A stretch of 63,906 nt of DNA, filler included, from Choristocarpus tenellus KU-1152 (taxonomy: Eukaryota > Protista > Phaeophyceae): the NCBI GenBank assembly GCA_964200185.2. It is 10 parts of 10 records of this genome, joined end to end, with 100 filler letters (N's around TTAATTAATTAA, not from the genome) between each part and the next. Parts side by side here need not be neighbours in the genome. Positions count along the whole stretch, not along the records: positions 12,438 to 21,774 come from CAXNAD020003765.1; 9 more parts are not named here. One strand, written 5' to 3'. This document shows positions 1 to 63,906 of this stretch, piece after piece. Both the position numbers and the translations under genes were made by a program. Positions within the stretch are counted from its first letter, which is position 1, and every line of letters starts with the position of its first letter. The notes under the pieces are model-generated. The model was not told the DNA's origin and did no database searches. It was given only the letters and a program-made list of their open reading frames with translations.

Positions 1-49
1 CCCCCCCCCTCCCAGATACTTTGGGTCTCCCATTTACTGAAAGGGAACG

Positions 50-240
50 CAGCATGGATAGCAAGACTCGGGTAGTGTACACTGCAAGGATGTCAACATC
101 ATCGAGATTTAAATCTACAAACACAATTGCCTCGTTTTTGCTTCCCAGGCATTGATTTTTTATAGGAGAACGTCCAGGCTTACTTCCACCTTCCCAATAC
201 TTCAATACTTCCAGGGTTGTCGCTAACCATCGCTTTTGTG
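50..240 (-). pseudogene. Possible highly decayed Copia RT/RNase H junction fragment
   Basis: RWLATTLEVLKYWEGG...AIVFVDLN weakly resembles HWxAAxxVLxYLxGT...FVDAD. Confidence 0.25.
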
Positions 241-1398
241 AACGGGGGGGGGCACTTTAGCCATAGTTCTTCGTTATCTCCCTGAAGCAACATCTGTGCC
301 TACAAGACCAGGTGAACCACACAATGGAAGGATAAAGGAAGAATGTAATAAGGTGTTACTTTTGTTTTCTTGCTGTCGAGGAAGCAGAGCAGATATTTTC
401 GGTATTATCATGGACATTTGACATGCATGCAATACAAGGAACTAACCCATGTTCTGTCACGTTGTGTTTACACGGTATAACTGGCGTCGGGACGCCATGC
501 AAGCTCAGCGTCAAGTTTCGCTCTTGTCATGTGTGGATCTACCGTTGTATGTACCATCGCCAAATCCGCCATTGCAGCGGGGGACATAAAGCACCCTTCT
601 TCATTACACTGTTCTGTTACCATCCCCTTCCTGTTTCTTTTTTTTCCCAAATGACAATCCATCTAACATCTTACAAACACAATAATATATAACATTTCTT
701 GCTTTTTCCAACATTATTACAATCCTTTCCGAGACATGTTACAACTGTTTGTTGTACACGCACAAGAAGAGTAGGTAACAAAACAGAGAAACACAGCATT
801 ACAGGATGGAGAAGAGGACGTAGATGCGAAGACCATTGTGTATATCCCTGGGACATGTCACTGACCGTAAAAATGCATTGTATACTTAGTATATATATTC
901 TACCACACGAATATATGTTCGTTAATAAACATTACAAAGTAGTGGTTTTCAAAATTCCAATTTCCAAAACAAACAACTGTACAATAGTAGTAGTAATATC
1001 TTAAACTTTACAAGAAAATTGTGGACACATATAGTGGACTTGAACCAGTCTGTGTGGGCGTAAGTTCCTTCATGTTTAGATGTATGTATGAAGCAGTCAT
1101 GAAACAATCCTGTGTACAGATGTCTACCTTATTACACAAAGTAACATAATTATTTAGTAGACACGGCGAATTTGGTGGGATAATCGATCATCGTTTCACC
1201 GCTACGTTTTTAAAACACGAACAAAACGTCACTTTGACTTGCCAACACCATTTCAGGAATTACTACCAATATCTCTCTTGCGACGAGGCCCACTTTGGCG
1301 TCTTTAGTTATACATCTCTTGACCTTCGTAGAGTTGTACCGGGCGTCAGTACTGATTGCTTTGCCGTTTTGGGACGTTGGGTTGATAGGAGGCCCAGG

Positions 1399-3154
1399 AT
1401 GGAGGACGTAAAGGTGGATCTGGAAGACAGAAATCGCGATGACTCCCTTGTGTTTGGGAAAAGGTTGGTCACTACCAGCCGCCCCCTCTTGTTGTAAGAC
1501 AAACTCCGCTCCCATCAGATGAGTGAAAGCGTTATCTCACTACCAACCCACTGGAAATCCAATGATTTTCCTATTTTTTTCAGGGATGCAACAATCCAGG
1601 AGTTGGCGTTCATGGATGTGAGTTATACGGTGGAGACCACCATTCCTGGGAAGCGACGTGACAAGAGGGAGCCAGAGACCCTGCAGGTCCTTCATAGTAT
1701 CTCTGGGCAAGCCGACTCCAAGGAGATGTTGGCGCTGGTGAGGTTACTTAAGGCAGTACTATGTGTTCGTACAACTCAGGATATTAGAGGGGGCCCCATT
1801 GGTGCAGATAGGTGGAGTGCCTCCTATATATAGTTTTGTGGGTATCGATCTCATTGTCAGTTTCGGGAAAGTACCACCAAAAGCGTAATAATTGGAGCAG
1901 GTAAATGTGGAATACGTAACTCCCTAACTTATGCGATCGAACTTCTGTCCAAACAGACAAATATTAAGGTTCCCTATTACACTGCTCGACTGTACTGAAC
2001 GATAGCAGATTTCGCAATAACTCAAAACCCAGCCCCTGGAGGAACGTCTGAAATTGAACGAACCAATGACTTTCAACCAACTCACTGCGCATTTTTACAC
2101 CTGCTCATCACTTGATAATATGGGATAGGAAGAGAGACAGAGCGGGATGATCGTGATCTGCTCCATTCCAGCTTAGTTCGAAGATGAGGGATCGGCTGAC
2201 ACTAGAATGCCCTGCACAGAGTTATTTGTTGCTCCTCGTATCCCTTTTCCATTCCTCAGTTGTATTCGAAATTATGTGCAGATGGGACCGTCAGGGAGTG
2301 GGAAGACGAGCCTCCTCAATGTGCTTGCGCAAAGAGTGCCGCAAAAGTCCGTATCTGGATCTATATACGTGGATGGGAGTCCTTTGAGCAAGTCGTTCAA
2401 GCGCAAAATGGGCTTTGTGTTTCAGGCGAGACATAGTAGAACATTTCCTCGAATATTACATTAGATTACCAGAAAATCACACAAAATTGTGATGTGCTTG
2501 ACTTTCCCTCTCTGAGGACCTCTAAGTCTGGGCTGACTCCCCAACCCTTTCCCCTTAATATATGTTATTTATCTTATGTTATTATGTTGATGTTGGGGGC
2601 CGATCTCTATTCTAGGCAACCTCTTCTTGTGCTGTGTGTATTGAGCTAAAATGAAGGATCAGTATAGCCAAATACAAGGTACAAGATAGGTGGATATGAT
2701 TTTGCTGAGATTTGTCTTGATTCATAAGAGTATTCGTATTGGCCCTACCTTCCTTTCCTTCCTTTCCTTCCTTCCTTCTTTGCACGGGTGCCAGAAAAAC
2801 CCTTGTTAATGGTTGCAATTTGGGGTCACTTATTCATTGGTACTGTCCCAAATTTTTGGTACCATCCCTGAGTGATAGGTCACGATCTTCTGCTTGTGAT
2901 TGTAACCCAGTGTGGGGAATATCATAGAATATTGGCTGCACTCTGTGATATCAAAGGTCTGTTGGGGCAGTGCTTACCCGCTGTACTGTGTTATTTTTCC
3001 TCTACACAATAGTAGCACCTTTCAAGCCTTCCCCCCTTCCTCTCCACCCCTCCTCCCTCTCCCTGTTCCCAACCCGAATTAGGATGATCTGTGCTTGTGG
3101 AACCTGACCGCGAGGGAGACAGTGATGTTTGCAGCAAAGCTCCGACTCCCCCAG
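1399..3154 (+). CDS. ABCG (White-like) ABC transporter, 5' part; exons 1399-1463, 1584-1737, 2282-2425, 3083-3154
   Basis: Phase-consistent splicing gives ...VLHSISGQADSKEMLAL|MGPSGSGKTSLLNVLA (Walker A)...KMGFVFQ|DDLCLWNLTARETVMFAAKLRLPQ (ABCG Q-loop region). Truncated by the contig end. Confidence 0.92.
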
Positions 3155-3647
3155 GTGATAAAGGAAGGAGGGAGTGGAGGGCAGGGCAGGGCAGGGGAGG
3201 GGAGGGTCGGAAAAGAAGATGGTGAATATGTAAGGCGTAAAGTACTAATGCTACGAAGTGCGAGGAAGGGAGAGACCAGGGGTGGGCAAGAAGCAAAAAC
3301 CAATATGTTGGCCTGGCCCAGGCAACCTCTTGGCTTTCTGGGGGGGGGGGTTCTTGTCAGAGGACTCTCGGGAAGGTCGTGAGAATGTGATCCTGGTTTG
3401 ACTGTCTTTACAAATCTGTCTACAAGAGTATAAAGACCTTGTTAATCAGCTTGGCTTTCAAAGGGTCTGTTGCAGACATTGCTGTTCTGTAGCAAGAGTG
3501 ATGGTATATATATATATATATATACTTGAGCATACTGTGTTTTGTCCATGTCATGCATATATCAATCTTGTTGCACCTTACACCTTCCTCCCCTCCCCCC
3601 CTCTCCCACCCGCTCACAAAAGTGCTCGACGCGCCCAGTCTTTCTCT

Positions 3648-3747
3648 NNNNNNNNNNNNNNNNNNNNNNNNNNNNNNNNNNNNNNNNNNNNTTAATTAAT
3701 TAANNNNNNNNNNNNNNNNNNNNNNNNNNNNNNNNNNNNNNNNNNNN
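3648..3747. other. Artificial contig linker N44-TTAATTAATTAA-N44; also at 7771-7870, 12338-12437, 21775-21874, 25761-25860, 35674-35773, 51165-51264, 56148-56247, 60766-60865
   Basis: Identical 100-nt spacer containing a six-frame stop linker, present nine times. Confidence 0.99.
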
Positions 3748-4526
3748 GGGGGGGTCGGATTAGGGCTGATACTTCTTTTCCTTTTCACCGGGTATTACAT
3801 CTGTTAGGCTTAGGGTCAGGGTTGGGGATGTTTCTTGCTGCATAGCAGAAGTATCACAGGTATGGCTAAAGTTGATATCATCTTGGAATGATGCCCGCAA
3901 ACCTCATACATCAATTCATCAAACGCACACGGGGAAAACAATTACAGAGATTTTTTTCTTTTCACTGAACTGTCTACGTTCCAACGTCCAACACAAAACC
4001 AGCTAGTCACACGACAAGAGCTGACATGAAACCATGCTCACCAAGCATTACATGTAAGAACAAAATATGCATATGACTGAATTGTTTCCCCTTCCTCATC
4101 GATCGACTCGTGGGAGACACGCCTTCGTACCTCTTTTTGGTTTACTACATTTGAAAACGTGACAACCTCCAAACCCAACAGTTTATACCCAAAGTCAAAA
4201 ACAGAAGTACGACCTTACTCCTTGAAGTGGAGCTTCCTTTCATCTCGTCTACTCCGGCACCTTCAGTAATCACTCTTACTCCCAGTATCTTGTCATGCCA
4301 TCCCATTCACCATAATAGATAGCACAGTGTGGCGCCAGGTCAACCATCTGCAAAAGTCAAGCATTACTAGGAAAAAACAACGTATCCAAATATGTCCTTG
4401 CCTAAAGTAAATGTTGTAGGCAATCCTTGGCAGTGGAAAATAGTACACCCTGCTCAAAACGTTAGAATCTCATTCTTCCTAACAACCGGAATGTATATAC
4501 TTCGAAGCATAAAATTATCTATTCAC

Positions 4527-6024
4527 CTGCCGGGATCTGCAATCCACCAGCAACACTCTCCCATAGTCATCTGCAGCTGCTACCAGCCGTCCTGAGGGAT
4601 CAACACACAGTTGTGTCACCCTCCTTCGATGATCCTCAAGTGCCCCATCCCAACGAAGCACTAGCGGGGCTGGTGTTGCCCCATTCTCGTCTTCAGTTGA
4701 CCTGGAACCCCTACCCCACAGCCCAACAAGACCGAAAATGCCTCCAATGGCCCCTGTAGTCAAGGCAGTCACTTTGGATGCCACAGCCCATGCCAGGCTT
4801 GCGAGTCCAATGGTTCGCACCTCTGATCCAATAGGGTAGAGTGCAAGTGCAGGGGATACTCCCGAGGTGAGTAGGAGGTGGGTGCAACGGTCAGGACGTA
4901 GCTCAAATAACCCAGGGGGTGCAGGGCAGGCGACAACATCTGTTATCTCAGTCTGCCCTTCCAGCTGGAGCTTGGCGAATGATGGGGACGGAGTATCGGG
5001 GGAGTCTGCCTCAAGAGGTACCCCAGCAGGGGTCATGGGAGTGGATAGATTGTCTGCTGCTGAAGGGTCGCCTCCCCTGGGGAGTATTTCCCTAGGGTGT
5101 GGGAGAGTGTGCATGGGTTGTTGTGAGTTGGAGTGGGGGAAGGGAACAAGCGAAGAGCAGTCTTTGGGTTGATCTATCGGGACATGAGGGACAAGCTTCG
5201 CCGCCAAGATGGTGCGATAGCCCAACCAGTCGAATGGCCTCATAATCAAGCAGGAAGCATAAATTGTCTGACGCACAAGCATGAAGTCTAACACTCGAGT
5301 TCCATTTCCTCATGTTTCCTGATATATGCACACACCTTGACATGGCCATCAGCGATTCCACAGACACGCACACTACTATACGGTCATCGTAGAGCACCCA
5401 GAGCGTCAGGGTTTCGTTGCCCCCCACACTTCCCTCTCTATCACCTGTAACACCTTCTCCAGAAAGTCGGATGCGCAATACGGACCTCTCTCCACTACCA
5501 CTACCACCTGACCCATGAAACCGCTTGGAGACAGCGATCCTCCACCTGCCCTGGCGACTCCCAACAACACTAGAAAGTAACGCGGAAGCCCGATCTCTTC
5601 CTCCCTGCTCTTCCTCAGTCCCTGCAATTAATACAAGCATTCCATCCTCCAGGCCGCAAGCTAGGTGGTGCTCGTCCAGCCACTGAAGTGCAGTTACGGG
5701 TGCATCTAATGGGATTTTAGGAACGGAGTCCAGTCGTTGACCATCTGGAGAGTCGTTCTCTCCCCATCTCGTAGCCTGACCGGAAGCAGGCACGATGTAA
5801 ACGAGGAACTTAGGTGTAGGTGACTCAACTGTAACGTCGGGTGCATCCGGTTGGGGTGTGTATGGGCTCTGATTTGGAGGTTTGTCTAAAGCAAAAGCAA
5901 GTTGCATCCCAGACGGCGAAACAACAGCTGTTCGAGGGATTGAGACGGATATTTTCGACGAGCTGGAAGTTGCGGCGAATAGATCCGATCCATTGCCTGG
6001 ATCCAAGGGGAATCGCAACGCCAT
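4527..6024 (-). CDS. RAB3GAP2: Rab3 GTPase-activating protein non-catalytic subunit, N-terminal part; exons 6024-5336 and 5091-4527
   Basis: LEDHRRRVTQLCVDPSGRLVAAADDYGRVLLVD matches the conserved RAB3GAP2 N-domain motif (D-x-RR...L-x-P...LAA-x-x-DD-F/Y-GRV-x-L-x-D). The phase-2 GT-AG intron joins the exons in frame. Confidence 0.8.
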
Positions 6025-6417
6025 GTCGCGGAAAAGAGATTTGCAAGGTTGACTATGTCTTATGTTCAACTCGAAGGGGGTAACAAGAGAAAGGAATGTG
6101 TTCGAAAGGCTTGGAAGGCGTCGTCGCAATCTGGTTATAGCGAGAAGTTTTGTACGGCATTGATCGCCGAGAAGGAAGTAATGCAAACCTGTTGATGGCG
6201 GCAAAGGGTTGCTGCTGTCAAGGGCTGGACAAAAGGCAGAAGATATTTCATTGAGAAACTCTGCAAATTCCTCAAGGTGGAAGGTCTAGTGCGAGGGAGG
6301 GTTGTTATCTTCGCCATAGGCAAAGTAGAAGCCCCTCCCCGAGGCACAGAGATTCTTCTCCATCCTCTGCACCTGATTAGAAGGTCAAGCACGCCGTGAA
6401 ACTCAACCTGTTGAGAA

Positions 6418-6448
<31 letters not shown>

Positions 6449-6458
6449 GGAATAGATA

Positions 6459-6990
6459 ATGGAGGCTATCGTGACTCGTGCGTTGACCAAGATTGTGGCT
6501 GACTGCCCAAGGAAGCAAAGCACCCTCAAGGCATCCTGCAGGGAGGCATTAGGTAAATTATTTGTAACTTACTTTCCCTAAGGGCTGTGACTTGGAACTA
6601 CCAGGGTGTTCAAAACCTTCACCGGAATGTGCAATCAGCGATAAGAGATTGTCGTTTTTGTACAAAGTCAGATGATCGCAACAGCATCTATCCGCAATGG
6701 TTCTTCAGTTGATCCTTGTTTTCGATGCATCGATGCCCCCCTCCCCCAAAAGTCTACAAAACCTGCTCTCAATTGGTTGTGTGTTTGCCATGATACCTGG
6801 CCTCCTAAAACATCGGAACACTCCAATCCCCTACACCGTGATGGCAGCCGTCATCGAAGAGGAGCAGAGGCAAAGGTTGGAGGGGGAGGCCCCCAGCACC
6901 GATGCTAACAAGTACATCCCTATTCTCTTGGCGGCGTGCGAGTCTAGGTCCTCGAAGCTAGTGACAACTGCACTCGATGCAATTGTTAAG
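6459..6990 (+). CDS. BIG/Sec7 large Arf-GEF, N-terminal DCB domain; exons 6459-6552, 6848-6990
   Basis: MEAIVTRALTKIVADCPRKQSTLKASCREAL|A...DANKYIPILLAACESRSSKLVTTALDAIVK parallels the BIG1/2 N-terminus (TRALEKILAD...LRKACEVAL; DADKYFLPFELACQSK...SLDCLQK). Phase-1 GT-AG intron. Confidence 0.85.
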
Positions 6991-7879
6991 GTGTGGGTTT
7001 GAGTAAAGTCATGCTATGAGTGTTTGATGTTACTGAAGGTGGAAGGAGTAGTACGAGATGAATGATGCAAAGGCAAGCTATGTGGTGACTGTTAGGACTT
7101 GGCTGTTTCATGCTGGTGGACTGGGTTGGCTCCCACATGTCCAACGCATTGGTAGTCATGCTTCATGCTGTTGTGCTTTGATATCCTGGATGAAAAATAG
7201 AGAGGGAATGCATTCCAAACGTGGTGTATTAGATGTAATATTACATTCCTCCCTTGTAGCATATGCAATCTCACTGCACCTTATGTCTTTCGAACAGATT
7301 TGCGCCCGTGGGTATGCTACTCTTTGTGATATGCACAAACACACTTTCGGAGCTGCACATACACATATTGCACCATAGTGTTCCCAACAAGTTGTTTGAT
7401 ACGCTGAAGTGCCCACCTCTGCAATACATGAGCACCTTACTTCTCAATAAGTACACAACGGCATCTGATTTGGGTGGATGTATCAGGGGTTTAAACCTCA
7501 TCTCTTATTTATATTCGTGTCAAACCTCGATTTGAGACAGCAATGAAACACCAAATTTATAGAGTATAAGAAAAGAAACAGCACTCAGCGCTGATTGCAT
7601 GTTGGGTGGTCAAGTCAAACCCCAGAATGGAGAGTTGAGCACCTACAGTTTTGCGTCCAGTGGTCTAGCCCCATGCAAAAACGTTAACGGTGTACTGCTT
7701 GCCCTCCACCAAAATGTGGAAGAAAATCCTCCTCCCTCCCACCCCCTTCACTCTCTATTCCTCACCTTCCNNNNNNNNNNNNNNNNNNNNNNNNNNNNNN
7801 NNNNNNNNNNNNNNTTAATTAATTAANNNNNNNNNNNNNNNNNNNNNNNNNNNNNNNNNNNNNNNNNNNNGTCGCCAGC

Positions 7880-8065
7880 AGGGGGTCTACACCAGGGGGT
7901 CTATACCAGGGTGTCCATTCAGGCCTAATAAAGAGAAATGAGCTTACATTATCCATCCGAAGCATTATCCATCCGACGCTTGCAACCAAATCGCCCAAAA
8001 AACCGTGACATGGAAAAATGGGCTCTGAATGGACAGCCGTCACCTCCCCCAAGATACTTGGAGCC
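7880..8065. mobile_element. MITE family A (about 200 bp; ends G[A/G]nnnAAAGTATCT followed by G tracts); partial copies at 1-27, 25861-25889, 35579-35673, 48345-48450, 56058-56147, 60741-60765, 60866-60893
   Basis: Shared blocks GGGGTCTACACCAG, CATTATCCATCCGA, TGCAACCAA, AATGGACAGCCG and CCCCAGATACTTTG recur in both orientations. Confidence 0.75.
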
Positions 8066-9150
8066 CTTCTGTGCAGACTGGCCCCTACCTGGACGAACAT
8101 TTTGGAGGAATAGGGCAGTTTGGCATTGGGGTTCCAAATGGTGTTGGGCGTGCCCTACTGGACATTCACCTAGGATATGAGTGTGGCGAATGGGTCATCA
8201 CCCTAGATGGAAAAAACTCCATCAAGGGCATACACCGCTTGGCCTTCAGTGAGGCTCTCCCTGAGACTCTATCAGGAATCCTACCTTATGTATCCAAGGT
8301 ATTGGGATCACCCACAATCTTTCGTCCCCCTGGGTGAGGGATGAAGATGATGCCATCAACATCAGGGGCACAACAAAGGGATCCCCTTGCCCCCCTCCTC
8401 TACTGCATGTAGATTATGGATACAAATATCTTAGAGGGTACGAGTTTTGCCCTGTTTATCCATTTGGTGCTTGGCTTCACATGTTTTTTTTAATGACATT
8501 TTACTTACTCTGAAATGTTTGGGAGTAGGTAAAATGTATACCTTATGAACAGGTGTGTCAGGAACAAGCATATTGACACTTTCTAACAACACGATAGCCA
8601 AAATAACATCAAAATCGCAACATTGGGTTTTAGCTCCCATATGAACGCGGTCCTACCCTCTAATATACTTTGGCTCTATCAAACGTCTACAGCAGAACCA
8701 GTCTATCTTTGGACCCCAGGAGATCTCCTCACGAAGTTATCTGGATGGCACATCCATTTCCGCAAGTGAGATCAACGGTACTATAGCTGCTTTTGAGCAC
8801 ATGAAAACATGTGTACATGAGGTAGGCATCGTTCTTGACGTGGATAAGACCTTTGCTGCACCTGCCCAGGGTCACCAGCCTACACTCCCAGAACTGGAAC
8901 TCTTAGCCAGAGCGGGAATCAACCTGGCCTCAGAACCAAATGGTCTTGTTACAGTAGGGGCTCCAGTGGAGACAAGTGAATCAACCCAAGCCCGCATGGC
9001 GGGAGTGATGTTGAGGAGGGCGGGCAAGTCAGCTGCATCAAGTCCGATGCTACACATGGCTCTATAGAACTGATGCTCAGACCAGCCACAACTGCCGACA
9101 GGTACGAACCTGCACCTGCCGAATATGCAGTAGTCCCGCGCCCCGTACCT
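8066..9150 (+). pseudogene. Degenerate CRE-like non-LTR retrotransposon reverse transcriptase, interrupted by a MITE
   Basis: GQFGIGVPNG...VITLDGKNS...LPYV...SGAQQRDPLAPLLYC (GxQQGDPL motif), then after the MITE SYLDGT (YLDD-like)...VGIVLDVDKT...LVTVGAPV. Contains stops and frameshifts. Confidence 0.7.
8419..8676. mobile_element. MITE family B copy
   Basis: TIR TATCTTAGAGGGTA...TACCCTCTAATATA; near-TSD TATG/TATC. Confidence 0.85.
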
Positions 9151-9164
9151 TTGTCGGTCATATT

Positions 9165-9285
9165 CTAAAACACTTCAGAGGGTAGGAGTTTACCTCTGTC
9201 CGTTTGGGTCTTGGCTTCACACGTTTTTTATACTCATTTCTCGGTTTTCTGTGCACACAATTACTTACTCCAAAATGTTTTGTAG
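9165..9285. mobile_element. MITE family B partial copy; another internal partial with a local duplication at about 10845-11100
   Basis: CAGAGGGTAGGAGTTT...GTCCGTTTGGGTCTTGGCTTC and AAAGGTGTATCCGGA...GATAGCCAA...GACCCCAAACGGA blocks match family B. Confidence 0.65.
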
Positions 9286-10196
9286 TAAAGTGGTGTACTA
9301 CTAGCTTCGCCCTCTGTGACAATCTTGATTTTTTTCACCATATAGCCGCAACAGATATACGACAATATATATATCAAATGAAAGGGTATGACAAGAACAT
9401 TTAAAGATCTGTATCCACGAAGGTCCAGGCTTCGGGGAACGGGAGCTGTATCCCGCTCAAATAATGGAAAAACGCGGGGGAATATCTCTGCCGCAATTTT
9501 GAAGGTCACGACTTTAAAACGGACAAAAATGAAGTGGTTGGCAGAACTCCTTCCAGAAACCTGGTTGGCGATAGGTCCCTGCTCAAGTTTGGCTGATGCG
9601 GCTTTACCGATTTTTTTCAAGATGTTCGGACATCTTTTTAACGCCTTTTGCAGACTTTCTGTGAGGACACACTCACGTGACTTACACAGCAACATGAACC
9701 GCAACGGAGAGATAAGGAGAGTCGCCGAGGCCACTCTGCCCTCTGGATCTACCCTCCGCACATTCTCTGTCCAAAGGGGGCGGAAAAACAAGTACCGTGT
9801 GAAACCCATAGCGAAGTTAGGTGACGAGAAAGTGCGAGTAGTGTGGTGTAGCCGCATGATCAAGTCGCGAAGTGGACGACGCGGTTGCGACACTGACGCC
9901 GAGAGAAGATGCATGGAAAGCATTACCACACAAACATGGTTGGATCTTCAACCACATCGGAGCAATGCTCTGCAGTCTCTGCTGCCTCGGGAAAGAAGGA
10001 AGAGATCAGCGAGTCCATCACCAGGTGTGGTACAGTGATGAAGTCTGTGGAGAAACCTGGTCACGGTGGGCGTAGGGAGAACCAGAGTGACCGGCCGAAG
10101 GGAAGGTTGGGGAGGAGAGCAGTGTGACTACGTGACATTGCGCTCAGGAAACACCTAAGTGAAAACCCGGGTGTAGAATATCTTAGTACTTGACAG

Positions 10197-10600
10197 TTGC
10201 AGCAGGCCCTGGTTGATTGGAACCTGTGCACGTCAGAGTGGCTTAAGGAAACGAGAGAGAAGGTGTTAGGGTTGGGCTACAAGGGCTCTGAATCCCGAAA
10301 GAAGATAACCCATTTCTGCAACTCAACGAGGAAATGTGATAATAAAGGCTCTAAAACTGCGAATCCTGTACCTGTGTATGAACGATGGGAAAGACTGTCA
10401 AACGGCGCTCGAGATGGCAGGAGGATATGCGATGGTTAGGTCGGAAACTATGAGTAAATGGGAGAGAGACTTCCTAACTAAGAGTCACATCAAAGTGTCG
10501 GAGCAAGGGCACGACGAGAGACGTTTCTTTCTGGGCCTCGACGAGGACATCCTTGTAGAGGTCAAAGAGTGGGTACATGAACACACAGGGAGAAAGGGTA
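10197..10600 (+). pseudogene. Degenerate DNA transposase N-terminal fragment (IS630/Tc1-mariner-like)
   Basis: ETMSKWERDFLTKSHIKVSEQGHDERRFFLGLDEDILVEVKEWVHE resembles the W-x-R-x-F...S-x-x-G-x-H...DED...W-x-R segment of large eukaryotic IS630-like transposases. Frameshifted; catalytic region not seen. Confidence 0.45.
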
Positions 10601-11744
10601 GGAGGTTTTTTCCCCTCTAAGCCCTATACTTTAATCGAGTAAAAGTATATCTTCGAATCCCAAAATGACTGCTCTTTCTTCAAAAAAAGAAAAAAAATTA
10701 TGAAACAATACGAAGCCGCTACTCTGGAGGGCATTGTGACGGGCATCACGAATATGCTTTTATGTTTTTAATCCGATGTCTATGTCAAAGGTTATGACGG
10801 GACAACCCCAGGCGCATAAGAGCTATCAGTACCACCACATGGGTAAAATCACAAGTGTGAAAGGTGTATCCGGAGCAAGGATGTTGACTCTTGCTAACAA
10901 ACACGATAGCCAATATTACAACAAAATCATAACACTGGATTTATGACCCCAAACGGATACGGCCCTAACCTCTGAAATACTATGGATCCCATGTTTTGCA
11001 CGGTTGTGGACAACACAATAGCCAGAATTACATAAGAATCGTCACCTTGGATTTATGACCCCGAACGGATGCGATTCTACTCTCTGAAATGCTTTGGATT
11101 CCATGTTTTGCACGATCGAGGACTTAGTCCCTGTGCTATGTATCAACCGTAACAAAGGTGGCCATAACACCGTATCAAAGAAAAACTTATTGAACAGGAC
11201 TTGTTGATGTCAAACGTCCTGGTTCTCCAACGCAGTTCTCAACAGTCTACCTTGCTATGGATGCGGTGGGTGTAGGCCTGCACATCCGCATTGGGAGTGT
11301 TGACGCGTACCACAATATCCAAACCACACTGTATACAGCATGAACGGGGGTGCAAATTCGTCAAAGGTGACTGTGTTAACCTCCGACCATGTACCCACAA
11401 CTCCCTTAAGAAAATCATTTGACAGACTCCCTCGATTCCCCTTGGGGACACAGAAAAGGGAGGAAGCAGAAACACAGCTCATCCAGGGTATTCCCATATG
11501 CTGCACTTGCAGAGGGCGGAAAATCCCCTATTGGGCATATACCTAAATGATATAACAGCGCACGAATGTCCTCAAGGGTACTGTCAAAGAGGCGTAATGC
11601 TTGAGTCTATTGCCTTCAATCACAAAAAGTAAATTTCAAGTCAGGCAAGCTGCTGTACTTGAGATCATCAGTTTTGAGGGAAGGAAAATGGGTAATGTGA
11701 GGGGCAACAGGGGCAGGGATAGCAGAAGACGAGGTGGACTAGTT

Positions 11745-12004
11745 GAGTGAAATAATCTAAGAGGGTACAAGTTTTGCCCTGTTTGTCCATTTAAACCTTG
11801 ACTTCCCACGGTGTATATTATGACATTTTCCTACTCCAAAACGTTTCGGAGGAGGTAAAATGTGTACGTTATGGAAAGGTGTGTCCGGAACATGGATATT
11901 GACACTTCCTAACAAACACAATTAGTCAAAATTACATCAAAATTGCAACATGGACTTTTGGCCCCCAAATGGACGCGGCTCTACCCTCTAAGATTCTTTG
12001 GCTC
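11745..12004. mobile_element. MITE family B, full copy with 4-bp TSD AGTT
   Basis: AGTT|GAGTGAAATAATCTAAGAGGGTA...TACCCTCTAAGATTCTTTGGCTC|AGTT. Confidence 0.92.
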
Positions 12005-12179
12005 AGTTAGCACCTGTCACAGCAGCCTTTTGGCGATGTTGACTATTCAGGTCCCGAAGCATCTTTATAGCTTTGACCACAACATGATGAGCCACTGTTA
12101 CAGGCGAATAGCGCGAGCATTTCTTCTTGTGTTCTAACAAAGTGCAAGCATTTGTTACACGCGAATAGCGCGAGCATTT

Positions 12180-12337
12180 GAGTGAAAGTATCTTAGAGGG
12201 TACGATTTTTGCCCTTTTTGTCCATTTGGGGCTTGACTTCCCCTGGTGTTTTCATTATATTTTACCTACTCCGAAATATTTCGGAGTAGGTAAAATGTGT
12301 ATGTTATAAAAAGGTGTGTCCAGAACATGGGTATTGA
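12180..12337. mobile_element. MITE family B, truncated by contig end
   Basis: Starts GAGTGAAAGTATCTTAGAGGGTACGATTTTTGCCC. Confidence 0.9.
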
Positions 12338-12930
12338 NNNNNNNNNNNNNNNNNNNNNNNNNNNNNNNNNNNNNNNNNNNNTTAATTAATTAANNNNNNN
12401 NNNNNNNNNNNNNNNNNNNNNNNNNNNNNNNNNNNNNCATACAACCAATATCAACCCAACCTACCACCACTGATCCAACTCAAGACCCCCCCCCCCTCCC
12501 CCCCTTCTCCACACCATTAACAACACTGACCTTCCAAGAACACAAGGAACTCAGCCCCACTGTTGCCCCAACCAGTATCAACCTACCTTACCCACTACCA
12601 TACCTGGTCAAGATCACCACCCTGACTTGCCCTTACCTTGCCAACATACCCACACAGCATCCTACCACCCACCTCACCCACCCAGAAGCTCCTTCCAGCA
12701 TACCTATACAAGTCCCTCCAAAATCACCCCACCCAAACACATGACCACATGAACCATCGCCCACATTCGCCACCCACTCAGCTCCCTTAAGCTGATGTTA
12801 AAATATAGGCTACTCATTCGATTTGCTTTGATATGATACAGCATCGTAAGTCCACACTGAATGTTGATTTGTCCATTGCAATGAGAGGAGCATATAAGCC
12901 CTTACACTTCACCATGCAGGGAAGATGAGT

Positions 12931-13191
12931 GAGTCAAACAAAGAGAGGTGCCCAGGGATATATTTTAAGGATGTTAACGAATGTATGTAAATTTCGACAT
13001 TTTGTACCAATGCATCTATGGAATTTTCTAGACTCCATGGAATTTTTTCAAACGATAGAGAAATCAACTCTCTCATATCAATTGTAGTACTTTATCCATC
13101 CATAGAACTATGGGTGAATCGAAGAAGACTAATAAAGTGGCTCTCTATGCAAAACGGTTAAAACCTGAGTACCTCTCGTTTACTTTGGTTC
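12931..13191. mobile_element. MITE family C copy (about 260 bp)
   Basis: GAGTCAAAC...GAGAGGTGCCCAGG ... CCTGAGTACCTCTCGTTTACTTTGGTTC; internal AGAAATCAAC block shared with the copies at 33584 and 54273. Confidence 0.8.
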
Positions 13192-13203
13192 ACCAAGTGT
13201 CCT

Positions 13204-13234
13204 ATTACTGGAGATTACTGGAGATTACTGGAGA
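13204..13234. repeat. Short tandem repeat (ATTACTGGAG)x3
   Basis: Read directly from the sequence. Confidence 0.85.
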
Positions 13235-14136
13235 TGGGTGCCTCGTGTCCATTTTCATGTAAGTTCTATGGTACTCTCCACAATCAACCCTTATTTTCAC
13301 AAAACCGAGCGGACCTCTATTATTAGAGTGTTCATTATTTGACAAATATTTTGGACACGCGATTGTACAAACCCCTGAACAAAATTGGTCTTGTTTGAGA
13401 GAAGATCTATTGCCACTAAGCAGATATTGCGCTGGACCAGAGCAGGAGGAAAGGCATGGGGGAAGGGGCTATGCCTGGGTAGCAGGGGTGGACTGTGCTA
13501 GTGCGGGTCTGTGCCTCCCTGCGCAAAATATGGTGATCGAGCTAAGCCATAAATTTTAGTTGGGTGAATGGCTGGCAAACCAGTCATCAGCCCATCTCCT
13601 CCTAAAATCTTGTGCTAGACCTTCCTGGGCATCGCTCATCGGCAATGGAACCTCTTGCCACTTCGATTATGGTCAATTAAGCGCTTTGTTGTGGTATAGT
13701 GACAGGAGAACACTAGTGAACAATCCGGAGTGGTTACCAGGTGGCCTGTTCGGATGATCGAAACCATACTTTCATTAGAAAGAGTCTAGCGTTGATAGGG
13801 TTCGAACCCTTCAAATGCATGCAGGGATGATCAAACCATCCCTCCATTCCATGACCATGTTCTTATCCGTTCTTTCTACTACCACCACTACAATTTGTAT
13901 TGTATTATGGATAGACGAACAATCTCCCAGCCAATCAACAGTCACCAGCAATATATGATGTGTCATAAATGTATGAGTTAGTCTTGAAGTTTTTGAAATT
14001 GTGTTCTTCCCTTTCTCCTGTGTGTCTCCTTGCCCATCTCACCTTATCCCCATCCACGCTCCAATCTCCTGCTTTTCTCATATCGTGTCTTCTGCATTTC
14101 GTGCAGCTATCTACTCAGGGTCAACATCAAAATACC

Positions 14137-15240
14137 ATGTCAAACGATAAATGTCAAATGAGCGAAATGGCGAGGCGCCGAGCCCAGCACGCAACTCGAA
14201 GGATGATAACGTTTGGTTTAGGAGTGGCTTCACGTGTTGCCTCCCTTACCAAAAATCCGGAGTTGGAGCTTGGAGTGAATCACTGGCAGTGCGATCCTGC
14301 AAGCATGGATCTATCTCTTGGGCCCATGCCCGAGTACGTGTTATGCTACCTATTCTCGTTTCTGGATGCCAAATCGCTGTGTACCGTCCGCCGACTCAGC
14401 GTTGGCATGTTTCGCGCGACAGATCACTGCTCCGAGACACTGTGGGGAACCCTGCTCAGACAAGACTTTCCTGTGGGACACAACCTCGAGGTCTCCAACC
14501 ATCACCAGGAGTATGTGATAAACGTGAAGCTGCGTGCTACAGACGAGGTTAGCAATTTCCATGCCACCCGTCGAGCCAGGCAGAGTCTGTACGAGTATTC
14601 CTCACGTTTTGGGGGCGTAATAGGCCTGGTTTGCGACCTTGGGTATGTAGAGGACGCGCGTGTAGCTCGCGCTATCTCCAACAAGAGACGTCCAGCAATG
14701 TCCACAGCGATCGTTGACAACTCGAACGTTATTTGTGACTTTCGTAAGCGGGGCTATTTCTCTGGGCCGCTCAACTTCCTTCCAGTTGACGCTATCAGCT
14801 TGGAGGGATCATTGCCTCCGATCCCTGGAGGACCTCACCGCGGGTTCTTGGGTTATGCGGTGGATTTGGTGCGCCTCAGACCCGAGCATGAAATGCTTCG
14901 GCTTACGGTGTTATTCGCCGCTCTCAAGGACCTTGCGGTGTTCGAGACTTGTGCGGATGCAGAGGAGGCCCGTCGTCGGTCGGGGCAGCACCGTCTACTC
15001 TATTGTGCTCTCGACTTTGGAGATGGCGATCCTGTTGAAAGGGAAAGGGGTTTGGCTGTTGCGCACATTAGCCATTGGGGATTTCGACCTCTCTTTGACG
15101 TTGAAGGGGCAAAGCATTGGGGTAGAGCCTTTAATAAAGGCTGGGGCGGGGTTGAGAACACTTTGCTTCAACTTGAGAAGACGGTTGAGGACGCCCAGAG
15201 CTCTCTTGCGTACATCAGGTATGGTGGTGGGATATCATAG
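14137..15240 (+). CDS. F-box protein fused to a DMS3/GMI1/SMCHD1-type SMC hinge domain; uninterrupted ORF of about 367 aa (frame open from 13969)
   Basis: F-box at about 14314-14469: LGPMPEYVLCYLFSFLDAKSLCTVRRLS...SETLWGTLLRQDF. Hinge-like region at about 14611-15054: GVIGLVCDLGYVED...AISNKR...MSTAIVD...LNFLPVDAI...GFLGYAVDLVRL...LRLTVLFAALKDLAVFETCADAEEARR...ALD. A possible splice acceptor at 14105-14106 leaves the true start uncertain. Confidence 0.8.
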   Translation: MSNDKCQMSEMARRRAQHATRRMITFGLGVASRVASLTKNPELELGVNHWQCDPASMDLSLGPMPEYVLCYLFSFLDAKSLCTVRRLSVGMFRATDHCSETLWGTLLRQDFPVGHNLEVSNHHQEYVINVKLRATDEVSNFHATRRARQSLYEYSSRFGGVIGLVCDLGYVEDARVARAISNKRRPAMSTAIVDNSNVICDFRKRGYFSGPLNFLPVDAISLEGSLPPIPGGPHRGFLGYAVDLVRLRPEHEMLRLTVLFAALKDLAVFETCADAEEARRRSGQHRLLYCALDFGDGDPVERERGLAVAHISHWGFRPLFDVEGAKHWGRAFNKGWGGVENTLLQLEKTVEDAQSSLAYIRYGGGIS

Positions 15241-16527
15241 GCTGTGGAAGAAGTATCAGAAGACGAGGTTCATGGCATATTTACCAGGCATTTTGTGGAG
15301 GTTATCGTTTCTTGTCACTGCTATTGGAGGAAAACAAATTACGGATGATACCACCACCAGAACCCTCAACGAACTTGATAATTTTCAATGTTTACGTATG
15401 TTACTCTTGTTACCTGCAGGGGCTGTTGTGTTCGCATGATGTACAGGTTTTGACGCTATGAGCAATAGTGTGCTGTAGACACACTTTAGCACAACATAGT
15501 CCACATGAAGGGGCTGTTTTTTGTTTCAGTAATGAAGAGTGCTTTGTAGAGAGTGTGTCCGAGGAGTGGCAGGTCTAAAATTGGATGTATGATGCCCGCA
15601 ACCCCAAAAGTATGTGTTGTACATAATGATCACTATGACTCATGATGTGGATCCTAAGTATGGACCATGAGTTGAATCACTGGGAATAGCTGTCATATTG
15701 CATGCATATATGTGTATGCCTTCACATACAGGAGAGTGTAATTCCTTGATTGTGGCAAGTCACCTTCAAATACAATCACTTTCTCACACAATTGTGCAAC
15801 ACACACTATTCTGAACTAACTCTTCACAAACAACTATGCATGCACAGTTCCTAACTAAGGTGATACTTGAACCCTGCTTGACCAGTGGTTCTGTATGTTT
15901 CATAGTACCTCGCTACTGCTAATCCCAGACGCAGGTATACCCAAACACTTCAGAGTATATACTACCACATGTATTCTATACTACCAACTATACATGCACT
16001 GTGATGGACTTTACACCCTGATCATGAGTTGAGTAGACATAAATAGATTGTATCCAAACAAACCAATTCAACCTCGGCCTCCACAGCACAACCATCCACA
16101 ACGATGGCAGATGAGCAAGCAAAAATCTGGTAGACTATCTTGTACTCTGCTTCTCACACACAACTTCCAGGATGGAAACACAAAAAATAGTGATTGAAAG
16201 GCATGCCAAGGAAAAATATAAACGATCCAGGGAAGAGGGAACATGGATATGAAAATCTTCATGTACACAAATGGAATATCCCATGCATCACATTGAGCCA
16301 GTGTAAGGAGAGGACCACTCATCCTCCAATTTCCCCTACTTCCACAACCTTCTGAAAAAGACACAAATCTTACTCTCAAGCCAAGACATACCATTCACCT
16401 TGCCACGTGGGCATGACCACCCTGGAGGAAATCCAATAACACACAGTGAATCACTCGAGAAGCAAGCGACACTGTCTATTGTGAAAGGAACTGATCCTCC
16501 ATACACACTAGCCAGTTACTACAAGGC

Positions 16528-19500
16528 CTATCCTATCTTCTCAGTCTCTCGAGGAGCTCGTGGTGGTCGTAGTTCCCACATCTCCTTCCGCTGACTATCC
16601 TGCACCTCAAGACTTTGGTAGTAGGCCACTACACGAGGGTGAGCACGTATCTTTGAGGCATCAACACTCCCAACTATGGACAGACCCTCAAGAGAGCGCA
16701 CCCGTGAGAGGGCTACATACGCCTGCCCATATTCAAATGTTCGTGAGAGGCAAATGCTGGCTAGATCAAGAGACCTGTTCCAGGGGCGGGGCAGAAGGAG
16801 GAAGGTCAGGGATTCATGCGTATGAGGTCTTTCATGTGGTCTTTGTCAAAGCAGTCCCAAGACATGAACTAATATATTGGTGGTAGGACCACAATGAGCA
16901 GTACTAAATTCGGTTACAACCTTCTTCTAATTTCTAACTTGTATCAGTAGTACACAGTAACACACAGTGCACACAAACAGCACAATCTGTAGTCTATCCT
17001 ACAGAGGGCAGCCGTGAAGATCCCATATAGTGTGCATGGGTCCCGATGTAGTGCTGCCATTGAAGGCTCCAATTATTTTCTGACAAGTCGAACAGTTATC
17101 CTTTGCTTTGAGGTAGACTGCGGCTGACAATTGCAAAAACAGAGCTATAAAAATAATGTGATCGTAAGTAAATGGCTAGATTATGTTTCTAGTGCAACAC
17201 TACTCTAACTAACAAGTAGGGTAGGTCAGGCTATGGCGGTGCCAATTCGGAATCATTATCTACATGTGGAGATCATGTACTCGACTGAGAGTAGGGTAGT
17301 AATGAAACCAACCAAGTCCATTCCACACTGTCTTTTCCTATTGGGCACTACCAGGGAAGGATTTCGTACTCAAGAGTAAATGTGGAGTGCATCTCAGTTC
17401 ACCTCACCCGATATTCTAGTAAATCATACATGGGCCACATATACACCCTGGAGTACTCTGAAGAGTGCACAGAAATATTAGATCAGTTTCAGATAATGAT
17501 GGTACTCGGTAATGCTTGTGTTATCTGTACACTGTACTTCACTTTCCACACAACCATACATTCATACATACATACATATACACACACACACGCACCTTGT
17601 CGAGATTTAAGCTTGAAGCACACCAAATACAAGTATCACAACAGTAGGGTACAAGTGCAACCGCAGAAGGAATAATTATTTAGTCACTTTGTCAATAAAA
17701 GATATAAAAAATTTAATTGAACCAAGTATCATCCAACCAGAATTGAACAACTATGGAAGGGCACGGGTGCATAGGAGACAGAGTAGGCACTGTTGACTCA
17801 GCCTATACTCGACCATATGCCCAACTATATATTCCCTTACATGCCCTGACTCTTGTGCACACTCATGGCCCATGCGAGGGAGATTGGTAGCTGCTTCCGA
17901 GAGGCAACTGTCACCCCCCCTACCTCAAGAGAGAAAGTCTCAGGCCTGTCAAGGTGGTGAAAAATGAAACCCCCACAGACCGCAGTTAAGACAGACATGC
18001 ACATCAATCACAGCAGCAAAGACATCAATAAAAGGTGTGGGAGATCAAACGGATTGGGGATGGTTGCACAGGGGATGTATGCAGATGTACGTTGGGAGAG
18101 GGGAAGCCAGAGGTGGATCTTCTGATAGCTACAGCACTTGATGATAAGTAGTTTGGGTGCTAACAACTTGATGTGAGTGAAAATGGAAGTATCAGGACAT
18201 ATTGGAGTGATCGACAGTTGTGATGGGCGGAGAGGGTTGTACTGTGTTTAATCACCAACTGCCATTTTTTTTTCACCTCACATTTTTTCAAATGTCTTAG
18301 CATATATTTAAAGCAGTAGACCCCACAAGACCCCATTTCAAGAACACTAGGTTCATAATATTTCTCGTGGTCATTTATCAAAAACCAACTGTGAAGTGAT
18401 AAACTGCAACACACTGCACAAACACCCTACTTAAGAATGCCTTCTAGTCTACCAACTCATTGCTCCTCAAAATACACAAACCACCACCGTGCACAGACCC
18501 CTCCTCCTCGGATCTTTCCTGCTACATTCACACACCAAAACTATTTACTCACCAACACACCCGAACAAAGCACACCTTCAACAATCAATCCTCATTGAAA
18601 ATCCAACAAATGTTCAAAAACAGATTCCCTCCAATAGCCTAGGGGAATCCCAGCCTCCTCCCTCCATTGCCCTCGGGCACCCACCTAAGGACCTCCTCTA
18701 GCCCAGAGGCAAACCTAACTACGGGGAGACTTGCTCCGCTACCAGTAAAGCGGACAACTGCCCCCCTAGCACCATTCACCAGGCCACGCTCACTGTTCAC
18801 CTTCTTGACAAGAATGACCTGATGGTCAGCAAAAACACAACACAAGCGAAGTACGATATGACCCCTATCGGAGGATGGTTGTGGGTGGGGTTGCTGACCA
18901 GAAGGAGAGTTCTCGGGAGAGGAGATATTGGGTTCCCCCTGGAGAGAGACTGCAATAACATGCTAATAGCTACAGTGTATGCGTTTGTATTTGTGTATAT
19001 GCTGGTAGGGTTAGGGCACAAAAAGAGAGGACAGAATCTTGAGGTGTGCTCGGGGTATAGACATGGTGGAACTGTGGGAGGAGTAAATCCATCTCTCCTT
19101 ATGTCTATCAGAGTCTAAAGCCTGTTGTGTATCAAACGGTCTACATCACTATATGTTGACATGCGTTGCCAGAAATACATGGTGGCACAAATGTGAGAGA
19201 GGTGTAGAATGTGGGATGGAGGGCAACCCCCCCGATCTCCAGACACAAAAATAATCTCCCTTTCCTGTCACCTCACTTGATCAAGCTGTGTTTACCTGTA
19301 AGCACCCTTTCCACCAAGCACCCTCTCAACCCCCCCACCCCTTCCCCCCTCTGCTGTCCTGTCCCTTTTCTGACACCCTGGAGTATTGTGGGGTGTTCAC
19401 CCTCCCCTTCAATAGATGCCGCCGTCCTCTTGCCTCATACAAACAATTAAAGGTGCCCTAACAAGAAACCAATGACCACCTACCTTCAATTCTTAGAGTT

Positions 19501-20937
19501 ACACGCTCCGGCAAAGACAGTTAAGAATGGGTAGAACAAATTCAAATAGCCCGAGTTGCTATTGGAGCAGTGCTCACAAATCGAGGACATCATATTTGAA
19601 ATAGTATTTACTTCACCTGGAAGGGATGTACTTTGGGTACCCAGTCATACTTATGAGCAAAATAACAGAAGCTAAAGAAACCATTGCCATCTTGCAGATA
19701 ACTTATTTGGGACTCTCTAAACATACAATTGCTCATGCTATACCTGCAGAACTCATACTGCTTCACATGGCACACAGGAGGAACCAATGGAGACCATTTC
19801 GGACAACCAAATACACAGAGACTTACATTAGGCTGGCAGCAGCGCTCAGGCTACTTCATAGGTCACTCAGAGGTACTAGGTTTATAGTGCAATAGAGACT
19901 TATCTGGACCAAAATGGGCGAAAGCTCATGCCATACTTGGGGTAGCTCTCATACCGATTTGTGCTATGCTTAGATGTACCACCAACACAACTAGTAGATC
20001 GCATCACTTGGGGGCAACAACAACAACATAACAAGAAGAATTAAAATTAAAAAAACATCTTAAACTGGTTCCTGATTGGAGGGAACTGGAGCTATGTTTA
20101 GCACAAACCAACGACTGTTGACTGCAGGAAAGAAGGCAAAAACAATCAACGCTCCCCACCTGTGCCCCTGCCTTGAGCTTGAGCAGCGCAGGGGCAGAAC
20201 AGGTGTCATCAAGCTGGCGAAGGAAAGCAGCCTGTCCACTATCCACTGCCCGGTATGAATACCGTCGTCCTTCCAGCAGCTCCAGGCGCTACAGGGGAGG
20301 AGATGGAGGATGTGAGGAACTGGGGCGGGGAGTCGGAGGTTATGACAGGGTGTACTTATAACAGGGATCCAAAAAAACTTATACATCTGGTTGACATCGC
20401 CAATTTGTCTGCACTGTCCCCTCAAAAAAAAAAAAATACTGTCAAGTGGTGACACTTTGCAACACCCACGAAAAGTGACCTACCTACTGCAACCATCTCT
20501 ACATCATAAGACACAATACGCTCGTACAGAAAAAAAGCAGGCCACTGAGAATTTTCTCAGAATTTGCAAGTTCACACTCCCATCCATGTCTCGACTAACT
20601 TTCATTTACTACTCATACCTCCGAATTTGCTAAACAAAACAAAAATAGCACACAAACTGGGAAATTTCCCGGAATTCCCTAGTGCATACATACCATACCC
20701 TGTACAGTACAGTAACCCTTTTCACCTCCCCCTCGAGCACTCTTAATCTTTAAAAACAAAAACCTAAAACAAAAACTCTTCTATTACCTCTGAATTTACT
20801 TGGGCAACATCGTCCCTGTGCGTGAGGAGGCGTGTCTCCATGATACCGTGACTCCTGTCCAGGGTACGCCCCTTGCACTCCTCCAGTGCCTCCAAGACCT
20901 CAGGAGTGCATTCGCCCCACCGAATGCGATCCAAGAG
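16528..20937 (-). CDS. PIF1: PIF1 5'-3' DNA helicase, 3' part; exons 20937-20788, 20288-20160, 18818-18685, 17945-17841, 16774-16528
   Basis: Spliced product LLDRIRWGECT...LKLKAGAQ|VILVKKVNSERGLVNGARGAVV...RKQLPISLAWAMSVHKSQGM|SLD...FEYGQAYVALSRVRSLEGL contains the Pif1 signature and motifs V and VI. All junctions GT-AG and in phase. Confidence 0.95.
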
Positions 20938-21149
20938 CTACGTTAACAAAAACAATAAAAAAACAATAAAAAAAAAGGAGACAGAGAGAGAGGGATAGCT
21001 GAGGGAATGATAACAATACACACACAGGGACTGGTGGCGGCGGCGGTCGTCGAGGGAGGAATCTGCTCGGAATCATTATCGCGATGTAATGATTGGCTCT
21101 GTTTATTTTATTTTTTTTGACTAAACGGGAATTCTTCCCCCCCTCCCCC

Positions 21150-21182
<33 letters not shown>

Positions 21183-21359
21183 TGCATTCGAGCGTAATTT
21201 GAAAAACATTCTTATCTTACTGCGAGTTTGTTACGGAAAGGAGGAAATGTGTCATTATCGCCTCGAAATACTGCACCAACTCCACAGTGCAGTCGAGTGC
21301 AATGGTGCACTCATGCGGTTACAGCTTTCATCCTTCAAGCTGCAGAAAAGAGCAAATAT

Positions 21360-21361
<2 letters not shown>

Positions 21362-21402
<41 letters not shown>
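21362..21402. repeat. (CA)n microsatellite; (TA)n tracts also at about 3505-3523, 6426-6448, 21638-21662
   Basis: Read directly from the sequence. Confidence 0.9.
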
Positions 21403-21405
<3 letters not shown>

Positions 21406-22949
21406 TATATACATAGCTGTTGATTTTGTTGCCAAAACGTACAGGAGACAGAGGTAGGACATATTCAACCTGGCATCAGCAATACCTGCAACAATTTATT
21501 ATACACCTCCTCCACCTCTCGGCCACACCTCTCAGCCACACCCCTCTGACCTCGTTCGCTGCTCTTGGAGTGTTCTTTGAATTTGTTCTGTGCTGCAACC
21601 GCGGAAGAAAAAAATAAAGAATTTTCTCTGTCTCTCTCTATATATATATGTATATATATATACATCTTTTATATTCTTTTCCGAATCACAGACCCTGCAA
21701 GCATCAGCACCCAACAACAGGTTCCGCCAAACAGCTTAAATGTTTCACTATATCTACAAAAAAAAAACGATTGANNNNNNNNNNNNNNNNNNNNNNNNNN
21801 NNNNNNNNNNNNNNNNNNTTAATTAATTAANNNNNNNNNNNNNNNNNNNNNNNNNNNNNNNNNNNNNNNNNNNNCAGTGGGAGGGGCTGGACCCACTCAG
21901 GGGTCGGGGGTTGGTTGTACAGGGGAGGAGAGGAGGTAGTATGCTGTGACTCCTTGTGTCTTCACATGCGAGGTAGCTTATAGAATACAAGTCAAGGAGT
22001 TGTGTTCAACTCTGACCTACATATGAACTATACTAAAAGCAGTTGTTCTATAGTCAATGCTGGCACGTTCAGATAGACAGTTGGATGGATCAACAAACAG
22101 GAGTTGCTCAGTTGTACACTGTATGCATGTCAGAGATGAAAAGGCAGGTGAACAGAAGCCGGCGGTGGTAAGGTTTTTCTATATCTGTCAGGATGCTTGA
22201 TTTTTGGAACATGTCAGCACGACTTCAGGGGCGAGTCCAGAAATAAGAGGTGGTGCTGGTATGGAGGTTAAGCAGGATGGCAAGGTGTATGCTACAGAGA
22301 TGAACAATAATATCCAGCAGAGCTCAAACTCCAGACAAGTTGGTCAGAGGGAAACAGCTCTATGAGTCAGTAGGTTTGTAGGGGCAGGAATCACTTGGAA
22401 TCATACTGTACGAACATTGGAGGGATGCCAAGAGCTTGTGTCAGTGAGTAGTCTACTCTTTGGGATTCTTTCTTAACTAGTAAGCATGAGCGTATTGGTG
22501 GGCCTACGTGCAAGGACGAGAGCCAGTACTAGTATCATACAGGTACAGATGGATGGACAAACAGGAAATAAACTTGGTCGAGGTCTCTGGAGGCGTTATT
22601 AGTTATGTTGTTTGCAACGGATGTTTGTGAGAGAGCCAGTACTTGAAACATATAGACATACAAAAAGACAGAAGAAGAGTGGCTAGACAGGAATGGTCTA
22701 TTATATATGATACGTAAGTGAGAGGAACCTATAAAATTGTAAGGGCGCCTATCAGAGAATAGCTCAGTTCCTTCAAACCTGCTCTACACCTACAAGAGGA
22801 GAGACGAGACTCAGCTGGCATCTGGCCACCCAACTTTCAGAGGCATCAAACAATTCAGCCTTGCATCCGCCCGTGCTACCCTAATATTTCTGTCATACCA
22901 ATACAACCCTCCTAGCGTGCTCCCACTCTCCCCTATAGCTATCTCTCAC

Positions 22950-24346
22950 TTAATGAAGCCTTTAGCAAGTTGAGCAATGAACCCAGTCTGCGGCTCCTGA
23001 AGCTCTAGGATAGCCACCACAGAACCTTCAATGGTCCCACCCCCTCCTGTTCCTGCTCCTGCTGGTGGATTCCTTGAATTCCCCTGAGCATTTTTTTCCT
23101 CTTTCTCAGACCCAACACCTATCAAGTTTATGTCTGCAACACTGGGGGTGTCGTGGGTCGCCATAACCCGTCTAATCTCTCTTAAGGCCTTTGGTCGGTC
23201 AGGTACATTCCTTATCCCGAAGGACATGGTAAGCTGGGCGGTATCCGACGGAATTGGAAGGCAAGCGATTGATTGGTCAAACCAAAGTGAAGACAAAGCG
23301 GGCTTGAGCAGGGATAGACTTGGTGTTGATCACACATGTTCGATTTGCGGCGCTTCTCGTCCAACGCCCCTATATCTTTTTACAACCAGCAGGGTTGTTT
23401 AAGCTTCCATCTACAGTAGTCCTAGATTTGGTTTTGTCGGACTGAAATGTAATTTACATTGCCACAAGAAATGATTGAGAAGAGCGGTGGATCACGGCAA
23501 GTAGGGGAATCAAAAGGGGGTTTAAGGCGTAGACATAGAGTTGATGTGATTAAACTTTTAACGCTACCTTATCGACAGAGCCGCTTGGAATTCCCCCCAG
23601 GTCTTGAGCATCCCCTAGTTGGAGCTGCACAGAAGACGCCAGCCCCGCAGCGTCAACTTTTCCTTGGCCAATCTATGAGATAGCAAAAATATAACATGTG
23701 TATTTGACAACTAGAAGTTTGGGTCATCAGCCTTGATAGGAGAGCGATGCAGTCCAAGGTCTTGAGGAAGTGCGTGTGATAAGACTATCCGACCGCAAAA
23801 TGACAGTTAAATATTTATATGTACAGCCCTAACTCCTTTCTACCTCTCGCTCGCCTCGATCATCTTGGCGCTGGGATCGATTCCCACAACAGGTGGGATT
23901 CCCTCGCGTTCACCCTCAAGGTTCCCAGCGTTTTCAAGTAGAGCCAAGTCCTTCGCGACCATGATTGCTACATCAGCAGTCCCTGTAGCGAGGTCCACCA
24001 CACGGTCGCCAACTCTAAGCTGGGGGGGGGGAATGGGAGGGAGTGCCACCCGATCAGCAAAAAACACAATGCCAAGGTCATCCACAAGGTTTCGAAGAAG
24101 TATGCATTTCCCTGGCCAATTGGGTGATTATCTTGCCTGCAGGCTGTCGATCATCGCCCTCCGCCAGCTCATGTCAAGGCCGCAACTCATCACCCTGTTG
24201 ATGAGGTCGTACTTGGGAGCTATGACATCAAACATATCTCCAGATCCAAGGTCGTACCCAGCTCCTGCCTGTTTTCTTCGGATTGCGGTGATCAAGACAG
24301 CTGCGACGGCCACTGCGGCTGTGGTCACCACCACGAAACCCTTCAT
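22950..24346 (-). CDS. UbiE/COQ5/MenG-family SAM-dependent methyltransferase, 5' part; exons 24346-24137, 24019-23855, 23672-23568, 23233-22950
   Basis: MFDVIAPKYDLINRVMSCGLDMSWRR, VVDLATGTADVA (SAM motif I), VGIDPSAKMIE|IGQGKV...GDAQDL, TMSFGIRNVPDRPKALREIRRV. Two GC-AG introns are required. Confidence 0.92.
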
Positions 24347-25214
24347 GATTCTTGACTACAACACCACAATGTTAAGGATTGGATTGTACATCAAAATTTA
24401 AGAAATGGTATAAAGAGGCGTTTGCTCACCTGGACTTCCACACTCTCTCACCCACAAACGAGAAAGGACAAGACCACAAGGAAGGCATCCTAGTAAGCTT
24501 CTGTGTGTGTGATTCGTGTGTAAACACTTACGGTGAGGATACTGTATCGGTTACTGCCAGAGTGTAGAGTCTTTTTTCTGTTTCGGTGTGGTTGGTCGTG
24601 TGTAGGGCATGTGGGGGATAGGGTATTCGCAAGGTGTTGCAACAAGGACCTTGTGAATGCCAATCGTTGCAGAGGCAGTTTTCTTGGAGAAAACTTATTT
24701 CAAGAATGTATTGTAGGTGAAATTGTAGCTTCCATACTTCACACCTGTGCGAGGGATCTCTTGCAGCTAAATAGGGTCCTTGACCTACATTGTCAACCCT
24801 TGTCCCCTCCAACATTAATTCACATACCCTTACGACCTAGCCATACACCGCATTTTCTTGCCACAGTAACTCTCGATCTTCATGCCCACTACAAGTATCT
24901 CCCTCTCCAAGCGGGATCCTTCCCCTACTTTGTACCTACCCCTTGACTAGATGCCATAGCTCTCTCCTGCACCAAATTGCTGAACTGTTTGAGACTCTCA
25001 ATAATTGCTCCCGCTTCTTTTGCAATGCCATCAGCTCGTACGATCGCCAGATACAGTGCGAGCGAAGAGATGCGGTGAATTTGATTTGACCTCGCAATCG
25101 AACTACTGTACACCTTGTACCCCCTGTTAACACCTACACGTCCCACTACCCTTTTACGCCTTGGCTTGACCCTGACCGTTCACCTTGCACCATGCTTGCC
25201 CTACAGTGGGAGTC

Positions 25215-25358
25215 ATGTCTACTGGGCAGAAGTGGGCAGAGCCTGCATGGGGTGATGATGATGATGACGACTACTTGCCCCCGCGCCAGGAGTCAGCCGT
25301 TGATTCCAAGGGAGTCAAACAGGTTGTCGAGTACAAGTTCAACGATGCCGGAGCCAAG
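25215..25358 (+). CDS. EIF3G: Eukaryotic translation initiation factor 3 subunit G, first exon
   Basis: WGDDDDDDYLPP...DSKGVKQVVEYKFNDAGAK matches the eIF3g N-terminus (W-x-D...LPP...G-x-K-x-V-x-EYK); followed by a GT donor. Confidence 0.85.
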
Positions 25359-26047
25359 GTACGTTGATTGGAAAAGATTTTCATAGTAGGAATATCCAAC
25401 CTTTTCCCTAGTTTGTTGCTTTTCTTGTAACTCTGCTCGTAGAGCTGGTCTTAATGTGTTAAGAGAAGGAGCGGTGGGGATTTGGAGGCGACAAAGTCAT
25501 TGCTTCATGTGCGTTGTTATTGCAGGAAATAATGAAGCGACTCTAACTGTTAGTTGAGGAAGATATAAAACAGATTAATTGCCTTGTGATAATCTTAACA
25601 AAATTAAGAGACCAAAGACTACGTTGAAGTTATCTTTATAATTTTCAGTACCTACGTCAAGTCTTTTGGTTGGGGCAGGGGGGGGAGATGAAATAGAGGT
25701 AAGGGTTAGGGTTATGTAAGGGTGGCACCATGGAAGAGGATGTCTCTGGAGAAACCTGTGNNNNNNNNNNNNNNNNNNNNNNNNNNNNNNNNNNNNNNNN
25801 NNNNTTAATTAATTAANNNNNNNNNNNNNNNNNNNNNNNNNNNNNNNNNNNNNNNNNNNNCGGCACCCCCCCCCCAGATACTTTGACCCTAGGTGCTCAC
25901 CAAGTGAAACGCAATGTGCTGTGATCCCTGTACCAGGTAGATTTTCAGTCAGTGGGCTACCACTGACAAATATGGAATCTCTTCTAGTCTAATGCAATTG
26001 ATAACCATTCCTTGTAAATGAAAATGATAAAAAAAAAATCATACCTT

Positions 26048-26340
26048 ACCGTCTTGGAACGTTTCTGTCCATATTGGCCTTGAAATTGTGTGCGCGGTCG
26101 TGAACAAGTCTGACATATTGGGATCATGCGTTGATTTCGTTTGAGGATGATGGAACAAACCGGATATTGCTCTGGACCACAAATGGGTTGAAACCTCTCA
26201 TATCTCTTATCTAGGATGGCGTAGAACCATGTCTTTCTTACATAGATGAACAATAATCGCTGTAACCTCTCACATCCACTGTTGGCACGCAGAAGGGACA
26301 TAAAAGTAAAAAGCTGTCTCAACCATTCTTCTATGACTGG
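26048..26340 (-). CDS. Putative exon of an unidentified gene
   Basis: Part of a 153-codon open frame ending at a GTAAGG donor; no family recognised. Confidence 0.25.
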
Positions 26341-28423
26341 TGACCACTGGACTGGTTCACTCCCCTGTTGACTTACGCACGTCCGAAACAAGGACGTATA
26401 ACGTTGAACAAAATACATCTCCCACCATCTCAAGGCCTTCTGCACTTGACGTCAAAAATTACAAACCAGGCGAGGGCAGCATAAAGAGAAATAAATGTAG
26501 TATAAACATACAGGCAGTCCATGTCCTTTCTACTGTTGTAGATCTGTCACAGGATACACCAAAAAAGGAACCACTACTGCATTTCACTCTTTGTACCTTT
26601 AGATCAAGTCTGGTACAACCTAATCATTTCAGCAAATCACCAAAGATACCTTGCTGTGAGGGGTAAATATTACTTCTACAAAGTTCAACACCCACAGTGC
26701 CTCCAGCTCTATCACATGGCCACTTCTATTGAAGAGATCAAGTGGTTATAGCCCTGGCATTTCACTGCATTGTATGTTAAGAGGTGGCAAGTAATGAAGG
26801 GAATTTGATCCTGAAGTCAGAGTGATTATGTGCATGTTCTTATTGGAAATTGCATTCAGGTCATCACACCAAAAGTGGTCGATTTGCTTACCTCTGCATT
26901 TGGAAAAGAATTTCTGGGCTTGAAAGAATTTTTTCAAGGGACATCATACAAATTGTAAGTAGTGGTGAGGACTCGCACTACTTGACACGACTTCCCCAAA
27001 CACCCATCCCTATAAACCCACTTAATTGCATACAATGCAGATACTACATAGAGGTATGTTCATTAGCTTGTCTAGACTCAGCATTTGTATCTGATTCAAA
27101 ATCACAGCACCTAATACTCAACTTTCCAGTTCCAACCCCTCCAAACCTACCTTATTGACTGATTCTGTCTTCATGTCTGATTTTGTGATCCCTTTACTAT
27201 AGAGATCATGTACGCATTTCCATGTTGGCCAATCATCTTTAGTATTGTTTTATTTCAAACTGGCGCCATATTAATCTTCTACACATCAAGTGCACGTGAA
27301 GAATCAAAGGTGTCAGGTGACAGGTCAGCAGGTAGGCAGGTATTTAGATAAACCTTGATTGCTTAGATCACCTTACGGGTAAGTGGAAACTCCTATATAT
27401 ATGCTGCATCCATATATGATGCTCCCACTCCACACATCCACATCAAAACCAGATAACAAGGTAACAAACCAATTGAAAAAATGCAACCTGCAAGTCTCCG
27501 CCAGGGTCACAAAGCAATAATGGCTCAGCAGTACTTTGCAATAATCTGATGTCATTGTTGATGCAAAATGGGGTGTATAAAAAAATTGGATACTTTATGT
27601 TCGGTTATTCCAATATAGCGGTCAAGGACGTTAGATAAGTTAAACGCTTGCTAACAGACTGTCAAGAGTTGAAGTAGCCGTCATCTGAAATCTTTGTGGA
27701 ACACAGTTCCAGGAGATCATCTTCCAACTTTAGAAGGTGGAAAACAGGACTAAATAGTATCCTTCCCACAAGAAGGATAGACAAATAGAGCCTATATGGC
27801 GTATGTTGTGGTCCAACTTCATCTACGTGGTATGCAAGTGCGAAAATAATAGTGTTTTGAATAGAAAGGTTATGTGACAATAATTTAAACCAGCCACAAA
27901 ACTCTCAAGTGCTACATTTACAACACTACAAAATTGGAAAATCCACAACTTCAACTTCCTAGTGCAGTGATCCCATCCTATTCCTAACCTATTGCTGTTT
28001 ACATTGAGAGTCACAATGAGGTTTGAGGTTGGGTTTGCCTGACACAAGACACAGTAGGGACACATCTACCCTCTCAAAAGAATAATAGCAGATGCAGTTA
28101 ACACAAGAAAACAATGTTTCCCATAGGGTTGATACACACTGATTACGGTACACTCTTAGAATGACCATGAATCGGATTTAAAAACATAGCATGCTTTCCT
28201 ATCAGCACAGCATGGGCAGTTACATTGATTTAACACAGGAAATGTGTATTTAAAATCCCAAAGAATACCTCTTGGACAGCAAGAGTATTAAGAGTCAATG
28301 GTGATAAGAACCCCTCAAAACAATGTGTGGTGACCATCCTCTATGGGATAGGGTGGGTTACACGGGTTGCCTGAGCAGGTGAGATCCATTCACTTCAACC
28401 AACAATTAGTAGATATAACTAGC

Positions 28424-29584
28424 TCATTCTCGCTCGCGCGCCTGATGTGGCAATGCCCTAGCTTTTTGTCTCTCCTCTGCAATTTGGTTCATATACCTCC
28501 TGACAGCCTGTGAAGCATAAAAACCCCCAAAACCAACTCCTGCCATGATAAGTCCTGCCACTGCGCTTTTGGCACGGCCACCTGTTCCACGAAATGTTTT
28601 TTTTAATGTGTGAGTGCAGCAAGGATGCAGAATGTTGAGCTCAATAAAAAGATAATAGATGATTCACGCTTCTTTTCTGCTCTGTCTACGCCCCATGTTT
28701 CTATCAGGTCGGTAAAAAACGCTGAGTCGAATTCTCGTCCTCCATCCAGTCAATATCCCAAAGAGATACATACACCCCAGCGTCACTCACCGACCGGGAG
28801 TGTTATACCAACGCCCGTGACGAGACCTGCAGTTGCATAGCCTGATGCATCTTGTTTCCCTCCTCGTACTCGGCATACCATAGCCTCCGTGCCTGGGAGG
28901 AAAAGGGAAGATGCTAAAGTAATAGAGGGAGGTATTTCAGTCTGGGCTTAGAAGAGTTTCTCTTCTTCTCCTCTCTTGAACATTTCAGAGCATCGTGTTT
29001 CAAGGAAGAGAAAGTATGCGCCAAGGAAGTAATGTCCAGCAATGCAGGAGGGTATTGAATATTTCAAGCACTAGATGGTCATGGACGACTCGCTTGCACA
29101 TACCAAAAAAAATCCCAAAAGCCAACCCGTAGTTTAGTGCCATGCTAGTGGAATATAGAGACACCGAATGTCCGCGGTATGTCGCGAGCAGTGATCCCCA
29201 TACTCCTCCCACTCCACCTGCAATAATGAAGGAGCACGGATTGCTAAGTCTTTGGGGCGAAGGAAATGTGCTACACCAACCAAAACTGGGACCAGGTCTG
29301 CGGAAGCATCGCAATTAAAGCAATTCGGCAACCTATATTTGCTTGGTCACAACCAAAGACAGAACAGGAGTTGATGCTCACTCTATAATATCATTTCTCG
29401 AGCACCGCACCCCTGCATGCCGTCCTCTATAGCAATCCTTCGGCATGAGAATCTTGACGGGACTACGAGTTCCATTTACGGTTTGATGTCCAACTGCACC
29501 TCCAATCAAGACGTTTCTGCCTATCCTTCTCAGAGTGTCGGATGCGGTGCGCTTGGGATCCCTGTCATTTACTTGGCTTTCCAT
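28424..29584 (-). CDS. Tim17/Tim22/Tim23 (PRAT) family membrane protein, apparently complete (about 152 aa); exons 29584-29500, 29217-29104, 28892-28791, 28581-28424
   Basis: Gly-rich TM segments and the PRAT-like motif GLAFGIFFG|TEAMVCRVRGGKQDASGYATAGLVTG. Three phase-1 GT-AG introns join in frame to a stop. Confidence 0.8.
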
Positions 29585-32500
29585 ACTTGGGTTGATACCT
29601 TCTAGGGTCATCGAGCAGAGAGTAAGATTGAAAATGAAAAATCTCATGAGGATAACATCATACTTACTAGGAGTTCGTAAAGAGAGAGAACAAGGACATA
29701 ACAAGAACACGTGAAACAAAAACAAAAAACGAAGTCTGTGAGGGAAGGGGTTTTTTTATGTTGTACGTCCTCCGTTTCACTACTAACACTGCTGTGGCGG
29801 TAGAAGTTTGCCAATCTCAGAACACGTTCGGCCCTAAAATAAATGTAATCTCTCCACCCTCTACTCCCTTGTGGTTTGAACCTTGTTGCGGCTGTGAGTC
29901 TCCTGGTCTTGTCTCATAATGCGAGCGACTTTCAGGGTCGGAATGATCAACAACCACGCTCACAGTTGGGATCGTTTTAGAGGTGGTCATTGGAAGAGGA
30001 GCAAAGGGACACGACATGGTGAAAGGCACCATATCGGGTCTTGTAACTTTCCTCCTCCTATTCGGATGAGGAAATATAACTATATTTCCCTTGGAATTTG
30101 AACTTAGGTACGGGTGCGACTCACTGAGCGTTGCCTTGTGATGCTTAGCGGTCGTTGGGGGTCAGAATGATGACAACCCGCCCTAGCCGTTGCGTTTGAA
30201 TAGGAGGAGAGGGATACGACACGGTGATAAATATCATTTTGGTGACAAGATATTTTTCACCGCATTGTGAGACCTTCCTCCTCGTTGAACGAGAAAAGGT
30301 GACCATCACGTCAACCCTCTAACTTTATCCATTTGAATTTTGCTACAGTTAGGGGTATCACCTGAAAGTCACGCAGCGTTCAAAGCTTCACTTTGATTTG
30401 ATATTCACGAAGCTGTGGCGTGGTTTGTTGTCTTTCTTCTGGTCCTCTGACCAAACTTTCTCAGGAAGACGTGAAATTGGCAAGTGTATATAAGATGCCA
30501 TTTGAGTATCTTGTACTGCGAGATAAGTGGATTATTGATTCCAGTTCAACAGAAGCACAAGGCGGATGGAAATGCCGCGTTACTTGCTATCTCGAAAGAG
30601 ATCACCTGGTGGAGGGTTTCAAGAATATAGATAGAGATACTGAAAGATGACTCTCAAGAGGTACTGAAGCTTCATTGAACCCAGGGTTTTTTTTTGTGTC
30701 TAGAGCTTATGAAACATCAACTTCTGTCCTTGACCTCAGGCCTACATATTTTATTCTGTCACCATCTACGCACATGAGGGGAGAATAAATATTCCAGTCC
30801 TCACTCTGCTGGGATCAATTTGAGTGTCCATTTTTCCCCATTTTTCGTGGAAGGGGATGGGAACTGTTTTTTTGTTCTCTTCCACATGCAATATGGGTTT
30901 ATGGCAAATACCACGCCCTCCTCTAATTCTTCATCCTTGCGGGAGGTATGACCAACAGGGCAGAGCGTCTGGGTGAGGGTCACCATATCTGTGACTTCAT
31001 CCAGTTTACCATAATCTTGTCTCAAAACACATCATATTAAAGACTGAGGGTACATGCAATTATGATCTTTTCCTTGAGAAAATGGGGCATATATATATTT
31101 GAGGTGTGCACGGTGGAAAGGTTATGCGACTTGTCTGGCAAGCGAGGCCTTGGGTTATGCGTGACATTCCTAGATCCACTTGACAAACTGTTGAAGAGAC
31201 GTGGGGGTTCCGGGGACCATAGTCAAGTGTTCATTCCACACACCAAGCAATTGTGGACATGTGGCACCGAGGTACATCCCTTTGAATATGAGAGAATTAT
31301 CATACTGAACCCCACCAGTCAGTGGTGCAGTCCTCTAACGCCCCCCACAAATTTTAGAGAACGTACATAGAGTGTAACTCTATGATAGATCTCATCACTG
31401 TAACTAGTTTGGGTGAACAAAGCGCACTGATGGTCAGAAGGTATTGCTTCCATGTGATGCCTTGAGAGGGAATGACCATCATGATCACAATATTCTTTGC
31501 CCCGAAGTTGGTGTGTGTGGTGAAATAAGGAGACCTACCCTGGGTGAAGGAGTGCGAATAAATGGGAATCGTGTGATAAACAATTCTAGTAGCCTGTCTC
31601 ACAGGAGCTAAACCACGTTTACATGGAAATAGGTGGTGTTTGAGAGGTATCCACGCAGTATGAAAGTAGATAGTGGGACTACGTTAAGAAAGCAAGGAAT
31701 ATTCTACCTCAATTGAGCGGATACTGTACTACTGTGTGTTTTTGTGAGACTCTGCACGAAGATGCTGTGGCCACTTATTAACATTGTTGTTCTGACAGCA
31801 CAGTCAATAAACACTGGAAAAAACAAAATTCGAAAAAGAACTTGCTGAACACGTTTGATCAGAATAAAATCATCCAGCAAACACAAAGAGGATCAAGAGT
31901 CCCGCATATGCTTCTAACTGTGTCCACATGGACTCGCATCTTCATTGTCTACTAGCAATTACTGAGTCTGCACTTTCATGGATCCATTTGCGACAGTCTC
32001 CAGACTGTCAAACAATGAAGGCACTGTTTCATAGATATCAGCGGATTCAACCAGCCTGCTAGCCAATCTATTCACTCTCTCGACGAATTTTACAGAGTAT
32101 CTATGCCGGGCTGCCGATACCTGTTATCCTTTCGTTCTATCGCTGTACTCCTCGCCACACACCCCTGCCATATCAATAGTTGGTCCATCAACAGACCACA
32201 CCCATGCCCATCGTAATCCTGCAGCTCAACATTAAATTTCTACTTTCCCAGTGAGTATCACCACCAAGGATGGATTATGTCACCATGGTATGCATTGGTT
32301 TTGTCAAGCACAACCAAGGCTGCAGCAAAGAAGTGTCATCAAGGCAGCCCACAATGGAGAAGCTGCAAGTAGGGGCAGAGGTGAAAGCAATTCCTCACAA
32401 AAACAACAATGTGCCCAGAATTGGAGAGCTTGGAGATTACTTTCACAACGGCAGTGAGAGGTTCATCCTTGACAAGATAGGGCAAAGGCCATGAAAAATA

Positions 32501-32652
32501 CCATAAGAGGTTTTATGGCATAAATGGAAGTATTGGTATTGGGGGAGACGTGGTTTATGTCTCCTGGAGCTTCACAGTACACATTCACAAACTTGTCTTG
32601 GTCTAGTGAGGTCAAACACACAAGGAAGAAATATCACCCTGAGCCAGTACTT

Positions 32653-32916
32653 GAGCCAAAGCATCTTAAAGGGTAGAGCCGCGTCCATTTGGGGGTCAAA
32701 ATACAATGTTACGATTTTGATGTAATTTTGGCTATCGTATTTGTTAGGAAGTGTCAATGTCTATGGTTCGGACACACCTTTCATAACGTATACATTTTAC
32801 CTACTCCGAAACATTTTGGAGTCGGAAAATGTCATAAAAAAACCCATAGGAAGCCAAGCCCCACAAATAAATGGACGAACAGGAAAAAATTCGTACCCTC
32901 TAAGATAGTTTCACTC
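32653..32916. mobile_element. MITE family B, full copy with TSD ACTT
   Basis: ACTT|GAGCCAAAGCATCTTAAAGGGTA...TACCCTCTAAGATAGTTTCACTC|ACTT. Confidence 0.92.
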
Positions 32917-33583
32917 ACTTTTGACTGTTATGGCAGATTTACACCCATGGATAATCCTCTATAATTGTCTAATGAGACATCATAGGGTACTACTCCCTTT
33001 TTCTTCGCCCCATCCATTTTTGTGATACAGTATTGGATTTTTTCGTAGTTTTCATTTATAGATATACTGCTTTCATTGGAGGGACAGAATGCTCCCCCCT
33101 GCACCACACACTATACAAATGCCAAAATGAGGCCAAGTGTATGATGTCATACACCTGTTCTAACCCTGAGGTGGTACACTTATATATACTATTTGTGACA
33201 GCTGCATGAGAGGGAGACAAAACGCTAGTACAACAATATGATAGTTTGGCAGTATGTGTGTTCTCTCCTGTCTATGTTCCATTATCACATTGACTACTCG
33301 TTCAAGGTCTGCGTCACATGGGGTGAATTTTTTGTGCCAGAGATATCCCATCTGAGAATATTCTCCAATGTATGAAGCTAATGATTACCTTTTTGTGCTG
33401 TGATTTCAGTGGTAGTGTGCCATTAGGCAATGTAAACGCATTGTGGGTGTGGTTTAATTTTTTTGTGCCTAATGCTCATGCAGGTATGCTTAGTTCGTCG
33501 CGATGACAGAAGTACAGCCGAGAATGACATAATGCAGGCAGGCACCTTGGGTGGATATGTGCCTGCAGAGTCACTGAAGTAGT

Positions 33584-33838
33584 GAGTCAAAGTAAACGAG
33601 AGGTACCCAGTGTTGCATTTTAACGATGGTGACAATGTGCAGTATTTGTCTATTTTTACAAATGCGTATAGGAAAATTTCTAAAATTGTGTCGATAATTT
33701 CAAACAATAGAGAAATCAACCTTCTCAAGTCAAACTTAGCACTTCATTCGTAGAAATATGTATGAATTACGAAGATTAACAAACTGGCTTAAAATACAAA
33801 ACGACCAAAACCTGGGCACCCTTCGTTTACTTTGGCTC
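33584..33838. mobile_element. MITE family C copy
   Basis: TIR GAGTCAAAGTAAACGAGAGGTACCCAG ... CTGGGCACCCTTCGTTTACTTTGGCTC. Confidence 0.85.
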
Positions 33839-34559
33839 AGCATGCAGAAAAATACTGGAAGTACGTTGCTACAGAGGTGAAAATAAGCGATATATGCCTG
33901 CCATTTCAACAAGAACTAAAGCCTTTGGCCCTTGGGAAGCGAAGGAGGGAAAATGTATGTTTTCTGAAGCATTATCAGGTCAACATTACTTCCTTCGTGG
34001 TGTAAAGGGTGGCAAGCTACGATAGTCCATTCTTGTTGGGATTTCATTATAGGCTTTGATGTGTCCCGTGGAGGTCAAAACTATTAGCATTATCTCCGCA
34101 TATGATTATGAGGGCAATCTTCCATACTCTGTGCTCTAAATGGTCCATCTTGTGTGCAAATCCCCAACATGATCATTTCCTTGCAGATTAATGTGGGCAT
34201 CTCCATGAGATGAAAGATGGATTGTTGGAGATCTCAAAGCTGAGGCTCTATACATTAAGGGGGCAAAGTCTTCTGAGATCGGCAACTCAGCAGCAGGTTC
34301 GAGAATACCCTACATTAAAATATCAACTTGCTTGGTTTGAGGGGAAGGAAGGCGACTATGGCAACTATTATTGAGCCCACCAAGACGGGAAAGTCTTCCC
34401 CGAAAGCGGTGGTGTAATAATTCTTCCAAAATTTCAACCCCTCCAAGGAAACCACAAAAAACACGAGGTGTGCCGTGTTGATCGTCAATAGTGGTAAATG
34501 AACGGCAGAGTGTGAGCAAGCTTTCGCGGATTCTAAAAAGGGAGGGAGGAGAAGCAACT

Positions 34560-34900
34560 CATAGTACATCTGTGGGGAGATGTGCTCCACCATCCTACCT
34601 TGTGAAAAAGGACCTGGAGAAGTCCCTTGGAGTATGGGAGGATCTGAACCTTGATAGCTTCGACCTCCTCCAATACTGGAAAATTTGGCACTCCCAATGT
34701 TTGACCTCAAGTCAGGACAGGTGTCCATACCCCCCAAGATGCCGTATGTTCCACTGCTTGGCCATCTCTCCCACGGGATAGATACTACAAGCTGCCAGTC
34801 AGAATGAAATTTGGCACGCTGGGGAGTCTACTTTGCCAACACATGCGTTCCATGAGGGACGCCAAGGTTGAGGAAATGATGATGCTCAGGCCTCACTAAA
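34560..34900 (+). pseudogene. Degenerate hAT transposase, C-terminal dimerisation region (remnant may extend to about 33850-35010)
   Basis: Across frameshifts: FDLLQYWK...PPKMPYVPLLGHLSHGIDTTSCQSE*N...GSLL...MRSMRDAKVEEMMMLR, matching the hATC pattern W...P-x-L...ATS-x-x-SER-x-FS...R-x-x-M. Confidence 0.7.
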
Positions 34901-35366
34901 AAATATTTTAGAAGTAGCAAAGTTGCAGCATGGTCTCGACCACCAGGTACAGGGAGTCAAAGCCGGAAGTGAGCCTGCTGGTCGAGACTATGCTGCAACA
35001 ACTGGCACGCAGGAGGAGACAAATCTGAAGGATTTATGTCCTGATACAATTATGCACAAGACAAAAAAGTATAATAGTACACACACTCGTGCACCAGCAC
35101 TCTCACCTTTCTTATCCTCCTATCCGTGTAGGTTCAACAATAGACCATGCTTCTCTCTTCCCATTGCGCCACGCACACATGCACACTCCCACCTTAGTAG
35201 CTAGTTTATTATTCCATACTTGGGAGAACTTCAACATTTGTAATCTGGTGGTGTGTTAAAAATCAATTGAGGGACAGTCCACCAGCATGTCTTGAGAAGT
35301 GCGAGAGGGGGCTCTCAGGGTGAGTAGGAGGGTCGTTCGTGGTAGAAACCAGAAGCATGTTGGAAC

Positions 35367-35530
35367 CACTGTACCATCCGTACCACCGTACCGTCCAAAC
35401 ATTAAAATGCTATGGGAAACCTTGGAATTACCTACCACACCGTGATTTTACGGAAATTACCGTTATTACACCAGGCAACATATTTCACCAAAGACGTAAC
35501 ATACGGTACAGTGGTGCGGATGGTACAGTG
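35367..35530. mobile_element. 164-bp fold-back element or MITE with 20-bp terminal inverted repeats
   Basis: CACTGTACCATCCGTACCAC vs GTGGTGCGGATGGTACAGTG (19/20 complementary). Confidence 0.6.
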
Positions 35531-36639
35531 TAATCCCAATCAACTCTGTCCTCTTGTATACTGGTGTCATTGAGCAAAGACCCAAAGTATCTGGGGGGGG
35601 GGGGTCTACACCAGAGTGTCCATTGGGTTCAAAATCAGGAAAAGTACACTTTCATTATCCATCCGACGCATGGNNNNNNNNNNNNNNNNNNNNNNNNNNN
35701 NNNNNNNNNNNNNNNNNTTAATTAATTAANNNNNNNNNNNNNNNNNNNNNNNNNNNNNNNNNNNNNNNNNNNNCATTACTCCATACATATTTTACCGTAA
35801 CTGTCCGATAGAGTTGGAAGAGTCTAATCGAACAGGTGACTGAGATGATCTTCTCACACACTACAAACTGTAGAATTAATATATATACTGACCCAAACCA
35901 ATTGAGAGGGTAGGCATTTTTTACTTTATTTTTTACCATTTTGCGTTCTCTGTGATCTTTCTTACCATGTTTTCCCTTTCCACACACGAAGTGACACCGC
36001 AACTCACGAAATGTTCTTTCTCCAATGGTACAAAATGGTATGTATTTGCACTTTCTTGGGATCCTTAAAATACAATCCTGCCTACCTCTTAGTTGGTTTG
36101 ACTCATTATTACCTCTGGGCAGATATGTAGCATTGATTCGGATATTGCAACGACAATGAGTAACCTACTACTGTCATGAACGAAATTTTTCGAACCGCTT
36201 TCCATTGTAGAGACCGCACTCGAATTGGTCGGTTCAAATATCACATCTGAGTAACACTATTTTGATGTTTGAGGAGGAAGGCAGACGACCTCGCGAAGGG
36301 CGAAACCAAGACCTCGATTTGAAATCCCTGGTGATAGCCCTTTCAGTCACACACTAAGTACACGCATCGGTCAGAATATGTCCGAGATTATAAAAGAAAG
36401 ATCATAGCGCTGGTTGAAAAAAGGGGAACAATTGCAGAGATGGTTCAAGATAGCAAGAAGGGCTCCTATTATGACCCCATCTAGCAAGTTGCTGATATGT
36501 TTGAGAGCAATTCTCAGACCATCCCAAGGCTTCGGAAGGTCTACAAGACTCAGTCAGAAGGATACTGGTGTTACTGATCCCGATATTTGTCGGAGACGGT
36601 GATAACTGGTGTAATGTTCACACTTTTTATACGCGAAGC

Positions 36640-37034
36640 TTTTCAACACACGAAAAGGGGAACCTGACCGCAAAAGAGCCAACAACCTCGATGACCCTCG
36701 AGATGATGGTCTCGAAATCATTTCTATTAAAGACCTCACGATACAGCCCACCTGGGCGACTCACCTGGGTATCCTGCCTTCTACTCTGCATGATAACATG
36801 AAGAACCTTGATTTAAGAGTATGTCCAACCTATCTAAAGCCGTTCCTTACTGAGGAGTGCAAGTTACAAAAACTGATATGGGCAACACACTGGGTCAATG
36901 ACAGACAAAGGTTCAAAGACTTCCACCAAATCGAAGACTTCGTCCATGTAAATAAGTTTTCATGTGCATGGATGGTCAGAACCAGTATGTATTTCTACGA
37001 TTTCGACGACTCTTGTGCTGGCAAGGTGCAATAG
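36640..37034 (+). pseudogene. Degenerate mariner-like transposase (DD39D/PlantMar type)
   Basis: LGILPSTLHDNMK...LKPFLTEECKLQKLIWA...FHQIEDFVHVN...YFYD...KVQ parallels the HTH, IKPxLT and VHVDEKWF blocks of DD39D transposases; the first catalytic Asp region is decayed. Confidence 0.7.
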
Positions 37035-37327
37035 AACGACCACAATACCTATCTACCTAAAACTTGTTAATACATTTCTGTCAATCCAAATCAATCCTAC
37101 CTTCAGTGTAGAGGTTCAATAGTATTGATAGGTGATCGAAGTAATGATGTTCGTGTGTTGTGGAGGAATTACAAGTAGATTGTATCATATTTATGTCGTA
37201 TGATGTGTAAAAAGCACAGAACTGATATGGTTGATATGTGAACATTTGGAAGGTTGTAAGATTGTATCTATATGCCTCCCTTCGATTTGTGAACGCCCTT
37301 CGTCTTCAATACCGTTCAGTACACAGA

Positions 37328-40300
37328 TTAGGCGGGGTTGCTCGCCCCAGAGCGCCGTGATGATCAGTGGAGAGTTATTTGTGAGATCCACGCCAGAACT
37401 CTTCGAGAAACCAGGAGAGACTGGAACATTGCCTTCCTATCCCCGAGATGAAACCGACTTCGATTCTCGGATGGAGGCAGGTGTGGGCATGTTGGCTGGA
37501 GCGTCCAAGGAGTTCCGTCAACTAATATTGGGGCACCAGGGATGTGGAGAGGGCGTGATTGGAGAGGAGGTGAGCGTTGTATCGAGGGCATGGAGAGAAC
37601 AACGAGCAATGCGATTGCAACGAATAGAAGGTCTCATAGCCTCAAAACAGCGAGCATCTAGTGGGGTCAAGATCCGACTTAATGCTGTCCGCAAGGCAGC
37701 GGATGGGCTTCGCAGAGGCCAAGAAGCGTGTGCTCGACGGCTTGATACGCAGCTGTGCAGACTGGTGCTCAGGTGAGTAAGTGAATCGTTCGTAGGTGGT
37801 AATCCTGTACCAAACCAATGACCATTCCGTCTCCTATGGTGCTTCCACCAACCCACCAATGTGACTCCCAGGCTCTGAACCACTGTGCCGCGGAAAACTA
37901 CCTGGTAAGTTAATATTGACTGCTCGGTGGACTGGGCACGCCATTCCTCGTTTCCACCCAAGCAGGAATATGATCAGAGCGAAATTCCGTTCACCAATTG
38001 TATCCGCCGTTTTGAAATTTGCTTCAAGTTAGCTTTGTCCGCTCCACATGCGCCTCATAGCTTGTTTGTAGACGCACCCCTTTTTCGTTACATTCTCTTC
38101 CCTGAACCCGCAGGTACGCGGCAGCAGCAGAGGATGAAATGGCAGTGGTCTACGCCAGCGAGCATGTTGAGAGAATCCGCTGTCGCCAGGAAGTGGAACG
38201 GTTACGCCTGTCAGGACGTCTTGCGTCCTTTGCGGCAGCAGTGGAGCAACACACTAGAGGGGCAGTGGTGCTGAAGCGACTGCAGCATGCTCATCCACAG
38301 CACATGCGTTGTCGTCGGGCGGCGACTGAGAACGTGAAGACAGGTTTCTTCTCACCTAGGTCGCCATACAAAGGTGTGCGTGTCCTCGAGGTATACAAGG
38401 TGGGTTACAGTGCAGGATGAGGACGTGAAGATGTTCCCTTAACCCTCTACCAGTAGTAGGTTGGTAGCAGCGATTATTGAGTGATTCATGTGTTGTAAAT
38501 CACTCATTAATATATTGATTATGGTATTTCTATCAAAGAAGAAACAGTTCTTGGACTGGCTGTCTCATTCAGTCATGTGTCGTCCGACCTTACATTTTCT
38601 GCAGGAAGCATTGTTGTGTTGCATGACTGAAAGTTAGGAGAAAGGAACGAGTACTGACGTAGATTCTCGGCAGTGTATTAGAGTAGCTCACCCCTACCAG
38701 GCAAGGTCACAATGTTGATGTCCTTTCCTACACAAACCGACACGATGAGAGGAGATTGTCCGTTGTGTATGGAGTAGTCGTATCTTTTCGTTGTCACTAG
38801 ATCCATGTTCATGTGGTTGACAAATTCTTGCGGGTGCATTTTGAGGTGGTTGATGCATAGTGCACGAATGCTCACGACTTGCTTGGTTTTTAGTCACTTT
38901 TGATAACCGTTGACTGCAATCATAGTCATTGGTGAACAATTAAGCGGGGAGGATGTGAATAGAAAAAGGCAAAAGAGTAGTCATTTCCTGTGATAAAGTA
39001 CAGATCAGAGTTGCATGGCATTGTGACATAGACCTGGGACCACAAGCTTGTTAATCATGTACCTCTCCCACTAAGTTCTTGTGCGATATTTTCTTTGAGT
39101 TGTCATCATCACCACTGTAGTTTTCCTCACCCTCCATGTCCGCATGCTGCTTTCCTCTCCAACACGTGCCATGTAACAGATCGAGAATCACTTTCTCCTG
39201 GAGCGGTTCCATAGGGCAGCCAAGGCCGCAGGCCCGTGCAAGGTGAAGGGTCTATTTTGTTGTATTCCCGACAATAGCCTAGAGCATGTTGTGCTGCATG
39301 GAATGGGACCTGGTCCCCGGTCAGGTTTACAGCCACGGGCTAGGCATCTAGTGCCTGGCTCTTCTGATGTGGGGAAAGAATGTCGTATCAACCATGGGAG
39401 CAGCGGTGGTGTGAGCAGCATAGGTACCGATCTTGATAAAAATGGTGAAACGTGTGTTGGTATCACGGTAGAGGAGGAGGGCAGCTCTGGGGTGGAAGAT
39501 GACCCATGGTTTGGGCTCACACGGTGGCTGATGGGCAGGCAAAGGGTTACTGTGGATCATCTACTGCCAAGCCAAAGCGTACCGCTTGATTTCCCTCGTG
39601 CCTTCTCACGACATAGCACACTTGAGGAGGAGCTCTTGTATGCTAATGGGGGCACCTCTTATGATTGGGAGGGGCAGGCTCGAGTGGGGGTTGACAGAAG
39701 CAAAGTCAGGGTCAGCCCAGGGGGAGGAACACAGTCTGCGGGGAGATTGGGAGTCACAGAAGAAGAGGAGAGGGGAGCTGTGGGGGGAGGTGTTGGAGTG
39801 GAAGAAGGGGCAAGGGCAGGGGAGGGTGCTGTTGAGGGACATGGGAGTGGGAAGGCAGGATCTAGCGTGACAGCAGCTGCAGCAAAGGCTGACCAACATC
39901 AACCTGGGGCTGACAGCAGCATCCGAATCCTTGCACTGTGTCGGGTGATGATTGGTAATATTTTTGTATCAACTGAGTCTCCTGTGCCTGTACCGGGGTC
40001 ACCTACGCCGCTCCCACCTACCCCCTCCGGTCATGATGAATTTGACTCAGTCTACTACCCGCTGAAAGAGGAATATAGCCTACTCAAGGATTCCCACATC
40101 TTGCCAGAGTTTCTGGTGGTGTATCAGTATGCAGCACGTGACAAACGAGAGTTTGCAGCAGTGCCTCCTCTCTCCTCTTCCGATGGTGCCTCTGCTGTTG
40201 GGTTCAGCCGTGGCAGTCCCCCCTCCCCCAAATTTAGTGTGGGAGAGACAGTGAACAGGGCTCCACCCCCGTTGTTACCTCTTGGTGCCGCCCTTCCCCG

Positions 40301-41808
40301 ACCAAGTACGGCAGTGGTAGCGGCCATTTCGTTGAGGCCTGATGCAGGAGCAGGGACTGCATCCGAAGAAGGGAGGGTGGTGCTGGCGCCACGGTGGGAT
40401 CAAGGGTTGTTGGTCTCTGCCTCTCCATTGCTGATGGGTGATGATGGGTTGCGGGAGCCATTGGAGGTGGCGGGTAAGGATGGAGTTGCAGCAGCTGGGG
40501 AGGCGGCAGCTGATGAGGCTGGTGCAAATGAGGCTGCAGAGGCGGCAGCTGAAAAAGTAGTCGCTCAGGCTGCAGCTGCAACTGCAGCAGGAGAAGGAGA
40601 GAAGTACAGGGGGAAGCTGGGACGTGCCCAACGTCAAGAACTTATAGAGGCCACAAATACAGCAAGTGAGCAACATCATGTAGTGTCTTATCACAATTCT
40701 TACCTGTCTCTCTGTCCCTGGCAGTTGCAGGTCTCATAGCATGCGTGCTGGTTTCCACTATATGCCTGTGGCTAGGTGTACCAACAGTAGACATTGCACT
40801 GGTCTCATATCTAATGGTAGGTCATGCTTTTGTGTTTGAAGTCCCGTGAGTAATAGGGTTTTTCCTCTTGATTGAAGCCCCTGGTCCCTCTACCCAACCC
40901 TCCTGATTTGATCCGTTTCCAAGTAAATAGCAACTGTTTGTAGTGGGCATCCGGACCTCTTTGAACGATGGGAACGCCTTTGGTGGGATGATCTACTTGC
41001 ATAATAATAAAATGTAGCAAGTTTTCCTTTGCTACATTAATACTGTTTCAAGTTTCAGAAGGGGGGAGGAGATGGACAAGACCGATATAGAAGCGAGAAC
41101 TGGGCTGGAAATGTGCCATTGGTGTTGCAGGAGCTCGGTATGTAGTGTGAACCGGTAGATCTCAACACCCTATTATGCTGTCTGTGGAAGTATTGATACA
41201 AGAAGTATACCCTAGATGCAGTGTTCACCGAGCGTAGAGATACCTTATCTTGTCAAATAGCTTCCTGTTTACTGCACTGTTTTATTTTTCAGTCCGACCG
41301 GTACGTTCTCTGTAAAATTTTGTTCATTGCCTGACACCAACGATAGATGGTCGGTTTTGGCCCTTTGCTCCACAAGCAATGCCCAATCCAACAACAAAGT
41401 AGTTTGCATTCTAGCAATCTAGTGCTGCTACCGCCAAAATACTCTACCCCCCTCCTCCTCTTGTTTCCCCTTGGTCACTCGCACTTCTTTTCTTAAAATC
41501 TACAAAACTTTCCTCCTCCCCCCTCCCCCCCCCCCCCCCCCCCTCCCCTCCCCCCCCCTCCCCCCTCCCAACCCCCCCCTCCCTCTCCCTTCTCACCACT
41601 TCGCCATCCTCGACCTCTGTCACGATCAGTTGACTTGACTTGGCAAGAAATGACAGGTCTCTGCAGAGAGGAAATGAAGGCAATCCAGGCAGGTCTCCAA
41701 AGCAAAGGACGTTCCACAGCGTGCCTGTCAGGCACTGGCTCTCTCAACAAGGGGAGTACCTCGACGGGCTCAAGCGGGAGTAGCTCCCATTCCAGACACA
41801 TCCAATGA
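37328..41808 (+). CDS. Coiled-coil plus divergent PARP/ADP-ribosyltransferase-fold protein; exons about 37328-37772, 38114-38399, 39180-40665, 41630-41808
   Basis: In-phase splicing. PARP-like blocks VRVLEVYK|IENHFLLERF, GLFCCIP, RAFSRHST, ILALCRVMIG and FDSVYYPLKEEYSLLKDSHILPEFLVVY are separated by low-complexity inserts. 5' end uncertain. Confidence 0.65.
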
Positions 41809-43539
41809 CCAAAGTGTTTCTTGTTGTAGCATTTTTTTTTTTTACTTGCGGCTCTCTTTTTTTTTTCTGCACATTTTTGGTACGATACAGAGGCGTTATT
41901 GTCATTTTTTATAATGTTTATGGGGGGGACAATAGTTGTGTTGTCTTCTTCTTTCGTCCTTTCTTTTTTTTTCACTTTTTGAGTGTATCAGGAATCGAGT
42001 TTTACGATTTTTGGTCTTCTGCTGTCTCATCACTACCCACCCCCGGGGGGCACGAAATGCGTCTCTAGGGAGAGAGTGCCTAGGTGGTGGGTAGAGGTGT
42101 ATCTGTAGATGGAAGATACTATTTTTTACTTCGAGAGAAGCTTTTTTTGTTTTGTGATTTGGGCAGTGAGTTACTAGTGGGAGTTGGGTTTTCTAGCTCC
42201 CGTGTTTTTATTTGTATTTTTTTATTTTATGTGCGAGTGTGTCATTTCTCGATCCCCACCCACTGACTGTTACACCTGTTTCTGTCTTGGACCTCTCTTC
42301 CTCCATCTATTCTGCTGTTGTGTGTTTTCTGTTTGGTGGGGCTGGCTACATAGCCTGGTGGAGTTGAGAGCATTGGCTACCAACCAACCAGAGCATATAT
42401 TGGCATTGCTGAAGTCTCTTGTAAATAAATACCACAGTCACTTATTCTTGTTTTATGTTCAAGGAGGAAATTAATGTCTTTGTTGAGTGATTTCAATGCA
42501 TCGTGTTGGCACATTTTTGTTGTTGTTTTGTGTCCAGCCCTGAGTGTGTCCCATCAGTGGAAGGCAATCGTTCATCATTTTCGGCTCTTCCCTCCCACCC
42601 CCTCCACCCCCTCACCCAATTGGCTGTACATCAGAAGAGGGACGTGAGGGACGGGGAGGATCAACGGCTGCGTAACTTGTGTAGTGACATCATTATTGCA
42701 GGGTGTGCAATGTGTGCATGAGTGAGGTCGTGTGTGGTAGGAGTCTTGTGTGCTAATCTACGGCTATGGGTGTGGAGTGTTTGGTGTACTTGGGCTGACG
42801 TGTCATGTTTGTAGTTAGCGACTGCACTAGAGGTGTAATGGTGATTAAGAAGAGTGGTGTATATCACATTACTGGTTGTTTGTTCACCTTGAACATCCTT
42901 AACAGTTGAAATGATAAGTTTACTTATCCTGGAAACTGTGAGGCAGGGGTGGTTGTCATCGTTGTGGGATATATATATATATATATTGTTTGTTGCCTTT
43001 TGTCAATGGAATCGGGATAGTTTGTCCTATGCTCAGGTGCATCATTTACAGCTTCACTGCTGTGGAAGGATTCAAGGGCTGTGAGTTCAACTGCCTCACC
43101 CGTCATTGATAAGTGTTGTTCATGTGATGAGATCTGTTTGTTATTCATCTGGAAGTATTTACCAGCACCTTTGCTTCCTCCCACTTCTTATAATGTTAAT
43201 ATAATGTAGTTCTTGAAGTCTTGCAGTTGTACCCTGAAGTGCTGATGGGTAAGAAAGACCCTACCACGCGCAATGATGAAATAGGGGAGGGGCTGTTCCT
43301 TGCTCTCTGTTGACTATTAAGGCATGCATCTTTTTCGGAGGGGAGACCAAAAATGTGCAATCTGTGAAGCACTCCACTCCATCTTTCGAAAAGTGAAAGA
43401 GAGTGGAAGAGGTTGCGAGGTTTGCTTTGATAGTGGCATTCTGTGGCATCCCACATATTTTCAGGGGGAAGAAGTCTAAAATAGCGTAACTGTATCTAGG
43501 TACGTAGGTGACGGTATTGTCATGGTCTGACAAAATGGA

Positions 43540-43798
43540 GAACCGAAGTATCTTAGAGGGTAGAGCTGTGTCCATTTGGGAGCCAAAATCCAATGTTGCG
43601 ATTTTGATGTAATTTTGGCTATCGTGTCTGTTAAGAAGTGTCAATATCAATGTTCTGGACACACCTTTTCATAACATATACACTTCATCTACTCCTAAGC
43701 ATTTTGGAGTAGGAGAATGTCATAAAGAAACCCATGAGAAGCCAAGTCCCAATTGGACAAACAGGGCAAAACTCGTACCCTCTAAGATACTTTCACTC
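43540..43798. mobile_element. MITE family B, full length, flanks not duplicated (TGGA/TGTG)
   Basis: AAGTATCTTAGAGGGTA...TACCCTCTAAGATACTTTCACTC. Confidence 0.9.
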
Positions 43799-44072
43799 TG
43801 TGATAACTCCATCCTCAATCGGTCGTTCACAAGGGGGATGTTGTTGGTGTGACACTGGTAGTAGTTTGCATATTTGACCTTACTACATCCCTCTATATGA
43901 CGATTAGTGACGTTCAATCATTGACGTGACAGTGGGCATGAAGTCAAGTGGCAGCAGCATGGTCGTACCCCTTTCACTACTCTTATTTCTTTCGGCAACC
44001 AGGCTCACTTATCCCCTCTTTGGGGGGTGGACTTCTTCTATGTCTGGCACATTTCTCAACTATCCACCTCAG

Positions 44073-47000
44073 GTATCTGCGTGAGGCCTACATCTGTGAC
44101 AAGTCGACATGCCTATTTGGAAACGCCTCTGTACAGGAGGATCAGGACGCGCTTTACTTAAGGAGTGACGATTACCAAAGGACTGTAATGTCTGGCCAGG
44201 TATGTACATACACTTGCTTGCAGAACGAGGTACAGTAATGAGTGTTTCTGTAGCAATTTTCTTGTTCAATCTCAAACTGCACACAAGATGTATGCCTCAC
44301 TTTTATCTTTGAAGTTATGTTTATAGTCTGGTGATATTCTGGGAGTAGGTCAGGGTTGCTTCCGTCTATTATGTTTTCCCCTATGTTTTGTTGTGTAACA
44401 CACCTCTTGATAAATAGCTCTGATCTTGGATGGATCAGGCTTCCAATGTAAAACTGTTACACCAGAATTAGCTTAGTAATCCGGAGTATTACAACAGGTA
44501 CAAGCAGTCCAGGTGATAAATTCAACTGTACGGTTGTGTCTCTTGCTGATGGGTCAATGAGGCAGATGTTAGTTTTATGTTATTTCCTTCAAAGTATCCA
44601 GAGGAGTATACTATCCCAGTCATGCAGTTTCAATCTCTCCTTGTCCATATCATATGTTGATACAAACAGTCTGGTCTTGTCCCCTCGACCAGATTTTAAC
44701 AGCTAGCATGTTTAACATGTCTAGGGTAACTATTCTCCCCTGGCACACTGGGGACGTGGTAATGGACCCCATCTCTACGAAGGAGAGTGCATGCCCCCGC
44801 TTGAAGGATCTCAAGGATGAGGCCAGACATAGCAAGGAGTACAAAGATAGGTGAATGTTTCCATCTTGTTCACGTTTAGATATGCACAACAGAACTACAC
44901 ATAATATGTCGAAGTAGACCAATCCTGCTGCAACGGCCCTACTCTGCCTATGAAGTCTCTGCATGTGGACTTACTTCATTGCTTGCCTTCTCAATGCGCA
45001 GCCCCCAACTTATATATTTCATGCCACACACACACACACACACACATATGCGCGTGCGTGTGCATGCAAAAGTATCCCCAGTTTTTCTACTGTGAATGCC
45101 ATCAAACTGATTGATGTTCATTAGTTTTTTCACTTGCGTACATATTAGTAATAAATATCATTCACGTACAGTCTATTGTAATTGACTGGGGATGGTGAAG
45201 ATTACGCATGAAATATATCAGCAAGTTACATGTAGCAGAAAATAATTGAGCGCCTCAAATGCAGTAGATTTGCTCAGAAGTGACCGTGATATCGACAAAC
45301 TTGATAGAAGGGAGGTCCGTACTGAGTGTAATGTGGTGCGCGTTCCTCTTCACATATCTACTTCATTCTGGCCCATAATGCACAACATAAGGGAAACTAA
45401 ACTTGAAAAGGAATTCCCTCACTCACCTATTGTTGGAGGGCTAAACCATCAGATGATGCTCCCGAGTGGGAGTGGTAGTACATTCCCAGGTGAAAACATG
45501 CCACATAAAACCTTCCACACTTAGATCAAACCTTTGGGATAGGGTCGAAGGTTTTGGTTCGATACTACCATGACTAACACTTGTTGTCACACCTGCCAAA
45601 TTGACCATTTATGGTAAGGGAAAGCAGTGCCTTTCATCAGCCTGAGTAGTTGGCTTGGCTGGGGTCCGTGCCATGTCCATGGGCCATCCTGTGGTCCAGT
45701 TATGTTGAAACCGGTGACGGCTATGGACCGACCCTGTTTGAACATGCTTGTACCGGATTGGCAGTCATTTTGAAACAGTTGGTGACCGTGAACAAGAAAG
45801 TATTTTTCACTGGACTGACCCAGTCGTATGATCCCGAAATCATGCGGGAATAAGCACGTTTTTCATATAGAGCTGTACCTGTCCCTTCAGCAACTGCTTT
45901 TTTGTTATTGTGTTACATTGTTGGGATCAGACCGAACCGGTTTTGTATCACCAATGTTTTAAGGTTTGACTGCGGTTCAGTCCAGGTACAATCTCTGATG
46001 GCCCTGAGCTGGACATGTCTAGAACTTGTCCAGTCTGTGCTCCAATACTCGGTATACCTGGTCTGGACATGTCACAAGACAACAGAACTGCTTTGGTCCA
46101 TGGATCAGTCCCTTCACATTTGCCCCACCTGGTGAAAACCCCTAGAACAAGGTGATAATGAGACGTAGTCTATGATATTGCTCTTTTTTTTTTATAGCCT
46201 GCAATCGAGGTCGCCCCCAATGCCCCCTTGTGACCCGATTTTCCTGCCAGCAGGCTAGAATCTGCCGAGACGAAGGAGTTTGTACAGCGAGCTGAAAAAG
46301 TCTGGGGTTCAGAGAGGAAGCACATTATAGATTGTCTAATGACAACAGCGTGCACTGGGAAGTCACTACCTGAAGGTCAGAAATGAAGCTTGCAAGAGGA
46401 AGTCATGAATGAATGCGTGATTTTGTTGATTTCTTATCCCTACCAAAGCAGGACTTTTACCATTATTGTAAGGTACAGTTCCATTTGCAGGACAGAGCAA
46501 GAGAAGGGGGGCACCTGTGTGTGTTTCTGTGCTATCCTTGCGCATTCTTATTTCTGACCGAGATTTTTCCGTTAGGTTTGTAGGCAGGACGCCAAGTTAT
46601 CTTCCACACTCTTTTTTGTCTTGCTGAAGCATTAGTTTGCTAACAAAATTTGTTGAGTGATGCTACTTCAGAAGTAATTTCTTCACCCCTGGCAGTTATT
46701 TGGTCTGTTAAACTGGCGGTGACAAACTTTGGGGATTTTAGCAGTTCAACGCCCCTTCTGACTGCCAAAGTTTGACTCTCACAAATCTGCAGGTATGACA
46801 GACGATATGTTTCAGGAGTCAATAGAATTGAGTACATTTGAGGCTAGCTTTACGTACTTGTACAACAATAGTGCCTACGCCAAGCTGGCCATGGCTCAAC
46901 TTACTCTAGAGGTGAGTTGCTAGCAAGGGCTTGTGCGCGCGCGCGTGTGTGTGTATTGGAGTTGGTGGATGATGATGGATATAGGTGGTGAAGTGTGTTT

Positions 47001-49926
47001 TACAGATTTTGAAGAGAACCGCCTAAGACTAAGTTGCTTGCTTGTTCAAAAGAGGGTGAAGAATGAATGCGGTGAGTCAAAGTATCTTAGAGGGCAGAGC
47101 CGCGTCCATTTGGGGGACAACATCCAATGTTACAATTTTGATATAATTTTGACTGTCATGTTCGTTAGGAGATGTCAATATCCTTGTTCTGGACACTTCT
47201 TTTCATAACATAAATATTTTACCTACTCCGAAACATTTGGAGCAGGTAAAATTTCATCAAGAACCTGTGGGGAGTCAAGCCCTAAATGGACAAACAGGGC
47301 AAAATTCGTACCCTCTAAGATACTTTCACTCCGGTTCTGCTTTCAAGTTAAGGCACTATAGTGTGATCTGTTGCAGCATTTTTTTTATCGAAACTACATT
47401 GTACTCTGTAGGGTATGTTTTGTTGAGATGGTGTATATGGGTGTCACACCTTCAATGCTTTTATAATTCCCACGTGAGCTGCATGTAACAAAATACGGCT
47501 GAGCCAAATTGTTGCTGCCTCTTTTTCAGCCTCTGCAGTGGCACTCAATATATTTTGCCCTTCCTAGCTTCGCAAGTAGTAGGAGTGTATTCTATAGACC
47601 CATCATTTCCCATCTCTCTCGATTTTTTTGTTGGAGTCTGGAAAGCGATCCAATTATCAACTATGGTAGGGACCTGTGATGTCTGAATAGCATTCAGAAA
47701 AAAAAACTGAAGTGCTGCTATTCGAAGAAGTTCATATACAGATACTTGCTACATTTGATGATAGTTGAACTGTGAATGCATTGTGACGTTTTCATAACTT
47801 TTGGATCCTCTGTGAGCTACACTTAGCACCTGTAAGTAACACTTGAGGAACTACATCAAATGCCAATAATCTCAAACATCTTTGGAGTATTTGTTTCATG
47901 TGCTCAAGCTGAAAAATCGTTTAAATTTTTTTTTCCCGTTGTTTGTCAGCAAGTTGATATCCCAACATGATCTCAGATTCTGATATTTGCTGTTTTTCTA
48001 CTATCAATTCCTATCGCGGAAAGGATGTTGCTTATCCATAACGACATGTTGGATTGGGACTAGGCTGCAGTAGGGCTAGTAGGCTCTCTCTTGCGGTCAT
48101 CAATCTGATAGGTGGTATCCAGCTAGACCGATCTTACTCTATTCCCTGCTCCAATACTCCATTTCAACTCCAGTAAGTTGTGCGTGTTACTCACTCTGCA
48201 CACCACGTCAACATATGTTTTGATGCAAATGCTAGTTGTAATACATACTTCCAAACACACAAACGTTAGAATACTTTCTCTTGACATTGTTTGCATGTAA
48301 CACTGAAGAATTTTTCAACCCTTTCCCTTGCATATTTCTCCTATGAATCAAAGTATCTGGTGGGGGTGGCGGCTGTCCATTTGACATCAATTTTTTCACA
48401 TTGCCATTTTTGGGTGATTGGTTGCATACATCGGATGGAAAACGTAAGTGCAGGTTACTCATCACTGCCTGTTTTCCCTTCCTGGCAGAGATACCCTAGG
48501 CTAGCTGTATTTGCAAGTTTCATCACTCTTACCTTATCCTATCTAACTTACACCTCCTATGCCTATCCATATTTCATGGCAAGATCAGGTACGAACTCAC
48601 TTGGAGGCAGCGGTGAGTGGTGTATCGCCGCACCAGTTTGTCCTCTACTCAGGTCATGACAGTACTCTTATGCCCTTCCTGGCAGCTATTTCACCTGATT
48701 CATGGGATCAGGAGTGGGCAGGTTATGCCAGTCTAATTGCTATCGAGTTGCTGAGGGTAACTGAGAATGCAGGGGAGGATGAGAGCGGTGAAGACAATGC
48801 AGCGTCCTACTATTTCCGATTTGTATACAATGGCAAGGTGCTGCGGCTGCAAGGTTGTGCTCAAGGTGTGTGTGATATAGGCCACAGTGGGAATCTCGAG
48901 GGAAGGGTTTATGGGATTGAAGGCAAAGAGATAACCCAATTTGTGTCTCTTCAATGTGGTTTGGAAGATGTGTACGAGTTAGGGTTAAGTGAAAGGGTGA
49001 CTGCAGTGATGCAATGCTAGAGGGTGAAAAGTACGGACAAGTATGGGGTGAAGCAACACGGGTCCTTCCTGTCGTTAGCATGCTCAAGTAGGGCTGCGGG
49101 ATATGGTGTTGCATGTCGGAGCTGTGTAAAAGAAAATAGCAGAACAATTTTCTGCATTTTAAATATTGAGCGAGCATGTTGCCAAGGATGGGGAAAAGAT
49201 AGGTAAAAATAACTAAAAAAAGATTAGGTTTCATCCATGGCCCCTTAGATCTTTGCCACCCTTCGGTACCTCTCTTGAGTGTAGACTGTGATGCATCTAT
49301 TGATTATTGTTGTACTTCATATTGTAGGATACACTATACACTGGATCTCTCTTGTAAACTTGCCCACTCCCCTCCAAAGAGAGCACCTTCCCAATTCAAA
49401 ATGTGCAACACGTGACACTGTCTCCAACCCGCAACTTGCAGATGTGTGTCCACTGGATGCTTTTCTTGCTGCAACAGAATTTGCAGTGCAGGACACTACA
49501 TATCAATGCTCCTTGTCCCCTTCTGAGAGGGTATCTAGCAGTAACGATGATTGTGCGAAAGGGGAGAAGAGCTCAGGCCTGACCTCGGTCCCAACCTCAG
49601 AAGGGGGAGACAACAGCAATGATGGAGGTTTGACCATCATTACTGCAGTGGCCGTTGAGATTGCCCTCTTCATCATGGGAGCATCTGTTGGTGCCCTGGC
49701 AACAATGGTACGTGCGCAACGCTTCCGGTACTTGGCCATGGTGAGTAACATGGAACTTGATGGGAAAGTAACTCATGCTGGGGCAGCAGAGGGTGAAGAT
49801 ATGCAGATTTGTGATAATGGGATGGAGTGCAGAGATGAATCTCCCTTAACAGTGCCATTTGAAGATGATGGGGGCTACAAAAGCCAGGGTGGTGGTCCCC
49901 ACCCACACAACCTGGTGCAGAGGTAA
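44073..49926 (+). CDS. Histidine acid phosphatase (clade 2, lysosomal acid phosphatase-like) with C-terminal TM helix; exons 44073-44199, 44693-44850, 46254-46375, 46793-46911, 48589-48865, 49442-49926; 5' exons not found
   Basis: LYLRSDDYQRTVMSGQ, CPRL, FVLYSGHDSTLMPFL (HD motif), YASLIAIELL, FRFVYNG, CPLDAF, then a hydrophobic helix. All junctions GT-AG and in phase. Confidence 0.88.
47074..47331. mobile_element. MITE family B, full intronic copy with TSD CGGT
   Basis: CGGT|GAGTCAAAGTATCTTAGAGGG...TACCCTCTAAGATACTTTCACTC|CGGT. Confidence 0.93.
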
Positions 49927-50939
49927 TGTGATGATTACTCTCAAGTGACTGAATGTTGGATATTTCTCGTGTGAAGGAATTGTGAGTTAACTCCCTTTTT
50001 CCAGCATCCGTATTAGGTTCATAGATGTTTCCTGTATTGTCGCTTTCCCTGTAGCCCTTCTGACCTCTTCTTGAGTTGGGTTTATTATTTTTGCCTTCAA
50101 CTTTGCTGTTAGTCCGTGTGAGCGCTGACTGGGAGCAAGTGACTGGAGCAAAAGAAATACTTAGTAAATGGCTCGCCTTCACCAAATGGCAATATATCAG
50201 CAGGATCACAATGTGCAGGTAGATGTTTTGATATGTGTTTGATGTAGAGCAGAGGTGAATGGGAGGAAGGCATTCGTAAGACAATAAATCTTGCCCTAGC
50301 TCCTATTGCTCTGCATGTTGTGTCTTATTTGTTCGGTTTCACTCTCACTTGACTGATTGTAAGAAATCGTTTCGAAGATGGCGGCTTCTGGCTTGCTATT
50401 GTATTTGTGGGGGGTGCTGTTTTGTTGATATATCTCGATTTGGACTATGTCACATTGCTAAACATACCAAGATGAGTTCGAGATCATTTTGCCGTCCTAG
50501 TTGAAAATACAGTTTTTTATTTGAAGAATGAAGTGTGTAGTATGTAACAGCAAAAATTGTCAATTTTTTTTCGAAATTTGATAGTAGGACCCACTGGAAG
50601 TCGTGTAGTCTATCCAATGCATGCTATAGCACTGGTTACACTCTACCTTTTTAGATACATTGATTCTCTCAATGACAAGCAATGAGTTGATAACTTATGT
50701 AGCCTGTGGATTATGTGATGTTTCAATGACTAGGCACTGGCAGCTTGCAATACCTGGCCCATAGTATCCTTGAGAGGTCATTTGTTCAGTTTGGGCCTTT
50801 GTGACCCTGTAGCGATTTTCTCGTCATTTGAGTGAACATTTGAGATATACGTGTAATTTCCTTTATCTGAATGCACCTTCCTTTTCCATCCACCTGCCTG
50901 GATCACATCTGACAAAGAAGACATTCAGCTGGGGTGTCT

Positions 50940-51164
50940 GAGCCGAAGTGTCTTCGAGGGTAGGGCTGCGTCCATTTGGGGGTCAAAATCCCATATTGCG
51001 ATTTTGAAGTAATTTTGGCTATCGCGTTTGTTAGGGAGTGTCAAGTTCCTTGTTCTGGACACACCTTTTCGTAACGTATACATTTTACCTACTCTGAAAC
51101 ATTTTGGAGTAGGAAAATGTAATAAAAATCCCCATGGGAGTCCAAGTCCCAAATGGACAAACAG
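50940..51164. mobile_element. MITE family B, truncated by contig end
   Basis: GAGCCGAAGTGTCTTCGAGGGTAG...CCCAAATGGACAAACAG. Confidence 0.9.
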
Positions 51165-51307
51165 NNNNNNNNNNNNNNNNNNNNNNNNNNNNNNNNNNNN
51201 NNNNNNNNTTAATTAATTAANNNNNNNNNNNNNNNNNNNNNNNNNNNNNNNNNNNNNNNNNNNNAAGCGCTCGTAATCGTTTCCATCCTAACCATGAAGC
51301 TTATGAA

Positions 51308-51585
51308 TGATTTCCCAGCTCACCGTGATTAATTAGTTGCTTCGACGATTGATTTTCCAGCTCACCACGATTAATTAGTCGCTTTGACGATTGATTTTCC
51401 AGCTTACAAGGTTTAATTAGTCGCTTCGACGATTGATTTTCCAGTTCACCACAATTAATCAGTCACTTCGACGATTGATTTCCCAGCTCACCACGATTAA
51501 TTAGTCGCTTCGATGGTTGATTTCCCAGCTCATCACGATTAATCAGTTGCTTCGACGATTGATTCCCAGCTAACCCTAACCCTAA
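51308..51585. repeat. 42-bp minisatellite (6 units plus a partial) ending in telomere-like CTAACCCTAACCCTAA
   Basis: Unit TGATTTYCCAGCTCACCACGATTAATTAGTCGCTTCGACGAT starts at 51308, 51350, 51392, 51434, 51476, 51518 and 51560. Confidence 0.92.
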
Positions 51586-51612
51586 TTACCTCAAAACCGA
51601 TATTGTACCTCA

Positions 51613-52659
51613 TCAATTCTGTGCCGCTTTTTTCGGGCATGCCCATGGGTGCACAAAATCGGGGTAGGTATTGTACCACCGACTTTGGTGTGGTCCTGCC
51701 CTCCTCTGAGGGGCACACAGCTTGAACGGGTGGTCATTCTTCCTGCAGCTGTAACACGGTCCTCCGAATTTAAAGGGACTGAAATGATTCACCAATCCAC
51801 ACATATCACAAGTCTCTCGGACCTTGGTAAGCCCCTTGGAATGGCATCCTGTCGTCCCAGGGTCAATACAGTGACTAGTCGTACGACGGCTGCCACCTCG
51901 GCCAGCCATTTTCACGGTCCTCACGGCCAGAACACTCCCAGGCTCTCCACGATCTCCAATACGGTGACCAGTCGTATTCCGGCTGCCACCTCGGCCACCC
52001 TTTTTCATGGTCCTCGTGGCCAGAGCGCTCCCGGGCTCTCCGTGATCTCCTACCTCTCGTTGGAGTGAGAAGTAGCACGAACGAGCAGCTTGTTGTATTG
52101 TAGCTCTCGAACGCTGGCCTTGGTAATCTCATCTTCATCCGCATCTTCCTGCTTGATGAAATCAATATCACCCACCCTGATGGATTCCTCCCTGTACTCT
52201 AATGCTTCGTTGATATCCCCCTTCGCCCCCCAAAATGCCCGGGTTGTAGCAAACCAATCGGCATAGTTGTTGTCTGTAAGTTGAAGGAGTTTTGCGTGAA
52301 AACCATCAGTAGTCATGAGTGATGCAAACCTAATTAAAAAACCAGTCCGCCTGCGCCTCCCCTAGCTAGAGTTTGTATTAGCGCTTAAGCGTGTTGAAGA
52401 GTTGGGCGCACGTAAGGCTCGTCGCCGAAAGCTAGCAGTTGAATTACATGGTAAAGCATACATTGAATCATTTATTGTCCATAGGGTATTGTCCACTTGA
52501 TGCGATTGTCCCACTAATGTCCCACTATCTCACCATAACATACCGCTGCGTACGTTACTACCTTGTATTGTACTAAACTAGAGATCAACGTACACATAAG
52601 CTATGTTGTTTACTTGGATCAGCACAGATAACGTAAGAATAACACTAGGTTATTCGACA
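51613..52659 (-). mobile_element. Ty1/Copia LTR retrotransposon 5' remnant: putative LTR 52659-52392 plus an internally deleted gag (52316-51613)
   Basis: TG...CA ends with short IR (TGTCGAA/TTCAACA on the minus strand); gag start LLQLTDNNYADW; zinc knuckle CYSCRKNDHPFKLC (CX2CX4HX4C); about 93-bp internal tandem duplication at 51868-52050. Confidence 0.7.
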
Positions 52660-53182
52660 AACAAAACCCCCCAAAAAACTATAAAGAGTTGTGGCACATT
52701 GTTGAAACCTGGGATTGAGTGAATGGTGCTCTTTTACTGTGGCAGGTTGGTTGTAGCGAAGGTGTGTCATAGTGCACTGAAGCACCAGTGAATTCATGGT
52801 GATGAACCTAGTTACATGAGGTGCATAGTCAGAGGTTTTTTGGTATGGTGTTGTGAGTAGTTCCTGGAGACGTCCAAAGGAGGAAGTGCATGCTCTGAGT
52901 CAAGGCTTTTTTGTACTTTATTCAAGAAGGGTTTTGAGGATGTTTTAACACTGAATATACTACATCCTGATGTGTAGAGGTACACTTAATGCAGAGTGAA
53001 CTCGAAGTCTTAGAAGGGGACAATGCGACCCAGAAAAGGAATAATCAACATATAAGACGCAACTGATGACTCTGATGTGAAGATCAAAAGAAAAATAAAG
53101 AGAAAAACTTGAATTAATATCTGGGACAATTCATATGGCACATTCTATGCTTGTATATTTGACCGATGTTGACTGTTCCTAT

Positions 53183-53596
53183 CCATGATGGTGTTGCAAC
53201 ATTAATTGACGATGCTCTGATGAGGTGCTAATGATGTAAATGTGACTAACGACTAGTAATGATGTGCGAATCAACAGTCAGTATGAACTCGTAATACTGT
53301 ATCATATCAAGTACGCAATAGATGAGTAGCCTTTGTCGACTGTTCCATACTCTATATAACATACTATACAACATATGTATAGTTTTCTTTTGTTTTCCCC
53401 CTGACACATCTGCAAAAAGTCAGAGGGCATAATAATAAAAATACTCCTCTCCACCATGATGTTCTAACAGTAGTTGATGAAGCTATGATGAGGTGCTAAT
53501 GGTGTAAATGTGACTAACTACCAGCGCCAATGTCCGAATCAACAGTCGGTATGAACTGGTAATACCCTATCGTATCAAGTACACAATAGATGAGTA
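53183..53596. repeat. Diverged direct repeat of about 145 bp (53183-53328 and 53454-53596)
   Basis: Shared TGATGAGGTGCTAATG...AAATGTGACTAAC...CGAATCAACAGTC...TATCAAGTAC...AATAGATGAGTA. Confidence 0.8.
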
Positions 53597-54272
53597 CCAT
53601 ATATTTTAACTTTACATCCTACTGATTCCTTTGTGCATTTCTTCCCTCTCTTGTCCTTCCTTAACCCTTACTTATGGAAGTACGCCAACTACTTAGAACT
53701 ATAAATGTTTGTTCAAAATCATCAGCTTGCAGCAACGAATACTTGTCTTGCCTTTCAAAAATTAACATGTCACACAAGTAGTAACCAACCATTCCAATAC
53801 TTCGTTGTGTTATAGGTGCTATTCCCAGGAAAGGAGGGGTTCATCATGCTAGTGGCGATCATCTTCAAGATATCCAACAGGAAGCTCTTCCTCCATCAAA
53901 CATAACCATCTGGCAGCCCCGCCAGCACAAACACTATAAAACTCATCATCTCTCCGATGGGTACCCTGCCATGATGGTAGACTTCAATTCACAACATAAT
54001 TATAATCAACAGGACTTCACACAGAAAGGGTTCTTCGATCTGTTCTCGACATTGGTATTCCTAGTGACTACTCCAATTAGGGACTTGAAGGAGAGAAGAA
54101 ACTTGGGAAAGGAACAAACGTGGGTTTACAGCTTCATGGTTTTCAGCAAAGACACAACCGAAGACAACAACCTTGTGAAGAACACCCTTGAGATACTTGT
54201 TAGCGACTAATTAAAGCCTCTGGCCTGGGAATACGGACAGATGCACGAGGTATTCCACATCTGGTCTGATGG

Positions 54273-54532
54273 GAGTGAAATCAAGCGGGAGGTACCCAGG
54301 GTTGCATTTAAAGGGTGTTGACAAATAGTTGCAAATTCGCTTTTTTTTCAACAAATTTGTATAGAAATACTTCTGAGTTCTGTCGAAAGGCCTCCAACAA
54401 TGGAGAAATCAACACTCTCAAGTCAAACTTGGTGCTTCATCTGTAGAAATATAGGTGGATAGCAAAAAAATGGAAAAATAGCTTAAAATGAAAAACGACC
54501 AAAACCTGGCTACCTCTCGCTTACTTTGACTT
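54273..54532. mobile_element. MITE family C copy
   Basis: GAGTGAAA...GAGGTACCCAGGGTTGCATTT ... AAACCTGGCTACCTCTCGCTTACTTTGACT. Confidence 0.8.
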
Positions 54533-56509
54533 CGGGTATTGAGGTCGATTTAAGAACTGATGGCAAATGTGATGGGTTTCTTATCTAACTGCAAGGCTAG
54601 GGAGTGCCGTCGTTTGCAACCTCTTGCCTCTTGCGATGGAAAGTCCTTCTGTGATGGAATTGAGCCCATGGTGAAGTTCACCACCTGGAGACTCGAGCCC
54701 GACAAATTACGGATACTGTGAACCTCACCCTTGGTCAACACAATCAAAGCAACAAAGGCAGTGTACACATTGCGGGAGCCTACGACCAAGGAAGAGCAGG
54801 TTTGTGGAAAGATTCCAAGGTACCCCAGGGGCTAAACTCTGTTACCAAGGTCAGTACTTTGCCACATCTGTTCTTGTTGTGTGCGATCTTCCTGTTGCCC
54901 AACAAGATATTCTGTCACCCCCTAATCATAATCCTGAACTTCGGCAAGTACGCGTGGCAAATGTTTTGATCGCTAACAGGAACATACCGATATTTCTACT
55001 TTGCGATACTTGTTCCGATTTGGGTAAATCAGGTGTTGCACGTTTTAGCAGTTTGCTACCGACACATCCACCAGTGGATGGCAAATTCATGACTTTTGGA
55101 CCCAAAAAACTATCCTTGGTTAAGTTGATGATACTCCTCAAAAGTCACGTTCCTCTCTCCAATATTTCCATTTGCAACCTTCAATAATATTCATAGATTG
55201 ATTGGAGTGCTAATGATGAACCTCAGTGACTTGCCTCTCCTCATGCCTGGCCCTCTCTTCCCATAGGATTGAGTCGACATCGAAAACAAGTGCAAAGAAA
55301 GGTGTACACAAAACGTTTCTTGACTAACACTGTCAGAAGGCAAGATCTAATCCATCCCCTGGCTCATAAGGTCAACCACAATAGACAACATGATATCGTG
55401 TCCCCAAAATCAAGGATATCAAGTCGACAGACAGATTCATCACTCAACCGGAGACTGACGGCAACTCTTCTGCTGTGGTCTTACACCAAGAGGTCGTGCT
55501 ACTGCACCAAGTGCACAATTGGCAACATGACAAACTGAAGTGGTAGGATACCCACGTGCTTCCCTTGAGGGAGAACGACTTTGGGTTTCATCTGAAGGCT
55601 ATGTGGAAGACATGTACGTTTGGAGTTACCTATTGAGGAAGAAGAGACAACTGGTGGTGGGCAATAATTGCCTTGTGCAAACAGGTTGGGATTCCTGCTG
55701 TTCACTATGCATAAGAGGAAAGTGCAGAATGGGACGCCAGGGACCACTCCAGCTATGTGGGGCAGTTCAGTGCTGGCAAGAAGGTTGTGTTTGTCAAGGA
55801 AGACTTCAAGGTCCTCATGACCAACTTTGTTGATGGGGTGTGAGCAGTTCATCTGTCACTTGCAAGCAATGTGAGATTTGCAAATATTCACGTATTCACA
55901 TGTTTGTTTCAAAATACCAGAATATTTGCTGCCTTAGCTATAGTTTCTACATCATTCCTTCATGTGTGCAGGATGTTCTTCAATATTTCAATTTACCTCT
56001 TGCTTTGGTCAAATCATCTCGATTTTGAAGTATTGTGTTGAGGAAATCTCCACAAATGGCTCGAAGTATCTCGGGGGGGGGTGGGGAGGGGGGAGGGGGG
56101 GGGGGGGGGGGTGGTGTTAAGGGGAGATGTGGTCATGGTCAATGCGGNNNNNNNNNNNNNNNNNNNNNNNNNNNNNNNNNNNNNNNNNNNNTTAATTAAT
56201 TAANNNNNNNNNNNNNNNNNNNNNNNNNNNNNNNNNNNNNNNNNNNNCAGTCAATTTTGGGTCAAGACCATCCTCAATGAAAAGCTCCATCCTCAATTTT
56301 TGAAATCGGCTGTTTACTGCTGAGCCAATTCACCTCTCAAGATGGGCAACTCGATGCGTTGGGACTTGTATTCATACTCACCATCCCTCTCAAACCCTTC
56401 CCCCAGCAGCCTCACATGCCATTGTGCCATGTTCTAGTGGCATCTCTCCTCCTGGTAATCTCTTGTTGACTCCCCGCAATTCACCTTCGTTGCATTACCT
56501 TCTCAGTCA

Positions 56510-56757
56510 GAACCAAAATAACTTAGAGGGTAGAACCGCACCCATTTGGGGCCCAAAATCCATTTTTTTTGTAATTGGCTAACGTGTTTGTTAGGAAGTG
56601 TTACTTCCTTGTTTTGGACACACCTTTTCATAACGTATACATTTTATCTACTCTGAAATATTTTGGAGTAGGAAAATGTCATAAAAGAACCCATGGGAAG
56701 CCAAGCCCCAAATGGACAAAGAGGGCAAAACTCGTACCCTCTCAGATACTTTCACTC
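56510..56757. mobile_element. MITE family B copy
   Basis: CTTAGAGGGTAG...CTCGTACCCTCTCAGATACTTTCACTC. Confidence 0.88.
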
Positions 56758-59700
56758 TCAAATTGGCAAGTTGCCAACATCATTTCCTGTTGCGCCTGGG
56801 GTCAGTCACTGTCGCACTTGCCTTGATACCATCGACAAACAGTCCAAACAGATCTCAAGCCCATTGCAATGGCAGCGATTAACACCGAAAAAAACACTGC
56901 ACTCCACCATGGCCATTGTCCCACAACTATTTCAGAGAATATTAAAATGTTGGAATTTGTTACTAGAGGATGCTGTCGAAAAAATGCTCAGGAGCTATGA
57001 GCAAACTGCAATTCAGGACCGAACCTACTGACAAAACCTCAAAAAACACACACATATTTACAGACACAACAACAGTACCATGAGCTGAGGTCTCCAGCGA
57101 TGGATTGGTAATGGCAATGAAGCAGCAGAGAGACTCACCCTGAAAACACAGCATCACAGAACCCTCCCTTCTCTTCAATATCCTACATTCTGTGCCATGA
57201 TCTTGACACAGCTGCACAGGTTATCAAGGCACCGTGTGAAGGGTGTAAGTGTTTTTCTGAAAATGAAAAATTGCCACTCTGCCTAATACTCCATGCAGAT
57301 GCTAGACTAATGGAGAATGATACGCAAGTATACATATGGGCATGAGAGTAGTACATACCCAGTACATACCCAAGTTTATAGTAGCTAAGGCTGGATGCAA
57401 ACCAATGGATATTTGTACTATCACCAGAGACCCCCTATTACCTTCTACTTGTCCAAAAATTCTTGCTCAATGCCATCGAGGGGACGGTTGACTCAGATTT
57501 TTTTTTTATTAAACTATCTGGTCGGGCCCTGACCTATGATACCTTCAATAGTTTAGAAGTCCCCCATATCCGCTTTGGAGGTTAAAGTTACCCACATACC
57601 TCACTGTTGCACACGGAAATTAAGCTAGGTTATCTCCTTCAGTACAGGCAGCCACAGACCCTCCCCCGCCCCTTCTGTCCTCTTGTTGCTGGAGGACACT
57701 GTATGTTTGCCTCTCACTCAGGTGTTGCTGGAGAATTATGACTCGTACCTTGTGAATCTCCTCGTCGTTTCCCCCCAGCACAGTCCCTTCAGGTTTAAAT
57801 CACCGTACACGCCCCATCTGTTCCTCCCCACCTAGTGCTGCTGGACCACTGAGGCTGCTAACTCTCGAAGGATAGTCCCTCCTTTACCCCCCAGAACAGC
57901 AACTCCCTCATACCCTGCCACAGCTCTCTACCTTAGAGTACCTCATCCTGGTCGTGGGAGCTCTACACTAATCAATGAACGGGTTTATTGGGGATCAAAA
58001 TAGCAGCATTAACCTAACGACCTAACCATCCACTAGTCCGTTGAGGCACAATCAGATAGATCAGACAGGCTGAAGCCGAGCATCCTTGCCCTGCTACAGT
58101 GATGTACCCACAGTTCTACATTCACATTGTGGAAGGCGCGCAGTTACACAGTATGGTCTCGTAGGTGGGCGAGGAGGTCGTCGTTTGTCTGGATCATCCC
58201 GTCAGTAGATCAATAGACAGCCGCATCTGCCAACTAACGACGACATTTTGCAAAAATCTTCGTCTGAGTAGGTGCAATCCTATAGACAAGCTAGCTGTAT
58301 AGAAATTATAATGAAGTGAGGTCGAAGGATATTGTTGCAAGCGACACATATAACAATCCTATATCATCATCGCAACAACTTTGTCTCAATGCACAGATAC
58401 GCACAAAATATCATAAATGGAGAGCAGACCATACTCCCACCTCGGTCCTTGTCATTGTGTGGATAAGAGTGTGGAAATGATAACTCCTGTAACCCAGCAG
58501 TTTCAACATTTTGAAATGTCTGTCTACTAGGTGAAGTCCTTACCTTCATGCTCCCACGTATTATACTGTGCTCTTTTGTTGTGTTTTTAAATGATCACAT
58601 CCATATTACATACACACCATTGATAGTTGGGAATGCATATAATGCCTTCTCAATAACACTAAAACGAACTCCTACCACCACCAAAACACTGGAAACAAGA
58701 AGAGACAACAGTATCCAAATCATTCACGATCACAAATAAATGTGTTTTAAATGTGTTCTTCAATTTTTATTTTTAGGTGAGGATGTTGTAGTGCTGGTGA
58801 ACAAAAATGACAAAAATCGTATCAAGTGAAGCAACAACTGTACCGTACATACGACTGTCGTACACATACGAACTACACTTGTATGAAATTTCTAAGTCAA
58901 CTACATTCCTATATACATAGATTAAATACGAATACCATTCGGATTGAGAGAGCGTGCATCATTGTTTCCAACACAAAACAAACTCACCAACAACCCAAAC
59001 ACAACAGCAACAACACAACGGTTTCATGGAGTCTGTTGCTCATGTTGCTGATGATACAATACATGGACTAAACAGTAATGAACATAGATAGGAACCGAGT
59101 CAACGACGTGATGTACGCATCCATCTTTCATTATCATTATCGCTTCCCATATATATCGTTCGTGATTGGAATACCAATACTTTGTTCAAGAAAGAAAAAG
59201 AACAAGCTGGTACTAGTACTTCAAACTTATATACTCCACACTACAACAATAAAAAAAAGCAACGCCCTAAACCCACCTTCAATCTTCTGTAGAATACTAA
59301 AGTATATTCAATACTATCTTATCAATACCCAAAGTTATGTAACTATATTTCAAGTATAATGGGCGTTACCTAAACTGTGGTACTTGAGAAGGGTGTTGCA
59401 GGAGGGAGTCCAAATTCCCTCTCAACCAAAAATATTAACTTCGAAGCTGGACGTTCATTCCTTTAGACATGGCAATAACGCCGTTACTGGTAATTACCTC
59501 CAGTGTTTTTTGAGGAATCAAGAGAGCTAGCAGACAACACTAAAAGGAAAACAATGAACACCTCTAGGGACTAATAAATTTTGTGTTCTACTATTACATA
59601 GACATGATTGCTGCAAAAAGGAAGAAGGTGTGGGGGTGGTTTCTAGTGATGGATATATTACCCAGTTACAGCATTGTTTCTAATACTACCGAGCTAAACT

Positions 59701-62700
59701 TGGAGAGAATGTCAAAAATGAGACGAAGTCTCTATGAAACAAAACTATCTTCACTACATCTGCGTTAGAGTTGTCATTTCGATGTGGTCAGTAGCACTGT
59801 CAGCTCATTGTTTGAGCGTAACTTCATGCGGCAGAGAAGTAGAGGTTGTTTAGCCTGCCTAACTATACCCTCACATTTGTGTGTGTCAGAACTATATTTC
59901 AATGTTCCCCTGTCAAAAAAATGAGCAAGCTTTTTTTCATTTGCAACCCTCAGAGGTTGTTTAGAAATACTACTTGACAACAACAGCACTCCACAGAAAT
60001 TTCAAGTTAAAACAGTAGAATGATAACAACACACTTGAGACGGTCAGCAGAGGAAGGCAGGGACACACAATGTATAAATGTCTCACATGTGGCACAAGAG
60101 TGGCACAACACAGCTGGTGAAGAACTGATATATCAGAAAGGGGTGGGCGGTTGATGGAGTGTCAAACAAAGACCACACAAAAGCACAGTATCTTTCAAAA
60201 TACATGTGCATATCGGGACAGCACACAGAAGCTCAGTCCACATTCTGTTGTAGGTGTAGTGTTGAAGGGAAAAGAAATACTTGCATCTGGAGTTGGTGGC
60301 AGCCAACAGCTGGTACACATGATGTAAGTATTGCTATACACATCATATCACAGAATCATTACACTTGTATAGTAGACATCTCTCCACATTATCGATCAAC
60401 TTTCGTATCAATACTGCCTCAAGAGGCAGGGATGGGGTTATATATCCAACACACAAACCAATCCAAACTCCCTCCCCACCTGGTAACCCAACAAAAAACG
60501 AGGTCTTCCGAGAGGAGAGGGACATGGGTTGCACACGAAGTATAGAACGACTTATGCAGGCAGGGTTGTTGTCACACAATGCCCATATTACAGAGAGCCT
60601 AAACACACACAAATGCACACTCGCCAAAAGTCAACTCTAATTCTGCATTGGAAGAACCAGTAATGCACTCATATTGTCTACATGTACATGACCATAACAT
60701 TTTGAACACAACAACAAAAGCACTCCTTCAATCATCATCAGACCCAAAGTATCTGGGAGGGGGGGNNNNNNNNNNNNNNNNNNNNNNNNNNNNNNNNNNN
60801 NNNNNNNNNTTAATTAATTAANNNNNNNNNNNNNNNNNNNNNNNNNNNNNNNNNNNNNNNNNNNNCCGCCACCCCCCCCAGATACTTTGAGCCTGAAGTT
60901 ACAATAGGATATAGTTTTTAACTGAATTCCCACCCAAAGCACCAAATACTGCGTGTAGGATTGGGAGTGTGGTAAGGGTTTGTACTTGGACTAGATTCGA
61001 GTGGAATATGCCTTACACTTGGGGAGAAAAGGGAGAGCAACAAGGCCCGCTGAGATTGGAACAGCAGAGTTGGTGAGTCGAAGGAAAGAAGGGAGATGGA
61101 AATGAGAGGCTTTAGAAGTGTATGATATATGTGGATTAATGACAATGACTGAGTTAGAGTACCAACAGGACTACTGGGTGGAAATGAGGAATAAGAAATG
61201 GGTGCAAGCAGCACAGGAGATAAGAGAGAGAATGTATTGAGTGGAACCATCAACCAATAATAGGGGTTTTTGTGTAGGTTAGGTTTAGATTCTGAGTTTT
61301 TTTTGTCCAATCATGAAGTGAGGCCGGTGTTAACAGATTACAACAAGTGGAGTCAAGGGATGGCGAATAATATGAGAAGGCTTTATAGTATTGTCCTGGG
61401 TTGGAAGAGATGGAAAGGGACACCTTGATTGAAGGGAAGAACACGCAAGTGTAAAAGGCACTTGATAGGAGAATTACCAACTAATGGAGAAATCATGTTG
61501 TGGGGTGGGTGATGCTTCTGAAATCAACTACGATACGTACTATGTTCGAGAAATTTTAGTGGGTTGGAATGTGATTGACGGAAAAGGGGATTGGATTGCA
61601 TCGGCAATTGGAAAGATGGAACATTGAGGAAGTTATAATGTGTAGGGTGACACACTCTCTTTGTGACCCAACCATTTGAAATGATAGTGTCGGGTCATCC
61701 CTTTTCACAGGAGATTTGGGTCAATATACACCAATTACTGGAATTACTCGAATGGGGGGAATAGTACTGAAGTGGTTCAGATGGGAGAGGTGTCACCAAT
61801 CGGAGATGTTCCAAGAACGTCCAGGAAGTAAGAAAACTGTTGCTCTTGTGGTTTGATGAGACGAATGGAAGCAATGATTGGTGGGAAGTTTGTGGGAAGG
61901 AATAGACGAATGTGTTGCCTGGGAATTGTTGTTGGACATTGAATAAGGAATTAATAGAAGAGAGAAGTATTAATAGTGGACAAGTTACAATATAATAAGA
62001 GAATTTCGTAAACTATTACTATCCAGCACTAGATTATCTGTATCATAGGTGCGAATAGGACTCTGTCAGGAATCCCAACCTTCTTAATACTTCAACAACA
62101 AACCAGCGCATTTCCCGATACTCCAGCACGGAAGCCTACCGTTGTTCCAGATCAGAAAGGGTGGTTGTAGGGAGATTCCGGTCCACATTCAATCCCTTTT
62201 TATGTTTGATATTTGTTTGTGATTTGACCTTTTGCCTTGGTGGCTCATCCAATCTCTGCTGAGTACTTTCACCACCTCAACAAGATAGCAGCGGTCCATG
62301 TTTAAACCTTGGTGGACCACCATTCACTCAAGTACAATGCTAGGCCTAGCCTAAGCAAAACCTCTGTATAGATCAAGTGGAAATGAAGACAACACCTACA
62401 ACCTACTGCTTGCTGATGAAGCATGGACATGCACTGCTACACCAACTAGGCAAGTGGTAGGTGTAACAGTGGGCAGACTGCAAGCAAAACTAAGCTCGAT
62501 GTAGCAGTAGTATAATAGATGTCACACTGTTACTGCTACCACTACGCTACTCCTGACCTGGTTATTTAGCTGTCTGAAAAAAAAGAACTAGTAAGCGATT
62601 GGGCAGCAGCTACCAATCGATCAATGCAAAACTCAGTCGAAAACACGCCTATCACAGGAATAGAAACAAGGTAGATTCACAGAAAGAGCTTGTGACAAGC

Positions 62701-63036
62701 AACTTCCAACAACGTTTTTTTTGGGGGGGGGATGGATGAGGAACAAAGAGCATTACCAAGCACGATCTATTCTAATTGTGAAGTTGCTGTCCCTGCCGCT
62801 GTCAAGTCCTATCCCATCCACTGACCAGACCACTACATTGAATAGTAGCTGTCGGGGGATATGGCACAAGACCAGTGATCAAACCAGACACCCCCAGCCA
62901 ATCTGCCTCCAGACAGAAGTAGACCCTCTTATCAACAGTCCCAACCATGAGCTGAGGTCGATTCACCATCATCATTGGACTGGAAACAAAGAGACGCCAC
63001 TAGGCAAACTTCTGGATGTACTGTGTGCAGGAGGGA

Positions 63037-63179
63037 TCATGCAGACTTCTTAAAGACATCCATTCCCTTGAGGATCTTAGCTGATGTAATGATGTCACCC
63101 TCCTTAACATCTGCAAGGAGTTCTGCGTTCTCAACAGTGTAGCCAAAGTTAGCGTATCGGCCATCCAACAAGTTTTTCC
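63037..63179 (-). CDS. Last exon of a thylakoid-lumen cyclophilin (CYP38/TLP40 or CYP37-like)
   Basis: CAG|GKNLLDGRYANFGYTVENAELLADVKEGDIITSAKILKGMDVFKKSA* matches the CYP38-type C-terminus NILDGRYAVFGYV...LADLKVGDVI. Confidence 0.85.
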
Positions 63180-63906
63180 CTGTTGGAGTCAGGACAAGAG
63201 TGGAACGGAGTGAGGGGCATTATCTACAGAGAGGGTTCAAGATAGGAGGCAACAATGGGGAAGGCGCATTACACTTGTGATCAGAGTAACAAATATGGTG
63301 TTGTGAACCGCATGGACTTGATTGGTACAATTCAAAATAATCGTGATTGATCGAACAGTTTCTTGATGTACGACAGGACCGTGAGAGGTAACGTTGGTGA
63401 TGTTATTTTATTTTATTTTATTTTATTTTATTGCATCGTTTTACGATATGCTCTGTACTTACGTATTACACTACTATAATATCTATTTCTGGGTGACAAT
63501 TCTCAACATCACCAAAATTTTCTACCCAAAATAATACAAAACAACAAAAACGATACACTGGCTCTAATCGGAATTTTCGAGTCTGTCAAATGAGCGATTA
63601 TAGTGCATCTTCTTAGGTCAATGGCTAAGGAGGGCTACTCGCTCCATACACTTCGTAGGTACAAATCACACCAGCACAGTGCCTCTTTTTCAATGTAAAT
63701 CTGATTTGAATACCAATGTTCCACTCATACTACAGATTGTACACACCCGTACCATCCCTTCTGTTCCTGCACTGAAAAAAAAAATGTTAATAGAACAACA
63801 TGACAAGGCAAGGCAAGCCTTCATTGCCAAGCAACACTGAGGCAGGTCCAACAGAAGATATCAGGGGGGGGGGGGGAGGCTAAGTGAGAACCAGGGGGAT
63901 GGCTGA

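Follow-up and report, generated by a model that had tools for sequence, protein, structure and literature searches.

A conserved and apparently undescribed stramenopile protein family joins an F-box to an SMC-hinge fold without its dimerization hairpin

A gene of the brown alga Choristocarpus tenellus KU-1152 encodes a protein in which an F-box is followed by the fold of an SMC hinge, and this architecture is real, old, conserved and apparently undescribed. The gene lies in the window, by which we mean the whole stretch of DNA that was analyzed (63,906 nucleotides, filler included). Within the part at positions 12438–21774, the one long intronless ORF on the plus strand runs intact from 14137 to 15240, encodes 367 amino acids, and lies in a stretch of raised GC content (0.54, compared with about 0.43). 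The literature outside subscription journals was searched for an F-box combined with an SMC hinge in stramenopiles, including by Ectocarpus locus tags and accessions, and yielded no description; the sequence-only reading of this DNA had likewise known the architecture from no characterized protein. The family goes unmentioned in a recent preprint on SMC evolution, and the ESM Atlas returned no feature match, only generic SMC hinge clusters. Database entries label the members ‘F-box domain-containing protein’ or hypothetical, and automated pipelines flag the F-box and the hinge separately in some of them.

The motifs quoted by the sequence-only reading are all present in the ORF and in order, and neither an ATPase head nor a long coiled coil was detected in its 367 residues, again as that reading had stated. 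The candidate start codons are M1, M8, M11 and M23. The AlphaFold model has a helix at residues 9–38 (pLDDT about 55–70), and the N-terminal helix that precedes the F-box (residues 21–44; 14197–14268, with all features of this gene on the plus strand) is kept in the brown alga Discosporangium mesarthrocarpum: its alignment score of 46 was equaled by none of 2000 shuffles, and the mismatches at the three codon positions number 10, 7 and 15. This helix is possibly a dimerization or localization element. A start at M57, the candidate raised by an RNA-like contig that begins at 14293, is ruled out, because residues 21–44 are conserved as coding sequence beyond chance and the N-terminus upstream of M57 is therefore coding. 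At the other end, the model contains a C-terminal helix (residues 338–362; 15148–15222) that, by analogy with DMS3, is probably the antiparallel partner of the helical arm described below.

A three-helix F-box fold is present near the N-terminus (residues 61–110; 14317–14466), and a two-subdomain SMC-hinge fold of the DMS3/SMCHD1 type follows it (residues 159–293; 14611–15015). Searched as a single sequence against Pfam, the protein scores below threshold for both (F-box at 64–88, E = 0.024; F-box-like at 65–97, E = 0.031; SMC_hinge at 160–277, E = 0.018, below the curated cut-off). Despite these scores, the family profile, AlphaFold, Foldseek and VIA agree on the F-box and the hinge that had been recognized from motifs. 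A 68-member family profile matches F-boxes with E-values from 4e-7 to 7e-6 (FBXO3, 4e-7; FBW7, 5e-7; beta-TrCP, 6e-6), and VIA matches residues 58–133 to FBXO31 (Z = 9.4) and FBXO3 (Z = 9.3), with an rmsd of 2.2–2.3 Å over about 72 residues. The F-box core is well conserved (L76 in 85% of the family, and the closing tryptophan, W103, in 91%) and is modeled with a pLDDT above 90. The proline at F-box position 2, which matters for CUL1 binding (PMC3237615), is present here as P65 and in brown algal members, and is found in 36% of the family. Pfam F-box-like is matched at E = 0.01 or better by only 24 of the 68 members, and one subgroup (P0096, P0114, P0121, P0124, P0132, P0133 and P0116) has the family hinge without a recognizable F-box; the three F-box-less proteins tested form a well-supported subclade in the tree. 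Consequently, with the proline in 36% of members and an F-box-less subclade, SCF assembly may not be universal in the family.

For the hinge, the best single-sequence match in the PDB is the Thermotoga maritima SMC hinge (E = 6e-8), followed by yeast SMC1 (0.005), mouse SMCHD1 (0.01) and DMS3 (0.86). With the 68-member profile, the best PDB match becomes DMS3 (6ois, E = 1.7e-9), the T. maritima hinge scores 1e-5, and mouse SMCHD1 matches more weakly (E = 0.04; structural Z of 7.5–7.8). The AlphaFold model of the protein has a mean pLDDT of 84, and its top 50 Foldseek matches are all hinge structures (E about 1e-7). VIA matches to hinges have Z scores of 10–12.8, including 12.8 for GsSMC and 12.5 for DMS3 (174 residues, 3.1 Å); when two models, that of the protein and that of a distant family member, are compared with DMS3 and SMC hinges, Z ranges from 12.5 to 13.9 and DMS3 is top or tied top (12.5 and 13.9). 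The sequence-only reading had placed a linker of about 45 residues between the two domains; a segment does separate them, but it is about 56 residues long and mostly a helical arm (residues 122–158; 14500–14610), which is confidently modeled and carries the conserved residues Y126, E137 and H/N140 (E137 and H140 in the family alignment). Because both models have a high pTM (0.77 for the 367-residue protein and 0.79 for the distant member), they suggest a single rigid unit of F-box, arm and hinge, with the geometry that substrate receptors usually have.

Comparisons of sequence support a hinge that is nearer to the DMS3/amoebozoan-SMCHD1 type than to canonical SMC, in line with the kinship first proposed. 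In addition to the profile matches, a hidden Markov model of the family hinge scores 43–90 bits against amoebozoan SMCHD1-type hinges and 26 bits against bacterial SMC, and hhalign aligns the family with SMCHD1-type hinges at a probability of 99.9 (E = 2e-31). In a maximum likelihood tree built from 65 hinge regions, family members form one clade (100/98) that groups with SMCHD1-type hinges against bacterial SMC (97/88); the tree has several long branches and was built without plant DMS3/GMI1, animal SMCHD1, eukaryotic SMC1-6 and locus L006. DMS3 and canonical SMC are not told apart by structural Z scores; structure does not contradict the DMS3/SMCHD1 assignment. As a separate observation, the full-length amoebozoan SMCHD1-type GHKL-S5-hinge proteins of Protostelium and dictyostelids (P0139, P0144, P0145 and P0183–P0190) have a hinge HE-LR-T motif in common with the F-box/hinge family.

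The hinge is incomplete at the element through which hinges dimerize. Hinge dimers have two reciprocal interfaces, in which subdomain I of one partner meets subdomain II of the other beside a GX6GX3GG motif, or GX6GX2GG in SMCHD1 (PMC7458401). The DMS3 dimer uses strands 225–229 and 334–338 and is broken by G339E (PMC6718625). The first of these strands is kept in the family: the edge of subdomain I, comprising the F202-R203 helix and the GPxxFxP strand (14740–14784), has residues 210–216 aligned with the first dimer strand of DMS3. The second dimer strand and the region equivalent to G339 are absent. The hhalign alignment ends at the ALD strand (residues 291–294), exactly past which T. maritima SMC, SMC4 and mouse SMCHD1 run on into the glycine hairpin. 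A looser form of the hairpin motif occurs in 14 of 14 SMCHD1-type rows and in 0 of 68 family rows, and the long GX6GX2-3GG pattern has two matches in the family, both downstream in glycine-rich inserts. In place of the hairpin, residues 294–317 (15016–15087) form a short helix and loop that end at R317, conserved in 88% of the family. Both AlphaFold models lack the hairpin; its place is taken by a short helix, modeled with moderate confidence in the 367-residue protein and with a pLDDT of 97–98 in the distant member. Since the hairpin and glycine motif are missing from both alignment and models, a canonical donut-shaped, two-fold hinge homodimer, and hence its DNA-binding pore, is unlikely in this family. 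The sequence-only reading is thus upheld for the hinge fold but not for the completeness of the domain, and its proposal of canonical hinge-to-hinge pairing is not supported as stated, leaving at most a one-sided contact.

The family has also acquired residues of its own. The pair K183-R184 (14683–14688) is basic in 78% and 97% of members, respectively, and never basic in SMCHD1-type hinges; the hinges compared have no basic residues at these positions, which are mostly hydrophobic. Position 203 is basic in 99% of the family and in 36% of SMCHD1-type hinges. Basic positions kept in the family are 183, 184, 203, 248, 255, 264 and 317, while the hinge region as a whole is near neutral, with a median net charge of +1 and a median pI of 7.8 across the family. 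Given this overall neutrality, the basic residues may be points of specific contact more than a surface for general DNA binding; R184 may instead belong to a structural salt bridge that is buried.

An exhaustive search returned 125 clusters at 50% identity, of which the weakest full-length matches are GHKL-S5-hinge (SMCHD1-type) proteins of Protostelium and Dictyostelium; the F-box/hinge family itself accounts for about 100 clusters at 50% identity. An F-box was also scored in 64 of 81 near-full-length hinge-bearing representatives, and several of the others are N-terminally incomplete. The search for the same architecture among stramenopiles, advised by the sequence-only reading, found orthologues in brown algae, the raphidophyte Heterosigma, the oomycete Aphanomyces, the labyrinthulomycete Hondaea and Platysulcus, making the family a natural example of an SMC hinge that lacks its dimerization hairpin and has been maintained across very distant lineages. 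Because all named members are stramenopiles and span deep branches, the gene was likely already present in the stramenopile ancestor; because most members are metagenome proteins, members outside stramenopiles are possible. The same layout is found in Ectocarpus (two paralogues), Hapterophycus and Nemacystus, and a partial Sphacelaria model contains the hinge only. In Platysulcus tardus, one polypeptide (P0038) carries a tandem duplication with hinge regions at 112–304 and 462–653, an F-box before the second hinge and an F-box-like remnant before the first. Viral contigs were searched for a relative, in line with the search of NCLDVs that the sequence-only reading had advised, and none was found.

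The family is under purifying selection. The nearest relative, from Discosporangium, is 59% identical over the aligned part and 67% identical in the hinge core, with a pN of 0.29, a pS of 0.74 and a dN/dS of about 0.10, for which dS is saturated. Introns are absent from the Choristocarpus, Discosporangium and Aphanomyces genes and present in the Ectocarpus copies (L003:10001-13518, two; L020:10001-12815), a distribution that suggests intron gain in the Ectocarpus lineage. The gene is transcribed, which answers the question of expression raised with the sequence. For Heterosigma and Platysulcus, the sequences derive from transcriptomes, and in run X2 a contig at 14293–15683 covers most of the ORF and its downstream flank, indicating presence without strand or level; 15241–15683 is a probable 3′ untranslated region on this strandless evidence. 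Run X2 is not recorded as RNA, and we treat it as RNA-like because an intron of the neighboring PIF1 gene (16772–17839, with CT..AC ends) is spliced out.

Several features of the surroundings deserve record. That neighbor is a multi-exon PIF1 helicase gene on the minus strand (16540–20950), convergent with the F-box/hinge gene; an exon-by-exon search identified its Pif1 2B domain (E = 7e-6), and two downstream minus-strand helicase exons also occur in Discosporangium (L002). Elsewhere, an ARF-like GTPase gene lies head-to-head upstream of the F-box/hinge gene (L003:852-9398, L020:7017-9506 and L011:7029-7595, all on the minus strand), in two Ectocarpus genomes (one copy each, beside different paralogues) and in a distant marine eukaryote, with similar unusual motifs. 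The ARF-like neighbor was not seen in Hondaea, Aphanomyces, L015 or L019, nor within 1.7–2.7 kb in the window and Discosporangium; the two genes are possibly an old divergent gene pair. In all three runs, including the RNA-like one, a second sequence is present that has diverged from the gene: it matches at 14760–14786, where its loose end reads I-Y-D-F-R-K-R-G-M-Y in X2 and X3, and rejoins at 15076. It probably represents a paralogue within this genome. Upstream of the gene, about 12805–13190 is a high-copy repeat (depth of about 1100 compared with 18 in run X1), where loose ends are numerous at 13147 and 13187, and an adjoining 10-bp unit occurs about three times at 13208–13235.

We now turn to what such a protein may do. 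The reading we favor, at chances we judge about even, is that the protein serves SKP1/SCF as a substrate receptor: its hinge, as a monomer, would bind a partner along the vacated edge of subdomain I and present it for ubiquitination. From its structure and from knowledge of F-box families, the F-box would bind SKP1 and, with P65 kept, probably CUL1 as well, while the rigid helical arm would set a fixed distance between F-box and hinge. The hinge would derive from a DMS3/SMCHD1-type protein and, with its hairpin and glycine motif lost, would consequently act as a monomeric recognition module. A strand of the partner may add to the exposed edge at residues 210–216, with K183, R184 and R203 reading its acidic or phosphorylated residues, and the SCF complex would then ubiquitinate the bound protein, which would be degraded or displaced. 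The origin of the hinge suggests a possible nuclear role. A receptor of this kind would enlarge the F-box repertoire by a substrate-recognition domain that is apparently undescribed. If its substrate is an SMC or SMCHD1-type hinge, there would be a new link from proteolysis to chromosome structure; if it is an unrelated degron, the hinge fold would have been reused as a peptide reader. None of the observations connects the protein to gene silencing, chromatin or SMC proteins, as the sequence-only reading had proposed for it. Hosts in which genetics is feasible, Ectocarpus among them, carry the gene, and there the substrate should be directly findable.

A special case of this monomeric-hinge receptor, which we judge unlikely, is one-sided capture of another hinge. 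The subdomain I strand would pair with a subdomain II strand left free where an SMC, SMCHD1-like or DMS3-like hinge is open or unpaired; the receptor would cap that hinge and pass it to SCF, as a means of quality control for hinges or of release from chromatin. Conservation is high in the subdomain I strand and in the helix before it (F202 in 81%, P211 in 75% and F214 in 90% of the family), canonical hinges take open forms with one interface lost (PMC7458401), and partial SMC mimics that regulate SMC complexes exist, such as SMCL-1 (PMC5373644). However, hinge interfaces are partner-specific, and SMCHD1 forms no heterodimer with other mammalian SMCs (PMC7458401). The nearly invariant basic residue at position 203 also suggests that this surface has changed. 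A stramenopile partner of the SMCHD1/DMS3 type was not seen, in searches that are weak for that question; a word-limited search for an SMCHD1-like one returned 11 proteins, and the named full-length ones are amoebozoan. Equally tentative is the fuller version, in which a receptor kept since the stramenopile ancestor finds hinges of cohesin, condensin, SMC5/6 or SMCHD1-like proteins that are open or unpaired, caps them and sends them to degradation, a dedicated proteolytic control of hinge opening or assembly.

FBH1 is a DNA-binding F-box helicase, and comparable logic underlies a less likely reading, in which SCF is anchored to chromatin or a ribonucleoprotein by a hinge that binds DNA or RNA, so that nearby proteins are ubiquitinated. 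SMC and SMCHD1 hinges do bind nucleic acid through basic residues (PMC7458401), and the family keeps the several basic positions listed above. In contrast, the SMCHD1 residues that are important in cells lie along the dimer pore and the glycine motif (PMC7458401), both of which the family has lost, and its near-neutral hinge does not favor such binding.

Less likely again is a role outside SCF, in which the protein binds SKP1 without CUL1, or its F-box is vestigial, and it acts as a scaffold or competitor like some F-box proteins that lack the proline. That residue is missing in about 64% of members, one subclade has no recognizable F-box, and only about a third of the profiled members reach the Pfam F-box-like score given above. 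Against this, the proline is kept here and in brown algal members, and the F-box core is both conserved and confidently modeled. Finally, the sub-threshold single-sequence Pfam scores and an intronless gene in an intron-rich genome might point to motifs that arose by chance, to a pseudogene, or to a viral or lineage-specific fusion without conserved function, but this explanation is dismissed as very improbable by a transcribed family of about 100 clusters across stramenopiles under purifying selection, the PIF1 neighbor common to Discosporangium, the equally intronless Aphanomyces gene and the lack of a match in viral contigs.

Among known systems, DMS3 of the Arabidopsis DDR complex (PDB 6OIS/6OIT), whose partners RDM1, DRD1 and Pol V are plant components, resembles the family in having a single hinge without an ATPase head, short flanking helices, and the GF-G-AV and LR-T motifs. 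Unlike the family, DMS3 has no F-box and dimerizes through two reciprocal strand contacts that end at G339 (PMC6718625), whereas the family has the first dimer strand without the second hairpin. The DMS3 hinge binds proteins, not DNA, and its binding of RDM1 requires the hinge homodimer (PMC6718625). Proteins of the SMCHD1/GMI1 type, with a GHKL ATPase, S5 and C-terminal hinge, share the hinge alignment and tree grouping, but the family lacks the GHKL ATPase, the S5 domain, the long linker and GX6GX2GG. Canonical SMC hinges (T. maritima, Geobacillus stearothermophilus and SMC1-4) have the same fold, by the Foldseek matches and Z scores of 11–13, in proteins whose ABC head, long coiled coil and GX6GX3GG motif the family does not have. 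The F-box/hinge protein is not an orthologue of SMC, SMCHD1/GMI1 or DMS3. SMCL-1 of Caenorhabditis elegans offers a conceptual parallel only: derived from part of an SMC, it binds SMC complexes and regulates them (PMC5373644); it has a dead ATPase head, no hinge and no F-box, and is not homologous to the family. No described F-box protein was found to have an SMC hinge as its C-terminal domain; in overall plan, with an N-terminal F-box and a C-terminal recognition domain, the family resembles the receptors FBXO3, FBXO31, FBW7 and FBH1, and its F-box and extension helix superpose on those of FBXO31 and FBXO3.
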